Made by a program: the position numbers and the translations under genes. DNA of 64,000 bases from an uncultured candidate division Zixibacteria bacterium (lineage in GTDB: Bacteria; Zixibacteria; MSB-5A5; UBA10806): NCBI GenBank assembly GCA_963817915.1, contig CAWFQL010000009.1:64001-128000 (forward strand), in the 5' to 3' direction. The notes beneath the pieces were generated by a model. It was not told where the DNA came from. It saw only the letters and a list, made by a program, of their open reading frames with translations, and did not search any database. This document shows, piece by piece, positions 1 to 64,000 of this stretch (positions are counted from its first letter, which is position 1; each line of letters begins with the position of its first letter).

Positions 1-2
1 GC

Positions 3-1595
3 ATGGGAAAGATAACTGTTCCATATTATCTTCAGCATCAAAGCGAACTAAGGCAAAAAGGATTGGATGCGCCCAGCGTCCGTCATGGAAATGGTTTGAA
101 TACCGACGCCATGGGCAAAAGCTCGGTTTCAGGTATTTTCAAAATCCTGACATTGCTTGTTGATTTTTCTACCAAAACTTCATCTGTCAATTCCGCGGAA
201 TTTGACACGTTAATCTATCTCAATGTCTCTGGGAGCGTGACAAACTACTATGATCAAGTATCATATAGCACATTGTCAATATCATCACCGGTAAATCCAT
301 CGACACTGGGATGGTATAGAGCTCCTCAAACTTACGCGTATTATGTCAACGCTCAAAATGGCACCGGCGCGTATCCGCAAAATTCGCAGAAGCTCGTCGA
401 AGACCTTGTAGATTTGGTAGATCCATACGTTGATTTTTCACAGTTCGATAATGATAATGATGGTTATGTCGATGGATTGATTATTGTACATGCCGGCCCC
501 GGAGCGGAATTTACCGGCAATGTCAACGATATCTGGTCGCATAAATGGTCTATCAATCCTCGACTCAAAGACGGCGTATATGTATTTGACTATTCGATAA
601 ATCCGGAGTACTGGTCGGCCCCGGGCGATATTACTCTTGGCGTCTATTGCCACGAGCTGGGCCATATACTGGGATTGCCGGATCTCTATGATACTGACTA
701 TTCATCCGAAGGGGTGGGCTCCTGGAGCCTAATGGCAGGAGGCAGCTGGAATGGCCCCTTAGGCGGTTCTCCAGCGCATCTCGATGCCTGGTCCAAAATA
801 TTTTTGGGATTCGTCACCCCGACGACTCTGGCACATGATCAATTAAATGTCAGTTTTCCTCAAGTAGAAACAAGCCAGACGATCTATAAGCTTTGGACAA
901 ACGGAACCCCGGTCAGCGAATATTTTTTAGTTGAAAATCGGCAGAAAATTGGTTATGATTCATATCTGACGAGCGGGGGTATGCTGATATGGCATATCGA
1001 TGATACTCGTCCGGGCAACACTAATGAGTGGTGGCCCGGTTCCGGACTTCCAGGACATTATAAGGTAGCGTTAGTTCAAGCGGATAATACTTGGGCGCTG
1101 GAACACAATATAAATAATGGCGATGGAGGGGATCCATTTCCGGGCACTTCGAATAATCGGGCATTTTCTTATATTACATCGCCCAATTCGAATTCCTACG
1201 CGGGAACCGAAACCTCTGTATCAGTGGTTAGTATAAGTAATTCGGGAGCCGGCATGACAGCTGATTTAGCTGTTGGTTCTCCGCAGGGAGTTCTGGCTGA
1301 CAATAGTACTATACCGGACAAAGTCAGACTTCTCGGGAATCTGCCTAACCCATTCAACCCCGAGACACAGATCAGGTTCGAGGTAGTAAAGGAAACTCCA
1401 GTTTTATTGGAAGTCTATGGAATAACAGGTCAGAAGATCACGACACTTGCTAACGGCACAATGAAGCCAGGCATGTATTCGATCGGATGGCGCGGGAAAA
1501 ATTACGAGAATAAAGAAGTAGGATCAGGAGTTTACTTCTACAAAATGACTCTTGATGACAAAATATTAAACGGTAAAATGACGAAGTTAAAATGA
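3..1595 (+). CDS. M6 family (immune inhibitor A-like) secreted zinc metalloprotease with C-terminal PNPFN/FlgD-Ig (T9SS-like) domain; probably 5'-partial
   Basis: HELGHILGLPDLYD zinc motif, DFSQFDNDNDGYVD, IWSHKW, WSLMAGGSW, EYFLVENRQ; C-terminal NLPNPFNPET...SGVYFYKM...KMTKLK. No signal peptide seen, so the true start likely lies upstream of the window. Confidence 0.9.
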   Translation: MGKITVPYYLQHQSELRQKGLDAPSVRHGNGLNTDAMGKSSVSGIFKILTLLVDFSTKTSSVNSAEFDTLIYLNVSGSVTNYYDQVSYSTLSISSPVNPSTLGWYRAPQTYAYYVNAQNGTGAYPQNSQKLVEDLVDLVDPYVDFSQFDNDNDGYVDGLIIVHAGPGAEFTGNVNDIWSHKWSINPRLKDGVYVFDYSINPEYWSAPGDITLGVYCHELGHILGLPDLYDTDYSSEGVGSWSLMAGGSWNGPLGGSPAHLDAWSKIFLGFVTPTTLAHDQLNVSFPQVETSQTIYKLWTNGTPVSEYFLVENRQKIGYDSYLTSGGMLIWHIDDTRPGNTNEWWPGSGLPGHYKVALVQADNTWALEHNINNGDGGDPFPGTSNNRAFSYITSPNSNSYAGTETSVSVVSISNSGAGMTADLAVGSPQGVLADNSTIPDKVRLLGNLPNPFNPETQIRFEVVKETPVLLEVYGITGQKITTLANGTMKPGMYSIGWRGKNYENKEVGSGVYFYKMTLDDKILNGKMTKLK

Positions 1596-1822
1596 GTTAT
1601 CGCAGTGAATTAAAGGAGGCGGTGAAATTGGCTGACCAGGTGCAGATTGACAAAAAAGGTGAAAAAAATGGTGAATCCTTACAGAAAATGCAGCCCAAGC
1701 CGGAAGAAAAAGCCGGGGAAATTGACCAGCACAGGCTGGAACGAATGAAAAAGGCATTCAAACCTACATGGCTCTATGATCAAATCGAGGGAAACGGTAA
1801 AGAGCAAAATGGCAAGAAATAA
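1592..1822 (+). CDS. small highly charged hypothetical protein (start may be TTG 1628)
   Basis: ATGA overlap with the protease stop; AAGGAGG at 1613-1619 lies 8 nt before in-frame TTG 1628; no recognisable domain. Confidence 0.5.
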   Translation: MSYRSELKEAVKLADQVQIDKKGEKNGESLQKMQPKPEEKAGEIDQHRLERMKKAFKPTWLYDQIEGNGKEQNGKK

Positions 1823-2091
1823 TAAAATAAGACTTGACATTTCAAGTGGATACCTTAATCATTTATCAGTGGTATTAGTGTTGATCTTTTTTTTGACGTG
1901 GTGTTGACCGGGAATTGGAAGTTGATATTGCCGGTTTTTATTTTTATGAAGTATCGAGCTATTTATCTGAGCAGCTATTAAACGGGATGATAGTATAAGC
2001 GAAGTCAAAGAATTACAATAAATTGCGGTTTTATTTGCTCTAATGTCTTCTATCCCCCTCCGGAAGATACGTGAGTATAAAGCCGCTCGAC

Positions 2092-2119
2092 AGGCCCCCA
2101 TAAGTGGGGCCTTTATTTT
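2092..2119 (+). terminator. intrinsic terminator-like hairpin between convergent transcription units
   Basis: AGGCCCC(C)A-TAAG-TGGGGCCT followed by TTATTTT. Confidence 0.65.
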
Positions 2120-2131
2120 GCCCGCATTATA

Positions 2132-2890
2132 TTATTTTATTACGAATTTTACTGGGTATATAATCCAGATAGGAAATCGTTTGCCGCCGTATTCAGCCGG
2201 AGTAAATTTGCTTTCTTTAGCGGCCTTAACGGCGGATTCTTCGAATCCTTTGCCGGGATTGCTGCTACCGAGCACGACCACATCCGTGATATTGCCATTT
2301 ATATCAAGCAACGCCTTGATCCAGACTTCACCGGAAATGCCATTTTTTTGCGACCAGGTTGGGTATTCCGGCATTGCCATCTTGATGGCGCGCGGCATAT
2401 TTTCCAATGCTATAACTTCATGTGTCTGGCCCTTTATAGTCTCAAAGCCCGCGGTGTCCGATATAATCTCTGAAATTGATGCTGCAGAAATCGGAAATAT
2501 ATTCTCTGGAAGCTTTTCATTGCTCAAATATATTTCGCCGATTAATGTCGATTCAGGCGCGGGGGAGGCGACCGGTTTTGACAACAGTGAATATTGCTGG
2601 TTTTGAGTTTGAATTGGGATACTGCGTACCGGTCCTGACATCAAGATTGATTCCTTGCCAGATATCGTCTTTCGCTCAGCAGTAATTGGCAGGCTCGGCT
2701 CCTTTTTATACCTTGAAACAGTGTCGGTCATCGCGAAATCCTGTTCTAAATTGCTTTTGCCAGGTCTGATTCGAGTACCAAGCGACTCTATGCTTTTTTC
2801 AACGTCAGCCGGTTCATTTGCCGGAATTGGAGTTAGAGTAGCTGGTTTTGGCGCGACCGCCAATGCTTTATCTGCATTTTCGACAGGCAT
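2132..2890 (-). CDS. TonB C-terminal domain protein (probably the 3' part of an anti-sigma-TonB fusion)
   Basis: Pro-rich linker, then PEYP...GISGEVWIKALLDINGNITDVVVLGSS...FEESAVKAAKESKFTPA...PVKF. It has no TM anchor of its own and the frame stays open upstream into the anti-sigma 3' end. Confidence 0.85.
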   Translation of the reverse strand: MPVENADKALAVAPKPATLTPIPANEPADVEKSIESLGTRIRPGKSNLEQDFAMTDTVSRYKKEPSLPITAERKTISGKESILMSGPVRSIPIQTQNQQYSLLSKPVASPAPESTLIGEIYLSNEKLPENIFPISAASISEIISDTAGFETIKGQTHEVIALENMPRAIKMAMPEYPTWSQKNGISGEVWIKALLDINGNITDVVVLGSSNPGKGFEESAVKAAKESKFTPAEYGGKRFPIWIIYPVKFVIK

Positions 2891-2924
2891 TTCCGGTTCC
2901 GCTTTTTTCTCGGGAGCGATTGAT

Positions 2925-3368
2925 TTATCCTGATTCTTTCTTATCGGTAAAATTGAAATTCATGATTTTATATTCTTTTTCTTCTGAAGCGGTTGTATCC
3001 GGCTTGAACATTGGAATATTGATATCCTGCATGGATCGAACCAAAAACATTACTATGACTATCGCCATTCCGAACGAAAGCGCCATTCTGAAATGATAAT
3101 TTACCTTGGGCGCTATCCTGACAGATATAGTCTGTTTCTGAGATTTGATTTTATCAAAAACAGCATTGTCGAATTTATTGATGTCGATTTTCGCGATTCT
3201 TTTCTCATCAAATTCCGAGAGCCCTCCCAATGCTTTGATCGTCTGCAGGCCCTGAGAGCACTGCGGGCATTGGGCAAGATGCGAATCAATCAGTATTCTA
3301 TTTTCCGCTGAAATACTGCCGTCAGCAAAATCCCAGAGGAGCTTTTCTATTTTATTACAGTCCTTCAA
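2925..3368 (-). CDS. zf-HC2 (ZAS) anti-sigma factor with one TM helix
   Basis: HLAQCPQC (HxxxCxxC) motif; TM segment MALSFGMAIVIVMFLV; directly downstream of an ECF sigma. Confidence 0.85.
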   Translation of the reverse strand: MKDCNKIEKLLWDFADGSISAENRILIDSHLAQCPQCSQGLQTIKALGGLSEFDEKRIAKIDINKFDNAVFDKIKSQKQTISVRIAPKVNYHFRMALSFGMAIVIVMFLVRSMQDINIPMFKPDTTASEEKEYKIMNFNFTDKKESG

Positions 3369-3370
3369 AA

Positions 3371-3943
3371 TTATTTCGCCTTTTTCAGAATTTCGGTAAG
3401 TTTCTTTCTGGCCCTGAATAATCTCGACATCACCGTTCCCATTCTAACACCCAACAACTTCGCGATTTCATCATATGAATAATCACCATAAGCCTTCAAG
3501 ACAATTATTTCTTTTAATTTCTCCGGAAGAGATTCAAGCGCCTGTTCAACCGATTTTAATTCCACTGCACCAGATTCAGATTGAGCATCGATATTCATTT
3601 CGTAGGCGCCGTCGCGCTCGTCGATTTCGCGAAAATATTTTTTGTCTCGAACCCGTTTCCGCAGCCTATCCCTGCAAGTATTCATGGCAATAGCGCCGGC
3701 CCAGACCACGAAACTTCTTTCGGGATCGAAGCCCTTTATGTTGAAATAAATTTTCACCCAACTATCCTGCGCGGCTTCCTCGGCTTCCGTGATATCTTTC
3801 AACATTCTTAAGCAGATCGCGATAATTTTACTTCGATATTTATCCAGAAGCTGTCTGAATGCCGCTTCATCGCCATCGGCTGCCAGAATCGCTAACTGGG
3901 CGTCATCTCTCTCGGCCTGTTCGTTTCTGGCTCTATCCGGCAA
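3371..3943 (-). CDS. ECF RNA polymerase sigma factor
   Basis: GDEAAFRQLL, EAEEAAQD, region 4 YSYDEIAKLLGVRMGTVMSRLFRARKKL. Confidence 0.93.
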   Translation of the reverse strand: MPDRARNEQAERDDAQLAILAADGDEAAFRQLLDKYRSKIIAICLRMLKDITEAEEAAQDSWVKIYFNIKGFDPERSFVVWAGAIAMNTCRDRLRKRVRDKKYFREIDERDGAYEMNIDAQSESGAVELKSVEQALESLPEKLKEIIVLKAYGDYSYDEIAKLLGVRMGTVMSRLFRARKKLTEILKKAK

Positions 3944-3963
3944 TCCCTATTCCTATCTAATAA

Positions 3964-3988
3964 TACGTTTGCAAGGTATTGTTATTCC
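3964..3988 (-). promoter_or_regulatory. putative autoregulatory ECF promoter
   Basis: Minus strand GGAAT-N16-CGTA about 20 nt upstream of the sigma TTG start; resembles general ECF -35/-10 motifs. Confidence 0.55.
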
Positions 3989-4138
3989 GAAAAAAACAGT
4001 ATTTTCCATAAATTCAAAATTCCGGTAACCACAAATACCGCACGAATTTTGGGACAAAAATAGACAAATTGCAATATTAAACTTGCGGCTTATTTATCGT
4101 CTATGAGCCTATATCGATGATAAAACAAATGTAATTGG

Positions 4139-7100
4139 CTATTTGCTAACAACGTGCCGGGCTCTGACACTCTCAACGAATGCGCCCAGCTTGATTGTCT
4201 CATTATCGCCGCTGAATCCCTCATAGGCGATATTTAACCAGGGGTAACCGTCATTATCCCTGACTATTTTTTCCGAGATAGCATTGATGATATTTCCGGG
4301 CATGCAAGTAAACGGCAGCGTATTGATAATTCCGGAGCATCCGCTATGAATCATATCGATGGCTTTGCCAATTGCAGGCATAGCCTCGCCGCCGACGCTA
4401 ATTGGCAAATATGGCTCGACATATTTGAGTACTTCGCCAATTGGAGTATCGGTATGGCCATTGAGATCCGATTTAATAAGTCGAATAATTCGATTTTCAT
4501 CCCGTTTCTGGAAATACCCCTTTAATGAAGCATTCAAGTAATTCTTGGCGGATTTGTTTCGCACGGAATCTCGTCTGAACATTTCAGTAGTAAAATAAAT
4601 CCATTCTGAAAATCCGGCCAGGTCGGCCTCGACGCCAAGTGATTCCAATTTTTCGATCAGATAATTATTCGAATAGGGATTATTGCGTATATATATTTCG
4701 CCGATTATGCCGATTACAGGTTTTTTATTGATTGAAGGATCGATGATATTTCTATTCTGTTTAAATGCCTCCGCGATAATCTCCGGGATTTTATGTCCGC
4801 CTCTTTCGATATCTTCTATCGCCAATTTTACGAAATGTCCATAAACTGCTTCAGCTGATCCTTTTTCTTTTTCATAGGGACGGGTTTTGAGCAGGAATTT
4901 TCGCAAATAATCCATAGTCAAAAATCCGCGCCAGGCGAGGCTGCGAAAATTCTTGGCCGTCTCAGGGAATTCGCCGTAGGAATCTTCGGATGTCGGAGAA
5001 TAGACCGGTACATCACCATAGCCGAGATTTTCCAATATCTGCTTATGCAGATGGTGGTACTGACCGAATCGGCAAGGTCCTCCGGCTGTTGGCATAAAGA
5101 ATGCCATCTTGTTAGGATCGGTACCCGGTTTTTCGAGCTCACGCAGTAAATCACCGGTGGTTAGGACCGCCGGATAGCATTCTCTACCGCCGGTATGCTG
5201 CCTGCCCAACTCCAGCGATCGATTATCTGTTTCGGGCAAGACCGACGCGTCCTGGCCGCCATTCCTGAATGCCGCCGCGAAAAGTTCCGCGTGGTCGGAC
5301 ATTCTCGGAATCAAGAGCTTTCTCTTGTAGCCATTGGAATGCTTTATCGAGATGGTCGAATAGTACTTCTTATCGTGGCGGGGGAGACTATCGAGGAACG
5401 CCTCACACCTCGTGATTAGCCCGGCGTCCGCGGAATGCTCATCGAGCTCTAAAATCAGATGAGGCTTATCGCCCATAATTTTCTTGAAATGATGAATCAG
5501 GAATGAATCCGGTCCGCACCCGAAATTGCTGATATAAACAGGGAATAATCCCGGAGTATCCTTAGCCAATTTGGCTGCTTTAAGAATTCTTCGTCCGCTC
5601 TGCCAGTAAATGAATTTGAATTCGTCATCGGGCAGTTGCATCATGTCCATCGAAATAACTGTGACTCCGAGGTCGGTCAGCTTGCTTGCAAGGTCAAGTG
5701 AGACGCCGGGGTCGATACTGTTATAGGGCCTGCCGATCAATAACAGCCCCGGATTTTCGGGAGATATATTCTTATGATATTCGCTGCCGATATCGATTAA
5801 TTCCTTTTTAAAATCATTAAATTCCTTGAGGGATTCAATATAAGCTGTTTCTATTTCTCTGGCGCCGAATCCCAGTTCCCTTAATTCGGATTGAAGCGTC
5901 TTGACTACAGCTTCGGTACCTTCGCCAAATCGGATAATCGGCGAGACAATTCGAATATTGTTCATACGGTCCGAAAGGGATGACTTTATTATATAGGGGA
6001 AAGCTTGGATATATGGACAGAAATAATTGCGGCTGCCCTCGGGAGCTTTATCTATTCCACTTACTATAGAAGGCAGGAAGATAAAATCCAGTTTCCGTTT
6101 AGAAAGATCGATAATATGACCATGCGCGACCTTAACCGGGAAACAAGTCTCCGATCCAACTGATTCGACTCCCGCCTTAATTAATTCACCGGAGCTATTT
6201 CTTGACAAGACCACATTGCAACCAAGCTTATTGAAAAGCCGTCTCCAGAGGTAGAGGAATTCCCAGTTTGATAACGCTCTCGGAATTCCGACTGTCACTC
6301 CGCGCGATTTTGCGGGTCTCGGAGGCGATGCCAGGAATCGTTTGTTTCTGATACTAACCGGATTTGGCGCAACATCTTTGACACCGCGTTCGGCGTCGTA
6401 TTTCTCGCATCGTGAGCCATAATATAATTCACGGTCATTATCGTTTATCTTGGTGATATTGCAATGATTGGCGCAATCGGTGCAAAGGAAAGTCTCTTGC
6501 AGGATTTTTCTCTGGGCTAGGTCAAAACCTCTGAATCTCGTATTTTTTATTTCAGCCGATTTTGCCAACAATGCCGCGCCGATGGCTCCGGTGATATCAT
6601 GATGCGGCGGCACAGCTATCTCTTTGCCGGTAATATTTTCGAATGCCGCAACGACCGCCTTATTCCAAGCTACACCACCCTGGAAAAGTATCTTATTGCC
6701 AATTTTTTTTCGTCCGACGACTTTATTGATATAGTTGTGAACTATGGCGAATGATAATCCCGCAGTGATTTCTTCTCTCGACGCGCCGCCCTGCTCGAAT
6801 CGCATCATATCGGATTCCATGAATACAGTACACCGTTCTCCGGCAGAGACCGGCATTTCAGCCTTGAACGCCATATCGGCAAAATCATTTTTGATGTTGA
6901 TGCCAAGCCGTTCCGCTTGCTCTTCAAGAAATGATCCGGTACCCGCGGCGCAGGCGCGATTCATTTCGAAATCGACGACAACACCGTTTTCCATACTGAT
7001 ATATTTCGAATCCTGTCCGCCTATTTCGAAAATTGTATCGACATCCGGCACGAAATGCGAACCGCCTTTAGCCTGAGCGGTGATTTCATTTCGAATTATA

Positions 7101-8272
7101 TCGGCTCCTACAAGCTCACCGATCATATATCGTCCCGAACCTGTCGTGGCCACTCCGAGGACTTTGAAATCGGGAGAGATTTCGTCCTTGATTTCCTGTA
7201 AGCCTCTCTGTACCGCTTCAATCGGACGGCCTGCAGTCATTAGATAACGGCGCGATATTACTTCGCATTCTTCGCTGATCAAAACAACATTAGTTGAAAG
7301 AGATCCGATATCTATTCCCAAATAACCGGATTTAATCTCTGGTCGAGGTTTTTGTTCTCTTATGGTTTTTTCATATGTCTTGCTTGATGGGAAATCGAAA
7401 GATAGGGCCGCATGTCTTGGGATGGTAGTAAAAAGCGATGACTTGGAAACCATGGCGATATTGTCAAAGCGGTTCTTTTCAAATTGATATTCTCTGGCAA
7501 GCATGGCGGAACCGATAGCCCCGGAAAGCCTATGCCACTCAGGAATAATCAAGTTTTCATCCGCTAATTCAAAAATACTTCTTAATGCTTTCACCATTCC
7601 CGGATTTGAGGCTACGCCTCCGAGAAAGACGATCGGAGCATCGATCTTTTTAGATTTAACGATTGTTCCCTTATAATTGCGCGCGACAGCGAAACATAAT
7701 CCGGCGATAATATCGCTTACAGGCACGCCTTTCTGCTGATGATGAATCATGTCGGATTTCGCGAAGACAGAGCATCTTCCCGCGATATGTGGGGGATTAT
7801 TGCATTTGACAGCCATTTCGCCGAATTCATTTTCAATATTCACGCCCAGCCGCGTTGCCTGCTGATCGAGAAATGATCCGGTACCGGCGGCGCATAGACC
7901 GCTGATAGCGAAATCATCGAGGCTGGCGCTACCGTTATCGTGGCGAGAAAGATGAATATACTTGGCCTGCTGACCGCCCATTTCGAAAATAGTCTTTGTA
8001 TTTGGCAAGAGTCTCGACACTGTTTCGCTGATTGCAGGAAATTCATTTACATAATAGATATCGAGCGCCCGGGCCAATTGCATGGCGCCGCTGCCGGTTA
8101 GCGCCCAATAATTTGGAATCCCGTATTTTTCGATGACATTACTAATTTGATCCAAGGCGCAATCGATCGGATTGCCTTTATGCCGTTGAGATACAGAGTA
8201 TATAATCTTAGAGCTATTGTCCAATAACGCTAAATTGCTTGAAACCGAGCCTATATCTATTCCAAGTCGCAA
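4139..8272 (-). CDS. acyl-CoA dehydratase activase-related multidomain protein (2x BadF/BadG/BcrA/BcrD ATPase + DUF2229 + HgdA/B-like)
   Basis: Two GIDIGS...IFE(M/I)GGQ(Q/D)xK...CAAGTGSFL...GxC(S/T)VF modules, then CFPVKVAHGH, CPYIQ, FGCGPDSF, ECYPA, GPCRFGQY, PFTCMPG. Start set at TTG 8272 after GGAAGGA. Confidence 0.9.
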   Translation of the reverse strand: MRLGIDIGSVSSNLALLDNSSKIIYSVSQRHKGNPIDCALDQISNVIEKYGIPNYWALTGSGAMQLARALDIYYVNEFPAISETVSRLLPNTKTIFEMGGQQAKYIHLSRHDNGSASLDDFAISGLCAAGTGSFLDQQATRLGVNIENEFGEMAVKCNNPPHIAGRCSVFAKSDMIHHQQKGVPVSDIIAGLCFAVARNYKGTIVKSKKIDAPIVFLGGVASNPGMVKALRSIFELADENLIIPEWHRLSGAIGSAMLAREYQFEKNRFDNIAMVSKSSLFTTIPRHAALSFDFPSSKTYEKTIREQKPRPEIKSGYLGIDIGSLSTNVVLISEECEVISRRYLMTAGRPIEAVQRGLQEIKDEISPDFKVLGVATTGSGRYMIGELVGADIIRNEITAQAKGGSHFVPDVDTIFEIGGQDSKYISMENGVVVDFEMNRACAAGTGSFLEEQAERLGINIKNDFADMAFKAEMPVSAGERCTVFMESDMMRFEQGGASREEITAGLSFAIVHNYINKVVGRKKIGNKILFQGGVAWNKAVVAAFENITGKEIAVPPHHDITGAIGAALLAKSAEIKNTRFRGFDLAQRKILQETFLCTDCANHCNITKINDNDRELYYGSRCEKYDAERGVKDVAPNPVSIRNKRFLASPPRPAKSRGVTVGIPRALSNWEFLYLWRRLFNKLGCNVVLSRNSSGELIKAGVESVGSETCFPVKVAHGHIIDLSKRKLDFIFLPSIVSGIDKAPEGSRNYFCPYIQAFPYIIKSSLSDRMNNIRIVSPIIRFGEGTEAVVKTLQSELRELGFGAREIETAYIESLKEFNDFKKELIDIGSEYHKNISPENPGLLLIGRPYNSIDPGVSLDLASKLTDLGVTVISMDMMQLPDDEFKFIYWQSGRRILKAAKLAKDTPGLFPVYISNFGCGPDSFLIHHFKKIMGDKPHLILELDEHSADAGLITRCEAFLDSLPRHDKKYYSTISIKHSNGYKRKLLIPRMSDHAELFAAAFRNGGQDASVLPETDNRSLELGRQHTGGRECYPAVLTTGDLLRELEKPGTDPNKMAFFMPTAGGPCRFGQYHHLHKQILENLGYGDVPVYSPTSEDSYGEFPETAKNFRSLAWRGFLTMDYLRKFLLKTRPYEKEKGSAEAVYGHFVKLAIEDIERGGHKIPEIIAEAFKQNRNIIDPSINKKPVIGIIGEIYIRNNPYSNNYLIEKLESLGVEADLAGFSEWIYFTTEMFRRDSVRNKSAKNYLNASLKGYFQKRDENRIIRLIKSDLNGHTDTPIGEVLKYVEPYLPISVGGEAMPAIGKAIDMIHSGCSGIINTLPFTCMPGNIINAISEKIVRDNDGYPWLNIAYEGFSGDNETIKLGAFVESVRARHVVSK

Positions 8273-8368
8273 ATGCTTTTCCTTCCGGTTACTGTTGCAA
8301 TAAACGGTGTTTATTTCAATCTCGATAAATAGGCCACTAATTAAGCCTATCAAATTCCAATCAGAATA

Positions 8369-10956
8369 TCAACTTCTTTTCTTGCTTTCTTCCATTCTAC
8401 GGAATACGGCAATTCCGGCTCCAATCACCAATATTAGGAAACCGAGCCAAACCAGATTGATCATCGGCTTAGTCATAACTTCGATTGTTGCCAGCTGTGC
8501 CTGCCTGGCGGGAATATAAACAAAATTAGCAATGTTGGCTTTTGGATTCAAGTCCACTAAAAACAACTGATCGTCTTTCGGCAACTTCACGATACTACGG
8601 AAATTATGCATCTCGGTCGGAGAATGGATTGGAACAGCTTTCAGGGTATCGGAATCAGATATAATTTTCAATACAGTGCCAACTTTGACGTCCGAAGCTT
8701 TTTCGGTTGGTGAATAAGTCAGATCTATCCCGCCGATATCGGCCTTGATCTTGGAAAGCGTCACAAAACCGCCACCCGGCAATTCGACAGGTTCGGATTG
8801 CACTTCTTCCTGTGAAGTAGGATCATAGGTGGGAGTTATCGTGGATGATTTGCCTTTAAATTCGACTGTCAGGATTGCGCCGATAGTAGCAGCCTTGCCT
8901 TCCTGATGTTTGGTCATATCGAATTTTTCAAACGTAATATTCTGTTTGCCGATACTAATTTTCTCGCCCTTTTTGATTTCGAATACTTGCGCTTGAGATT
9001 TAGCCAATAATTTCGCGTTTTCTTCGGAATCATATTTTTCAAATATTATCTTATAGCTGCCAATCTGAGCCGTATCCCTTAATCCGATATCAACCGGGAA
9101 AGTCTGGTTTTCGGATTGGCCGGTGAGATTTTCAAGAGAGAGATAGAAATCGTAACCAAGGCTTTTCCTAATAAATGGGACTCGGACATATTGAATCTGA
9201 TTCCCCTGATTCATCTGTTTTGATGTGGTGACTGCTGGAAATGTCTTGCCGTCTTTGGTTATTTCAAAGAATGATTGTTCTTCCTTGGGATTTGCGCTTT
9301 CGGTCTTGAGGAATTTTACATCGTACCCCAATGCCGAACCGGAGCCGCCTTCTGCCATTGTCACTTTCTTTTGCGATGAGAATAAACCTGAGGAGATAAT
9401 ACCAAGTAGCAAAATCGAAAATCCCACATGAGCGAAATATCCGCCTGATGTAATGAAGTTAGATTTAATTCGTTTGAGCAGGAAAATTGTGCTTGAAATC
9501 AGTGAGAACATCGAAGCCGCGAAGAATAGGAAACTCAAGATCGCAATTATGATTGTCATGAATGTTGTCCCGGAAACTTCGGGTGTGGACCACATCAACA
9601 CGATATGAGAATAGGCTGAAAAGACAAATATTAATGCAGTCACTATCGAAATGATTGAAGGGATTATAAGCTTTTTGAGGAATACAGACTTCTCTGTCTT
9701 TTTCCATTCCAAAAGGCAATTGAATCCGAGGATGATCGCGTAAATAATGCCGAAAACAAGTCCGGCCATGTTGTAGTTGGTTGTCGCAACCGCCGACGGT
9801 GATATTTTTGAGAATAAAGAGATTTTCGATAGGGCGGTAGTAATTAGCGGGAATGATGTCCAAATCAACACAAGCAGTGTAAACGGCAGCAATAACACCA
9901 TCGAAAGAAATGTCGCGAATTCCTGGGTTAGAATCTCGGTGCTTGCAGGGGAGACCTTCATCTTTGATGATCTATAAATCCAAAGGCCGTACGATACAAA
10001 TCCTAAGATTAATAACGAGGATAATAGAATATTATTGTAACCCAGATCAGTAAAGGCATGGACAGAAAAATCCGCCAGCACTCCCGAACGGGTTAAGAAT
10101 GTGCCAAAAATAATAAGCACAAATGTAGTAATCGCGAGAAACAGATTAGTTCGCCGCCATGAGCCCCTGGCCTTTTCAATAACCATGCCATGTACCAGCG
10201 CAATTCCTGTAAGCCAGGGAATAAAGGAAGCGTTCTCAACAGGGTCCCATCCCCAGTAGCCGCCCCAGCCCAGTGTCTCATACGCCCAATAGCCGCCAAG
10301 GAAGATTCCAAGTCCTAATGTCACTACCGAGAACACAGCCCAAGGCATTGTCTGCCTGACCCAGTTATCATATTTATTAGTTGCCAGCGATGCCATGGCG
10401 AAGGCAAATGGTATACAAGCCGCCGCGAATCCGATAAATACGATCGGTGGATGAATCTGCATCCAGTAATTCTGCAACAAGAGGGTTGAGCCCCTGGCCA
10501 TCGGGCGGGATAAAATCCAATCTTTTAAATGGGTCGGTTACAATTGTTAAAAGCAGTAAGAAATGTCTGGCCGAGCAGATAAAAGAACATTACCCAGCCT
10601 TCATTTTCTTTGGCCTTTGATTTGACCCAGACTCCCAGGATTAATCCAAAAACAAGCCAGAGTAAGAAAGTACCCTGCTGGCCCGCCCATAAGGCGCTTA
10701 CCTTATAGAAATGAGGCCATTGGTTGGGAAGATCCTTCGATGAATACGCCGCGACATATGAAAATTGAAATTTATCGCCTATGAATAAGGTAAAAAGATC
10801 GGCAAATGCAAGCAGTACCAATGCCAACAAAAACCAATATATTAATCTCGCGCTTAGCTTAAACTCTTTGGCACCGACAGCTACGAGAAAGTATCCTGCC
10901 AGCGAAAGCACCATTGGCACTGCCGCCCACGTTATTACAAAACCGCCTATTTCCAT
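8369..10956 (-). CDS. ccmF: cytochrome c heme lyase CcmF, split by two apparent +1 frameshifts near 10470-10560
   Basis: SALWAGQQGTFLLW, reconstructed [52 protein letters not shown]...SVHAF, KPMINLVWLG. Confidence 0.92.
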
Positions 10957-11000
10957 GGTCCCTCACACAATATCGTTATGAATTATTATCTAATCTTAAC

Positions 11001-11393
11001 TTAAGTCCCGGAGCTTTTCGGCTCATTCTGGTATTTTGACGGGCACTTGACTAGAAGCTTATCAGCGAAAAAAGTATCATTTTTATATCGGCCAATACAG
11101 ACGACAGAAGTCGCCTGATCGAAATTACCGGGCTTGGTGCCACTATATACAACCTTCATCTTGTCGCCACTAACGTCTGTAATAAAAAAGGAGAATGATC
11201 CCGCTTCGGTATTGTAATTGGATTCATTCGCGAGAATCTCGCCCATTACCTGAACATTGGATTTCGCGGCCCGGGCCTCCGAAAATCCAACATAGGGAGT
11301 CACCCCTCCGCCAGTAAATAGCGACATCAATCCGACTACGGCCGCGATTATGACTACCGCGATCGCAATCAGAGTCTTTATATTCTTATTCAT
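11001..11393 (-). CDS. ccmE: heme chaperone CcmE, CxxxY variant
   Basis: N-terminal TM; VVYSGTKPGNF; FFADKLLVKCPSKY. Confidence 0.92.
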   Translation of the reverse strand: MNKNIKTLIAIAVVIIAAVVGLMSLFTGGGVTPYVGFSEARAAKSNVQVMGEILANESNYNTEAGSFSFFITDVSGDKMKVVYSGTKPGNFDQATSVVCIGRYKNDTFFADKLLVKCPSKYQNEPKSSGT

Positions 11394-11493
11394 CTTTTTT
11401 CATCCTCTTGATTTTGGCATCGATAGAGAAAAGATAAGCCCAGAGGGCGATCCAGCCCAGAAGGGCCGCAAACATCGGTATATAATTAGCCAT
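11386..11493 (-). CDS. ccmD: CcmD family small membrane protein (35 aa, not in ORF track)
   Basis: Hand translation MANYIPMFAALLGWIALWAYLFSIDAKIKRMKKDE; overlaps the ccmC stop and the ccmE start; one TM plus charged tail. Confidence 0.85.
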   Translation of the reverse strand: MANYIPMFAALLGWIALWAYLFSIDAKIKRMKKDE

Positions 11494-12151
11494 TAGTTTT
11501 CTCCTCTAATTTTTCATCTACATATATCGAAAGATGATTTATCCATAATAATAATCCGATATGAGCCAATACCGATGGTATCAGCACGCTGGCAGTTGCC
11601 AATGAGAAAGTGATGACCGATCCTTCGCTGACTCCGGTCGGTTTGGGCGCTCCGGGATGAAGCCCAGGCATCATGCGAGGCATGATGAAAACAAAGAATA
11701 TCGCCGCGATAAATCCAAATATGGAATAGACTGCAGATAGATTAGCCTTTTGATCAGGGTCGGCAACCGCGGCCCTCAATGCGAAATATGCTCCATAGAC
11801 CAATAACAACATGAATATCGATGTTTCTCTCGGATCCCAATTCCAGTAAGAGCCCCACGTATTCTTGGCGAATATCGAGCCCGTTATTGTGGCAAGTATA
11901 CAGAATATCAAGCCAAGCCTGGCCATCGTAGATGCTCGTAAGTCGTAATGAAGCTGCCGTTTGATAAGATACCTGATCGAATAATACATGCCTATGCCAA
12001 ATGCCACAACTGTAGTCATGGCCATGGGGAAATGGAAATATATTATTCTAAAGACCTCGGGATTATTCTGTACCGGGGTTGGCGGCGGAAAAATCCAGGC
12101 GCCGATAATTACCCAACTGATTGTCAAAAAGATTAGCAGCTTCCACCACAT
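11486..12151 (-). CDS. ccmC: heme exporter / cytochrome c biogenesis protein CcmC
   Basis: RIIYFHFP, WWD motif WGSYWNWDPRET, GLHP. Confidence 0.93.
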   Translation of the reverse strand: MWWKLLIFLTISWVIIGAWIFPPPTPVQNNPEVFRIIYFHFPMAMTTVVAFGIGMYYSIRYLIKRQLHYDLRASTMARLGLIFCILATITGSIFAKNTWGSYWNWDPRETSIFMLLLVYGAYFALRAAVADPDQKANLSAVYSIFGFIAAIFFVFIMPRMMPGLHPGAPKPTGVSEGSVITFSLATASVLIPSVLAHIGLLLWINHLSIYVDEKLEEKTNG

Positions 12152-12282
12152 ACGCTTGCCTTTAAACCTTGTCCTTAATTGCCATGTTCCTCACTAAATA
12201 ATACCTTTGCCACTAAATGTCAAATTTTATATCGCCCATTGTAGGTTATTAAATCCTTATTTATTATGATCTTATAAAATTA

Positions 12283-12969
12283 TTAATCATTCCAGACGAG
12301 ATCGAAAAAGAAGAATCCCATAATAGTCATTACTATCATATAGGAAATAGAAACCTGGATTTCAATTCGGGCATCGAAAAATGTGATCTCAGGCATCAGC
12401 GCCTTGGCAGTGCCCCTGATTACCATTATTAGCAACGGCAAGATAATCGGGAACGAGAGCACCGCGAATAGCGCCCCCTTAACAGAGGCTTTCGAAATTA
12501 TGGCGGCTATCAATGTAGTCGCGCCAACCAATCCTAATGACCCCAATGATATTATCACAAGAAAGAGCGGCCAGTTTGCAATATCAAGCCCAATTAAAAT
12601 CGCAAACAGCGGCACCGTGATTAAATTCATTATAAATAGTAATGCCAGATTGAAAATGAGCTTGCCGCCATAAACTGCTTCCGCAGGGCAGTATAATTTT
12701 AACGCGATTGCTGTTTTGGATTCCTCTTCTTTTATAAAGCTTTGGGATAAACCTGAAAGCGATGAAAAGTAAATTACAATCCAAAGCAACGATGCCTGCA
12801 AAATAGTGGAGACTCCAACGCCGCCTACCGCCCATGATACCGCGAATACAGTCACTATCGCGAACATCAAGATGGCATTGATAGCGTAGCGAGTTCTCAA
12901 CTCGCTTTTAATATCCTTATTAAAAACTGCGAGCGATTTACGCACCGAGCCGGAGGATTTGGTCTCCAT
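12283..12969 (-). CDS. ccmB: heme exporter protein CcmB
   Basis: KDIKSELRT, SFIKEEE, LSFPIILP; multi-TM; between ccmA and ccmC. Start taken at ATG 12969. Confidence 0.9.
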   Translation of the reverse strand: METKSSGSVRKSLAVFNKDIKSELRTRYAINAILMFAIVTVFAVSWAVGGVGVSTILQASLLWIVIYFSSLSGLSQSFIKEEESKTAIALKLYCPAEAVYGGKLIFNLALLFIMNLITVPLFAILIGLDIANWPLFLVIISLGSLGLVGATTLIAAIISKASVKGALFAVLSFPIILPLLIMVIRGTAKALMPEITFFDARIEIQVSISYMIVMTIMGFFFFDLVWND

Positions 12970-13564
12970 AACCCCATTCGCTTTTTTCATTGGTTGCGAT
13001 TACTGCTATGCCATTATGCGATTTGATAATTGAATCGACGAGTGCCTTGCCGGCGTCATCGAGATTGGCAGTCGGTTCGTCCAATATCAGGACTTCAGGA
13101 TTTCTTGATAATGCCAGGCAATATTTGAGCCTTTGTTTCATCCCCGATGAATACGAGCCAACCAGATCGTCGCCGCGCCCCGATAAGCCGACAAAATCCA
13201 ATTTATCTTTGATCTCTTTTCTGGTCAGCGGAAATCCAGCCACGTGACTGAAAAAACCAAGATTTTCGATTGCGCTTAATTCATCATATAAAACGAGGTC
13301 CGGCGAAACCAATCCGATATAATTCCTGATTTCGATATCTTTGATGATTTTATCATCATAGGATAATTCAATCTTGCCTTTGGTAGGGCGAATTAATCTG
13401 CAAATAATCCTGATCAATGTCGATTTGCCGGAGCCGTTGGGCCCGGTGACTACTAATCGCTTGCCGGATTCAACATTCGCGGAAACATCAGCGAAAATTT
13501 TCCTGCCCGGATATGACTTAGATATTCCATCGATATTTAAACGTATTTTTTTCACCTCGGTCAT
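12938..13564 (-). CDS. ccmA: heme ABC exporter ATP-binding protein CcmA
   Basis: Walker A GPNGSGKST, YSSGMKQR, LILDEPTANLD; first gene of the ccm cluster. Confidence 0.88.
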   Translation of the reverse strand: MTEVKKIRLNIDGISKSYPGRKIFADVSANVESGKRLVVTGPNGSGKSTLIRIICRLIRPTKGKIELSYDDKIIKDIEIRNYIGLVSPDLVLYDELSAIENLGFFSHVAGFPLTRKEIKDKLDFVGLSGRGDDLVGSYSSGMKQRLKYCLALSRNPEVLILDEPTANLDDAGKALVDSIIKSHNGIAVIATNEKSEWGYGDQILRLGA

Positions 13565-13669
13565 AAAAAGGGATAACACCGAAAATTACAAGCGGAAAAT
13601 ACTAATATTGAATTTATGGGAGTAAAAATACATCTGGGCGGCAGCTGTCCACACCAGCCTCTTCGGAAA

Positions 13670-13766
13670 GTCATTGCGAGTCCGGCAGCTGCCGGCGAAG
13701 CAATCTGAAGGATGCTACCCGCGGATTGCTTCGTCGCTCGGCAAAAGCCGAACTCCTCGCAATGAC
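13670..13766. repeat. palindromic REP/RPE-like element
   Basis: Perfect 11-bp terminal inverted repeat GTCATTGCGAG/CTCGCAATGAC with internal GAAGCAATC/GATTGCTTC stem. Confidence 0.8.
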
Positions 13767-13840
13767 GGATAATTTTATTTTGGGGGCAGGGAGACGACTG
13801 CCGACCAATAGAGCTTAAAAAAAAGAATAATTGTAGGTTA

Positions 13841-13919
13841 GTAGGTCCGAACCCCTGCAGTTCGGACTCTTGAATTGCCTATCAATCAAAAAGGCGGAAC
13901 CACGGGGGTTCCGCCCTAC
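13841..13919. repeat. REPIN-like inverted pair of GTAG-type REP hairpins
   Basis: GTAG-GTCCGAAC-N7-GTTCGGAC on + and GTAG-GGCGGAAC-N7-GTTCCGCC on -. Confidence 0.8.
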
Positions 13920-13931
13920 GGATTTCATAAG

Positions 13932-13965
13932 AAAAATGGCGGCCTCGTAAAAAGGAGCCCGCCAT
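13932..13965 (-). terminator. probable intrinsic terminator of lepB
   Basis: ATGGCGG...CCGCCAT stem followed on the minus strand by TTTTT, about 20 nt after the lepB stop. Confidence 0.55.
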
Positions 13966-13986
13966 AAAATCATTATTTATTTGTAA

Positions 13987-14757
13987 TTATTGAATCAAAT
14001 GTCCAATCCGTCCCCAACGAACTCTGTCGGGCAGATGAACAATATTATATGCGATATTTACTGGATACGAAAATGGATTGCTTGCCGATACCTGCGGCGC
14101 ATTCTCGTCCGGTGCCCATGACCAATGGATGATCATGGCCTTGCCCATAACCAATTTACGATCCAAAAATCCCCAGAATCTCGAGTCTGCCGAATTATCC
14201 CTGTTATCTCCCATCATGAATAGATATCCCTTAGGGACTTCGGTTTCGGGCATATTATCTCGAATCCCCATGCCCCATTGGCCATCATTGAAATGAGGGT
14301 ATACATGCGTCGAATCCATGAATTGACCGTGCGTCGGCAATGGCACTGGCTTACCATCGACAAAAACCTGCTTGTTGACAATCTTGACTTTTTGTCCGCC
14401 GACCGCAATACATCGTTTGATATAATTCTGTCTTTGATCCAATGGATATTTGAAAATTATTATATCGCCCGGCTTGGGCTCAGCGAGCGCTGGCAGTTTG
14501 ATATCTGTGAGGAATGGGATCGGCAGTCTCATTCCATAAACAAATTTATTCGCCAAAAGGAAATCGCCAACCAATAGTGTTTGTTCCATCGACCCTGATG
14601 GGATTTTATACGCCTCCACCACTGATGCTTTTATCATCAGAGCAAGTATCAGGGCAATTCCAAGTGATTGAACAAAATCCCACAATGATTCATACCATGT
14701 GCGATTTTCAATTTTCTTGGCAGGTTTTTTTGTCTTATCCTTCGAAAACAGCTTCAT
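13987..14757 (-). CDS. lepB: signal peptidase I
   Basis: IPSGSM (Ser), YIKRC (Lys), MMGDNRDNSADSRFWG. Confidence 0.95.
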   Translation of the reverse strand: MKLFSKDKTKKPAKKIENRTWYESLWDFVQSLGIALILALMIKASVVEAYKIPSGSMEQTLLVGDFLLANKFVYGMRLPIPFLTDIKLPALAEPKPGDIIIFKYPLDQRQNYIKRCIAVGGQKVKIVNKQVFVDGKPVPLPTHGQFMDSTHVYPHFNDGQWGMGIRDNMPETEVPKGYLFMMGDNRDNSADSRFWGFLDRKLVMGKAMIIHWSWAPDENAPQVSASNPFSYPVNIAYNIVHLPDRVRWGRIGHLIQ

Positions 14758-14866
14758 TTACGCTCCTTTTAGTCTATTTTACCCTTAAATACTGTAAAGG
14801 TTGCAGGAATCTATTATCATCTTACCATAAATGCAACCCCATTTTGGCTTTGGCTATTATTACCCC

Positions 14867-14895
14867 TTGCCAGTAGCGGGGAAATTTCTTATTAT
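14867..14895 (+). promoter_or_regulatory. sigma70-type promoter of efp
   Basis: TTGCCA-N17-TATTAT, then GGAGGA before ATG 14919. Confidence 0.65.
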
Positions 14896-14918
14896 CGTGA
14901 CTACTTTATGGAGGATAG

Positions 14919-15476
14919 ATGATTAATACGAGTGATTTTCGAAAAGGAATGAAGTTGGCGATTGACGGCGATCTTTATATAATAGTCGACTTTCAACATG
15001 CACGAACAGCACAGAGACGGGCCAATGTCTGGACCCGACTTAAAAACATGAAAACCGGTTCTGTTATCGAACGGACATATTCCGCAGGCGAAAACTTTGA
15101 AGTACCTGATTTTAACGAACGCGGAATGTCGTATCTTTATACCGACGGCGAAGTTTATAATTTTATGGATTCGAAAACCTTCGAGCAGGTTTCATTGAAT
15201 GATGAACAGATCGCCGATTATAAATGGTACTTACAGGAAAATGTCGAATACAAGGTGCTGTTTTTCGAGGGAATTCCAATATCTATTAATATGCCGTCGG
15301 CTGTGACATTGAAGGTTGTTGAATCGGAGCCAGGTGTTAAGGGCGATTCGGTTTCTAATCTCACAAAGAATGCGACATTGGAAACGGGTTTGGTTGTTAA
15401 GGTGCCGTTATTTATCAAGGTTGGCGATTCGGTCAAGGTTGATACTACCGAAGGCAAATATCTTGAAAGAGCCTGA
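14919..15476 (+). CDS. efp: elongation factor P (non-canonical tip loop)
   Basis: YLYTDG, FMD..TFEQ, EPGVKGDS, ATLETGLVVKVPLFI..GD.VKVDT..GKYLERA. Confidence 0.95.
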   Translation: MINTSDFRKGMKLAIDGDLYIIVDFQHARTAQRRANVWTRLKNMKTGSVIERTYSAGENFEVPDFNERGMSYLYTDGEVYNFMDSKTFEQVSLNDEQIADYKWYLQENVEYKVLFFEGIPISINMPSAVTLKVVESEPGVKGDSVSNLTKNATLETGLVVKVPLFIKVGDSVKVDTTEGKYLERA

Positions 15477-15500
15477 TTAACATTTCTCATAAATTCTGCT

Positions 15501-16157
15501 ATGCAATCTGATCTATTGAGGGGGGAACCGGATGGCATTATTGGTGTCGACGAGGCCGGTAAGGGTGACTATTTCGGGCCGCTTGTTATCGCTTCATGTT
15601 ATTCTAATAAACTAATCGAGCAGAAATTTGAAGCGATCGGCCTGAAAGAAAGCAAAGCTGTCACCGACAAACGAGCCTTTTTATTAGAATCAGAAATAAA
15701 AAAAATCGCACCATTCGAGGTTATAGCTATCGGCCCCGAAAAATACAATGAGCTATACGATAAAATCAAAAATCTGAATAAGCTTTTAGCCTGGGGCCAT
15801 GCCCGCGCAATCGAGAATCTACTGGAAAAAACAAATCCCATAGAAGTTATCGCGGATCAATTTGGTGATGAGCGGCTTATCCAAAATGCCTTGATGAAAA
15901 AGGGGAGAAGCGTTAATCTAAATCAGCAAACCAAGGCGGAGCGATTCCCCGCGGTGGCGGCGGCATCGATTCTGGCAAGGGCGGAATTTCTTAGGAGGCT
16001 GGAGAAGCTATCCGAAATCTACAAAATTCATCTGCCAAAAGGGGCGGGGACACAGGTCGATGATGCCGGCAGAATATTTGCGAAGTCTAAGGGTACCGAG
16101 GAGCTGAGCAAAATTGCGAAAATCCATTTCAAAAACACCAAAAGAGTCATCGTTTAG
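15501..16157 (+). CDS. rnhC: ribonuclease HIII, catalytic domain only
   Basis: GVDEAGKGDYFGPLV, YNELY..KNLNKLLAWGHARAIENL, ADQFG, KAE..PAVAAASILAR, LPKGAG, KIHFKNT. Confidence 0.88.
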   Translation: MQSDLLRGEPDGIIGVDEAGKGDYFGPLVIASCYSNKLIEQKFEAIGLKESKAVTDKRAFLLESEIKKIAPFEVIAIGPEKYNELYDKIKNLNKLLAWGHARAIENLLEKTNPIEVIADQFGDERLIQNALMKKGRSVNLNQQTKAERFPAVAAASILARAEFLRRLEKLSEIYKIHLPKGAGTQVDDAGRIFAKSKGTEELSKIAKIHFKNTKRVIV

Positions 16158-16998
16158 TAATCGACTGCAGCAAATTCTCCATAATAGAACCGAGGGTGCG
16201 GGTTTTATCGAAAACGCCGCGACCGATTTAATTCTATCAATTATAAATTCTGCTAATCCTGATTCGAAAGAGCTAATAATTAATTCCATCGATAAAATCA
16301 GCGATCGATTTGCCGCAATGGCCAATATCACCAATCTTTCGAATTTTGCACGAGAAAATATTGGATTTTATGAAATCGGCGCGTTCGAATTGATGCTCAA
16401 GGATTATATAAACATATCAAAAATTCTAAAGCAGATTACCGTTATTAACTGTGGCGATTTAATTGAGAAATATAAGACTATCTTCACGCTGTCCAATTCG
16501 TCTATGGTTCGCGAATCTATCTTATATGCCATTTCTAAGGGCTGGAATGGCAAAGTATTGATTATCGAATCCCGCCCAAAAAATGAGGGAGCAATTCTAG
16601 CTTCAAAATTGGCTGAGCACAATATCAATGTCGAATTAGCAGTGGATGCTCTGATGCCAAAATTGATCGCTCAATCGGATGCCGTATTCCTTGGCGCCGA
16701 CACTATCACGCCATCATTTTTTGTCAACAAAATAGGATCTCAAAGCGCGATCGATTACGCCGTCAAATTGGGAAAACCCTGCTATCGTAGCCGCTGATAA
16801 ATCGAAAATGATTTCGGATCGCAGATTCAGATTGAATGAATTCAGGCAATCCGTAGAGGAGATATCGAAAGTTAAAGAGTCCGTCATCTAACTATATTAA
16901 ATCCGTATTTCGAAAAGATAATTCCTGAGGGCGATTTCCATTATATTTGCGGCGCAAGATTGTACAATCCCCAGGAAATTAGAAATCTCTTGAATTAA
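16114..16998 (+). CDS. eIF-2B alpha/beta/delta (MtnA/ribose-bisphosphate isomerase-like) family protein; 3' end frameshifted, start uncertain
   Basis: TLSNSSMV, ESRPKNEG, FLGADTI, NKIGS; shifted frames continue VAADKSK and NPYFEKI to TAA at 16998. Confidence 0.8.
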
Positions 16999-17065
16999 CC
17001 ACATTCAGTTGATAGATTTCATATAAGGTGAAATTAGACCTTCAACATTTTTCTGATCGTATCCT

Positions 17066-18235
17066 ATGGCTGATTTGATCGAAATGACTTTATTAAACCG
17101 CCGACGGTTTTTGAAGACTTCGGGTATTTGTGTTGGATGCAGCCTGGTTCCATTTACCGGTATCTCGGATTTGCCCCTAATATCCGAAGTATTAAATGAA
17201 CCGTTGGCCAGCGCGGAGGAGATCGGGCCACATGAGGCAATGTTTTATAAAAAGCTTCAGGACAGGGAGATCGAATGTCAACTATGCCCTCGCAAATGCC
17301 AGGTAGGCGATAAGGAAAGAGGATATTGCGGAGCGCGAGAAAATCGCGGCGGCAGCTATTACACATTGGTATATGGCAATCCTTGTTCGGCTAATATTGA
17401 TCCGGTAGAGAAGAAACCATTTTTCCATTATATGCCGGGCACACTTGCATTCTCTATCGCCACCGCAGGATGCAATCTAAATTGCAAATTTTGCCAGAAT
17501 TGGCAAATCTCACAATTTAGACCCGAGCAAGTCAAAAGCCTTAAAATGTCACCATCAGATATAGTCTCAACCGCCCTGCAATATGAATGCAGTACGATCG
17601 CCTATACTTACTCGGAGCCGACAGTATTTTATGAATATATGAAAGATTGCGCGATTACCGGAAAATCTAAAAATATACGATCTCTGCTTATCAGCGCGGG
17701 CTATATCGAATCTCAACCTCTACAGGAGCTTTTGCCGTATTTAGCAGCTGTAAAAATCGACTTGAAATCATTCAGCGAGAAATATTATTCTGATATCTGC
17801 AATGGCGAATTGAAACCGGTTCTCGAAACTTTAAAGACATTGAAAAAATCAAATATCTGGTTTGAAATAGTATATCTGATGGTGCCGACCCTAAATGATA
17901 ATCCCGATGAAGTAAAAAATATGTGCCAATGGATTATCGATGATTTGGGGCCTGACGTGCCGATTCATTTCACCAGATTTCATCCTGAATATCTTTTGAC
18001 AAATCTTCCCTCGACACCAGTCGAATCGTTAGAGACCGCATATGACATCGCCAAGGCGAAGGGCATCAATTATCCTTATGTCGGCAATGTATACGGCCAC
18101 AAGGGAGAAAATACGTTTTGCCCGAAATGCGACTCGCTTTTGATTAGCCGTCAGGGCTTTCAAGTACAGATTAAATCATTAGTTAATGGTCATTGCGCGA
18201 AATGCGGAATGGCGATACCGGGTGTCTGGGCTTGA
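17066..18235 (+). CDS. amrS: AmmeMemoRadiSam system radical SAM enzyme with twin-arginine-like N-terminus (start may be ATG 17084)
   Basis: CQLCPRKC..GYCGAR, DPVEKKPFFH, GCNLNCKFCQNWQISQ, AYTYSEP, HFTRFHPEY, C-terminal CPKC..CAKC; N-terminal NRRRFLK. Confidence 0.92.
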   Translation: MADLIEMTLLNRRRFLKTSGICVGCSLVPFTGISDLPLISEVLNEPLASAEEIGPHEAMFYKKLQDREIECQLCPRKCQVGDKERGYCGARENRGGSYYTLVYGNPCSANIDPVEKKPFFHYMPGTLAFSIATAGCNLNCKFCQNWQISQFRPEQVKSLKMSPSDIVSTALQYECSTIAYTYSEPTVFYEYMKDCAITGKSKNIRSLLISAGYIESQPLQELLPYLAAVKIDLKSFSEKYYSDICNGELKPVLETLKTLKKSNIWFEIVYLMVPTLNDNPDEVKNMCQWIIDDLGPDVPIHFTRFHPEYLLTNLPSTPVESLETAYDIAKAKGINYPYVGNVYGHKGENTFCPKCDSLLISRQGFQVQIKSLVNGHCAKCGMAIPGVWA

Positions 18236-20278
18236 ATAATAATTCTCGGCCTTTATCCGACGCGATCACCCTTGGCATAGTCTCAATTGCAACTCAAGTT
18301 ATCTATCTTCGATTCGTATTATCATCCGAAATAGCGGGAGAATTATACGCCGCCTTTCGCAATCGGTGGATGGCTGGCCTGGGTTGGGATCGGCGCATTT
18401 GTAGGAAGGAAGATAGCCTCGAAAAAACCGTCCTTACTGTGGATATTTTCCGGTATTATCAAACTCCCCATTGCGGCTGTAATAATTATCTATCCTTCAT
18501 TTTTTACAGGCATACTTGGCCCATTCCAGTTTCTGCCTTTGGCATTCGGGGTTCTAGCATTGCCAGGCCTTATCTATGGTGTAATTTTTTCTGCTCTGAT
18601 TACCGCTGAAGCAAAAACTTCAATTATTTATAGGTATGAATCTATTGGATCTGTAATCGGTGGATTAGCAGTTACGGCCTGGGCATTCGCGGGATTAGGC
18701 GATATCTATATGTTGGTTATTTTGGCATTGTTGGAGTTTTCGAGGATATTTTCCCGCAGGGCAGTAGCGTTTGGATTTGCAATCATTGCGATTTTGGCCG
18801 GCTACTTAATCCAGCCGCTTATCGAAAGCGCAGTATTTCCTTTAAGGTGGCCGGGCTACGATAAATATGAATCAGCCCATGGGCCGAGCGGCTCGTGGCT
18901 CAAGGCCGAGAAAGCGGAAGAATACTACTTAGCCCATAATGGGCGATTTATTTTTCAGGACAGAGCCTCATCGGAGGATGCAATCCTTTGGCCGCTTTTA
19001 TTCAAACCAGATGCCGTTAAGATGCTTTTAATAAGCTTTGAAGGGAGCCTGGCCTATCAATACTTGCCGAAACATGTAAAGCCTTCGATTTTAATTTCGG
19101 ATGGCACATTTCTACAGTTAGCCGATTTCGATAAGTCTTTGTACCTTCTCGGCGATCCGTTATCCTTTTCTTCTGAGGTGAAATTCGATATCGTGAATAT
19201 ATATTTGCCCGGCGCGGCTAGTATTATTGATTACCGGATGGAAACCGACTATTTCTTCAAGCGATGCAAATCATTTCTAAATTACGACGGTATCTTATAT
19301 GTTTCGTTGCCCTCAGATGAAAATTACCTGGGTGCTAAGCTTTCCAAATATCAATCAGCGGTTTATGGCACTCTAAATTCAATTTTCAGACGGATAGAAA
19401 TAGTCCCGGGTTTGCGGGCCGGGTTTGTCTGTTTCCAAACGGACTCAATTAAATTTGAGTCAAACCTGCTCAATTCGAATATCTCGGCCGCAGGCATAAA
19501 TTCGCCTTATTTCAATAAACAATATATTATGAATATTCTGAATCCATTGCGACGCGCCAATTTCAATGCGTCATTGGATTCTAATGCTACTGCAAATTCT
19601 ACTCAGCGGCCGATGTCGGTTTTGAATTATCTTAAGTGGCAGGGGTCAAAATTTGGCAAGTCCGCGCGAATCTTCGCTATTTTGGACAAGCCATTTATTT
19701 ATCTGGCCTTCGTTTTTTTATTAGTAATTCCATTTTTAATTTCAAGACTCGCAAATACGAATTTCAGATCGTTATTCCTGATTACCGGTGTTGGCTTTAT
19801 TGGAATGGCATTTGAAATATTGATCTTATACCTATTCCAGATATTTTATGGGACTTTGTACCTTCATATCGGAATGATAATCGCAGTTTTCATGGCCGGA
19901 ATATCCATCGGTTCTATTTCATCCGGGAAGCTGACATTTTATCAATTAATTACGGGCAACATTTTGATCGCGATTGGAATATGGCTGTGCCTGAAGGCCG
20001 CCGGCGTTGAAATGGGCTTGCCAATTGGCGGATTTGTATTATATATGGTTTCACTTATGGCGGGTTTTTTCAGCGGAGGGCTATTTTCAAAGACAGTCGA
20101 TAGTCAAAGGGATGACATTCTCTATGGGGCGGTATTCTACGGAACCGATCTCAACGGGGCATTGTTAGCCGCCATTTTTGTCCCGGGATTGCTGATAGCA
20201 CTTGGCGCGGATGGAATAATAATCAGCATAATTTCAATAAGTTTCGCCATTTTGGCAACTTTATCATTCAGAAATTAG
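18232..20278 (+). CDS. membrane protein of the fused MFS/spermidine-synthase-like type; one frameshift near 18356
   Basis: TTG overlaps the amrS stop; GIVSIATQVIYLR, YRYESIGSVIGG, central soluble Rossmann-like domain (FDIV..LP...FF..CKSFLNYDGILYV..SDENY), GFIGMAFEILILYLFQIFYGTLY, YGTDLNGA. Confidence 0.75.
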
Positions 20279-20339
20279 TAGAATAGTCGATGGGATAATG
20301 TGATAGTAATTTATTTTGACAATATTCGATTCAGGAGGA

Positions 20340-22013
20340 ATGATGAAAATTAAACGAAAAATCGGGATTGCAGCCTTAATATCTATAATAGTATTTGGGA
20401 TCTTTGCCGTCTCTATCGCCCAACGGCCGAATGATAATATCTATTCATTGGTAAAATTGTCATCGGATATAGCTTTTAAAATCAATGCGAGATATGTGGA
20501 TAGTCTTGATGTTCAAAGCCTGGTGTACTCGGGCATACGAGGTATGCTCGATAATCTTGATCCATTCTCAGAATTTCTCGAGAAAAAGGATTACGACATT
20601 CTTATGGAAGCGACATCGGGCAAGTACTCGGGGCTCGGAATGACGATTTTCCTCAAGGATAATTGGGTTACGGTGGTTGCTCCCATGGAAGGGACGCCCG
20701 CGTATAGAATGGGTGTTCGAGCAGGCGATAGAATCATTCAAATCGATGATAAATCGGCTAAAGGAATGTCAACTTCGGAAGCATCGAAACTAATGAGAGG
20801 CGAAGCTGGAACAAAGGTTAAGCTTACGATTGAACGGGAAGGGGTGGTCGACCCGCTCGAATATACAATGGAACGAGCCGTCATCACGATCAAGACTGTG
20901 CCATTTTCCGGTGTAATGGATGAGAATGGAAAGAGGATTGGATATATTCGTCTTTCAAGATTTGGCGAGGGCGCCGACAGCGAGCTCGATCAGGCTATCG
21001 AGGAAATGTCACATCAAAAACTCGATGGGCTAATTTTCGATTTACGCTCCAATGGTGGCGGTTTGCTTGATCAGGCGATTAAGGTATCGAATTATTATTT
21101 ACCCAAAGGAACTGAAATAGTTTCGACTAAGGGCAGGACTCCAGATCAGGATAGAGTCAGCTATGCGACTAATGACGCGCTTGTGCCTAAAGTGCCGCTC
21201 GTTGTTTTGGTGAATGAAGGTTCAGCATCGGCATCGGAGATCGTGGCCGGCGCGATTCAGGATTCCGACCGGGGAGTGCTAATCGGAAATACAACATTCG
21301 GCAAAGGCCTGGTGCAGCAAATTTATCAGCTTACCGAAGGCACGGCGTTGAAGCTGACAACCGCAAAATACTATGTGCCATCGGGTAGATGTATTCAAAA
21401 AGATATCCGATCGACCAGACATCCCGAAGACCTCGCTGGCAGTGATACAGTCAAAATCGATTCGACTAAATTAGAAGTATTTCATACGAAATCCGGACGC
21501 AAAGTATACGCGGGGGGCGGCGTGACTCCGGATATCGTTGTCAATCCGGAAAAATTAAATCCGCTCGAAATCAATCTCGAACGCCTTTCGATATTCTTCG
21601 ATTTTTCGATAAAATATACCAATGAACATCCCAAGCTTCCGCCGGATTTTGAGGTTGATGACGCCATAATGAGTGAATTCAAAGATTTCCTAAAAGAAAA
21701 GAAATTCACATATAAGAGCGATCTGGAAAATTCATTGGATCAGATGAAAAAGGTGGCCAAGGATACCGGAAGAGAATCAGCTTTCGCGGCCGAATTTGAT
21801 CGCCTTGCCACAAGTATAAATGCCGATAAGGAAAATGAATTCAATCAAAGCCTCGACTATATAAAACGTTCGATTAAAAGAGATGTTCTCACACGTCTTT
21901 ACAGCGAGTCTGAGGTTTATCGCCAACTGATTCTTAAGACCGACCCATATGTTAAAAAGGCAGTCGAGGTTTTGACATCTCCGAAAGAATATGCCGACAT
22001 TCTCGGCGGATAG
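20340..22013 (+). CDS. ctpA: S41 carboxy-terminal processing protease
   Basis: LDPFS, PDZ GLGM, DLRSNGGGLL, SASASEIVAGAIQD, TFGKGLVQ, LTTAKYY; GGAGG before ATG 20340. Confidence 0.93.
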   Translation: MMKIKRKIGIAALISIIVFGIFAVSIAQRPNDNIYSLVKLSSDIAFKINARYVDSLDVQSLVYSGIRGMLDNLDPFSEFLEKKDYDILMEATSGKYSGLGMTIFLKDNWVTVVAPMEGTPAYRMGVRAGDRIIQIDDKSAKGMSTSEASKLMRGEAGTKVKLTIEREGVVDPLEYTMERAVITIKTVPFSGVMDENGKRIGYIRLSRFGEGADSELDQAIEEMSHQKLDGLIFDLRSNGGGLLDQAIKVSNYYLPKGTEIVSTKGRTPDQDRVSYATNDALVPKVPLVVLVNEGSASASEIVAGAIQDSDRGVLIGNTTFGKGLVQQIYQLTEGTALKLTTAKYYVPSGRCIQKDIRSTRHPEDLAGSDTVKIDSTKLEVFHTKSGRKVYAGGGVTPDIVVNPEKLNPLEINLERLSIFFDFSIKYTNEHPKLPPDFEVDDAIMSEFKDFLKEKKFTYKSDLENSLDQMKKVAKDTGRESAFAAEFDRLATSINADKENEFNQSLDYIKRSIKRDVLTRLYSESEVYRQLILKTDPYVKKAVEVLTSPKEYADILGG

Positions 22014-22036
22014 TAAATATACTTAATACTGCTTGA

Positions 22037-22067
22037 AAAGTCGGCTCCCCAAAGGGGCCGATTTTTT
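22037..22067 (+). terminator. intrinsic terminator after ctpA
   Basis: TCGGC(T)CCC-CAAA-GGGGCCGA followed by TTTTTT. Confidence 0.75.
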
Positions 22068-22135
22068 CATATACCCATATATATTAAGCTGTTAAAATAT
22101 TTATGGTTAAATCGACCCTATATTATATTTTCTGC

Positions 22136-22164
22136 TTGACAAAAATAGTCGTATGTGATAAATT
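22136..22164 (+). promoter_or_regulatory. sigma70 promoter upstream of the moeA-like gene
   Basis: TTGACA-N17-TAAATT with extended -10 TG. Confidence 0.75.
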
Positions 22165-22318
22165 TTGCGCAGTTTGGAGGGGTCCTTACTTGGTAACGAA
22201 AATTTTAAGACGAAATAATTTTCTATCGGGAGTAATTTCCGCGGGCCCTTGCAGCTAAGTAGATGATTTTTTACTTCGGCTAATAATATCTGTGCCTTCA
22301 GATGGAGGGGGAGGTTTC

Positions 22319-23545
22319 ATGATATCGGTAGATCGGGCGCTGCAGATTGTTTTAGACAATACTCGAATTCTCGACAAAATTGAGGTTTCCGCGCTGGACT
22401 CGCTTGGTATGGTCCTGGCTGACGAAATAGTATCCAAGGAGGATATTCCTCCTTATGATACTGTGATGATCGATGGTTACGCGTTGAGGAGCGCGGATGT
22501 TACCAGATGTGGTCAAACAGCTCCGGTAGTTCTTGAATTGGATGGGGAAGCCAAGGTTGGCACCATCTGGAAAGATACAATTCAGGCAGGGCATGCTGTT
22601 AAAGTGCCAGTGGGGTCCGCGATGCCAGAAGGCGCGGATACAATTGTATCATCGGAACACGCGGTTCGTGATAGTTCTTCGAAAGTAAAAATTTATAAGA
22701 CTGAACGGCCGGGCGAAGGTATTTTCCTTAAGGGCAGCGATATAGTCACTGGTTCTCCAGTTCTAAATGAGGGGAGGGTATTAACTGTTGCTGATATCGG
22801 AGTGCTGGGGGCGATCGGTCAATCGGTTGTATCATGTTATCGTAAACCGAAAGTATCATTTTTCGCCTATGGAAATGACCTCATTTCACCTGAAGACCCA
22901 TTTACCACGGGCAAAATTCGCGCCAGTAATTGTATGGCCCTTCAATGCCAATTGAATGAATACGGAGCCGCTCCGGTCAATCTTGGGATAATTGGTTCGG
23001 ATACCAATTTGCTAAAACAAAAAGTCGAGAAAGCGATTGAAAGCGATATGTTTATCGCGTCGGTCGGATCATCATTGGATGATTTCGATTCTGTAAAGAG
23101 CATATTGCAGAGATTGGGCATGGATTTGAAATTCTGGAAAGTCGCAATCAAGCCTGGAAAACCTGTCATTTTCGGTACAATCAATGGTCTGCCGGTTTTT
23201 GGATTATCTAATAATCACTTATCATCGATGGTCGTACTGGAGCAATTTATCAAGCCCGCCATTCATAAGATGCAGGGTAAACGGGATTTCAGGAGAACCG
23301 AAGTAATCGCCAGGCTCGATAAGGATATCAAGGGCGGCGGAGGTTTGACATATTTTGTAAGGGCGGAAGTCAAAGTCACTGATGACGGCTTCCTCGCCAT
23401 ACCCGCCGGGTCCAAAACCTCGCAATCGGTGAGAGCTTTCTGCTCGGCTAATGGTTTTATAATAGTTCCACAGCAGGTAAGCCAGATCAATGCCGGTGAA
23501 ATGGTCAAGGTTATGATTGTTTCTGATTTATCTTCGCTGGGATAG
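22319..23545 (+). CDS. moeA: MoeA/gephyrin-E family protein with degenerate active-site motifs
   Basis: LADEIVS.EDIPPYD...DGYALRSAD, MPEGAD, VAIKPGKP, ANGFII; full length of about 408 aa from ATG 22319. Confidence 0.85.
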   Translation: MISVDRALQIVLDNTRILDKIEVSALDSLGMVLADEIVSKEDIPPYDTVMIDGYALRSADVTRCGQTAPVVLELDGEAKVGTIWKDTIQAGHAVKVPVGSAMPEGADTIVSSEHAVRDSSSKVKIYKTERPGEGIFLKGSDIVTGSPVLNEGRVLTVADIGVLGAIGQSVVSCYRKPKVSFFAYGNDLISPEDPFTTGKIRASNCMALQCQLNEYGAAPVNLGIIGSDTNLLKQKVEKAIESDMFIASVGSSLDDFDSVKSILQRLGMDLKFWKVAIKPGKPVIFGTINGLPVFGLSNNHLSSMVVLEQFIKPAIHKMQGKRDFRRTEVIARLDKDIKGGGGLTYFVRAEVKVTDDGFLAIPAGSKTSQSVRAFCSANGFIIVPQQVSQINAGEMVKVMIVSDLSSLG

Positions 23546-23589
23546 TAAAAATCGCGGATTTTTATATAATCTCGATGCAATCTATAAAT

Positions 23590-24048
23590 TTACGCGAGTT
23601 TTTCTTCGCTTGGAAATTTGACTTTATGGAAAATTAATATATGCAAACCCAACATCAACATCCCGACATCTTCCAATACTCTTAATAATAGATTCGATTT
23701 AACTGCAGTCGATGTAGTAAAACAACCGCAAGCTACATTAATTCCTCTCAATGGCAGTTACTGCCAGAACAACCATAAAAACTACAAGCAATCCACTGAT
23801 TATCAAGCTTGATGGCTTTACTTTGATGCCCATGATTAACAGTGCCCCAGCAATAAATTCGATCCAGGGTAATATTACCGCCCATATATTAATAGTATTG
23901 GGAGGCATGAAGCCTGTAGTAATGATTGATTGTCGCAAAGCCCAGAGGATTTGATATTTTATCGATACTTGCATAAATAAACAATCCGCCCAAAATAAGC
24001 CGGGAGATGAATAACACCTTAGAATTGGTCTAAAAAATTACTTATCAT
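23590..24048 (-). CDS. MauE/DoxX family membrane protein (several apparent frameshifts)
   Basis: Joined frames read RLILGGLFIYASIDKISNP..FA, LPWIEFIAGALLIMG, RGINVACGCF; start overlaps the rhodanese stop. Confidence 0.8.
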
Positions 24049-24550
24049 CTTTTGAACTCTCAATAGGCAATCCTTCGTCTTTCCACGTAAGCCATCCGCC
24101 GAAGAATGTATAAGTTTTCTTATATCCCTGTTGTTTTAGCTCTCGTTCGAGAAATAGAGATAATTCGCAATCCAATCCTTCACAATAGGCCACAATCTCG
24201 GTATCGGGACTGAGGTTTCCCTTGACACTTTCCCAATATGAATCCCATTCTTCGAATGGCAGGTTTAATGCCCCCTTTATATGGCCATCGGAATACTCTG
24301 ACTGTCCTCTGGCATCAATAAAAATCGCCTTTTTCTGGAGAAAGAGATTATAGGCGTCCTCAAGCGAAATCAATGAATCGCCCGGTTGGTATGAAGGGGG
24401 TACAGCCAATTTTTGTATTTTCCTGTTATCGGGCCAAGGGGTGCTTAATGGCAACCCGCCCATTGATAAGCGTACCCTGGCGGCATTAACACCAAAACCA
24501 AGGGCTGCCGCAATAATTACAATTAAAATGGCATCTCGGATCGTCTTCAT
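24038..24550 (-). CDS. membrane-anchored rhodanese-like protein
   Basis: FIDAR...Y..GHIKGALNLP, VAYCEGLDCELS, FFGGWLTW; N-terminal TM. Confidence 0.88.
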   Translation of the reverse strand: MKTIRDAILIVIIAAALGFGVNAARVRLSMGGLPLSTPWPDNRKIQKLAVPPSYQPGDSLISLEDAYNLFLQKKAIFIDARGQSEYSDGHIKGALNLPFEEWDSYWESVKGNLSPDTEIVAYCEGLDCELSLFLERELKQQGYKKTYTFFGGWLTWKDEGLPIESSKDDK

Positions 24551-24556
24551 AGGCAT

Positions 24557-24637
24557 ATAATAGCAAGTGGTAGTAAAATGTCAAGTGAATCCAAAACGCA
24601 AAATTTAGTTGACATTTTCTTTTTATATAGATAAATT
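24557..24637. promoter_or_regulatory. back-to-back sigma70 promoters for rhodanese (-) and HNH (+)
   Basis: Minus: TTGACA(24584-24579)-N16-TATTAT with TG extension. Plus: TTGACA(24609-24614)-N17-TAAATT. Confidence 0.7.
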
Positions 24638-24647
24638 TACTCCCTGA

Positions 24648-25160
24648 GTGGTTATGATATACAGGCAGGTACTGGTCTTAAATCAGAACTTCGAGCCACT
24701 TTCCGTTTGCAGTGTAAAGCGTGCAGTGATAATGAGTTATTTGGGTAGGGCGGAGATCGTTGAAACGCTTGACGGACAGGTACTTCGATCACAAAACGCT
24801 CGGTTTCCGATTCCATCGGTTATCAGGTTAGATTATTATGTCAAGGTGCCGATCAAGAAGATTTTATTGACTCGAAAGAACATTATTAAAAGGGATGGTG
24901 GACGATGTCAATATTGCGGCGAAAAGAAGCCAAGTATGACAGTGGATCATGTAATCCCGAAGATTTACGGTGGAGCCGATACCTGGGAAAACCTGGTATG
25001 TGCTTGTCAATCATGCAATAATAAAAAAGGTCATATGGTCCCCGAACAGGCCGGGATGAAGTTAATTAAAAAGCCCCAAAGGCCCAACAACATCACCTTT
25101 ATTCAGCAGTTTGTTGGTATTTCTGATCGCTGCTGGAGGAGATACCTTTTCTTAGATTAA
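24648..25160 (+). CDS. HNH endonuclease (McrA-like family)
   Basis: VLVLNQNFEPL, PSVIRL, RDGGRCQYCG, TVDHVIP..GG.DTWENLVCACQSCNNKKG. Confidence 0.92.
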   Translation: MVMIYRQVLVLNQNFEPLSVCSVKRAVIMSYLGRAEIVETLDGQVLRSQNARFPIPSVIRLDYYVKVPIKKILLTRKNIIKRDGGRCQYCGEKKPSMTVDHVIPKIYGGADTWENLVCACQSCNNKKGHMVPEQAGMKLIKKPQRPNNITFIQQFVGISDRCWRRYLFLD

Positions 25161-25294
25161 TAATGTGAGGTTAGAGGCAAACTAAACCAATAATCATTAT
25201 CCCAGTAAAAAAATAGATGAGAATAATCGACAAATTCGATTATTGATGATATTCTTGCATCAAGTGGAAGAACACGCAACTAACGGAGGAATTC

Positions 25295-26281
25295 TTGCCA
25301 GCTAAGCCAGTGATACTATCGGGGATGCAGCCAACAGGCCAACTGCATCTTGGCAATTACGAAGGAGCCTTAAAAAATTGGGTATCATTACAAGATAAAT
25401 ATTATATGTATCTTTGCATTGTCGATTGGCACGCTCTGACATCCGATTTTAACGATACCGCGAAATTACAGGATAGAATATTCGAAGCGGCATTTGATTA
25501 CTTGGCTGCTGGCCTTGATCCAGAGAAATGCTCAATCTTTGTTCAATCCGATATCAAAGAGCACGCGGAGCTTCTTCTTTTATTTTCGATGATAGTTCCC
25601 ATACCTTGGTTGGAAAGAGTGCCGTCTTATAAAGAAAAAGTTGAATCATTGGGGCTGGATAGCTATGGTTTTCTCGGTTATCCGCTTCTGCAGGCTGCTG
25701 ATATTTTACTTTATAAGGCCGATGGTGTACCGGTTGGCAAAGATCAGCTGCCTCATATCGAATTGACAAGGGAAGTCGCTCGTCGATTCAATAGTTTCTA
25801 TGGTCAGATATTTCCTGAGCCCGATGCTATTATGGCAAAATTCCCCTATATCCCAGGCACAGATGGGCGCAAAATGAGCAAATCGTATGGGAATGATATC
25901 CGTCTTGCCGAATCTGCTGAGGAAACGACTAAAAAGATTAAAAAGATGATGACTGACCCGCTAAAGGTCTATAAGGGTGATCCGGGCAGACCCGAGGTTT
26001 GCCCGGTATATTCTCTCCATGAAATTTATACTCCCGAAACCAAGGAAATCCATTCCGGCTGTACTTCCGGCCAGCTTGGATGTGTCGATTGCAAGATGAA
26101 ATTGGCGGCGAATTTGAATAAAGCCCTGGAATCATTGAGAGCCAAGAGAAAAGAGCTTGAAAATAATAGAAAATATGTTATTAATACATTAGCAAAGGGG
26201 GCCGATGAGGCCAGGCAGCGTGCTGCTGCTACCATGGACGAGGTGAGAAGCGCTATGAACTTAAAGAGGGCCAATGCCTGA
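25295..26281 (+). CDS. trpS: tryptophan--tRNA ligase
   Basis: SGMQPTGQLHLGNY, YPLLQAADIL, VPVGKDQLPH, KMSKS. Confidence 0.97.
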   Translation: MPAKPVILSGMQPTGQLHLGNYEGALKNWVSLQDKYYMYLCIVDWHALTSDFNDTAKLQDRIFEAAFDYLAAGLDPEKCSIFVQSDIKEHAELLLLFSMIVPIPWLERVPSYKEKVESLGLDSYGFLGYPLLQAADILLYKADGVPVGKDQLPHIELTREVARRFNSFYGQIFPEPDAIMAKFPYIPGTDGRKMSKSYGNDIRLAESAEETTKKIKKMMTDPLKVYKGDPGRPEVCPVYSLHEIYTPETKEIHSGCTSGQLGCVDCKMKLAANLNKALESLRAKRKELENNRKYVINTLAKGADEARQRAAATMDEVRSAMNLKRANA

Positions 26282-27041
26282 TATATTTGCCAATCCAGCC
26301 GCGGGGCTTCAATTTGATCTTGAGGCATTCGATGGTCCGCTTGATTTATTGCTTTATCTGATCAAAAAAGATGAAGTCGATATATACGATATTCCGATAG
26401 CCGAAATTACTCGTCAATACTTGGCATATTTGGAGGCTTGCAGGGAATTGAGTCTGGAAGTAGCCGGCGAATTTCTTTACATGGCCGCGATGCTCATCAG
26501 AATCAAATCACAGATGCTACTGCCTCAGCCGGGTGAGACCGAGGAATGGGAAGACCCTCGAACCGAACTTGTAAATGCCCTCTTAGAGTATAAGAAAATC
26601 AAAAAGATCGCGATTGAACTCGAAGCTCTCGCTGAAAATCAAAGCAAACGGCATATACGGCTTGAGAATATCGACAAGGAATTTCCTACGCCGGAGCCGG
26701 AGCTGATGAGGGTAGACCTGACATCTCTAATGATCGCATTCGGCGAAATAATCCGAAGGGCGCCCAAGGATATCACTTACAGCATTGTCGCGCAGGAAAT
26801 TACAGTTGATATGCGTAAGAAGCATATAATGATTCTATTTGGGGATAAGGATGCAGTTCTGTTTGAAGAGCTCTTCCTGGATGATCCCAGAAGAATCGTC
26901 ATGGTCGTAACCTTTGTCGCGCTTTTGGAGTTAGTAAAATCGGGGATATTACGGGTGGAACAAGCGACTAGATTTTCGCAAATCAGGATCATGAAACGGC
27001 AGTCTGAAATGATTTTGTTGGCGGAAGAAGAAATAATATGA
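26274..27041 (+). CDS. scpA: segregation and condensation protein A (kleisin)
   Basis: FDGPLDLLLYLI, IPIAEITRQYL, DPRTELV, VTFVALLELVK. Confidence 0.95.
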   Translation: MPDIFANPAAGLQFDLEAFDGPLDLLLYLIKKDEVDIYDIPIAEITRQYLAYLEACRELSLEVAGEFLYMAAMLIRIKSQMLLPQPGETEEWEDPRTELVNALLEYKKIKKIAIELEALAENQSKRHIRLENIDKEFPTPEPELMRVDLTSLMIAFGEIIRRAPKDITYSIVAQEITVDMRKKHIMILFGDKDAVLFEELFLDDPRRIVMVVTFVALLELVKSGILRVEQATRFSQIRIMKRQSEMILLAEEEII

Positions 27042-28648
27042 AGAAGGCGTTTCTAATTTGCCTTTTATTATTTTACGGCGTAACAGCGTTTGGCTTAACC
27101 ACTGAAGATTACATTTCGCAGCTTAATGCAATTTCGGGTACAAAGACGCTTCCTTATCTCAATCGGCCCACTACTCAGAGTTTGTGGCACACGCCCGACG
27201 GGATATTTGTCATTCATTATGACACCTCGGGGGTTAAGGCTGTATATGGCGCTGACATTGATATTTCACCAGTGGATGGAATTCCGGATTACGTGAATCG
27301 GACGGCAGAAATACTTCAAGAGTCATATAATGTTTATATTAATCAATTAGGCTTTGATCCGCCGCCATTTGACGGTATGGAAGGCGGAGATTCTCTTTAT
27401 GATGTTTATCTTACGGAAGTATCCGGCCTGACTTCTCCCGAAAATCCATCGACTCAGTATCCTGAAAGACCGGCTTACTCGTCATTTATGGAAATCGGCC
27501 ACGATCTTCGCGTTCCGCGCTATCATGATGATCCGATACCATTTCTAAAGGCATCCGTGTCGCATGAGTTATTTCATGCTATCGAATTTTCATATCGGGC
27601 ATATTCACGCGATATTTCCCCATGGTGGTTCGAAGCCTGCGCCAGTTGGGGAGAAGAAAAGGTTTATGATAATCTTAATGATGTTTATTATTCTCTCCAG
27701 TATTATTTGCCGGAGTTGCAGAGATCATTATATCGCACAGGGGGCCAGTTTGATTACGGGACATGGCTCTTGCCGGAGTATCTCGATGAAAGATTCGGCG
27801 CGGCGATCATCAAAGAATGCTGGCAAATGTTTGCTTCATTCGATTTTTCAGTTACGGCTATCGATAATGCGTTAATCCAGTATAATGGCAGTTTTAACGA
27901 TGAATTCGGCAAGCAGAGCGTCTGGAATTATTTTACATCTTCCAATTATATGCAGGGATTCTACGAGGAGGGTGCATCATTTCCCGTAACAGTACATGTT
28001 GGGCGCAGACATGATTTATATCCCGTTGAGTGGACAGTCGCTCCTGTGGATCAGGAGAATATTTCGGCAACTTATATCGAATTTGTAAGGCCGGAGCTAA
28101 GTCCGGGAATTTTACAGATTGACTATGATAATCCAACAACTGATAGACAGGCGGTTTGCCTGGTTGAAATCGGTCTGAATTCAACCGTCAGCTATACGAT
28201 TAACTTAATTCATAAAAATGGCCGGACTCGTCTTCGAGTCGATAATTTTGGTTATGACTCGAAAGTTATAATGATTCCACTCTGGCTTTTTGAAGGCACA
28301 ATGAAAGAAGGAACAACCACTTACGCATATCGGGCATTTATTGATAGCATGGCAACATCGACAGATTATGTCGAGAATCAGCCTATAAAATACTCTCTGG
28401 AAGGGGCATATCCGAATCCATTCAATAACGCGGTTTCGATATCTTTTTATTCGCCGCTGGAGGAAAGTTACAGGTTTAAAATCTATGATATTGTCGGCAG
28501 GTTGGTATATTCATCCGAGGGCATGGCGAATCAGGGGCCGACACAGATTAATTGGAAGGCAGACGAAAATATAAGCACGGGGACTCTCTTATATACCATA
28601 GAGACTTCATTTGGGAAATTGAACGGGAAGATGTTATTTTTGAAGTAG
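27038..28648 (+). CDS. secreted HEXXH metalloprotease (MXAN_6640-like) with PNPFN C-terminal sorting domain
   Basis: Signal peptide MKKAFLICLLLFYGVTAFG; FVIHYD, DGIPDYV, HELFHAIE, WWFEACASWGEE; YPNPFNN...KMLFLK. Confidence 0.82.
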   Translation: MKKAFLICLLLFYGVTAFGLTTEDYISQLNAISGTKTLPYLNRPTTQSLWHTPDGIFVIHYDTSGVKAVYGADIDISPVDGIPDYVNRTAEILQESYNVYINQLGFDPPPFDGMEGGDSLYDVYLTEVSGLTSPENPSTQYPERPAYSSFMEIGHDLRVPRYHDDPIPFLKASVSHELFHAIEFSYRAYSRDISPWWFEACASWGEEKVYDNLNDVYYSLQYYLPELQRSLYRTGGQFDYGTWLLPEYLDERFGAAIIKECWQMFASFDFSVTAIDNALIQYNGSFNDEFGKQSVWNYFTSSNYMQGFYEEGASFPVTVHVGRRHDLYPVEWTVAPVDQENISATYIEFVRPELSPGILQIDYDNPTTDRQAVCLVEIGLNSTVSYTINLIHKNGRTRLRVDNFGYDSKVIMIPLWLFEGTMKEGTTTYAYRAFIDSMATSTDYVENQPIKYSLEGAYPNPFNNAVSISFYSPLEESYRFKIYDIVGRLVYSSEGMANQGPTQINWKADENISTGTLLYTIETSFGKLNGKMLFLK

Positions 28649-28657
28649 GAGATAGGT

Positions 28658-29320
28658 TTGGACAGTGAATTAAATATAAATGAATCTGTAACTGTAGAAA
28701 ACGAGCAGGAAAATTTAAAAGGACCATTTGAACAGGAATATTCTCTGGCTGTTGAGGCGTTGCTATTTGCTTCACCAATGCCGCTTTCAGATTCGCATCT
28801 GGCAAGGATAATAGGTATAGATAAAAAAAGAATCGCGGGCATCATAGAATTTCTGAATACGCAATATGTCGAATGGGGCAGATCATTTCGAATCGAGCAT
28901 TTTGGTGAAGGCTACCGGCTTTATTCAATTCCTGAATTCGATAAATATATCAGCCGCCTTGGCGATATACCTCGACCTGCAAGATTATCCAAAGCGGCGC
29001 TGGAAGTGCTCGCCTTAATTGCATACAAACAGCCTATGGTAAAATCCGATATCGATAAAATTCGAGGGATAGATTCATCAGGAGTTATCAGGACATTGGT
29101 TGAACGGGGGCTTGTGATTATCAGCGGCCGATCCGATGCCCCGGGACGTCCGCTCTTGTATAAGACGACGCCTGAATTTCTCGAGTTTTTCGGAATTTCC
29201 GATTTGGCCGAATTGCCTACGCCAGAATTGTCGGAAGAAGAAATGTTGGCTCCCAGAAATCTTACATTGGTACGCCCGCCGGAAAATACGGAATCCGATA
29301 GCAATTTAGATGAGGCTTAA
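28658..29320 (+). CDS. scpB: SMC-Scp complex subunit ScpB
   Basis: EALLFAS, LSKAALEVLALIAYKQP, IRGIDS, GRPLLYKTT.EFLEFFG...LAELP. Confidence 0.95.
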   Translation: MDSELNINESVTVENEQENLKGPFEQEYSLAVEALLFASPMPLSDSHLARIIGIDKKRIAGIIEFLNTQYVEWGRSFRIEHFGEGYRLYSIPEFDKYISRLGDIPRPARLSKAALEVLALIAYKQPMVKSDIDKIRGIDSSGVIRTLVERGLVIISGRSDAPGRPLLYKTTPEFLEFFGISDLAELPTPELSEEEMLAPRNLTLVRPPENTESDSNLDEA

Positions 29321-30029
29321 TAAATTTCTTGCCGGGGCTGGAGTAGCATCCCGAAGAGCAGCTGATATAATTATTCAGGAGGGCAGAATCGCTGTCAACG
29401 GCGAGATTGTCCAAAAATTGGGGACAGTCGTTGATGAGAATCTGGATAAGGTAACCCTCGACGGCAAGCCGTTAGAATTATCGACAGCATTCATATATCT
29501 CATGCTCAACAAACCAACCGGATATATCGTGACCAGCAAGGATGAGCGCAACAGGCCGATAATCCTCGATCTCATGGGTAAATATAAAAGCTTGGTGAAG
29601 CCGGTCGGAAGGCTCGATCTTGATTCCTCAGGGCTCTTGATTCTGACCAACGATGGCGAATTCGCGTTTCGATTGTCTCATCCCCGCTATGAGATTGAAA
29701 AGACATATCTCGTAAAATGCGAAGGACTATTGACCGACGGCAATAAAATGACCCTCGAAGCGGGGATAGAATTGGACGATGGCCCGACAGCGCCTGCCAA
29801 AATAAAATTGATTTCGCGCAACGACAATTACAGCCGTTTCGAAATCACGATTCACGAGGGAAGAAAACGGCAGGTAAGGCGGATGTGTAAGGAAGTTGAT
29901 AATGACGTGCTGACGTTGCGGAGGGTATCGATAGGTCCACTTAAATTAGGCGATCTTGAGCAAGGTACATTCAGACGTTTGAAGGATGATGAATTGACCG
30001 CCCTGAAAAAAGCGGTAAAGATGCTATGA
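29310..30029 (+). CDS. rluB: 23S rRNA pseudouridine synthase (RluB/RsuA family)
   Basis: S4 domain RLNKFLA.AGVASRR, PVGRLDLDSSGL, EGRKRQVRRM; usual position after scpB. Confidence 0.88.
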   Translation: MRLNKFLAGAGVASRRAADIIIQEGRIAVNGEIVQKLGTVVDENLDKVTLDGKPLELSTAFIYLMLNKPTGYIVTSKDERNRPIILDLMGKYKSLVKPVGRLDLDSSGLLILTNDGEFAFRLSHPRYEIEKTYLVKCEGLLTDGNKMTLEAGIELDDGPTAPAKIKLISRNDNYSRFEITIHEGRKRQVRRMCKEVDNDVLTLRRVSIGPLKLGDLEQGTFRRLKDDELTALKKAVKML

Positions 30030-30703
30030 AATATAAAGTCATAGCTATTGATGGACCGGCAGGCTCCGGCAAAAGCACAACCGCCAAAATTCTCGCGACG
30101 AAATTAGGCTATACATATCTCGACACCGGCGCGATGTATCGAACTATTACTCTGGCGGCGCTGGAAAATAAAATTGACCTCTCGGATGAATCCAATATCT
30201 GCAAACTGGCGGAAAAAGTAAAATTCGATATAATCTCGGGTAATGATGGAGATAAAATAATTCTCGATGGGCGTGATGTGACAGCCGCAATCCGCACTCC
30301 TAAGGTCGACTCCAGCGTTTCGCTGGTGTCATCATACAAAAAAGTGCGTGAGCGAATGGTGACCTGGCAGCGAAAATATTCGAAGCAGGGGAATGTGATT
30401 GCCGAAGGAAGAGATATCGGAACAGTCGTATTCCCCGATGCCGATCTCAAAATTTATCTCACCGCCGACCTAAATACCCGCGCCGTGCGCAGATGCCGTC
30501 AATTGGAGGGAGCTGGCATTGTCTCGAATTTCGATGAGCAGGCGTCGGCATTATCATCCCGTGATTTATTCGATTCGGGACGTGAAAATTCGCCGTTGAA
30601 AAAAGCCGACGACGCAATCGAGTTCGATACGACCGACATGTCGATCAATGAACAAGTCGATAAAATATACGATTTGATCTGCCAAAAATTAGGCATCGTA
30701 TGA
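30026..30703 (+). CDS. cmk: cytidylate kinase
   Basis: IAIDGPAGSGKST, LDTGAMYR, EGRDIGTVVFPDA. Confidence 0.96.
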   Translation: MKYKVIAIDGPAGSGKSTTAKILATKLGYTYLDTGAMYRTITLAALENKIDLSDESNICKLAEKVKFDIISGNDGDKIILDGRDVTAAIRTPKVDSSVSLVSSYKKVRERMVTWQRKYSKQGNVIAEGRDIGTVVFPDADLKIYLTADLNTRAVRRCRQLEGAGIVSNFDEQASALSSRDLFDSGRENSPLKKADDAIEFDTTDMSINEQVDKIYDLICQKLGIV

Positions 30704-31314
30704 ACCCCCTATATAGACTTTTCTGGATAATCCTTCGGATTTACCTTAAACTCTTTTGCAGGCTTAAGATTATCGGCAGTGAGAATATCCCCAAAACCGG
30801 TGGAATTATAGTCGCCTCTAATCATATTTCAGCGGCAGACCCGCCATTCGTGGGTTCATGCATAAACCGTCCCATGTTTTTTATGGCAAAGAAAGAGCTA
30901 TTCAAAAATTTCTTTTTCGGTCGGCTAATAACCGCTGTGAATGCATTTCCGGTCAACAGGGGAATATTTGACCGCGAGGCGCTCCAAAAATCTGAAGAAG
31001 TATTAACCAAAGGCTATGGTTTGATAATGTTTCCTGAGGGCACCAGGAGCAAGACGGGTGAGCTTGGCGAGGTAAAACCGGGAATCGGCCTTCTATCGAG
31101 AAAAGCAGTTGTGCCAATTATCCCTGCCTATATTCAAAATTCTAATGGTTTCTGGAAATTGATTTTTAAAGGAAAAAGGATCACTGTCCAATTCGGTTCC
31201 GCCATAGACGCTCAATGGATACGATCAATTCCCGACACCAAAGACGGATACCGAAATATCGCCGATGAGGTAATAAATCGGATAAGGGTATTGAAAGACG
31301 CGACTGAACGTTGA
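30700..31314 (+). CDS. plsC: 1-acyl-sn-glycerol-3-phosphate acyltransferase
   Basis: NHISAAD, FMAKKELF, FPEGTRS. Confidence 0.9.
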   Translation: MNPLYRLFWIILRIYLKLFCRLKIIGSENIPKTGGIIVASNHISAADPPFVGSCINRPMFFMAKKELFKNFFFGRLITAVNAFPVNRGIFDREALQKSEEVLTKGYGLIMFPEGTRSKTGELGEVKPGIGLLSRKAVVPIIPAYIQNSNGFWKLIFKGKRITVQFGSAIDAQWIRSIPDTKDGYRNIADEVINRIRVLKDATER

Positions 31315-31448
31315 TTTATCCTTCCCAGCCATTAAAATTATATTGCATATTGAGTTGAATACCATATATTGATTAGCTTAAATCTCCCGATACTATGTAG
31401 ACGGGAGTGCCCTTTGGGGTTATAGTCTTTTAGGAGGTCAATAAAATA

Positions 31449-33434
31449 ATGCCAGCCAAAAAAGCTGAAAGTGCAAGTGCAGCAAAGAAAAAAGCCAAGA
31501 CGGGAGGTAGTGCTAAGAGCAAGACAGCTAAAGCCAAAGCAGAATCGCGTCAAAGAGCAACTGTTAAGAAGGAATCCAAGGTAGCGGAAAAGGGGAAAGA
31601 GACTTTAGAATTAATCAAAAAGACTCGTTCCAAAGCCCCTCGACAAAAAGCTAAAAAAGCCGATGTCGAAACAGCGTTATCCGCCGAAGACATCGAGACC
31701 CAGGAATACACCACCGATGAATTCGAAAAGATGATGGCGATGTACGACGGTACTCTCCAGGATATCAAAGAGGGTGAAGTCGTAGCAGGTACTGTCCTCG
31801 GTGTCACCAGAGATGATATCATTGTTGATGTCGGATTTAAATCGGAAGGTATAATTCCGATCGCTGAATTTTCCGGTCAGGTCAATGTTAAAGTTGGCGA
31901 TAAGATCGATGTCTACCTTGAGGCTATTGAAGATAGCGATGGTCAGTTGGTTCTTTCAAAACAAAAAGCCGATTTCATGCGAGTTTGGGATAATATCAAG
32001 GACGCGCATGATTCCGGGCAGACCGTGCAAGGCAGAATTGTCAGAAGAATCAAAGGCGGAATGGTGGTCGACCTTTTTGGAGTCGAGGCCTTTTTACCCG
32101 GTTCTCAGATTGCATTGAGGCAGGTGCCGGATTTTGACGCGCTTCTTACGACTACAATGGAATTAAAAATTATCAAGCTGAATAAAACTCGTAGAAATAT
32201 CGTCGTCTCAAGACGTGTAGTTCTCGAAGAAGAACGCGAGAAAATGCGGGATCAGCTATTAAAGGAAATCGAGCCCGGTCAGGTCCGTCTCGGAGTGATC
32301 AAGAATATTACCGATTTTGGAGTATTCATTGATCTCGGCGGAGTCGATGGGCTTTTACATATTACCGATATGTCCTGGGGACGAGTCAATCATCCATCTG
32401 AAATTGTGCGGCTCGGCCAGGAACTTCAGGTCAAAATTCTCGATTACGATAAAACCAATAACAGAATTTCTCTCGGCCTTAAGCAATTGACTCCATATCC
32501 ATGGGAAAATGTCGAAGAGAAATTTCCTGTTGGCACCAGAGTAAAAGGCAAGATCGTATCCATCACGGATTACGGCGCCTTCGTAGAGCTCGAAAAAGGA
32601 ATCGAAGGGTTAATTCATATTTCCGAAATGTCATGGACTCAACATATAAAGCATCCATCTAAACTTTTGAGTGTCAATTCGGTTGTCGAGGCAGTTGTAT
32701 TGTCCGTAGATAAGGAAAATGAAAAGATATCTCTCGGATTAAAGCAGCTTGAGCCCGATCCCTGGTTGACTCTCGATCTTAAATACCCAGTTGGAACCAA
32801 GGTCACCGGCAAGGTAAGAAATCTAACCACATTCGGCGCATTCGTTGAAATTGAAGATGGTATCGATGGTTTGGTTCATATCTCTGATATGTCCTGGACT
32901 AAGCGAATTCAGCATCCATCCGAAGTCATGAAACGCGGCGATGTTGTTGACGTAGTTGTCCTCGGAATCGATAAAGAAAATCGCAGGATTTCATTGGGGC
33001 ATAAGCAGGTCATGGCCGATCCCTGGCCCGAACTTCAACTCCAATACGCGATCAATACCGAAACAATCGGCACGATTGCTCGATTGCTCGATAGAGGCGT
33101 AATTGTCAATCTCACCGGCGATGTCGAAGGTTTTGTCCCAGCCAACCAATTAGGCAAAACTGATATCACTCGACCTTCCGACGCTTTTAATGAGGGTGAC
33201 GAAATACCTTTGAGAGTAATCGAATTCGATTCGCATAACCGACGTATCGTGCTTTCTGTGGATTCGTATTTTTCCGGCAAGGAAAAGGCCGATGTCGAAG
33301 CCTTTGTGGCAAAACACCCGACCAGATCCATCCCGGTAGCTGATATGATATCCCAGCAGGACGAAGGTCTTATTCCTCCGCAGGCAGCAGATGCTCATGG
33401 GGAGTCAGCCGAAAAGCCTCCAGAGAGTATTTAG
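31449..33434 (+). CDS. rpsA: 30S ribosomal protein S1 with Lys/Ala-rich N-terminal extension
   Basis: Six S1 repeats (DVGFKSEG, AFLPGSQI, DGLLHITDMSW, EGLIHISEMSW...); AGGAGG SD. Confidence 0.97.
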   Translation: MPAKKAESASAAKKKAKTGGSAKSKTAKAKAESRQRATVKKESKVAEKGKETLELIKKTRSKAPRQKAKKADVETALSAEDIETQEYTTDEFEKMMAMYDGTLQDIKEGEVVAGTVLGVTRDDIIVDVGFKSEGIIPIAEFSGQVNVKVGDKIDVYLEAIEDSDGQLVLSKQKADFMRVWDNIKDAHDSGQTVQGRIVRRIKGGMVVDLFGVEAFLPGSQIALRQVPDFDALLTTTMELKIIKLNKTRRNIVVSRRVVLEEEREKMRDQLLKEIEPGQVRLGVIKNITDFGVFIDLGGVDGLLHITDMSWGRVNHPSEIVRLGQELQVKILDYDKTNNRISLGLKQLTPYPWENVEEKFPVGTRVKGKIVSITDYGAFVELEKGIEGLIHISEMSWTQHIKHPSKLLSVNSVVEAVVLSVDKENEKISLGLKQLEPDPWLTLDLKYPVGTKVTGKVRNLTTFGAFVEIEDGIDGLVHISDMSWTKRIQHPSEVMKRGDVVDVVVLGIDKENRRISLGHKQVMADPWPELQLQYAINTETIGTIARLLDRGVIVNLTGDVEGFVPANQLGKTDITRPSDAFNEGDEIPLRVIEFDSHNRRIVLSVDSYFSGKEKADVEAFVAKHPTRSIPVADMISQQDEGLIPPQAADAHGESAEKPPESI

Positions 33435-33460
33435 GCGATTCGAAACAGTTTGATAATATG

Positions 33461-33487
33461 AGCCCCCCTTAAACAGGGGGCTTTCTT
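33461..33487 (+). terminator. intrinsic terminator after rpsA
   Basis: AGCCCCC...GGGGGCT followed by TTCTT. Confidence 0.75.
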
Positions 33488-33488
33488 A

Positions 33489-33518
33489 TTGACAGGAATA
33501 TAGGTTTGTAGATAAATT
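33489..33518 (+). promoter_or_regulatory. sigma70 promoter of the LPS cluster
   Basis: TTGACA-N18-TAAATT about 15 nt before ATG 33533. Confidence 0.55.
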
Positions 33519-33532
33519 TCGATGCATAGCAT

Positions 33533-34558
33533 ATGGCAACAAAGATGAAAATACCATCAATCGCGGCCTTATTTCGCCAAAAAACCGACCCGGGAAGAAT
33601 AAGAATCATTCTGGAAAGTCCGGGCAAAATCCTTTTGGTCAAGCAGTCCGAACGGTTGGGGAATATAGTCCTGATTAATTCAGCGATTGGGGCTCTCAAC
33701 AAATCGTTCCCAGGCTCCAAAATTGACCTGATGCTTCCGGCTAAGTATTGTGATTTAATGAAAGATGATGAAAGGATTAACCAGATAATCCCTGTCTATA
33801 AACGTCATTATATTCTAAGGCCCTGGAAGCTGATTCAGCTTCTGAATTTTATAAGGCGACAAAAATACGATCTCGCGATCGATTGCTCTGATGTTAATTC
33901 GCATTCCTCTACCGGCGTGATATACACGCTTCTTTCAAGAGCGGTAGTTACCGCTGGATGGAAGATGAATGAAAAGCGCGTTTTCGATGTTGAAGTGCCC
34001 CGTTATGGCGACGTACCGCACGCTTCCGAGATGTATTTGAGATTAATATCGGGTATTTTTGAGAAAAAGATGGAAGGCGAGCCGTATTTCGGCAGTATCG
34101 GTAAAGTAAGATTCGACACGAAAAGTTTAGTAGGTATTAATTGCGGCGGGCGGGACTCCAAGAGATGGTCTTTACAAAAATTTCTCGAAGTCGGTAAAAA
34201 ACTGGCTCAACAAGATATAAGTGTCGAGTTCATTCTTGGTCCTGAAGAAGCGGATATCAGGCAGAAATTCGAACAAGAATTGCCCAATAGTACGAGACTG
34301 TTACCGCCTGTATCTATACTGGAACTGAAAAGACGAATAGGTTCATACGATCTTTTTATTTCATCGGACAGCGGTCCCATGCATTTGGCGTGGTGCCAGC
34401 GGATTCCGGTGATTGCGATATTCCAGAGTTCCGAGATTGAAAAATTTAAACCTCTTTCACCGGGCTCAGTATCATTAGCTAATGGCAATGACATCAGCCC
34501 GGATGAAATATGTGCAATTGTGCTAAAAACTTTGAATTCGCAGAAGGTGGCTAAATGA
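33533..34558 (+). CDS. glycosyltransferase family 9 (heptosyltransferase-like)
   Basis: RLGN, YDLAID, KRWS, FISSDSGPMHLA. Confidence 0.88.
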   Translation: MATKMKIPSIAALFRQKTDPGRIRIILESPGKILLVKQSERLGNIVLINSAIGALNKSFPGSKIDLMLPAKYCDLMKDDERINQIIPVYKRHYILRPWKLIQLLNFIRRQKYDLAIDCSDVNSHSSTGVIYTLLSRAVVTAGWKMNEKRVFDVEVPRYGDVPHASEMYLRLISGIFEKKMEGEPYFGSIGKVRFDTKSLVGINCGGRDSKRWSLQKFLEVGKKLAQQDISVEFILGPEEADIRQKFEQELPNSTRLLPPVSILELKRRIGSYDLFISSDSGPMHLAWCQRIPVIAIFQSSEIEKFKPLSPGSVSLANGNDISPDEICAIVLKTLNSQKVAK

Positions 34559-36384
34559 AGCTTTATTGGCGTTTATTGAGTTTTCTGAGGCCCCATCTAA
34601 AATATTTTCTGACTGCTGTCATCCTGGGGTTATTTTACGCGGCAATCAGCGGTGTATCCCTGACAATGGTTGTTCCCTTTACGAAAATTATCTTCGAACA
34701 GGATGTTTCTACGCCGCAGATCAGTTCAGAGCCGATCGATTATTCTAAATTGCTCAAGCTCGATAAAGATACGATAGTTCGGATAATCGGTGGGGAGACC
34801 AAGACCGAGCGACTGGGAAGATTCTGTATATTGCTGATAAGCATATTTCTGATTAAAAATATGTTTCTATATGGCTGGAGTTTTTTAATAGTCAGAGTGG
34901 AGCAGGGCGTGATTCGCGATCTGCGCGATACGTTATTTACCAAATATCATAATTTGCCATTGGAATTTTTCCATGTACATAAGGCTGGAGAGCTGATATC
35001 GAGAGTCACCAATGATATCATGCTGGTTCGCGGCGCGGTGGCCAATGGCCTTTCGGATTTGCTCAAGAATTTTTTCCTGGCGCTAATATTTTTAGTTTTG
35101 GTGTTTGTCTCAGCATGGAAATTGGCTCTGGCAGCAATACTCGTGATGCCGCCATCAATTATTCTTATCAGTATTCTTGGCAGGGCGCTCCGGGTTAAGT
35201 CCGCGATTACACAGCAAAAGATGGCATCGATTACCACCGTGCTCCAGGAAACAGTTTCAGGCATCAGAGTGGTAAAGGCATTCGCCATGGAAAGATTCGA
35301 GATAGGCCGTTTCAAGAAATACACGGGCGACTATTTTAAGACAATGGTGCGATTGACTCGTATCGGCTCGCTGGCGATTCCGATGACAGAATTATTGGGA
35401 GTAACCGCGGCCACATTGATATTATGGTATGGCGGAAGACAGATTCTCATGGGAACAGGCCTGACTCCCGATAGATTCTTTCTTTTTCTGGTTGCCATGT
35501 TATCATTGATGCAGCCCATTAAAGTATTGAGCCAGGCGAATATCGATATCCAACAGGGGTTGGCGGCTGCCGAACGATTATTCAAGATACTTGATGCTGA
35601 ATCAAAAATCGTAGAAAAGCCCAATCCGATCATAATGAATAATTTCAACGATTCGATTGTTTTTGAAAATGTATTCTACAAATATCCTGATGGCAGCTTT
35701 TCACTTGAGGAAATCAGCTTTGAAATAAAAAAGGGAGAGGTTATCGCTCTTGCGGGCCCATCCGGCGGCGGTAAATCTACTATAGTGGATTTGATCCCGC
35801 GTTTCTATGATCCGATTGCCGGAAGAGTTGTCTTGGACGGTCACGATCTCAAGGATGTCCAAATCCGCTCATTACGAAACTTAATGGGCATAGTCACGCA
35901 GGAGACTATTCTTTTTAATGATTCTGTCTATAATAATGTTGCTTACGGTCAATCTGAAATAGGCCGCGAGTCAGTTGAAAGAGCATTGGATGCCGCCTGC
36001 GCCCTTGATTTTGTTAACGAAATGCCGCAGGGATTGGATACGATAATAGGAGATAGGGGTGTTAAATTATCCGGCGGACAGAGGCAGAGGCTTGCGATTG
36101 CCAGAGCCCTCTTGAAGGACCCGCCTATTTTAATTTTCGATGAAGCTACGTCATCGCTGGATTCGCAATCCGAACAGCTAATTACAAAGGCAATTTCCAA
36201 TCTACTAGTTGGACGGACCGTAATAATAATCGCTCACCGGCTTTCGACAATCAGAAAAGCCAATAAAATCCTCGTCATAGAAAATGGGCGGATAGTTCAG
36301 ACCGGAGAGCACAGCGACCTTTTGACAGAAGGCGGCTTGTATAAAAGACTTTACGATCTGCAATTTCAGGACTTCAGCGTATGA
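34555..36384 (+). CDS. msbA: lipid A exporter MsbA-like ABC transporter
   Basis: TM domain plus GPSGGGKST, LSGGQRQR, IFDEATSSLD; lies within the LPS cluster. Confidence 0.85.
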   Translation: MKLYWRLLSFLRPHLKYFLTAVILGLFYAAISGVSLTMVVPFTKIIFEQDVSTPQISSEPIDYSKLLKLDKDTIVRIIGGETKTERLGRFCILLISIFLIKNMFLYGWSFLIVRVEQGVIRDLRDTLFTKYHNLPLEFFHVHKAGELISRVTNDIMLVRGAVANGLSDLLKNFFLALIFLVLVFVSAWKLALAAILVMPPSIILISILGRALRVKSAITQQKMASITTVLQETVSGIRVVKAFAMERFEIGRFKKYTGDYFKTMVRLTRIGSLAIPMTELLGVTAATLILWYGGRQILMGTGLTPDRFFLFLVAMLSLMQPIKVLSQANIDIQQGLAAAERLFKILDAESKIVEKPNPIIMNNFNDSIVFENVFYKYPDGSFSLEEISFEIKKGEVIALAGPSGGGKSTIVDLIPRFYDPIAGRVVLDGHDLKDVQIRSLRNLMGIVTQETILFNDSVYNNVAYGQSEIGRESVERALDAACALDFVNEMPQGLDTIIGDRGVKLSGGQRQRLAIARALLKDPPILIFDEATSSLDSQSEQLITKAISNLLVGRTVIIIAHRLSTIRKANKILVIENGRIVQTGEHSDLLTEGGLYKRLYDLQFQDFSV

Positions 36385-37418
36385 ACACGCCGTCTTCCGC
36401 GCTTTTTATTCAGCTTCGCCGGATTGGCGATATCCTAATGTGCACGCCTGCAATTCGCGCTTTCAAGGAGCTAAATCCTTCCTGCAAGCTTGATTTTCTG
36501 ACCGAATGGCCCGATGTGCTTCGCGGCAATCCCAATATCAGGGATATTATTACTGTCGATGCGAGCGAGCGATATAATCCATTATATCAATGGGGGCTCA
36601 TAAATAATATTCGCAAAAGAAAATATGATTTGGTAGTCGATTTTCTCGCTAACCCGAGAAGCGCGTATTATTCATTTCTAACCGGCGCAAATACAAGATT
36701 GAGCTATGGCTATGGTCACCGGAAATGGGCCTATAATCTAATTCCACCTAAAGCGGATAAAGTTCAATATGCAGCGCTCGATAGATTGCAACTTATCAAA
36801 TCTATTGATGTAGAATCGGATGCCCCGCGCCTCGAATTTTATCCTGATAATGATAGCAGAAAAGAGGCAAAGAAGTTGCTAGCCAACATTATTGGCAAAC
36901 CGATTGTATCAATATCGCCGGTATCCAGGCATCAATATAATTGCTGGCCCCTTGAAAAATATGCCGAATTGGGTCGGCGTCTTTCATTGAATCTTGGAAT
37001 GTCAGTAGTCATCGTAACAGGACCGGGAGAAAGCGATATTGCGGATAAAATGTCATCACTTATAGATAATTATCCTTCTCTTGTTCTCAAAATAGATAGC
37101 CTGGCATTATTAGGGGCCATTTTTGAAAATGTCTCATTGCATATTGGAAATGACAACGGACCAAAACATATTGCCGTCGCATGCGGCGCGCCGACTATAA
37201 CCATCTACGGTCCGCACAGCCCCATTGGCTGGACCTATCCTGATAGCACTCGGCATCTATGGATTGCGCCTAAAGAATTTTGCGAGGATTGCGCCACGAA
37301 AAAAAATCGATGCGATGCTAAATGTATTGCAGAAATCCCAGTTGACGCGGTATGGGAAAAGGCGCAGAGCCTTGTCAATTCGTTAAAGCCCGAAGGGTCA
37401 CCGATTAAGAAATCATGA
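36381..37418 (+). CDS. glycosyltransferase family 9
   Basis: LRRIGDIL, YDLVVD, GNDNGPKHIA, YGP. Confidence 0.9.
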   Translation: MNTPSSALFIQLRRIGDILMCTPAIRAFKELNPSCKLDFLTEWPDVLRGNPNIRDIITVDASERYNPLYQWGLINNIRKRKYDLVVDFLANPRSAYYSFLTGANTRLSYGYGHRKWAYNLIPPKADKVQYAALDRLQLIKSIDVESDAPRLEFYPDNDSRKEAKKLLANIIGKPIVSISPVSRHQYNCWPLEKYAELGRRLSLNLGMSVVIVTGPGESDIADKMSSLIDNYPSLVLKIDSLALLGAIFENVSLHIGNDNGPKHIAVACGAPTITIYGPHSPIGWTYPDSTRHLWIAPKEFCEDCATKKNRCDAKCIAEIPVDAVWEKAQSLVNSLKPEGSPIKKS

Positions 37419-38518
37419 ATATAATTCAGATGATAGATGTTCGCTGGTACAACGCTTGTGCCGATTTCGCGATCAAGCAGGCACAGGCATTATCTCTTTT
37501 GGGACATAATGTCATGGTAATGGCAAATCCGGGATCGCCTCCGGCTCTTAAAGCCAAGGAAGCGAAACTATCGGTAAATGAGGAAATAAATTTTTCGAAA
37601 ATACCCGCGACATTTTGGTCGGTTGGAAAATTGAGAAGGATTGCGACTCAATTCAATGCCGATATTTTATTTGCTCATCGCGGCGAATCTCACCTCATTG
37701 CGGCGTTAGCGGCAAGAAAACTTCGATGTAAAGTCGTCAGATTCAGGGGAGATGTCCGTTCACCGAAGAACGACCTGTTCAATCGTTACCTTAATGAAAA
37801 GATGACCGATGGCATCGCAGTTTCGAGTGAATTGCTAAAATCGCAATATGAAAAGAAATTCAGATTAAACGGCGTACCGCTCGAAGTAATTTATCCGGGA
37901 ATAGATGAAAAAGAATATAAACCGATTCAAAATAAAAGTCATTTGAGGCGAAAATTCAAACTCGATCCTGACGATATTGTAATTGGTATCGTGGGGCGAT
38001 TTTCGCCGGTTAAAGGGCATCGATATTTTATCGAGGCGGCTAAATTGGTCTCCATGAAATATCCGCAGGCCACTTTCGTGATCGCCGGCGGCGATGCTCA
38101 AATAAGCGCGGCGGAGCTACAGATTTCGGCTACATTGCTTGGATTAAAAAAAATCCGTGTTTTGGGAATAGTTGATAATATCAACGAATTAATGGCGTCA
38201 TTTGATATCGGCGTAATCTCCTCAATAGATTCCGAAATGATTGCGAGAGTATTATTGGAATATTTCAGGGTCGGGTTACCTGTGGTGGGAACATCCGTCA
38301 ACCAAATATCAGAATTAATGCTACAATCTAATGGCGGCATTTTGGTTCCGCCAGCCGATTCGGTCGCCATGAGCAATGCTATTATTGATTTAATTTCGAA
38401 TCGCGCAAAGAGAGAGCAATTTGCTCTTAATGGAAGATCCTGGCTGGAAAAAAGGGGAACATTAGAAGCGCTGGGTGAAACTACAATAGCCTTTCTCAAT
38501 GAGGCGCTAAATGCCTAG
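37415..38518 (+). CDS. glycosyltransferase family 4
   Basis: IYPGID, VGRFSPVKGH, E..ARVLLE...GLPVV. Confidence 0.88.
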   Translation: MNIIQMIDVRWYNACADFAIKQAQALSLLGHNVMVMANPGSPPALKAKEAKLSVNEEINFSKIPATFWSVGKLRRIATQFNADILFAHRGESHLIAALAARKLRCKVVRFRGDVRSPKNDLFNRYLNEKMTDGIAVSSELLKSQYEKKFRLNGVPLEVIYPGIDEKEYKPIQNKSHLRRKFKLDPDDIVIGIVGRFSPVKGHRYFIEAAKLVSMKYPQATFVIAGGDAQISAAELQISATLLGLKKIRVLGIVDNINELMASFDIGVISSIDSEMIARVLLEYFRVGLPVVGTSVNQISELMLQSNGGILVPPADSVAMSNAIIDLISNRAKREQFALNGRSWLEKRGTLEALGETTIAFLNEALNA

Positions 38519-39617
38519 GCCACATCCGATGACATTGAATATCGGATTTTATCTGCTCATACTATTTGCACTGTTTATTTCTATCAATCCGCTTATCGCC
38601 TATTGCCTCGGCGCAATAGCGTTAGTTATATGGATTAGTCAAAGCTTGATATATAGAGATGCTGATTGGATTAAAATGCCACTATTTTATTATCTCTTTG
38701 GCCTGAGTCTCTTGGCATTTCTAGCATGGGCAGTATTCTTGATTTACGATAAATCCTATAAACTCCCATATTATGTTTGGATGCCTATTCTGTATCTAAT
38801 GGTATCATCGTTTATTTTTTCGGGCGAGCGGCGTAAAATGATAGTGTGGACATTTATCACGGGAGTCATACTGGCGTCGGCATTTCATTTGATTTCACAC
38901 TGGACATCGATTTCCAATTTCAATATTCACGGACATTCGGCCGAGCCAAGGCTGGCGTTGATGGTGATATTTTCATTTTGCCTGATATTGGGAATTTATG
39001 TAGAATCAAAAAAGGCTCAAGAGAAAATATTCTTTATCCTGATGCTGGTGCCATTATTCGCCGTGGCAACATTGTCGTTGGGACGCCCTGTCATTATGGG
39101 TCTGATACTTTTGGTATTAATTCTTGGAATAATAAAAGATCGCACATTACTCATACTTTTCATTTTGATGACTTCGATAATTTTATATGGCGCTTACAAA
39201 GTCAATAATATCATGCTGGTAAATAAATCAGTTAAAGAATTGAAGACTTTTGTATTATCGGCTGGCAAAGAATTCGATACTAATAAGGCTAATATCGTAA
39301 ATACCAAGTTTTATGGCACGATCGAGAACCTAACGCCTTACAAGCATGACTCTTCGATAAGAGGTTCAATGTTTTTGAGATTGCTCGAAAAATCGGGACC
39401 ATTTTCGCTCGCATTATTCATTTGGATTCTCGCTGATCAAAACAGGAGGTCTCGCGCCAGAATGAGAAAATCATCATTCGATGAAACGCGCGCCTTTCAT
39501 TTTGGAATATTTTTGATTTCGCTTGTTTGCTTTATTATCTGCATCTATACATCCGTTTTGATCGACCCGGCAGTTTTATGTTCACTTTATCTCATTTTGG
39601 GAATGTCTGAAGTATGA
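38511..39617 (+). CDS. polytopic membrane protein, O-antigen ligase (WaaL/Wzy_C)-like
   Basis: About ten hydrophobic segments, LSLGR motif, soluble loop then SMFLRLLEKSG; located among LPS core genes. Confidence 0.55.
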   Translation: MPRPHPMTLNIGFYLLILFALFISINPLIAYCLGAIALVIWISQSLIYRDADWIKMPLFYYLFGLSLLAFLAWAVFLIYDKSYKLPYYVWMPILYLMVSSFIFSGERRKMIVWTFITGVILASAFHLISHWTSISNFNIHGHSAEPRLALMVIFSFCLILGIYVESKKAQEKIFFILMLVPLFAVATLSLGRPVIMGLILLVLILGIIKDRTLLILFILMTSIILYGAYKVNNIMLVNKSVKELKTFVLSAGKEFDTNKANIVNTKFYGTIENLTPYKHDSSIRGSMFLRLLEKSGPFSLALFIWILADQNRRSRARMRKSSFDETRAFHFGIFLISLVCFIICIYTSVLIDPAVLCSLYLILGMSEV

Positions 39618-40378
39618 CAACACAAACTATTTCTGCAGTAATAATAACGAGAAATGAAGAGCGCAATATTGTCGATGCTTTGGCAACGCTGCAATTCGCG
39701 GATCAGATTGTAGTCGCTGATACCGGGAGTACCGATAAGACCATCGAGTACGCCCGACGTCAGGGTGCAGAGGTTCAGAAAATACAATTCGAGGGTTATG
39801 GACCGACCAAAAATAAGGCGCTCGAATTCTGTCATTGCGATTGGATTCTATTTATTGATGCCGATGAGCGAATTTCCCCGCAACTGGCGCAGGAGATCAA
39901 GGAAACTTTGGTAAATCATCACAATTTCGATGGCTTTGAAATCTGCCGCCTTACCTATTTTTTGGAAAAGCCAATAAGACATTCAGGATGGTATCCTGAT
40001 TATGTGCTGCGGCTTTTTAAAAACGGCAAAGGGAAATTCAGTGATAAACTGGTGCACGAAAGCCTGAATGTATTTGGGCATGTGGGTAGGCTCAAAGGAT
40101 TGATTCATCATCATAGCTATATGACATTGGAACAGTATCTTGAAAAAATGAATCTCTATTCTACATTGAACGCCGAGGAGATGTACAACTCGGGGAAAAC
40201 TTATCGATTTGCGGATTTGGTGTTTCGTCCGCCGGCGACATTTCTACGCATGTATATAGCTAAGGCAGGTTTTCTCGATGGTATGAGAGGCTTTGTTCTG
40301 GCGACATTATCGTCTTTTCATGTTTTTACCAAATACGCAAAATTTCGAGGGCTTTCTAAGAAGAAACAAAATGCATAA
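39614..40378 (+). CDS. glycosyltransferase family 2 (WaaE/KdtX-like beta-1,4-glucosyltransferase)
   Basis: NEERNI, DTGSTD, WILFIDADE, GWYPDY, VHE, GFLDGMRG. Confidence 0.9.
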   Translation: MTTQTISAVIITRNEERNIVDALATLQFADQIVVADTGSTDKTIEYARRQGAEVQKIQFEGYGPTKNKALEFCHCDWILFIDADERISPQLAQEIKETLVNHHNFDGFEICRLTYFLEKPIRHSGWYPDYVLRLFKNGKGKFSDKLVHESLNVFGHVGRLKGLIHHHSYMTLEQYLEKMNLYSTLNAEEMYNSGKTYRFADLVFRPPATFLRMYIAKAGFLDGMRGFVLATLSSFHVFTKYAKFRGLSKKKQNA

Positions 40379-41372
40379 TCCTGAAAATATTCTTCTGATT
40401 CGAAACGATCGACTCGGGGATTTGATATTATCGTTGCCGGTAGCCGCGACATTGAAAGACCATTTTCCCGATGCCAGAATTTCTTATCTTGCGGCCCGAG
40501 GGCCGTCCGCGATCCATAAACTTGTTGATTATGTGGATAATTGGCTTATCGACTCTGATAGTAACGGCACGAAACTTAGTATCATTTCGCTTACGACCTT
40601 GATTAAACGAGGCAAATTCGATTGCTCCATAGAATTAAAACCTTCATGGCGAACTTCTGCGGCGATGTTTCTTGCTGGAATCCCAAGAAGGATAGGGACA
40701 TCACGCCGAGCTTATTCAATTTTTCATAATCAGCGGGTCAATCTTCACCGTCGAGCTTCCGGTTTGCATCAAACCGACCTTGATCTTGCCATGCTCCAGC
40801 CGCTTGGCATCAGCTCCAAAGGTTCTTTACCTATTCTGAAATCTACGCCTGACTGTATCGCAAAAGCTGAAAAACTGCTGCCGTCGGATATTGGCAAATA
40901 TATTGTAATTCATCCCGGACACGGCGGCTCCGCTCCAAATTGGCCGATCGATAATTATATATTACTCGCCGAATTGCTTTCCAAAGAAATAGGACTGAAA
41001 GTTGTCATAACAGGTGAGGGTAATAGCGAATCAGACTTCGAAGATTGCGTCAATCTTTCAAGCAAGACTGATTTGGAAGCCCTGGCGGGAGTAATTTCAA
41101 GAGCCGAACTATTCATCTCTGGCAGCACAGGCCCATTGCATCTGGCCGACGCGTTGGGGAAAAAATGCCTATCCTTTTTTTCTAATCGCGATGATATAGG
41201 ACCAGATCGATGGGGACCCAGAAAAAACATGGCTAATATTTTAATTCCGGAAAATAAATGCCAATGCAAAAATCTAAAATTCTGCCGATGTCTGGAACAA
41301 ATCCAGCCCCAATATGTATTGAAAAGGATAAGAGGACTACTGGGCATTTCTTTTAAGGAATTGGGAGCTTAA
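40371..41372 (+). CDS. glycosyltransferase family 9
   Basis: RNDRLGDLILSLP, HPG.GGSAPNW, STGPLHLA; start ATG 40371. Confidence 0.9.
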   Translation: MHNPENILLIRNDRLGDLILSLPVAATLKDHFPDARISYLAARGPSAIHKLVDYVDNWLIDSDSNGTKLSIISLTTLIKRGKFDCSIELKPSWRTSAAMFLAGIPRRIGTSRRAYSIFHNQRVNLHRRASGLHQTDLDLAMLQPLGISSKGSLPILKSTPDCIAKAEKLLPSDIGKYIVIHPGHGGSAPNWPIDNYILLAELLSKEIGLKVVITGEGNSESDFEDCVNLSSKTDLEALAGVISRAELFISGSTGPLHLADALGKKCLSFFSNRDDIGPDRWGPRKNMANILIPENKCQCKNLKFCRCLEQIQPQYVLKRIRGLLGISFKELGA

Positions 41373-41374
41373 GA

Positions 41375-43516
41375 ATGAATCTGGCCGAATTTATCATAGC
41401 AGTCGAATCATACAATTCCAATATCAATGTTTCGCTGCTGCGCAGAGCCTATGAATTTTCCGATCGTGCGCATGCCGGCCAATTCCGGGAATCAGGCGAT
41501 CCCTTCATCGAGCATTGCCTGAATGTCGCGTTCATTCTATCGGAACTGCATATGGATTCAGCCTCGATTGCGGCAGGCCTTCTTCACGACTCGGTTGAGG
41601 ATAAACGCGCGACAATAATTGAAGTCAGAAATGAATTCGGGGAGGAAATCTCCGATCTCGTTGACGGTCTGACAAAGATATCCGGACTTAATTTCAAAAG
41701 CTTCGCTGAAGAGCAGGTCGAGTATATCCGCAAAATGCTTTTATCGATGGCCAAAGATATCAGGGTAATGGTAATCAAACTTGCGGATCGCCTGCATAAT
41801 ATGAGAACTCTCGATCCCCTGCCATATGAAAAGCGCCTCAGAATCGCCTTGGAAACTAAGGAAATTTATGCTCCTTTGGCTCACCGCCTTGGAATGGCAA
41901 AATTGAAATGGGAACTTGAGGATTTATCATTCAAACATCTTTATCCAACCGAATATGCTGAGATAGACAAAAGAATTCAGGAGACTCATCTCGAACGGGA
42001 AGCCTACATAAACGAACTTACCGGCCCGCTTAGGATCGCTTTGGAAAAGGCAAATATCAAAGCTGAGATAACCGGCCGGGCCAAACATTTTTATTCGATA
42101 TTCAGGAAGATCAATGTTCGCGGTGTGCCATTTGATCAGATTTATGATCTACTGGCCATGCGTGTAATTGTCAACGATGTCACCGAATGTTATCATGCTC
42201 TCGGTATTATTCATACTATGTGGGCGCCGGTACCCGATAGATTTCATGACTACATAGCTAATCCGAAATCTAATATGTACCGTTCTCTTCATACCACTGT
42301 AATGGGGCCTAATGGCAAAATGGTAGAAGTCCAAATTCGAACCCATGCCATGCATTACGCGGCCGAATTTGGAATCGCGGCTCATTGGCTATATAAAGAG
42401 GGAAAGAAAAACCAGGGTGAACTCGATAAGCAAATGGTATGGCTCCGCGAAATTCTCGAATGGCAACGTGAGCTCACCAATCCCGAAGAATTCATGGAGT
42501 ATTTGAAAATAGATCTCTTTCAGGAAGATATATTTGTCTACACGCCTGCGGGCGAATTAAAACAATTGCCTAGAGATTCTACGCCACTCGATTTCGCGTT
42601 TGCGGTTCATACCGATGTTGGCTTCCACTGCGTAGGCGCGAAAGTTAATTCGAAATTTGTCCCTCTAACTACGAAACTCAAAAGCGGTGATGAAATAGAA
42701 ATCAAAACCTCGCCTCATCAGACTCCCAGCCAGGATTGGCTGAAAATCGTCAAAACGGCGCGGGCCAAATCGAAAATCAAACATTGGCTGAAGCAAAAGG
42801 GATATGAACAATCGGTCGCGCTTGGCAAAGAAATATTGGAACGGGATATTAAGAAGCGCCATATAGGTCCGCTCAATGAGAATCAACTTCTCGATATTGC
42901 GGCCATGAATGGTTTCATGGATATCGATCAGATGTTTTCAAGTCTCGGTTCGGGATCGTCGTCATCCCATACTTTGCTAAATAAATATCTTCCGCAGCAG
43001 GAAAAACCCGAAACAGGTATTGACCAGCAGGCAATCGAAAAATCAAAAGGATCTTCAAAAGGGATTAGGATTGAGGCTGTCAAGAATTTGATGTACCACT
43101 TTGCTTCCTGCTGCCAGCCTGTACCGGGGGAACAAATAGTAGGTTTTGTAACCAGGGGAAGAGGACTTACGATTCATCGAGTTGATTGCGAGAATGCGGC
43201 TGCTATTTTTGACGAGCCCGAACGGCGAGTGGATGTCGAATGGGACGTTGAAAAAGGTCAGTCATTCCTCGTCCGCTTGCAAGCTTTGGTTGATGACCGA
43301 AAGAATTTGCTAAAGGATATAACCGAAGCGGTGACAGATGCCGATATTAACATGCGAGGTGGAGAGATATCAACCGGTACATCGCCTGCCATTGGCAAAT
43401 TTATAATAGAGATACAAAACTATGGACAACTCACGCGCGTTATTGCTAAAATAAGGAAGGTGCCAGGGGTTCTTTCGATTGAAAGAGATAATTCAACGAG
43501 CGATAAGACAATTTGA
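41375..43516 (+). CDS. relA: bifunctional (p)ppGpp synthetase/hydrolase Rel (RelA/SpoT homologue)
   Basis: HAGQFRESG, LLHD, IKLADRLHNMRTL, YRSLHTTV, EVQIRT, TGS DFAFAVHTDVG, CCQPVPG, C-terminal ACT. Confidence 0.95.
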   Translation: MNLAEFIIAVESYNSNINVSLLRRAYEFSDRAHAGQFRESGDPFIEHCLNVAFILSELHMDSASIAAGLLHDSVEDKRATIIEVRNEFGEEISDLVDGLTKISGLNFKSFAEEQVEYIRKMLLSMAKDIRVMVIKLADRLHNMRTLDPLPYEKRLRIALETKEIYAPLAHRLGMAKLKWELEDLSFKHLYPTEYAEIDKRIQETHLEREAYINELTGPLRIALEKANIKAEITGRAKHFYSIFRKINVRGVPFDQIYDLLAMRVIVNDVTECYHALGIIHTMWAPVPDRFHDYIANPKSNMYRSLHTTVMGPNGKMVEVQIRTHAMHYAAEFGIAAHWLYKEGKKNQGELDKQMVWLREILEWQRELTNPEEFMEYLKIDLFQEDIFVYTPAGELKQLPRDSTPLDFAFAVHTDVGFHCVGAKVNSKFVPLTTKLKSGDEIEIKTSPHQTPSQDWLKIVKTARAKSKIKHWLKQKGYEQSVALGKEILERDIKKRHIGPLNENQLLDIAAMNGFMDIDQMFSSLGSGSSSSHTLLNKYLPQQEKPETGIDQQAIEKSKGSSKGIRIEAVKNLMYHFASCCQPVPGEQIVGFVTRGRGLTIHRVDCENAAAIFDEPERRVDVEWDVEKGQSFLVRLQALVDDRKNLLKDITEAVTDADINMRGGEISTGTSPAIGKFIIEIQNYGQLTRVIAKIRKVPGVLSIERDNSTSDKTI

Positions 43517-43517
43517 A

Positions 43518-44237
43518 ATGACAACAACTCGGACCAACCTGACAATTGAATACGAAAAATTCCACGACCTGGGATTTTCAGCGGGAATAACTCTGAAAGG
43601 CCAATGGGGAGCGGAAAATACTGTTAGAGACTTTATAAGGAAGGAAATTATGCCTGCCGGGTATAAAGCTGTATTTCCAGTTCAGGTTCATGGCGCTGAA
43701 ATAGAATATATCGATACCAAGAATGCGGGCCAACGATTTCAAGCCGATGGAGTTTTTAGCAATTCTAATAATATTTGCCTGACTATCACTACCGCCGATT
43801 GCATGCCATTGATAATGGCTGAAAAAAGATCCGGGTATTTCGCTGCAGTACATGTGGGCTGGAGAAGTTATCTTAGCGGTATTGTCGAGAATGCTTTTGA
43901 TAAATTTATAAATAGCGGTGTTAACGTTGCCGAGATTTATTGTCAACTTGGCCCCGCGATAGGTAAATGCTGCTTCGAGATCGGCAAAGAAGTGGCAATC
44001 CTGTTTGAGCCGGAAATAGTATTTGAAAGGGATGGAAAATATTTTGCAGACTTGAGAAAAGGAATATTAAATAAACTGACAAAAATAGGAGCTAAAAAAT
44101 CTAATGTATTGAATCTCGACGAATGTACAAGTTGTATGAGCGACCGATATTATTCTTATCGCAGGGATAAGGATACGCCGGTCCAGATGATTAGCTATAT
44201 TTATCATAATAGCCAAAATGGAGGAGGATCATTTTGA
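43518..44237 (+). CDS. pgeF: YfiH/PgeF family (polyphenol oxidase / purine nucleoside phosphorylase-like) protein
   Basis: QVHG, TADCMP, HVGWR, GPAIGKCCFEI, CTSC...YYSYRR. Confidence 0.88.
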   Translation: MTTTRTNLTIEYEKFHDLGFSAGITLKGQWGAENTVRDFIRKEIMPAGYKAVFPVQVHGAEIEYIDTKNAGQRFQADGVFSNSNNICLTITTADCMPLIMAEKRSGYFAAVHVGWRSYLSGIVENAFDKFINSGVNVAEIYCQLGPAIGKCCFEIGKEVAILFEPEIVFERDGKYFADLRKGILNKLTKIGAKKSNVLNLDECTSCMSDRYYSYRRDKDTPVQMISYIYHNSQNGGGSF

Positions 44238-44833
44238 AAAAGACATTAATTGCTCTCGCAGCGAGCATGATATGCGCCGCGACCGCCAACGCGGGCATTA
44301 CGGGATTGGGACTTGGAATTCATGGTGGGATAGTCTCAGGTTATAAGAATCCCATTCTTCAGGAAAGTATCATCATTAACCCAACCTATGCCGGATTCGA
44401 TCTTACAAACAAGATGACCGATATCGGGGCTCATTTGAATATTGGGACGCTTCAAATTATCGATATCGTCCTGGACCTGGATTACGCTTGGAAGAAACAG
44501 CAGATTATTTCGGGTCTTGACCTTACATTCTCTGATGTTTCTATCGCCGCGTCTGTCAAAAAGAGCCTGCCATTGCCGGTAGTAAAGCCTTATGCCGGGC
44601 TTGGAGTCGCCATGCATTGGGTGGCCTATTCTTTAAGCGTGGGCGGTCATAACATAGTATTGCCGGATAATCAAAGCAAGTTAGGATTAATCATAAGGGG
44701 AGGGGTCGAGCTTAGCATCCCTATGTTTCCATTGACACCTTTTCTCGAATATAGATATAATACGATTCAGACCACTGGTAAGGCCGTCCATTATTCTGCC
44801 ATTATTGGCGGCCTGACTTTGAATTTACCGTAA
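44234..44833 (+). CDS. outer-membrane beta-barrel protein
   Basis: Signal peptide ending ANA; alternating beta strands; KPYAGLG. Confidence 0.7.
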   Translation: MKKTLIALAASMICAATANAGITGLGLGIHGGIVSGYKNPILQESIIINPTYAGFDLTNKMTDIGAHLNIGTLQIIDIVLDLDYAWKKQQIISGLDLTFSDVSIAASVKKSLPLPVVKPYAGLGVAMHWVAYSLSVGGHNIVLPDNQSKLGLIIRGGVELSIPMFPLTPFLEYRYNTIQTTGKAVHYSAIIGGLTLNLP

Positions 44834-44846
44834 GCAGGAGGGTAAT

Positions 44847-45455
44847 TTGAAAAAGGTTTTAACAACAATAATTTTCGTCGCAGTTGCGTTCCAATCAGCT
44901 TTTGCACAATATACTGGACAATTGACTCCGGCCGAAACGGTTTATAAGGGAAGCTCGATAGGTGGAGTATATGCGGGCATTTATGAAAGTGCCATCGGAA
45001 TTTTGGGTCAGTACAGATATGGGGTCGGTGGCTATACCGATGTCGGCGCTATGCTGGGATTTGTTGACATAGACCATGCCAGCGGCGGAGTGGTCTTTAA
45101 TTTTGACGCCAAATATCAGGTTATGGAAATGAGGATTCAGGACCCGATCGATTTATCTGTCGGCGGACTATTCGGCTTTTCCATATTTGATCATGTGAAT
45201 ACAATCTCATTCGGGGGCACGGTCACAGGATCTTATCCATTTAAGATGCGCAACGGACGAACCATGACTCCATACGGTCGATTTATTCTCAGGATAGATA
45301 GGGAAGACATTGATCATCATGGCTCCGATACCAATTTCCAGATTGGATTTAATCTTGGCGGGTCGCTGCAATTATCATCGTCAACTCGGGCCGTTGCCGA
45401 ATTGCAATTCGATGACGTTATGGGATTCTATATGGGTCTGGATTTCGGCCTATAG
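44847..45455 (+). CDS. outer-membrane beta-barrel-like protein
   Basis: Signal peptide ending AFA; Gly/aromatic amphipathic strands; C-terminal FYMGLDFGL. Confidence 0.65.
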   Translation: MKKVLTTIIFVAVAFQSAFAQYTGQLTPAETVYKGSSIGGVYAGIYESAIGILGQYRYGVGGYTDVGAMLGFVDIDHASGGVVFNFDAKYQVMEMRIQDPIDLSVGGLFGFSIFDHVNTISFGGTVTGSYPFKMRNGRTMTPYGRFILRIDREDIDHHGSDTNFQIGFNLGGSLQLSSSTRAVAELQFDDVMGFYMGLDFGL

Positions 45456-45457
45456 CC

Positions 45458-46258
45458 ATGACCCTGATTCAATCTATCATACTTGGAATTGTACAGGGGT
45501 TAACTGAATTTCTTCCGGTATCTTCATCGGGGCATCTCGTCCTATTCGAAAAAATCCTGAATGTTGAAGCGCACGACATAGTGTTCGAAGTGCTTGTTCA
45601 TGTGGGTACAATGTTGGCCGTTGTTGTATATTTCCGAAAGAAATTACTAAAGATATTTATGGCCTTTATTGGTTCAATGATCGGACAAGCTGATTCTGAT
45701 TCGAAAAAGCTCGATGCCCGCCTCGGATGGTATATCATTTTAGGTACAATCCCGGCGGGCATTATCGGTGTTCTTTTCAAACACAAAATAGAGGCCGCAT
45801 TCGCTTCTCCTAAATGGACTGCCGTTATGCTGCTTGTAACTGCCGTAATTCTCTTTTCAACCAGGTTTGCTGTTAAGACCGCTAAGCCTTTGAATTTTAT
45901 GAAATCGATAATAATTGGTATCGCGCAGGCAGTCGCGATTTTGCCGGGTATATCCCGTTCAGGAAGCACAATATCCGCGGGAATGCATATCGGGGTCGAT
46001 AGAGAAGAGGCTGCAGAGTTTTCGTTTCTGCTTTCGATACCGGCCATAATCGGCGCGGCGATTCTCAAGATACTGGATTTCGTGAAGCAACGGCCTGATA
46101 CATCGCTCGTTGCCAATTATTTAATCGCGGCCTTAATTGCGGCGGTTATCGGATATATCTCGATTTCAGTCCTATTGAGAATAGTTAAGAAGGGCAAATT
46201 TTTCTATTTCGGACTTTATTGTCTGATCGCGGGTGCATTCGGACTGCTATTTTTGTGA
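45458..46258 (+). CDS. uppP: undecaprenyl-diphosphate phosphatase
   Basis: GIVQGLTEFLPVSSSGHL, PGISRSGST, AEFSFLLSIP. Confidence 0.96.
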   Translation: MTLIQSIILGIVQGLTEFLPVSSSGHLVLFEKILNVEAHDIVFEVLVHVGTMLAVVVYFRKKLLKIFMAFIGSMIGQADSDSKKLDARLGWYIILGTIPAGIIGVLFKHKIEAAFASPKWTAVMLLVTAVILFSTRFAVKTAKPLNFMKSIIIGIAQAVAILPGISRSGSTISAGMHIGVDREEAAEFSFLLSIPAIIGAAILKILDFVKQRPDTSLVANYLIAALIAAVIGYISISVLLRIVKKGKFFYFGLYCLIAGAFGLLFL

Positions 46259-47344
46259 AATCTCCTCATAAAATACTTATTTTCAGGCAAAGCTCTCTCG
46301 GAGATGTCATACTTACTTTGCCTGTTATTCGCAAAATGAAGGAAGCTTTTCCTGATGTCGAAATTGATTTTCTAACGAAACGCTTGTATTCCGAGGTTGT
46401 TGATTCCGACCCTGCAATTTCAAGAATCATCACATTTGCTGATAGCGCTTCATTTAGCGCGGTTTTGAAAAAACTGCGAACTAATAAATATGATCTGATA
46501 ATTGACCTTCAGTCAAATTTACGTTCAATGCTCTTGCTGACATTTCTATTTCCGACGAAAATGATAAGCTATCGAAAACGCCGTTTTGCGCGGGAAATGG
46601 TTGTTCGCAGGTCTCATCTGAAATTGAGCGTGGATCATACGATTCATTCCTATCTGACCACATTAAAAAAACTTGGTATAGATGATAAGCCAATCCCTCC
46701 AGTAATTGCGTTGCCGGAAGGCGCGCGTAGTTTTGCAACAGACTATTTAGCCGAACATGGATTTAATAAATTGAAGAGAATAATCGCCTTCTGTCCAGGT
46801 GCCAAACATTTCGAAAAACGATGGCCTTTTGAGCAATATAAAGAGACCGCGCTTCAATTATTGAAGAATCCTGATATAGGAATAATTGTATTTTCGATGA
46901 CCGGAGATGAATTTGCGGACAATCTTGAAATTGATGAACCTCGCTTGTGCGCGGCCCGCGATTTTTCTATTCACAATTCCGCGGCGCTGCTGGCCCAATG
47001 CGATCTAGCTCTTACCAATGATTCCGGATTGATGCATTTGGCGAATGCTGTCCGCACTCCGGTAGTAGCAATCTTCGGTCCCACAAACCCTCGGTTGGGC
47101 TTTGCGCCTGCGTTGCCGGGGTCAGTTGTGGTTTGTGATGATGTCTCATGTTCGCCATGCAGCGTCCACGGCCAGAATCGCGTGCTATCAGCCGCATAAA
47201 TACTGCTTTGAAAAAATAACGCCCGCGCGGATAATCGATATCATAGACAAAATGTGTTCAAGAAAATCCCAAAAACAGTCTATAACTACTGAACCAGATA
47301 TCCGTTCGATGCGAGTCAGGGCTTGCCCTGACCGCACATTATAG
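46255..47344 (+). CDS. waaF: LPS heptosyltransferase II-like GT9; frameshift near 47178
   Basis: SSLGDVILTLP, PGAKHFEKRWP, NDSGLMHLA, FGPT, CSPCSVHG continuing in the shifted frame as CYQPHKYCFEKITP. Confidence 0.8.
47310..47337. repeat. REP-like hairpin
   Basis: TGCG(A)GTCAGGGC-TT-GCCCTGAC-CGCA; the minus strand begins GTGCGGTCAGG, similar to GTGAGGTCGGG at 55856. Confidence 0.5.
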
Positions 47345-47435
47345 TACGATGCGTCACTTCAAGACGTGAATCGCAAGTATCAGACATTCATACATATTCT
47401 TGCATTATTCTCATATAATGAATATCTTTAATACT

Positions 47436-48429
47436 ATGGAAAAGATCGAGGCCAGATATTATGAAAAACTGGATTCGGAAAAGGTCCATTGCCATCTCTG
47501 CCCGGCTGAATGTAAAATCGCGCCCGGGCATAATGGTATCTGCATGATCCGTTCCAATGATAATGGCACTTTATACGCGTCCGAATACGGAAACACCGTA
47601 GCTTTAAATCTCGATCCTATTGAAAAGAAGCCGCTGTACCATTTCAAGCCGGGAAGCCAAATTCTATCGATCGGCCCGAACGGCTGCAATTTCGCCTGTG
47701 CATTTTGTCAGAATTGGACAATATCACAGGAGCACGCAAACAGCAGATATATTTCGCCTGATGACCTTGTAAAATTGGCCGGAAGCAATGGCTCTATAGG
47801 AGTTGCCTACACATACACGGAACCGTTAATCTGGTTTGAATATGTCCTCGATACTGCAAAATTGTTGAAATCCGGCAGGATTGTGTACAGTGATTGTCTC
47901 CAATGGCTATATTAACGAAGAACCTGCCAGAGAATTATTCCGCTATATCGACGCCGCCAATATCGATCTAAAATCGATCAGGCCTGATTTTTATCGGAAA
48001 GTATGCAAAGGCAAATTGGCCGATGTTCAGAGGACGATAAATATCGCCTTGGAAATGGGAGTTCATGTCGAATTGACCAATCTGCTGATTCCCAATTATA
48101 ACGATACTGAAGACGAAATCCGTGAATTGGTCAATTGGGTATCTGAGCTTGATCCAACTCCCGTTCTGCATTTTTCGCGGTATTTCCCCAATTATAAACT
48201 CGAAGCCCCGCCGACCTCCCCGGACAAGCTCAAATATGCTTATGACACGGCCAGGGCGAAGCTAAAATATGTATATTTAGGCAATATATCCGGAGTTGGA
48301 AATCCAGATACTGTTTGCAATAAATGCGGAACTGTCTTAATAAAAAGATCAAATTATGATATTGAAATTACTGGCCTTAATGGCAATAAATGCGCGAATT
48401 GCGAAGAAAAAATCGATGTGGTGACATGA
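47436..48429 (+). CDS. amrS: second AmmeMemoRadiSam radical SAM enzyme (no signal peptide); frameshift near 47872
   Basis: CHLCPAEC, DPIEKKPLYHF, GCNFACAFCQNWTISQ, AYTYTEP; continues SNGYI, ANIDLK, HFSRYFP, YVYLGN, CNKC..CANC. Confidence 0.9.
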
Positions 48430-48447
48430 TATGAAAGGGGCTTTTTA

Positions 48448-49662
48448 ATGGCTGTAAAAAATGATGTCAGGGCATGGAAGTTATCGAAACGGGCAATTGA
48501 AGTCCAAGCCTCGCCTATAAGAAAATTGATGCCTTACGCCGACGAGGCCAAGAGACGCGGTATAAGCGTCTATCATTTGAATATAGGCCAGCCGGATATA
48601 GAAACACCGCCGGAATTTTGGGATGCTGTCAAACACTACTCTCAAAAGGTGCTTGCCTACGGCCATTCTCAGGGACTGACCTCCTATCTGAAAGCGTTAT
48701 GCGGCTACTATTCAAAATGCGGTCTTCAATTTTCCCCAGAGAATATAGTTGTCACGACCGGGGGCTCCGAAGCGATAGTGTTTGCGTTTCTTTTAGTTTG
48801 TGAGCCGGGCGATAAGATTATCGTATTTGAGCCATTCTATACCAATTATAATGGTTTCGCGACAATGGCCGATATCGAACTTGTGCCGGTAGTTACGAAA
48901 GCCGAGAACGGCTTCCATTTACCGGATAGAAGCGAAATTGAAGATGCGATTGATGACAAAGTTCGCGGGATAATTATCTGCAATCCCAATAATCCTACCG
49001 GCACGTTATTCTCATATGATGAGATGGAAATGCTCGCGGATATCTGCCGTCAGAATGGCTTATATATCTTGTCCGATGAGGTCTACCGCGAATTTGTCTA
49101 TGAAGGCAAACATACCTCGATATTCGATATCCCGGATGTCGACGAATTCGCCATCATGCTCGATTCGATCAGTAAACGATACTCCGCTTGCGGCGCGAGA
49201 ATTGGCAATTTAGTTACCCGGAATAAGAAGCTACATGAAGCCGCCGTTAAATTTGGCCAGGCAAGGCTTTGCTCTCCGACTTTGGAGCAAGTCGGGGCAG
49301 AGGCCGCCTTAAAATTAGGTCCCGAATATTTCCAAAAGATTATCGGTGAATACAAGAAACGCCGCGATATAGTATACGATGGCCTTATGGCGATTGAAGG
49401 GGCTTTATGCATGAAGCCGGCCGGGGCATTCTATACTCAAGCCCGTTTGCCTATTTCCGATTCAGAAGAATTCGCGAAATTCATGCTTGCCGATTTTTCT
49501 GTGGATAAAAAAACAGTCATGGTAGCTCCGGGCCCCGGGTTTTACGCATCGCCCGGAAAGGGGCTCGATGAGTGCCGTATCGCCTATGTACTCAATACCG
49601 ATTCATTAAAGGATGCGATGAGAATTCTTAAGCTGGGGGTGGAGGCCTTCAATAATAGATGA
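48448..49662 (+). CDS. PLP-dependent class I/II aminotransferase (aspartate aminotransferase-like)
   Basis: LNIGQPD, CNPNNPTG, SDEVY, SISKRYSACGARIG. Confidence 0.92.
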   Translation: MAVKNDVRAWKLSKRAIEVQASPIRKLMPYADEAKRRGISVYHLNIGQPDIETPPEFWDAVKHYSQKVLAYGHSQGLTSYLKALCGYYSKCGLQFSPENIVVTTGGSEAIVFAFLLVCEPGDKIIVFEPFYTNYNGFATMADIELVPVVTKAENGFHLPDRSEIEDAIDDKVRGIIICNPNNPTGTLFSYDEMEMLADICRQNGLYILSDEVYREFVYEGKHTSIFDIPDVDEFAIMLDSISKRYSACGARIGNLVTRNKKLHEAAVKFGQARLCSPTLEQVGAEAALKLGPEYFQKIIGEYKKRRDIVYDGLMAIEGALCMKPAGAFYTQARLPISDSEEFAKFMLADFSVDKKTVMVAPGPGFYASPGKGLDECRIAYVLNTDSLKDAMRILKLGVEAFNNR

Positions 49663-50606
49663 AAAAATGCTACGGCGGTATTGATCTTGGGGGAAGCTTT
49701 ATAAAGGCTGGATTGATTGATATAAGAGGCAAACAATTCGCTAAATTTAAAATCCCCACAAATGTAGAATCGGGCATTCCCGCGGTAAAATCGAATCTCT
49801 TACAAGCCGCAAAAATGCTGGTAGTTTCCGCGGCGGATATGAAATTTGCTCTCTCCGGCATCGGGATCGGAAGCCCGGGCACTATCAAATTTCCTCAGGG
49901 AATTGTTACGGGTGCCACTCCTAATATACCGGGATGGATCGGAACCAATATCAGCAGCATATTTTCTAAATTCAAAATTCCAGTTGCCGCGGATAATGAC
50001 GCTAATTGCATGGGGCTCGCTGAGGCTCATTACGGCGCTGGCAAGGGGACTGAGTCGGGATTTTATCTGACGCTTGGAACAGGGATCGGCGGCGCAATAG
50101 TTATTGACGGCAAATTGCTTAGAGGAGCGAGCTACGCCGCAGGAGAATTCGGACACATGGTTTTTAAATTTAACGGCAAATTATGCAAGGCGGGGCATCG
50201 TGGATGTCTTGAGAGCTACGCCGCCGCTCCGGCACTGATTCATGAGACTCAAAAATATATCGATAAATCTAAATCATCAAAATTGAAAAATCTCGGCCCC
50301 AAATTAACGCCTGAAGATATCTTCCGTGCCTTTAGAGCTGGTGATCGAGCCGCTGTGAAAAGCGTAAATGAGAATGCCGAAATGATCGGTGTAGCGATCG
50401 GTTCAATCGTCAATCTTCTAAATCCGCAAATAGTTGTAATAGGCGGTGGTCTCTCACATGGGGGCGGTAAATATATCGATCTTATAAAAAAACATACCCT
50501 GGCTTTCGCGTTTACTTCGACTACATCCATATTGAAAATAAAAAAGGCAAGATTCGGGAATGATGCCGGATGGATCGGTGCCGCCTGCCTTGTAATCCCC
50601 GATTAA
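49659..50606 (+). CDS. ROK family sugar kinase (glucokinase-like)
   Basis: GIDLGGS, DNDAN, TLGTGIGG, GEFGH, GCLE. Confidence 0.9.
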   Translation: MKKCYGGIDLGGSFIKAGLIDIRGKQFAKFKIPTNVESGIPAVKSNLLQAAKMLVVSAADMKFALSGIGIGSPGTIKFPQGIVTGATPNIPGWIGTNISSIFSKFKIPVAADNDANCMGLAEAHYGAGKGTESGFYLTLGTGIGGAIVIDGKLLRGASYAAGEFGHMVFKFNGKLCKAGHRGCLESYAAAPALIHETQKYIDKSKSSKLKNLGPKLTPEDIFRAFRAGDRAAVKSVNENAEMIGVAIGSIVNLLNPQIVVIGGGLSHGGGKYIDLIKKHTLAFAFTSTTSILKIKKARFGNDAGWIGAACLVIPD

Positions 50607-50607
50607 A

Positions 50608-51990
50608 ATGAATCAGACCGCAAACAATCATAAATGGCTGATTCTATCGGTTGCCTCAACAGGTATACTATTAGGCACTATCGATGGCTCGATTGTTGGA
50701 ATTGCGCTGCCATCCATAAGCGAATACTTCAAGACATCTGTGCAGGACGCGGCCTGGGTGACAATGAGTTATTTAATTGTCATCACGACATTTTTATTAA
50801 TTTTCGGAAAGCTCTCCGATATAATCGGGCAGAAGATCATATTTACGATCGGCCTGGCAGTCTTCACGGTTAGCTCTCTGCTGTGCTCGCTTTCTGCAAG
50901 CATGATGCAATTGATAATATTCCGAGCTGTGCAAGGGCTTGGCGCATCAATGATAATTTCGAATACAACCGCCATCGTAACCAACGCCTTTCCCTCTGAC
51001 CAACGAGGTTCAAGCCTGGGGATAATAGGCGCAGTAGTCTCGGTGGGCCTCATGACCGGTCCTTTTTTGGGGGGGATCATCGTACACTATTTTGGTTGGC
51101 ATTACATCTTTCTGGTCAATCTTCCAATAGGCGCACTCGGCATTTTCATGGCAATAAAATTCCTTCCGTCCAAGGAACAAGGTGCACCTAAAAAGCTTTT
51201 TCATTTTCTCGACGCCTTATTATGGATAATTATCATCTTCTGCCTTGTTGGCATTTTCAGGGTATTGAGCGAGCCCAATCTGAATATAGCCTATTTACTC
51301 ACAGTAATAGCGCTGTTCATATTTTTTATTGCAGTATTTTTCATCCGGCAATTAAAAGAGGAAATTCCGCTATTCAATCCATCTTTCTTTAGGAATAATA
51401 TTTTCCTCTATTCGCTTTGTTCGGGCTTTTTCGTATTCGTCTCAATGACCGGGATTTCATTCATGCTTCCATTTTTCTTCGAACGATCCCTGGGACTAAG
51501 CACATTTAACACAGGGAATATCCTGGTCGCGCTGCCGGCATCGACAGCCCTGATGGCCCCGATAGCCGGATATTTATCCGATAAGCTGGGTCAGCGATTG
51601 ATATCAACCATAGGACTGGCTACTTCAAGCATCGGGATCGCGCTGATGTTTTTCGTCCATCAGGGTGCTTCCATATTACATATTATCATAAATCTGGCCA
51701 TTTTTGGCTTTGGAATAGGGATGTTTAGCTCGCCGAATAATTCAGCTTTGATGGGATCTGTCGATTATAAAGATAGGGGGACCGCTTCCGGGGTCCTTTC
51801 AACAATGAGGAATTTGGGAATGGTATCAGGAGTCGGCATAGTCAGTCTTCTTTTCAATTCGCGGCTGCAAAATATGCAGGAATCGGATTCGATACATTAT
51901 GCCAACGCGTTTACCTGGGCATTGCCATTTATTCTAGGGTTCATGCTGATAGGAATCTTTTTTTCGGCCTCAAGGAGATCAGTTAGATAA
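50608..51990 (+). CDS. MFS drug:H+ antiporter (DHA2, EmrB/QacA-like)
   Basis: DGSIV.IALP, GKLSD..G, FRAVQGLG, IFLVNLPIG, SSPNNS; about 14 TM. Confidence 0.9.
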   Translation: MNQTANNHKWLILSVASTGILLGTIDGSIVGIALPSISEYFKTSVQDAAWVTMSYLIVITTFLLIFGKLSDIIGQKIIFTIGLAVFTVSSLLCSLSASMMQLIIFRAVQGLGASMIISNTTAIVTNAFPSDQRGSSLGIIGAVVSVGLMTGPFLGGIIVHYFGWHYIFLVNLPIGALGIFMAIKFLPSKEQGAPKKLFHFLDALLWIIIIFCLVGIFRVLSEPNLNIAYLLTVIALFIFFIAVFFIRQLKEEIPLFNPSFFRNNIFLYSLCSGFFVFVSMTGISFMLPFFFERSLGLSTFNTGNILVALPASTALMAPIAGYLSDKLGQRLISTIGLATSSIGIALMFFVHQGASILHIIINLAIFGFGIGMFSSPNNSALMGSVDYKDRGTASGVLSTMRNLGMVSGVGIVSLLFNSRLQNMQESDSIHYANAFTWALPFILGFMLIGIFFSASRRSVR

Positions 51991-52166
51991 TGGGCGTTAA
52001 AAGGGAATATATCGGTGTTACATTTCAATGCTGCCATGTTTACACTCGAATATATGTAAATAAAAAGCGAAACGCGTTTGTTGGATGGTGTCCTAAGTGC
52101 GGAGTGAAAATGGAGGTCTTTGTTTCTACGGAAGGATCCGACTCCAGATTTTTTACGGCCAAGTGA
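51990..52166 (+). CDS. small Cys-rich (putative zinc-ribbon) protein, 58 aa, not in ORF track
   Basis: MGVKREYIGVTFQCCHVYTRIYVNKKRNAFVGWCPKCGVKMEVFVSTEGSDSRFFTAK; TAATG overlap with the MFS stop. Confidence 0.75.
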   Translation: MGVKREYIGVTFQCCHVYTRIYVNKKRNAFVGWCPKCGVKMEVFVSTEGSDSRFFTAK

Positions 52167-52248
52167 TTAAATGAGTTGATTTTTTCTGAATAAAGAATGA
52201 TATTAACAAAGAAATTAATAAATTAGTACCTGAGCAGGCAGGAAAAAG

Positions 52249-52791
52249 ATGTACGAAAAAATTTATGTAGTGCCATTAGACGAGAACAGCCGCGCCAACG
52301 CAGATTGGATCGGTCAGCAACTTACTAAGAAAATGGGCTTTCGCCTGCAGTCAGGTATTATATCCCGGCTTCCCGATGAGGCCTATAATGCCAAGAACAA
52401 TCAATATTACGCGGTCCCGATTTTATCCAAGCTTGAGTTATTGAAGGGCACCGAAGATGAAATTATTCTGGCGTTGACAGAAGAAGATCTTTACATACCG
52501 AATCAGAACTTCGTATTCGGTCAGGCCAATTCTGTTGGCAAAACAGCTATTGTCTCGACCCTAAGATTAAAACCGGAATATTACGGTTTACCTGAGGAAG
52601 AAGAGCTGACTCGTTCGAGGTTGCTTGTAGCCGCATTGCATGAATTGGGCCATATCCTTGGACTGAAAAATTGCAATAACGATTGCGTAATGCGCGCTAT
52701 TGGAAATGTCAATGAGCTCGATAAACGAGCCGATGGTTTTTGTCCCGATTGCCTGCTGAATCTCACTCTGCCAACCAAAGTTAAAACATGA
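52249..52791 (+). CDS. archaemetzincin (peptidase M54) family protein
   Basis: QYYA, DLY...NFVFGQA, VST.RL, HELGHILGL, C...CVM, FCPDC. Confidence 0.88.
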   Translation: MYEKIYVVPLDENSRANADWIGQQLTKKMGFRLQSGIISRLPDEAYNAKNNQYYAVPILSKLELLKGTEDEIILALTEEDLYIPNQNFVFGQANSVGKTAIVSTLRLKPEYYGLPEEEELTRSRLLVAALHELGHILGLKNCNNDCVMRAIGNVNELDKRADGFCPDCLLNLTLPTKVKT

Positions 52792-52814
52792 GCAATCTCG
52801 ACATTGAGGATATT

Positions 52815-52848
52815 TAGGGGATGATCGGATATTATCCCCTATATTTTT
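52815..52848 (+). terminator. intrinsic terminator-like hairpin
   Basis: TAGGGGATGAT/ATTATCCCCTA stem then TATTTTT. Confidence 0.6.
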
Positions 52849-52863
52849 GATAATTAATTAACT

Positions 52864-53319
52864 ATGAAATTGTCCAACTCCGAAATCCCAAAGCCTGTTA
52901 TCAATATCCATAATGAATTTATCGTCGATTCTAAATCTGATCGTATCTGGGATATTCTCATCGATATCAATAACTGGGGCAAATGGAATCCATCGATAGA
53001 CCACGCGGTCATCTACGGACCATGTTCGCAGGGAGCTCGCCTCAAATTTTCATCAGGTAAGTGGGATTTCGATTCGACCATTATCGCATTTGAACCCGGG
53101 AAAAGTATTGTATTCCGAAGCACTACTATTGGCATGAAGATGATGCTATCATTCGCTATTAATTCATCCAACGACCGGACCAAGATACTTATAGATATTT
53201 CTATTTCTGGATGGCTGAGCAAAATTCTCAAAAAGAGCATTTCCAAGGAACTCAATGAAATTGTAGAGACAACTATGACAAGTCTGAAGGCTATTGCCGG
53301 CAAAAAGGGCGGGGAATAG
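52864..53319 (+). CDS. SRPBCC (START/polyketide cyclase) family protein
   Basis: IWDILIDINNWGKWNP, FEPGK, C-terminal helix SLKAIA. Confidence 0.8.
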   Translation: MKLSNSEIPKPVINIHNEFIVDSKSDRIWDILIDINNWGKWNPSIDHAVIYGPCSQGARLKFSSGKWDFDSTIIAFEPGKSIVFRSTTIGMKMMLSFAINSSNDRTKILIDISISGWLSKILKKSISKELNEIVETTMTSLKAIAGKKGGE

Positions 53320-53399
53320 TAAAACCGATCTAATTTAACGCCCCAAATAATCCCGTAATTTCTCGAATATCCTAAATTTCCATAGTATTTACAAAATAC

Positions 53400-53428
53400 T
53401 TGCACAAAAGTGCATTAGATAATATAAT
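53400..53428 (+). promoter_or_regulatory. sigma70 promoter upstream of the helicase
   Basis: TTGCAC-N17-TATAAT. Confidence 0.7.
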
Positions 53429-53461
53429 TACGCCCATGAAAATACGGTATCAGGCAAACGC

Positions 53462-55752
53462 ATGAAGCTAAATCAGCTTATTGACAAGCTCAAATCATCC
53501 CCCGAATTCGGGCCCGGCATAAGCCACTGGCAGGTTATTCCACCGACTTCCGGGCATTATGTCGAATTTCCAACTTCCATCGATAAGCGACTTGTTGATC
53601 TTCTCAAAGCAAAGGGGATTTCTAAATTATACAGCCATCAGGCCAAGGCCGCGGAGCTATGCGGCAGCCGGGAAAGACTTTGTCGTTGTCACCCCCACAG
53701 CGTCCGGCAAATCCCTATGCTACAATTTGCCGGTAATTAATTCGCTTTTAACCAACGATCCACAGGCACGAGCGCTATATTTATTTCCGACCAAAGCGCT
53801 TTCAGCTGATCAGGTCGATGAGCTTTATTCAATGGTGGAAGCTTCCGGCGCTGATATTAAGACCTATACATTCGATGGCGATACGCCGGTTTCTGCCCGC
53901 AATATAATCAGAAAAGCAGGCAATATTGTTGTCACCAATCCCGACATGCTTCATTCCGGAATTCTGCCGCATCATACGATTTGGATCAAGCTTTTCGAAA
54001 ATCTCAAATATATAGTTATTGATGAGCTTCATCACTATCGCGGAGTCTTTGGCTCGAATCTATCCAATGTCTTAAGGCGATTGATGAGGCTCTGCGAATT
54101 CTATGGCTCGAAGCCGCAATTCATACTATGCTCGGCAACTATTGGCAACCCTAAAGAATTGGCGGAGAAGATAATAGGGCGACCAGTTGAAGTGATAGAT
54201 GAGAATGGCGCGCCTTCGGGTGAAAAGCATTTTGTCATCTATAATCCGCCTGTCATCAATCGGCAGCTGGGTATCAGAAAGTCATCGGTTTCGGAATCGG
54301 CACGCCTGGCTGGCATGGTCATTGCCAATGGTATCCAGACCATTGTATTCGCCCGAAGCCGTGTTCGGGTTGAAATACTCACAACATATCTCAAAGAGCA
54401 GATGCAATTGCTCAAAAATTTCTCCGGATAAGGTTTCAGGTTATCGCGGCGGATACTTGCCTAATGAACGGCGCGATATCGAAAAGGGGCTCCGTGCGGG
54501 CGAAATCCTCGGAGTTGTTTCCACAAATGCCCTTGAGTTGGGCATTGATATCGGCGGTCTTGATGTTTCCATACTTTGCGGATATCCCGGTGGGATAGCC
54601 TCGGCATGGCAGCAGGCAGGCAGGGCTGGTAGAAAATCCGATGTATCTTTAGCTATAATGGTCGCATCATCAGCGCCTTTGGATCAATTCCTGGCCAACA
54701 ACCCCAAATACTTTTTCGGCAAGTCTCCTGAACAGGGGATTGTCGATCCCGAAAATCTTGCTATTCTGGTGAATCATCTTAAATGTGCTGTTTTCGAATT
54801 GCCAATTGATGATCACGAATCCTTTGGAGTAATTCCCACATCGCAGATAATGGATTTCCTTTCTCAGGAACGGCTTGTTCAAAAATCGGGTGCGAAATAC
54901 CATTATACTTCGGATATCTATCCTGCCAGCGAGGTTTCCCTGCGAACTGCATCCCCGGAAAATTTCGTGATCATGGATGAATCAGATAATGGCCGAGTAA
55001 TCGGTGAGATCGATTATTTTTCGGCCCCCGAGTTGGTTCATCCCGAAGCGATTTACCTGCATCAAAGCAAACGGTTCCAGGTTCGCAATCTTGATTGGGA
55101 AGGGAAGAGGGCTTACGTGATTCCCGTAGATGTTGAATACTATACCGATGCTGAATCCAAAGTAGTAATCAAAATTCTTCATGTCGATCAGGAAGAGGTA
55201 TTCAAAACCGGGATTACCAAGTCAATAGGCGATGTCGCCGTCAGCAGAACTGTTGTTCGCTATAAGAAAGTCCGCTTTCATACGCACGAAAATCTCGGAT
55301 GGGGCAAAGTATCGTTGCCTGAGCAGGAGATGCATACCGGCTCATTCTGGATCTCATTTTCAGACAATATCGGGCAGCTCACACACCTAACGCCGGAACA
55401 GCTTTCAGGAGCATTGCATGGTGTCGCTCAGCTATTTCGACAGATAGTGCCGCTTTGGATATTGTCTGATCCGTCGGATATCAGATCGGTGTCTATGGTT
55501 CGTTCGCCCTTCAATGACCACCCATCTATTTATATATATGAGACAGTTCCGGGCGGAGTCGGATTTTCAAGAAAAATTTACGATATGTTCGATGAGGTCG
55601 TAAGAAACTCCATTTCGCATTTGACGAATTGTATTTGTGATGGTGGATGTCCATCATGTGTTGGCCCACTTATTGAAATCGGTGAAAATGGCAAGAGCGG
55701 CGCTGAACGATTGCTTCGAATGCTCGCATCCAACGATAAGCAGACAACCTGA
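53462..55752 (+). CDS. DEAH-box helicase with C-terminal DUF1998 zinc-binding domain (YprA/MrfA/Hrq1-like); two frameshifts near 53660 and 54415
   Basis: LYSHQ, TPTASGKSLCY, FPTKAL, TNPDMLH, DELH, SATI, YRGGY, TNALELGIDIG, QAGRAGR, YETVPGGVG, CICDGGCPSC. Confidence 0.9.
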
Positions 55753-55817
55753 TTAAAAAATCTATTGTTTATTCACCGGTGAGGTCGGGCCGCCGTACAC
55801 GACGACAGTCTCTATTG

Positions 55818-55984
55818 AAAATATCTATTGTTCATTTAGGATAAATATTTTCTCGGTGAGGTCGGGTCGCCTGACCCGACCGATTTTTCTTTAGCAGGGC
55901 GGCGGCCGTATGTAAGGCTAAATAAAACCGACAGCATGATCTAGCTACCCAAAATATCTATTGTTCATTTAGGATAAATATTTT
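55818..55984. repeat. identical 34-bp direct repeats flanking a GC-rich hairpin
   Basis: AAAATATCTATTGTTCATTTAGGATAAATATTTT at 55818-55851 and 55951-55984. Confidence 0.9.
55860..55892 (+). terminator. terminator/REP-like hairpin after the helicase
   Basis: Perfect 9-bp stem GGTCGGGTC-GCCT-GACCCGACC followed by GATTTTTCTTT. Confidence 0.55.
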
Positions 55985-55997
55985 ATATACATTGGCT

Positions 55998-56975
55998 ATG
56001 AGAAACGCGTCCGAACAGGTTTTCGAAAATAGATCCGATTCGCGCGGATACAATGACAACGTGCGAGTTGCCTGGTATTCGTATATCTTTAAATTAAGGA
56101 TCGAGGAATTCATAGCGTGTCTGTTTTCGATTTCCGATAGTATTTTATTCGGTAAAGGGATATTTATATTATAGTTCCCAGGGCCATATACCGATTGCAT
56201 TTATCAGTAATTTTCAGCGATTCGGAACGATATTAGGCGCTATCGCGGTAATAGTTATTTTAGTTAATCTTTGGCCCAAATTAGGCTGGCTGAGGAATCT
56301 TCTGCCGATTGGATTTTGTCTCGGAATTTATACTAATTTCAGTGAGACTATTCGCTTTATTAATCCCCACGACATTCAGGATCATCTGATGGCGATTGAT
56401 AATTTTCTTTTCGGAGTACAGCCGTCAATCTGGTTTCAGCAGTTTATGCGTCCGTATTCTGACTGAATATCTTTCATTTTGCTATATGAATTTTTTCCTG
56501 CTCACGCCGATTGTCGCGATTGCATTGTACTTATAGCAAAAAGCACAAAGAATCCCGTGAAACAGTCGTTTCGGCGGTCTTGTGTTTGTATATTGGCTAT
56601 ATTCTCTATGCAATTTTCCCGGCGGTATCTCCGAGTATTGCGATAAAAAATGTGTACGTGGTGCCAATTAGCGGCACTCCTCTTGCCGATTTCGGCCTTA
56701 GCATAGAAGGCACATTCTCGTCGGCATCCCGCGATGCTTTCCCGTCGTTGCATACGGCGATTACGTTGCTGGTCCTTCTATTGGCATTTAAGCATATCAG
56801 ATGGTTGTTTTGGGTGCTGCTTCCGTTCGGACTGGGTTTGTTTGTCTCGACAGTTTATTTAAGGCATCATTATGTGATCGATCTAATTGCCGGCGTACCT
56901 CTCGGAATTCTGGCATTCATCTATTTGCCTAAAATGAATTCATGGTGGCTTTCGAAAAAGCCCAAAGAGGTATAG
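55998..56975 (+). CDS. PAP2 superfamily membrane protein (Aur1/IPC-synthase-like), multiply frameshifted
   Basis: Joined frames give LMAID..LFGVQP, TEYLSFCY, YAIFPAVSP, DAFPSLH, YLRHHYVIDLIAG. Confidence 0.75.
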
Positions 56976-56985
56976 CCGCCTGCTT

Positions 56986-58332
56986 ATGTATACAATAGCT
57001 TTCGCATCGCTCGGATGTAAACTGAACAAGTATGAAATTCAGCTTATTTCGGAAGCATTGAGAAAATACGGCTTCGAGACTGTTCCATTTAAGTCGGCGG
57101 CCGACTGCTATGTAATCAATACGTGCGGCGTTACCGGGAATGCCGAGCTTTCTTCACGACAGCTAATCCGCCGTGCCCGGAAATCCTCTCCTGATGCCAA
57201 GATCATCGCCACCGGATGCTATACCTCGCTCGCGCCCGAGAATTTTATTAACAATGGAATTGATGCTGTCGTGTCAAATATGGATAAAAACAAAATTCCA
57301 GCTACAGTTCTTAATCTATTCGGATTGATACTGCAAGATTCACCCGACAAGCCCTGTATTGATGATTCTGATTCCATAATTTCCGGCATGAATGATATCA
57401 CCAGAGCGTACACCAAGATTCAGGATGGGTGCGACGACAAATGTACATTCTGCGCGATATGGATGGCAAGAGGACCCGTTCGGTCCAGGCCGCTTGATAC
57501 GATCGTAAGGGAAATCAATAAGCTCGCTGAAAACGGATATAAGGAAGCTGTCCTTACTGGAGTGCATATTGGGAAATATTCTTTCTATGGGTTGAGGTTC
57601 AACGATCTCTTGAGAGAAATTTTAGTTAAGACATCCATCCAAAGAATTAGATTGTCATCTCTCAATCCTATCGAAATAGATGATGATCTTATTGATTTGA
57701 TTGCTAGCTCAAGCAGGATATGTCCTCATCTTCATCTTTCGATACAATCGGGCGACAATGATATTCTTCATGCCATGGGACGAAAATATACTGCCGACAA
57801 TGTAAAATCGGTTATCGAAAAATCGGTAGCACGAATAAATTATCTGACCATTGGAGCAGATATTATTGTTGGATTCCCCGGCGAGGATGATCAAAAATTT
57901 CAGAATACCCACGAATTACTGAATCAGTCTGATATTCACCATCTACATGTATTTCCTTATTCGGATAGAAACGGTACCGCGGCTGCGGCGATGAGGGATA
58001 AAGTAAAACCCGAGATCAAAACCAAACGGGCGGCCATACTTAAATCCGTGGCATCTCAGAAAAAGAACGCTCATCTTCAAAATTATTTGGGGAAGAAACT
58101 AAAGGCATTAATTGAAAAAAGACCTGCCGATGACGGCATGCTTACCGGCTTAACCGAAAATTACCTGCGAATAAAAGCATCTGGCGATAATTCATTCAAG
58201 GGAAATATCGTAACAGTACTGCCTTACGCGATAGATAAGAGTATCCTGTTATCCAAAATCGATATAGAAACAGACTCCCAGAAAAATAAGTTGACATATT
58301 TTGAACGGGCGGGTATTATAGATACCCAATAG
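56986..58332 (+). CDS. mtaB: tRNA t6A37 methylthiotransferase MtaB
   Basis: LGCKLNKYE, INTCGVT, KIQDGCDDKCTFC, LTGVHIG, RLSSL, HVFPYS.R.GT, GLTENYLR. Confidence 0.93.
   Translation: MYTIAFASLGCKLNKYEIQLISEALRKYGFETVPFKSAADCYVINTCGVTGNAELSSRQLIRRARKSSPDAKIIATGCYTSLAPENFINNGIDAVVSNMDKNKIPATVLNLFGLILQDSPDKPCIDDSDSIISGMNDITRAYTKIQDGCDDKCTFCAIWMARGPVRSRPLDTIVREINKLAENGYKEAVLTGVHIGKYSFYGLRFNDLLREILVKTSIQRIRLSSLNPIEIDDDLIDLIASSSRICPHLHLSIQSGDNDILHAMGRKYTADNVKSVIEKSVARINYLTIGADIIVGFPGEDDQKFQNTHELLNQSDIHHLHVFPYSDRNGTAAAAMRDKVKPEIKTKRAAILKSVASQKKNAHLQNYLGKKLKALIEKRPADDGMLTGLTENYLRIKASGDNSFKGNIVTVLPYAIDKSILLSKIDIETDSQKNKLTYFERAGIIDTQ
58291..58319 (+). promoter_or_regulatory. sigma70 promoter of the nuo operon (inside the mtaB 3' end)
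   Basis: TTGACA-N17-TATTAT. Confidence 0.75.
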
Positions 58333-58424
58333 GCGACAGAGGACGTGATATCAATACACCTCATGTAGCCGCTAAGTTGGATTAGAGATTGTGAAAAAAG
58401 TAACTCAAGGCAGATGATAGAAAA

Positions 58425-58781
58425 ATGTTCGACACCTTTTTCCCGATAGCAGTATTGTTTACATTCGCATTAGTAGTAGTACTAATTATGGTATATCTGC
58501 CAGAATTTTTGGCATCCAAAACCAAAAGCAGGCGCAAGGCTGCCCCCTATGAATGCGGCATTCTGCCCGAGTCTGATGCGAGAGAACGTTTCCCGGTTAA
58601 ATTCTATATGATCGCTATTCTTTTTATCATATTCGATCTCGAAATAGTCTTTCTATATCCCTGGGCACTAATCATGCGGAAGCTCAAGATGTTCGCGTTT
58701 CTGGAAATGCTTATTTTTATGGGGATTTTGCTTGTGGGATATCTCTATGTTATCCGTAAAGGAGTTCTAAAATGGGAATAG
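58425..58781 (+). CDS. nuoA: NADH-quinone oxidoreductase subunit A
   Basis: [27 protein letters not shown]. Confidence 0.96.
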
Positions 58782-59251
58782 AGAAGTATTTGCCTGATGG
58801 CATTATCCTAACCACAGTTGAAAAAGCTGTAAACTGGTCGCGAAAATCATCGTTGTGGCCGCTCGGATTCGGGCTTGCCTGCTGCGCGATCGAGATGATG
58901 TCGACCTTCATGTCTCGTTACGATTTAGCGCGCTTCGGAATGGAAGTCATGAGACCGTCGCCGAGGCAGGCTGACTTGATGATAGTATCAGGCAGATTGT
59001 CAGTTCGAATGGCTCCAATTATCAGGCAGCTTTATGATCAAATGCCAAATCCGAAGTATGTCATTTCCATGGGCGCATGCGCTTCATCCGGCGGCATATT
59101 CAATAATTACGCTATTGTCCAGGGCGTCGATCGTGTCATTCCGGTAGATGTTTATGTACCCGGATGTCCTCCGAGACCGGAACAGCTTATCGATGGGATC
59201 ATGAAACTTCGTGCCAAAATCGACAGTGAGCATCTGAAAAGGGATATTTAG
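58772..59251 (+). CDS. nuoB: NADH-quinone oxidoreductase subunit B
   Basis: [29 protein letters not shown]. Confidence 0.97.
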
Positions 59252-59775
59252 TGGCTTCATATACAGAGGAAAAACTTAAAAAGGAATATTCCGGCAAGCT
59301 TTTGGATATCTTTACATTCCGTAATGATCTTAATGTTATCCTTAAACCTGAAGATATCACCGAGATATGTCGTTTCTTAAAGAACGATTCCGATTTAAAA
59401 TATAATTTTCTATCATGCATAACGGCGGCCGATTATCTCGATTTGCGCGATAAGCGGTTTGAAGTCATATATATTCTCTTTTCCATCGAAAATCATAATA
59501 GGATTATATTAAAAGTCAGAATTAATGAAAATGACGAAATCCCTTCATTGACTTCGCTCTGGAGCGCCGCCAATTGGCAGGAACGGGAAGCCTATGATAT
59601 GTTCGGCATCAAATTCGCCGGACATCCCAATTTGAAAAGAATACTGATGGATGAAGACTGGGTTGGTTATCCTCAAAGAAAAGATTTCCCGCTAACTTAC
59701 GAAGTGCCTCAGTTTTCTTATAATAAAGATGAAATTGATTCTCGTCCAAAATCGCCTTGGAGAGGTGATAAGTAA
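59251..59775 (+). CDS. nuoC: NADH-quinone oxidoreductase subunit C
   Basis: ANWQEREAYDMFGIKF.GHPNLKRIL, P.RKDFPL. Confidence 0.96.
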   Translation: MASYTEEKLKKEYSGKLLDIFTFRNDLNVILKPEDITEICRFLKNDSDLKYNFLSCITAADYLDLRDKRFEVIYILFSIENHNRIILKVRINENDEIPSLTSLWSAANWQEREAYDMFGIKFAGHPNLKRILMDEDWVGYPQRKDFPLTYEVPQFSYNKDEIDSRPKSPWRGDK

Positions 59776-60947
59776 TGCCTGTGCGAAAGACAATGGTTCT
59801 CAATATGGGGCCTCAGCATCCCGCCACTCATGGTGTTCTTAGAGTGAAGCTTGAGCTCGACGGGGAGACTATTGTCAACGCCGAACCAATCATTGGCTAT
59901 CTTCATACGGGCATAGAGAAAAACATGGAGGCCAAGACATACACTCAGGCGCTTACCATGACAGACCGCATGGACTATCTCGCGCCCATGTCTAATAACT
60001 TGGTGTATGTCGGCGCGGTAGAGAAACTGATGCAGGTTGAAGTTCCTCCGCGGGCTGAGTATGTAAGAGTAATTCTGACCGAACTTACTCGTTTGAATTC
60101 ACATCTGGTTTGGCTCGGTACTCATGCTCTGGATATCGGCGCCATGTCGATGGCATTATACTGCTTCCGTGAGCGAGAGAAAATTACGCAAATGTACGAA
60201 TTCGTTTCTGGTGTTAGGATGATGTCGTCGTATTTTCGAGTAGGCGGTTTGGCACAGGATGTGCCCGCCGGATTCGATAAGAGAGTATATGATATTTTAA
60301 ATGTATTTCCGGCCAAGATAGACGAATATGAAGGGCTACTTACTGAAAACAAAATCTGGCGCATGCGCACAATCGGTGTCGGCACAATCTCCAAGGAAGA
60401 CGCCATCGATATAGGCTTATCAGGTCCAGCGCTTCGAGCATGCGGTGTCGCCTGGGATCTGCGCAAATCAAATCCTTATTCGTATTATGATAAATTCCAA
60501 TTTGATATCCCGACTGCCCAGAACGGCGATGTTTTCGATAGATACATGGTGCGTGTAGAGGAGATGCGGCAAGCTCTGCGCATTATACGTCAAGCGATTG
60601 ATGGATTGCCGACCGGGCCATATATTACCGCCGACCGCAAGATCGCCCCGCCGCCCAAAGCTGAAGTACTCAAAGGCATGGAACAACTCATTCATCATTT
60701 CAAGCTTGTCGTTCATGGTTTCCAGCCTCCGCCCGGTGATGTATATTTTGCGATTGAATCACCAAAAGGTGAGATCGGCTGTTACCTTGTTTCCGATGGT
60801 TCTAAAAAACCTTATCGAGTCCATTTCAGGCCGCCGTCATTTGTTAATATTTCGGCTTTGCCCAAATTGGTGATCGGCCGCATGGTGGCCGATGTTATCG
60901 CGTGTATCGGATCAATAGATATTGTATTGGGCGAAGTAGATAGGTAG
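59775..60947 (+). CDS. nuoD: NADH-quinone oxidoreductase subunit D
   Basis: NMGPQHPATHGVLR, IGYLHTG, DRMDY, ESPKGE, DIVLGEVDR. Confidence 0.97.
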   Translation: MPVRKTMVLNMGPQHPATHGVLRVKLELDGETIVNAEPIIGYLHTGIEKNMEAKTYTQALTMTDRMDYLAPMSNNLVYVGAVEKLMQVEVPPRAEYVRVILTELTRLNSHLVWLGTHALDIGAMSMALYCFREREKITQMYEFVSGVRMMSSYFRVGGLAQDVPAGFDKRVYDILNVFPAKIDEYEGLLTENKIWRMRTIGVGTISKEDAIDIGLSGPALRACGVAWDLRKSNPYSYYDKFQFDIPTAQNGDVFDRYMVRVEEMRQALRIIRQAIDGLPTGPYITADRKIAPPPKAEVLKGMEQLIHHFKLVVHGFQPPPGDVYFAIESPKGEIGCYLVSDGSKKPYRVHFRPPSFVNISALPKLVIGRMVADVIACIGSIDIVLGEVDR

Positions 60948-60962
60948 TTGTGAGGCAATAAA

Positions 60963-61466
60963 TTGGAAAAGACATCTAAACAAATACTTTCGGCTGATTC
61001 GATTCGCGAAATAAAGCGGCTGAAGACTGTCTATCCCGAAAAGAAATCCGCGATTTTGATGATATTGCATGTTATTCATCGACAATTCGGATTTATCGAA
61101 AAAACAGCCCTTGTCGAAGCCGCCGAAATTATGGAATTGCCGATAATCGATTTTGAGCAGTCTGCCAGTTTTTATACATATTTCCCGTCTGGTAAAACGG
61201 GTAAATATCATATTCAAGTCTGCCGGACTCTGTCATGCTACCTGCGTGGCGCGGAAGAAGTGAAGACATATCTCAAGGAATTATTGAAGATAAAAAATAA
61301 TGAGACTACAGAAGACGGCCTTTTCTCATTAACCGAAGTCGAATGTCTGGGCTCATGCGGCACCGCTCCTGTTATTCAGATCAATGACGATTATTACGAG
61401 AATTTGACACGGGAACGAGTGGATGAAATTATTAATGATTTGAGGAATAAGTCCAAAAATGGTTGA
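60963..61466 (+). CDS. nuoE: NADH-quinone oxidoreductase subunit E
   Basis: SFYTYF, VCRTLSC, VECLGSC..AP. Confidence 0.95.
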   Translation: MEKTSKQILSADSIREIKRLKTVYPEKKSAILMILHVIHRQFGFIEKTALVEAAEIMELPIIDFEQSASFYTYFPSGKTGKYHIQVCRTLSCYLRGAEEVKTYLKELLKIKNNETTEDGLFSLTEVECLGSCGTAPVIQINDDYYENLTRERVDEIINDLRNKSKNG

Positions 61467-62745
61467 GTTCGAAAAAATACTCTTTAAAAATATCGATCAG
61501 CCCGGACAGGATAATATCGATACCTATATCAAAAACGGCGGTTATACCGCTTTTGAAAAAGCTATTAAGACCATGACTCCCGAAGAGGTCACCGATGTCG
61601 TTCTTAAATCAGGATTGCGCGGACGGGGTGGGGCCGGTTTCCCAACAGGCAGAAAATGGACGTTTCTTCCCAAAGGTGTTAACAAGCCGGTTTATCTTTG
61701 TGTCAATGCCGACGAATCCGAGCCGGGGACGTTCAAGGATCGCGAGTTGATGGAAAAAGACCCGCATATGGTAGTTGAAGGTACCTTGATATCCGCCTAT
61801 GCCATCAAATGCAAAATTGCATTCATATATATTAGAGGCGAGTTTGTTTACGCCTCGCGCCAACTTGAAAAAGCTATCGCTGAAGCCCGCGCCAAGGGAT
61901 TAATAGGAAAGAATATTTTCGGCAAGGGGATTGATATCGAAGTCGTAGTTCATCGCGGAGGCGGAGCCTATATATGCGGAGAGGAAACAGCCCTTTTGAC
62001 TTCACTTGAAGGCGGTATGGGCTATCCAAGAATTAAGCCGCCATTCCCGGCCGTATCCGGTCTTTATGGCTGTCCCACGATTATCAATAACGTCGAAACG
62101 CTTTCTAATATCCCGCATATAGTAAATAAGGGCGCCGAATGGTTTTCAAAGATTGGAACGCCAAAATCCTCAGGCTCGAAAATATTCTGTCTTTCGGGGC
62201 ATGTCGCTCGTCCTGGCAATTATGAATTGCCTATGGGTGTCCCGCTTCGCGAGCTTCTATATGAGTATGGCGGCGGAGTTAAAAATGACCGCAATCTGAA
62301 AGCGGTAATCCCCGGCGGTTCATCAGTGCCGGTCCTGACTGCTGATAAAATTGATGTTCACATGGATTTCGAATCGTTGGCTGAAGCGGGCACCATGTTG
62401 GGTTCTGCGGGAGTGATTGTAATAGATGATTCAGTCTGCATGGTCAAAGTTGCCTATAATTTAGCTCGTTTTTATCAGCACGAATCGTGCGGACAATGCA
62501 CTCCATGCAGACAAGGCACATATTGGGCGTTGGCGATTTTGCATCGCTTAGAGCATGGCACCGGAACAATGGAAGATATAGATACCCTATTGGATATTTG
62601 CAGCAACATAGAGGGTAACACGATCTGCCCGCTTGGCGATGCCGCAGTTCCCCCAATCCGTTCTACTATTATGAATTTTAGAGATGAATATGAGTACCAT
62701 GTTACTCATAAAAAATGCAAGACAAGTATGGGAGCGAGATTCTAA
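61459..62745 (+). CDS. nuoF: NADH-quinone oxidoreductase subunit F
   Basis: GLRGRGGAGFPTG.KW, NADESEPGTFKDR, YICGEETAL, ESCGQCTPCR, TICPLGD. Confidence 0.97.
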   Translation: MVEFEKILFKNIDQPGQDNIDTYIKNGGYTAFEKAIKTMTPEEVTDVVLKSGLRGRGGAGFPTGRKWTFLPKGVNKPVYLCVNADESEPGTFKDRELMEKDPHMVVEGTLISAYAIKCKIAFIYIRGEFVYASRQLEKAIAEARAKGLIGKNIFGKGIDIEVVVHRGGGAYICGEETALLTSLEGGMGYPRIKPPFPAVSGLYGCPTIINNVETLSNIPHIVNKGAEWFSKIGTPKSSGSKIFCLSGHVARPGNYELPMGVPLRELLYEYGGGVKNDRNLKAVIPGGSSVPVLTADKIDVHMDFESLAEAGTMLGSAGVIVIDDSVCMVKVAYNLARFYQHESCGQCTPCRQGTYWALAILHRLEHGTGTMEDIDTLLDICSNIEGNTICPLGDAAVPPIRSTIMNFRDEYEYHVTHKKCKTSMGARF

Positions 62746-62749
62746 TAAA

Positions 62750-64000
62750 ATGCCAGATAACGGCAAAATAACCGTCACAATCGATGGTCGCACTATCGAG
62801 GTAAATCCGGGAACATTGATTCTGGAAGCGGCCAAGCAGCTTGGAATCGATATACCGGTTTTCTGCTACGATGAAAGATTGCGGCCGGTCGGAGCCTGCA
62901 GGATGTGCCTGGTCGAAGTGGAAAAATCGCCCAAATTAATCGCGTCATGCTCTACACCTGTCGCCCCCAATATGGTCGTGCATACCGATTCCCAAAAGGT
63001 AATTAAAGCCCGCAAAGGCGTGCTGGAGTTTCTGCTGATTAATCATCCATTGGATTGTCCCACATGCGATAAGGGTGGTGAATGTCCCTTGCAGGATATG
63101 ACATACGGTTATGGCCCCGCTACGAGTCGATACAAAGAGAAAAAGATAAGATTTATTGATGACATAAATCAGAAATTCGACGATATCCCTCTTGGCCCCG
63201 AGATACTGCTTTGCAGAAATCGATGCATAATGTGCTTTAAGTGTATTAGAATTGTACGGGAGCTGGCAGGGGAGGCCGATCTTGGAGTCTTCCAAAGAGG
63301 TGCGTTTGCCAATATTAATGTCCTCGACGAAGTGAAATTTGCCGACGAATTTTCCGGTAATACTGTCGAGTATTGTCCGGTCGGAGCGTTAACCTCTCGA
63401 TCATTCAGATATAAAATCCGAAACTGGCTATTGAAGAAAAGCCCCTCGGTTTGTAATCTCTGTTCCGATGGCTGTAATATCAGCGCTGAAGGATCGTACG
63501 GACAGATTTTCCGTAATATGTCGAGGAAAAATCCGCTGGTCGATGATGGTTGGTTGTGCGATAGGGGACGGTACAGTTTCGATATTTCAAGATCGGAAGA
63601 CAGAATATTATTGCCTCAGATTCGCCGCAATGGATCACTCAAGACTTGCGGTTGGGATGAAGCGATTGCTGTGATGTCCAAGCATCTGGGAAAGATTATT
63701 AATGAAAATAGGGGCTCTGAAGTCGCGGTTGTAGGCTCTCCATTACTCTCAAATGAAGAAGCATATGTCATCAGGCAATTTACGTCCAATGTCATCAAAT
63801 CACCCAATATAGATTTCCAGACCGAATTTTCGAAACCATTGGAACCGGAAATGCTGGATCTAATCGGCCTCGACGGTACCATTGCTGATACTGAAAATGA
63901 TTCCATTTATATTTTTGTGGGATGCGATCCTGCAATCGAGCATCCGGTTTTATCATTGAGATTCAAAAAGATGATCGCCCAGAAAAAAGCCAGGGCGATA
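62750..64000 (+). CDS. nuoG: NADH-quinone oxidoreductase subunit G (3'-partial, not in ORF track)
   Basis: Hand translation from ATG 62750: IPVFCYD..L.PVGACRMCLVE, IASC, NHPLDCPTCDKGGECPLQD, RCIMCFKC, CPVGAL, CNLCSDGC...WLCDRGRY. Confidence 0.95.
   Translation, partial: MPDNGKITVTIDGRTIEVNPGTLILEAAKQLGIDIPVFCYDERLRPVGACRMCLVEVEKSPKLIASCSTPVAPNMVVHTDSQKVIKARKGVLEFLLINHPLDCPTCDKGGECPLQDMTYGYGPATSRYKEKKIRFIDDINQKFDDIPLGPEILLCRNRCIMCFKCIRIVRELAGEADLGVFQRGAFANINVLDEVKFADEFSGNTVEYCPVGALTSRSFRYKIRNWLLKKSPSVCNLCSDGCNISAEGSYGQIFRNMSRKNPLVDDGWLCDRGRYSFDISRSEDRILLPQIRRNGSLKTCGWDEAIAVMSKHLGKIINENRGSEVAVVGSPLLSNEEAYVIRQFTSNVIKSPNIDFQTEFSKPLEPEMLDLIGLDGTIADTENDSIYIFVGCDPAIEHPVLSLRFKKMIAQKKARAI

Follow-up and report, generated by a model that had tools for sequence, protein, structure and literature searches.

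A radical SAM enzyme of the AmrS type that begins with a twin-arginine leader and overlaps the gene of a polytopic membrane protein raises the question whether radical SAM chemistry could take place outside the inner membrane, and which neighboring genes would belong to such a system. We analyzed this arrangement in a stretch of 64,000 nucleotides, referred to as the window. An initial annotation had described an AmrS with an extra Tat-like N-terminus of about 45 residues and a paralogue near 47436 without leader, and both descriptions hold for the following features.

17066..18235, + strand: AmrS-type radical SAM enzyme with N-terminal export leader, 389 aa (TIGR04337, PF04055)
17066..17215, + strand: twin-arginine leader, AmrS residues 1-50, with RRRFLK at 17099-17116, an h-region and ASA before E51 (read from the sequence)
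17471..17494, + strand: CxxxCxxC radical SAM cluster motif, CNLNCKFC, AmrS residues 136-143 (likewise read off directly)
47400..48429, + strand: second AmrS paralogue, leaderless, with a frameshift near 47880-47915 (TIGR04337 matches in two frames; open reading frames)

The enzyme matches TIGR04337, a model of the type 'hypoth_equivalog', with 379.4 bits (cut-off 220; model positions 2-333 of 349), and the cluster cysteines C136, C140 and C143 together with two more four-Cys groups are invariant in an alignment of 14 sequences (A2). The next-best radical SAM families are the glycyl-radical-enzyme activases of the PflA and NrdG kind (TIGR02493, 62.5 bits; TIGR02495, 55.9 bits), but both models stay far below their cut-offs on AmrS, the PflA/NrdG activases are cytoplasmic, and AmrS has features of its own in A2, namely an additional four-Cys group on the N-terminal side and a CxxC...CxxC ribbon at the C-terminus. 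The TIGR04337 match covers residues 59-388 and thus starts only behind the extra residues 1-50, which read M-ADLIEMTLLN-RRRFLK-TSGICVGCSLVPF...LASA before EE. All elements of a Tat signal, the RR motif, a moderately hydrophobic h-region (mean hydropathy 1.06) and an A-x-A site, precede the mature domain. The paralogue at 47400-48429 begins with MEKIEARYYEKL, lacks a leader and is additionally split by its frameshift.

Conservation of the RR motif in orthologues, which the initial annotation had named as a check, was found at the level of the coding sequence: the motif is present in 108 of the 120 best AmrS homologues, and none of the 25 complete AmrS N-termini from loci of the phylum lacks it. 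The remaining 12 homologues are N-terminally shortened gene calls, and the motif is not a chance occurrence. An A-x-A site follows 12-48 residues past the RR in 71 of these 108 homologues, and RR plus h-region is found in 64 of 80 AmrS loci of other phyla. About 11 of these 80 relatives carry a Sec-like leader without RR, which does not fit easily with an exported iron-sulfur enzyme. The anatomy of the leader is the same as in Tat-exported iron-sulfur proteins (hydrogenase small subunits, the DmsA/DmsB type, Rieske proteins), in which an RRxFLK leader sits on a cofactor protein that must fold prior to export. By this signal AmrS is predicted to cross to the periplasmic side in folded form, including its iron-sulfur clusters. 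In contrast to the Tat-exported redox enzymes AmrS needs the diffusible co-substrate SAM, and our literature search yielded no description of a radical SAM enzyme that is exported by Tat.

To our knowledge, SAM and low-potential reductant, both of which radical SAM enzymes need, are known only in the cytoplasm. This would suit a leader that is an anchor or a relic without export, with AmrS working next to the transporter on the cytoplasmic side of the membrane, as would the leaders without RR in some relatives and the failure to find TatC in the source genome (93.9% complete), in which a TatA gene was found. A linked DUF362 partner, whose Tat leader is seen in some phyla but is lacking in Zixibacteria and Aminicenantes, fits the same picture. 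However, 118 of 121 genomes of the phylum do have TatC, a positive n-region ahead of the h-region dictates an N-in, C-out orientation, and the A-x-A sites, the Sec-type leader of the Memo-AMMECR1 partner and the predicted outside location of the partner's soluble domain (both described below) also speak against it, so that we regard a leader without export as quite unlikely.

The gene directly downstream encodes a candidate partner of AmrS.

18202..20278, + strand: MFS-fold membrane protein with inserted spermidine-synthase-like domain, main frame 18335-20278 (frames, predicted structure)
18848..19690, + strand: spermidine-synthase-fold domain, residues 172-452 of the 647-aa frame (Foldseek, profile against the PDB, motif comparison, positive-inside alternation)

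The TTGA overlap reported for the two genes exists insofar as the AmrS stop (18233-18235) overlaps an in-frame TTG at 18232, an alternative start, but the ATG at 18202 is the likelier start because the relatives align as MR plus 23 residues ahead of a conserved LG; the genes would then overlap by 34 bases. The membrane gene requires a single frame change, at a frameshift near 18355, and the membrane proteins of the relatives are encoded in a single frame (691-744 aa). Because of this frameshift the gene may be broken in the source organism. It is conceivable that the locus as a whole is decaying there, with real frameshifts in both the membrane gene and an upstream eIF2B-like gene and a pair that no longer works. 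Three frame changes in 2.3 kb (16114-18360), and one more in the second AmrS, would agree with that, as would the intact flanking EF-P, RNase HII, AmrS and S41 peptidase genes. Against decay, the frames behind the shifts are open over their full length, which is 647 aa in the case of the membrane gene, and share 40-45% identity with the relatives, which is the pattern of assembly indels or very recent events; we therefore consider decay unlikely.

The predicted structure of the 647-aa frame (pLDDT 85.2, pTM 0.87), which lacks helix 1 owing to the frameshift, confirms the polytopic protein with a central SAM-fold-like domain that had been read from the window, and specifies the domain as a spermidine synthase fold. 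The transmembrane part of the model (residues 1-647) has an MFS fold with matches to many MFS structures (Z 23.2-20, about 290-300 residues aligned, rmsd 3.2-4.0; top match Z 23.2, rmsd 3.2-3.4, about 297 residues), and the frame has no match in Pfam or NCBIfam at E <= 0.01. Two extra hydrophobic helices (142-171 and 453-473) flank the inserted domain, and the K+R counts alternate between high and low across all 14 helices, both in a set of 31 sequences and in a second, separate set of 24 from other phyla. MFS halves have both ends in the cytoplasm. From the positive-inside alternation, the MFS fold and the flanking helices the domain is predicted to face the periplasm, with the two extra helices pushing it outside.

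The domain consists of the N-terminal beta domain and the Rossmann domain of spermidine synthases, and residues ~166-450 match SpeE (PDB 1uir, 3o4f, 1inl). Foldseek returned 1uir with E 2.3e-7 (TM 0.62-0.65 on the target), the structural match to SpeE has Z 22.9 over 261 aligned residues, and a domain profile reached SpeE in the PDB with E 1.7e-15. The identity to SpeE is only 13-16%, though, and in contrast to SpeE the domain sits inside a transporter and is predicted to be extracytoplasmic. Of the hallmarks of the spermidine synthase/aminopropyltransferase families PF01564 and TIGR00417, the GGG(D/E)G loop and the acidic ribose-binding residue for dcSAM are missing, their positions being occupied by LLISFEGS and ILISDG, whereas the partners of other phyla have LLIGGGxxG and VELDP; likewise the catalytic D-x-x-D-P motif is replaced by NIYLPGA, compared with NLPDP in other phyla. 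In the Zixibacteria clade GGGxG, VELDP, DG and DP are thus swapped for FEGS, ISDG, GDP and LPGA, and the partner's FEGS and LPGA stand where SpeE has GGG(D/E)G and DxxDP. In most other phyla the domain retains the SAM-type Rossmann set GGGxxG, VELDP, DGR and NLPDP. The proposal that the membrane partner binds SAM consequently fits the partners of other phyla, in which the motifs are intact, but in this clade, where they are lost, the sequence no longer speaks directly for SAM handling.

The window's protein shares its build of an MFS transporter plus SpeE fold with the fused MFS/spermidine synthases of NF037959 and with the membrane-bound 'polyamine aminopropyltransferase' PRK03612 (NF002956), but other residues stand in place of their glycine-rich loop, ribose-binding acid and catalytic D-P motif. 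AmrS partners of other phyla scored 67.9, 58.2 and 54.8 bits against NF037959, a fourth 39.0 (cut-off 40), and they also match PF01564. The window's protein did not reach the 40 bits and a class-mate scored 26.1 bits, but an HMM of alignment A1 identifies it as homologous to the other-phylum partners. By these comparisons it is homologous to the NF037959 family but too diverged for the model. A tested function was found in the literature for no fused MFS/spermidine synthase member.

The pairing of both genes is directly visible in the gene order. In 28 of 29 loci of relatives the membrane gene immediately follows AmrS, and in 285 genomes of the phylum the tallies of the two genes per family nearly coincide (48 of 108 genomes for each in family f7, zero for both in f5, f6, f9 and f13). 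Outside the phylum the membrane partner family is found at most 4 kb from AmrS in 41 of 80 loci covering more than 10 phyla. The co-occurrence of RR-bearing AmrS with this membrane family, recommended for a survey by the initial annotation, is therefore real, although such counts overstate the support because kin are not independent. A complex prediction of AmrS residues 59-389 with domain residues 172-452 gave a median score of 0.56 (runs 0.64, 0.56 and 0.51) compared with 0.01 for the best of three controls; the contacts agree to at least 91% between runs and the pLDDT of the partner is at least 75. Of 157 solved complexes 116 attain the pass mark, compared with 2 of 215 mismatched pairs, and passing scores of 0.60 or less comprise only 18 of the 157 solved complexes plus both of these mismatches. 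These counts apply only approximately here, since the prediction used our own alignments. This weak pass lends weak support to a physical contact between AmrS and the domain.

AmmeMemoRadiSam systems combine AmrS with a Memo-like protein B (TIGR04336) and an AMMECR1-like protein A (TIGR04335). As noted before, the window holds neither AmrA nor AmrB; the Memo and AMMECR1 matches of the genome are confined to another contig (C18), where a single, non-adjacent Memo-AMMECR1 (AmrB-AmrA) fusion starts with MNRLLLTAILIIASFSCANA, a Sec-type leader. In 29 of 80 loci of other phyla the leader-bearing AmrS has such a fusion, matching TIGR04336 and TIGR04335, as its neighbor, and among 30 AmrS-adjacent fusions the 27 complete N-termini mostly show a hydrophobic leader as judged by eye, the other three being fragments. 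With an AmrS far above the TIGR04337 cut-off and one Memo-AMMECR1 fusion the system resembles AmmeMemoRadiSam, but it differs in the twin-arginine leader on AmrS, the Sec-type leader on the fusion, the MFS/spermidine-synthase-like protein as a regular extra partner and the spread of its parts over three contigs of the source genome. As the fusion on the other contig carries a Sec-type leader, we predict that the leader-bearing AmrS and its membrane partner are the local form of an exported AmmeMemoRadiSam system. That exported AmrS, the membrane partner and Memo-AMMECR1 make up an extracytoplasmic version of AmmeMemoRadiSam is, in our estimation, fairly probable. The observation of the initial annotation is confirmed, and its interpretation is partly supported.

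The conserved leader and the phylum-wide pairing with a transporter-like protein lead to the prediction of radical SAM chemistry outside the inner membrane. There AmrS would cooperate with the product of the overlapping gene, and the Memo-AMMECR1 fusion would join the pair. The MFS part may move SAM, or the substrate of the system, across the membrane, and the outside domain may present it to AmrS or dock the enzyme; we prefer this mechanism tentatively and give it clearly less than an even chance. We infer that the partner may supply SAM, which is more attractive given the MFS transporter fold. The fold itself is uninformative on SAM, because the closest MFS structures carry cargos as different as choline, monoamines, nitrate and lipids. 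These cargos are also compatible with an MFS part that moves a substrate or product of the pathway, e.g. a lipid-linked or small envelope precursor, the SAM leaving bound to folded AmrS or coming from another source. Linkage and topology agree equally well with such a cargo and we know of no MFS-type SAM carrier, but the intact Rossmann set in most other phyla and the matches of their partners to PF01564 and NF037959 above the respective cut-offs point to a nucleotide cofactor needed outside, and we consider a cargo other than SAM possible but doubtful. Within the preferred mechanism, the outside domain of this clade would act only as a docking piece without nucleotide-binding motifs. The full version, with periplasmic catalysis, an MFS half exporting SAM, a domain passing it to AmrS and a derived docking piece in Zixibacteria, seems rather doubtful to us as well. 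If it were true, the gene pair would form the core of an extracytoplasmic SAM economy, the first one known; a literature search found no paper on an exported AmrS-membrane system.

The remaining question is whether further neighbors belong to the system.

15501..16157, + strand: RNase HII, upstream end of an order-level synteny block (PF01351, E 1.5e-33)
16114..16998, + strand: eIF2B/MtnA-superfamily gene with two frameshifts in three frames, 16114-16797, 16736-16891 and 16876-16998 (PF01008)
20316..22013, + strand: S41 C-terminal processing peptidase with PDZ domain (PF03572, E 9.6e-55)

MtnA-type isomerases act in the salvage of SAM by-products, and it had been proposed that exported AmrS, a SAM-binding membrane partner and an isomerase recycling 5'-deoxyadenosine or MTA form a module of three genes. 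The gene just upstream does match PF01008 (73.7 bits, cut-off 22.4; residues 95-223 of the first frame), but it is spread over three frames and falls into no named subfamily: the first, truncated frame scored 26.8 bits against MtnA (TIGR00512, cut-off 279) and 52.6 against R15P isomerase (TIGR00511, cut-off 314), and over the MtnA, R15P-isomerase and eIF2B models the scores are 27-54 bits with cut-offs of 186-528. The orthologue of the relatives, which was scanned against Pfam, is one intact frame of 292 aa (e.g. L043:5265-6140). The adjacency of the three genes in the window recurs in 6 of 8 relatives of the same family, where the eIF2B-like gene is likewise placed between RNase HII and AmrS. 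The sister family shows this order in only 1 of 2 relatives and none of 4 other families shows it, and all loci without the gene (2/8, 1/2 and 4/4) retain the AmrS-membrane pair. PF01008 is not among the recurrent neighbor families in the 80 loci of other phyla, and the by-product would form across the membrane from the isomerase. The synteny survey largely refutes the three-gene module, which we consider very improbable, and the eIF2B-like gene, a case of order-level synteny broken here by two frameshifts, was rejected as a part of the system and is likely a bystander. At the other end, the S41 peptidase is the downstream neighbor only in families f1 and f2.

The initial annotation had assigned an additional, Tat-type N-terminal leader to the AmrS of this locus, which was borne out by comparison with the family model: the protein matches TIGR04337 with 379 bits (cut-off 220) only from residue 59, and the first 50 residues, MADLIEMTLLN-RRRFLK-TSGICVGCSLVPFTGISDLPLISEVLNEPLASA followed by EE, show twin arginines in the n-region, then a segment of moderate hydrophobicity and an A-x-A site. 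The gene lies in an order-level synteny block of EF-P, RNase HII, an eIF2B-like gene, AmrS, a membrane gene and an S41 peptidase. The source genome G000 (3.33 Mb, 22 contigs, 93.9% complete; the window is G000:C9:64001-128000) was assigned to Zixibacteria from the source names of the closest homologues.

Features of the locus (positions within the window)
15501-16157, + strand, RNase HII
from 16114, + strand, eIF2B-superfamily gene
17066-18235, + strand, AmrS
to 20278, + strand, polytopic membrane gene
18848-19690, spermidine-synthase-like domain of the membrane protein, SAM-type motifs lost
20316-22013, + strand, S41 peptidase

Conservation of the RRxFL motif in orthologues was confirmed, as an arginine pair followed by a hydrophobic pair is present within the first 45 residues of 108 of the 120 best AmrS homologues, the other 12 being truncated gene calls whose start falls inside or past the leader, and RR occurs in all 25 complete N-termini from loci of the phylum. 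An A-x-A site follows 12-48 residues past the RR in 71 of the 108 RR-bearing homologues, and the mean Kyte-Doolittle hydropathy over the 16 residues past RRxF is 1.06 (108 homologues), which fits Tat and not Sec leaders. A true start downstream of the RR motif would have to use M59 (HEAMFYKK), the sole in-frame methionine able to bypass the leader. Homologues carry Q, E, K or A at this position, and since M59 is not conserved the upstream start is upheld. TatA is encoded in G000 at C17:516555-516704. A PF00902 search gave no match for TatC in this genome, and the neighbourhood of TatA (L037) contains no TatC-like ORF; because of the incompleteness of the genome we do not take the missing match as absence. 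TatC is found in 118 of the 121 phylum genomes sampled.

About 11 of 80 AmrS relatives from other phyla (Omnitrophota, Elusimicrobia and others; loci L102, L105, L111, L114, L120, L123, L124, L128, L131, L133 and L135) have leaders without RR, which are classical Sec-like or lipoprotein-like, e.g. MKKSLLLLILLLSVLFPAIGA followed by DQ. With Sec, an iron-sulfur enzyme would be exported unfolded, which is difficult to account for, and these leaders sit badly with an export of AmrS.

The membrane gene directly downstream can be read through only with a single shift of frame near 18355 (frame 1 from 18193, frame 2 open at 18335-20278, 647 aa), and in relatives it is a single frame of 691-744 aa. 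According to the alignment with these relatives, the gene most likely starts at ATG 18202 and overlaps AmrS by 34 bases. The proposed overlap with the AmrS stop thus holds with either start, but the TTG at 18232 is the less likely one. For further analysis we used an alignment (A1) of 31 rows, made up of the window frame plus 23 sequences from the 29 relatives' loci and 7 from 16 database proteins; L008, L009 and L013 were excluded due to unclear starts and L017, L018 and L028 due to truncation. Pfam and NCBIfam gave no match for the membrane protein of the window, and fold comparison and profile search were used instead. In the structure model derived from A1 (pLDDT 85.2, pTM 0.87) residues ~172-452 have a spermidine synthase fold (Foldseek hit 1uir, E 2.3e-7, identity 13-16%), in line with a profile match to SpeE in the PDB (E 1.7e-15), and the helices have the fold of an MFS transporter, with a Z of 23.2 to FLVCR and VMAT2 over ~297 aligned residues (rmsd 3.2-3.4). 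Counting helices crudely by Kyte-Doolittle hydropathy gave 10 to 14 depending on the sequence, and this count was dropped in favor of the model helices.

MFS halves have both ends in the cytoplasm. Since a further hydrophobic helix flanks the inserted domain on either side (142-171 and 453-473), the spermidine-synthase-like domain is predicted to face outside. Independently of this, the mean number of K+R per loop alternates across the whole protein in A1: 2.4 in the N-tail and 0.0, 1.1, 0.03, 1.8, 0.2 and 1.5 in the loops of the N-terminal half, followed past the inserted domain by 1.2, 0.0, 0.3, 0.1, 0.5 and 0.0 in the C-terminal half and 0.8 in the C-tail. The alternation becomes sharper if the count takes in three residues at each helix end, and it is seen in 11 Zixibacteria-type and 24 other-phylum sequences (the frame-broken rows L081 and L120 were excluded).

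Linkage of the two genes extends far beyond the window. AmrS is located directly upstream of the membrane gene in the 30 best loci (the window and 29 relatives) with the exception of L023 (G245:C149), where a TPR-like ORF takes this place and the AmrS orthologue is found on another contig (G245:C116:1341-2468). Matches to the membrane protein are present in 173 and AmrS orthologues (E <= 1e-100) in 166 of the 285 phylum genomes. The tallies by family are nearly identical, with membrane protein and AmrS in 11 and 10 of 13 genomes in f1, 6 and 5 of 21 in f3, 48 and 48 of 108 in f7, 11 and 11 of 14 in f8, and neither in f5 (0/3), f6 (0/3), f9 (0/5) and f13 (0/2); as kin are not independent, this co-occurrence is a pattern and not a statistic. 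A scan beyond the phylum with a 14-row AmrS alignment yielded the 80 loci, from Acidobacteriota, Aminicenantes, Planctomycetota (including Brocadia), Omnitrophota, Elusimicrobia, Desulfobacterota-type MAGs, Caldithrix, KSB1, Latescibacterota and others. The suggested pairing of leader-bearing AmrS with this membrane family recurs here: the family (A1 HMM, E < 1e-15) is encoded same-strand downstream or convergent in 41 of the 80 loci, and in 28 of the 54 whose flanks extend at least 2.5 kb to either side. The S41 peptidase follows the pair in families f1 and f2 only and was rejected as a fourth member of the system.

The assumption that the membrane partner binds SAM stands for other phyla at the level of motifs, but not for the clade of the window. 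Partners from other phyla retain LLIGGGxxG, VELDP, DGR and NLPDP and match PF01564 (E 1e-21 to 1e-29); against NF037959, the fused MFS/spermidine synthase model (cut-off 40), three of four score 54.8-67.9 bits and the fourth 39.0. In the window and its class the corresponding positions read LLISFEGS, ILISDG, LGDP and NIYLPGA. Judged by these replacements, the domain is a degenerate copy in this clade that is no aminopropyltransferase and is unlikely to bind SAM. The SAM-type motifs are lost throughout the sampled Zixibacteria and kept in most phyla (L065, L126, L061 and others); the transporter half is conserved.

A possible contact between AmrS and this domain was assessed by complex prediction for AmrS residues 59-389 and the isolated domain (residues 172-452), each with its own alignment. 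The median score was 0.56 (runs 0.64, 0.56 and 0.51) compared with 0.01 for the best of three controls, contacts agreed to at least 91% between runs, the partner pLDDT was at least 75, and the result was classed as weak support. The pass mark is attained by 116 of 157 solved complexes and 2 of 215 mismatched pairs, and scores <= 0.60 include only 18 of the 157 solved complexes and both passing mismatches; these counts apply approximately, as custom alignments were used. With translational coupling and co-occurrence already strongly favoring a contact, the prediction adds modest support.

The eIF2B/MtnA-like isomerase, which had been proposed as third member of the module, could not be retained. 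Upstream flanks of 6-7 kb were surveyed at 14 of the 29 relatives' loci, and an eIF2B-like gene separates RNase HII from AmrS in six of eight genomes of the same family, one of two of the sister family and none of four of other families. The sister-family genome with this gene also has an inserted DUF4382 gene, and in the loci of other families DUF362 takes its place upstream in three of four. DUF4382 and DUF362 were rejected as upstream members for the window, since neither is present at its locus. Furthermore, the eIF2B-like gene reaches only 27-54 bits against MtnA, R15P-isomerase and eIF2B models (cut-offs 186-528), and it occupies three frames in the window and a single 292-aa frame in relatives (L043:5265-6140). 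In the window (16114-16157) as well as in relatives the last 44 bases of RNase HII also belong to the eIF2B-like frame. The two genes are likely co-transcribed, which points to housekeeping synteny and not to a connection with AmrS, and by gene order the eIF2B-like gene appears to be a bystander in the synteny block. Altogether, four frame changes affect three genes of this 64-kb window, two in the eIF2B-like gene (16770-16900), one in the membrane gene (18340-18360) and one in the second AmrS (47880-47915). As the frames stay open and alignable past each shift, these may be either assembly indel errors or very recent hits on the genes. Neither public sequencing runs nor RNA data were listed for 16000-20400.

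AmmeMemoRadiSam is among the most widespread uncharacterised radical SAM systems, and the biochemistry of the human homologues of AMMECR1 and Memo is unclear. We clustered the neighbours in the 80 other-phylum loci and scanned one representative per cluster. Memo-AMMECR1 fusions lie near AmrS in 29 of the loci, and a hydrophobic leader, judged by eye, is present in most of 27 complete N-termini (three more members are fragments); other recurrent neighbours are DUF362 (17 loci), DUF6599 (7), DsbD_2 (6) and polyferredoxin (5). The only Memo-AMMECR1 copy of G000 is located on contig C18 (527 aa, N-terminus MNRLLLTAILIIASFSCANA). Leaders on AmrS and Memo-AMMECR1 together with the membrane partner indicate that the genome carries a local, dispersed form of the AmmeMemoRadiSam system with export or membrane signals on all parts.

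To our knowledge, radical SAM enzymes are viewed as purely cytoplasmic, since this is the compartment in which SAM, reductant and iron-sulfur assembly occur. We infer that AmrS would be folded and cluster-loaded in the cytoplasm, exported via Tat, and act outside alongside Memo-AMMECR1, itself exported by Sec, and the membrane partner. The key question is why a transporter is fused to an outward-facing SAM-type domain. We prefer, as a rather doubtful prediction, that the MFS half carries SAM or a substrate out and that the outer domain receives this cargo next to AmrS. A large multi-phylum branch of AmmeMemoRadiSam bears an export or membrane signal on every part and has a transporter fused to a SAM-type domain as regular partner. 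If true, either SAM gets to the periplasm or the enzyme operates in an unforeseen manner, and the likely target, an envelope or periplasmic molecule, would offer a new handle on the system. For the window, the analysis tells the module of AmrS and membrane protein apart from the eIF2B-like bystander and reveals the loss of the partner's SAM motifs in this clade.

Our literature search, with subscription journals outside its coverage, turned up no paper describing an AmrS with a leader, radical SAM enzymes of the periplasm or a fused MFS/spermidine synthase. Mentions of AmmeMemoRadiSam in the papers listed are incidental annotations, and PMC10924467 names a radical SAM neighbour that is unrelated. 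The system is of the AmmeMemoRadiSam kind, set apart by its leaders and its fused MFS/spermidine-synthase-like partner.

The DUF362 gene frequently comes directly before that of leader-bearing AmrS, and its product starts with a twin-arginine leader in loci from Caldithrix, KSB1 and Acidobacteriota (L063, L066, L070, L072) but not in those from Zixibacteria and Aminicenantes (L053, L054, L071, L079, L086, L109), including the orthologue on contig C11 of G000 (L138:1258-2199). The protein could be exported together with AmrS or act across the membrane from it. A membrane polyferredoxin (Fer4_5-type) and DsbD_2 also recur near leader-bearing AmrS, with examples at L052:9676-11490 (- strand), L082:365-2056 (+ strand) and L135:6754-7404 (+ strand), and both are candidate electron routes across the membrane.
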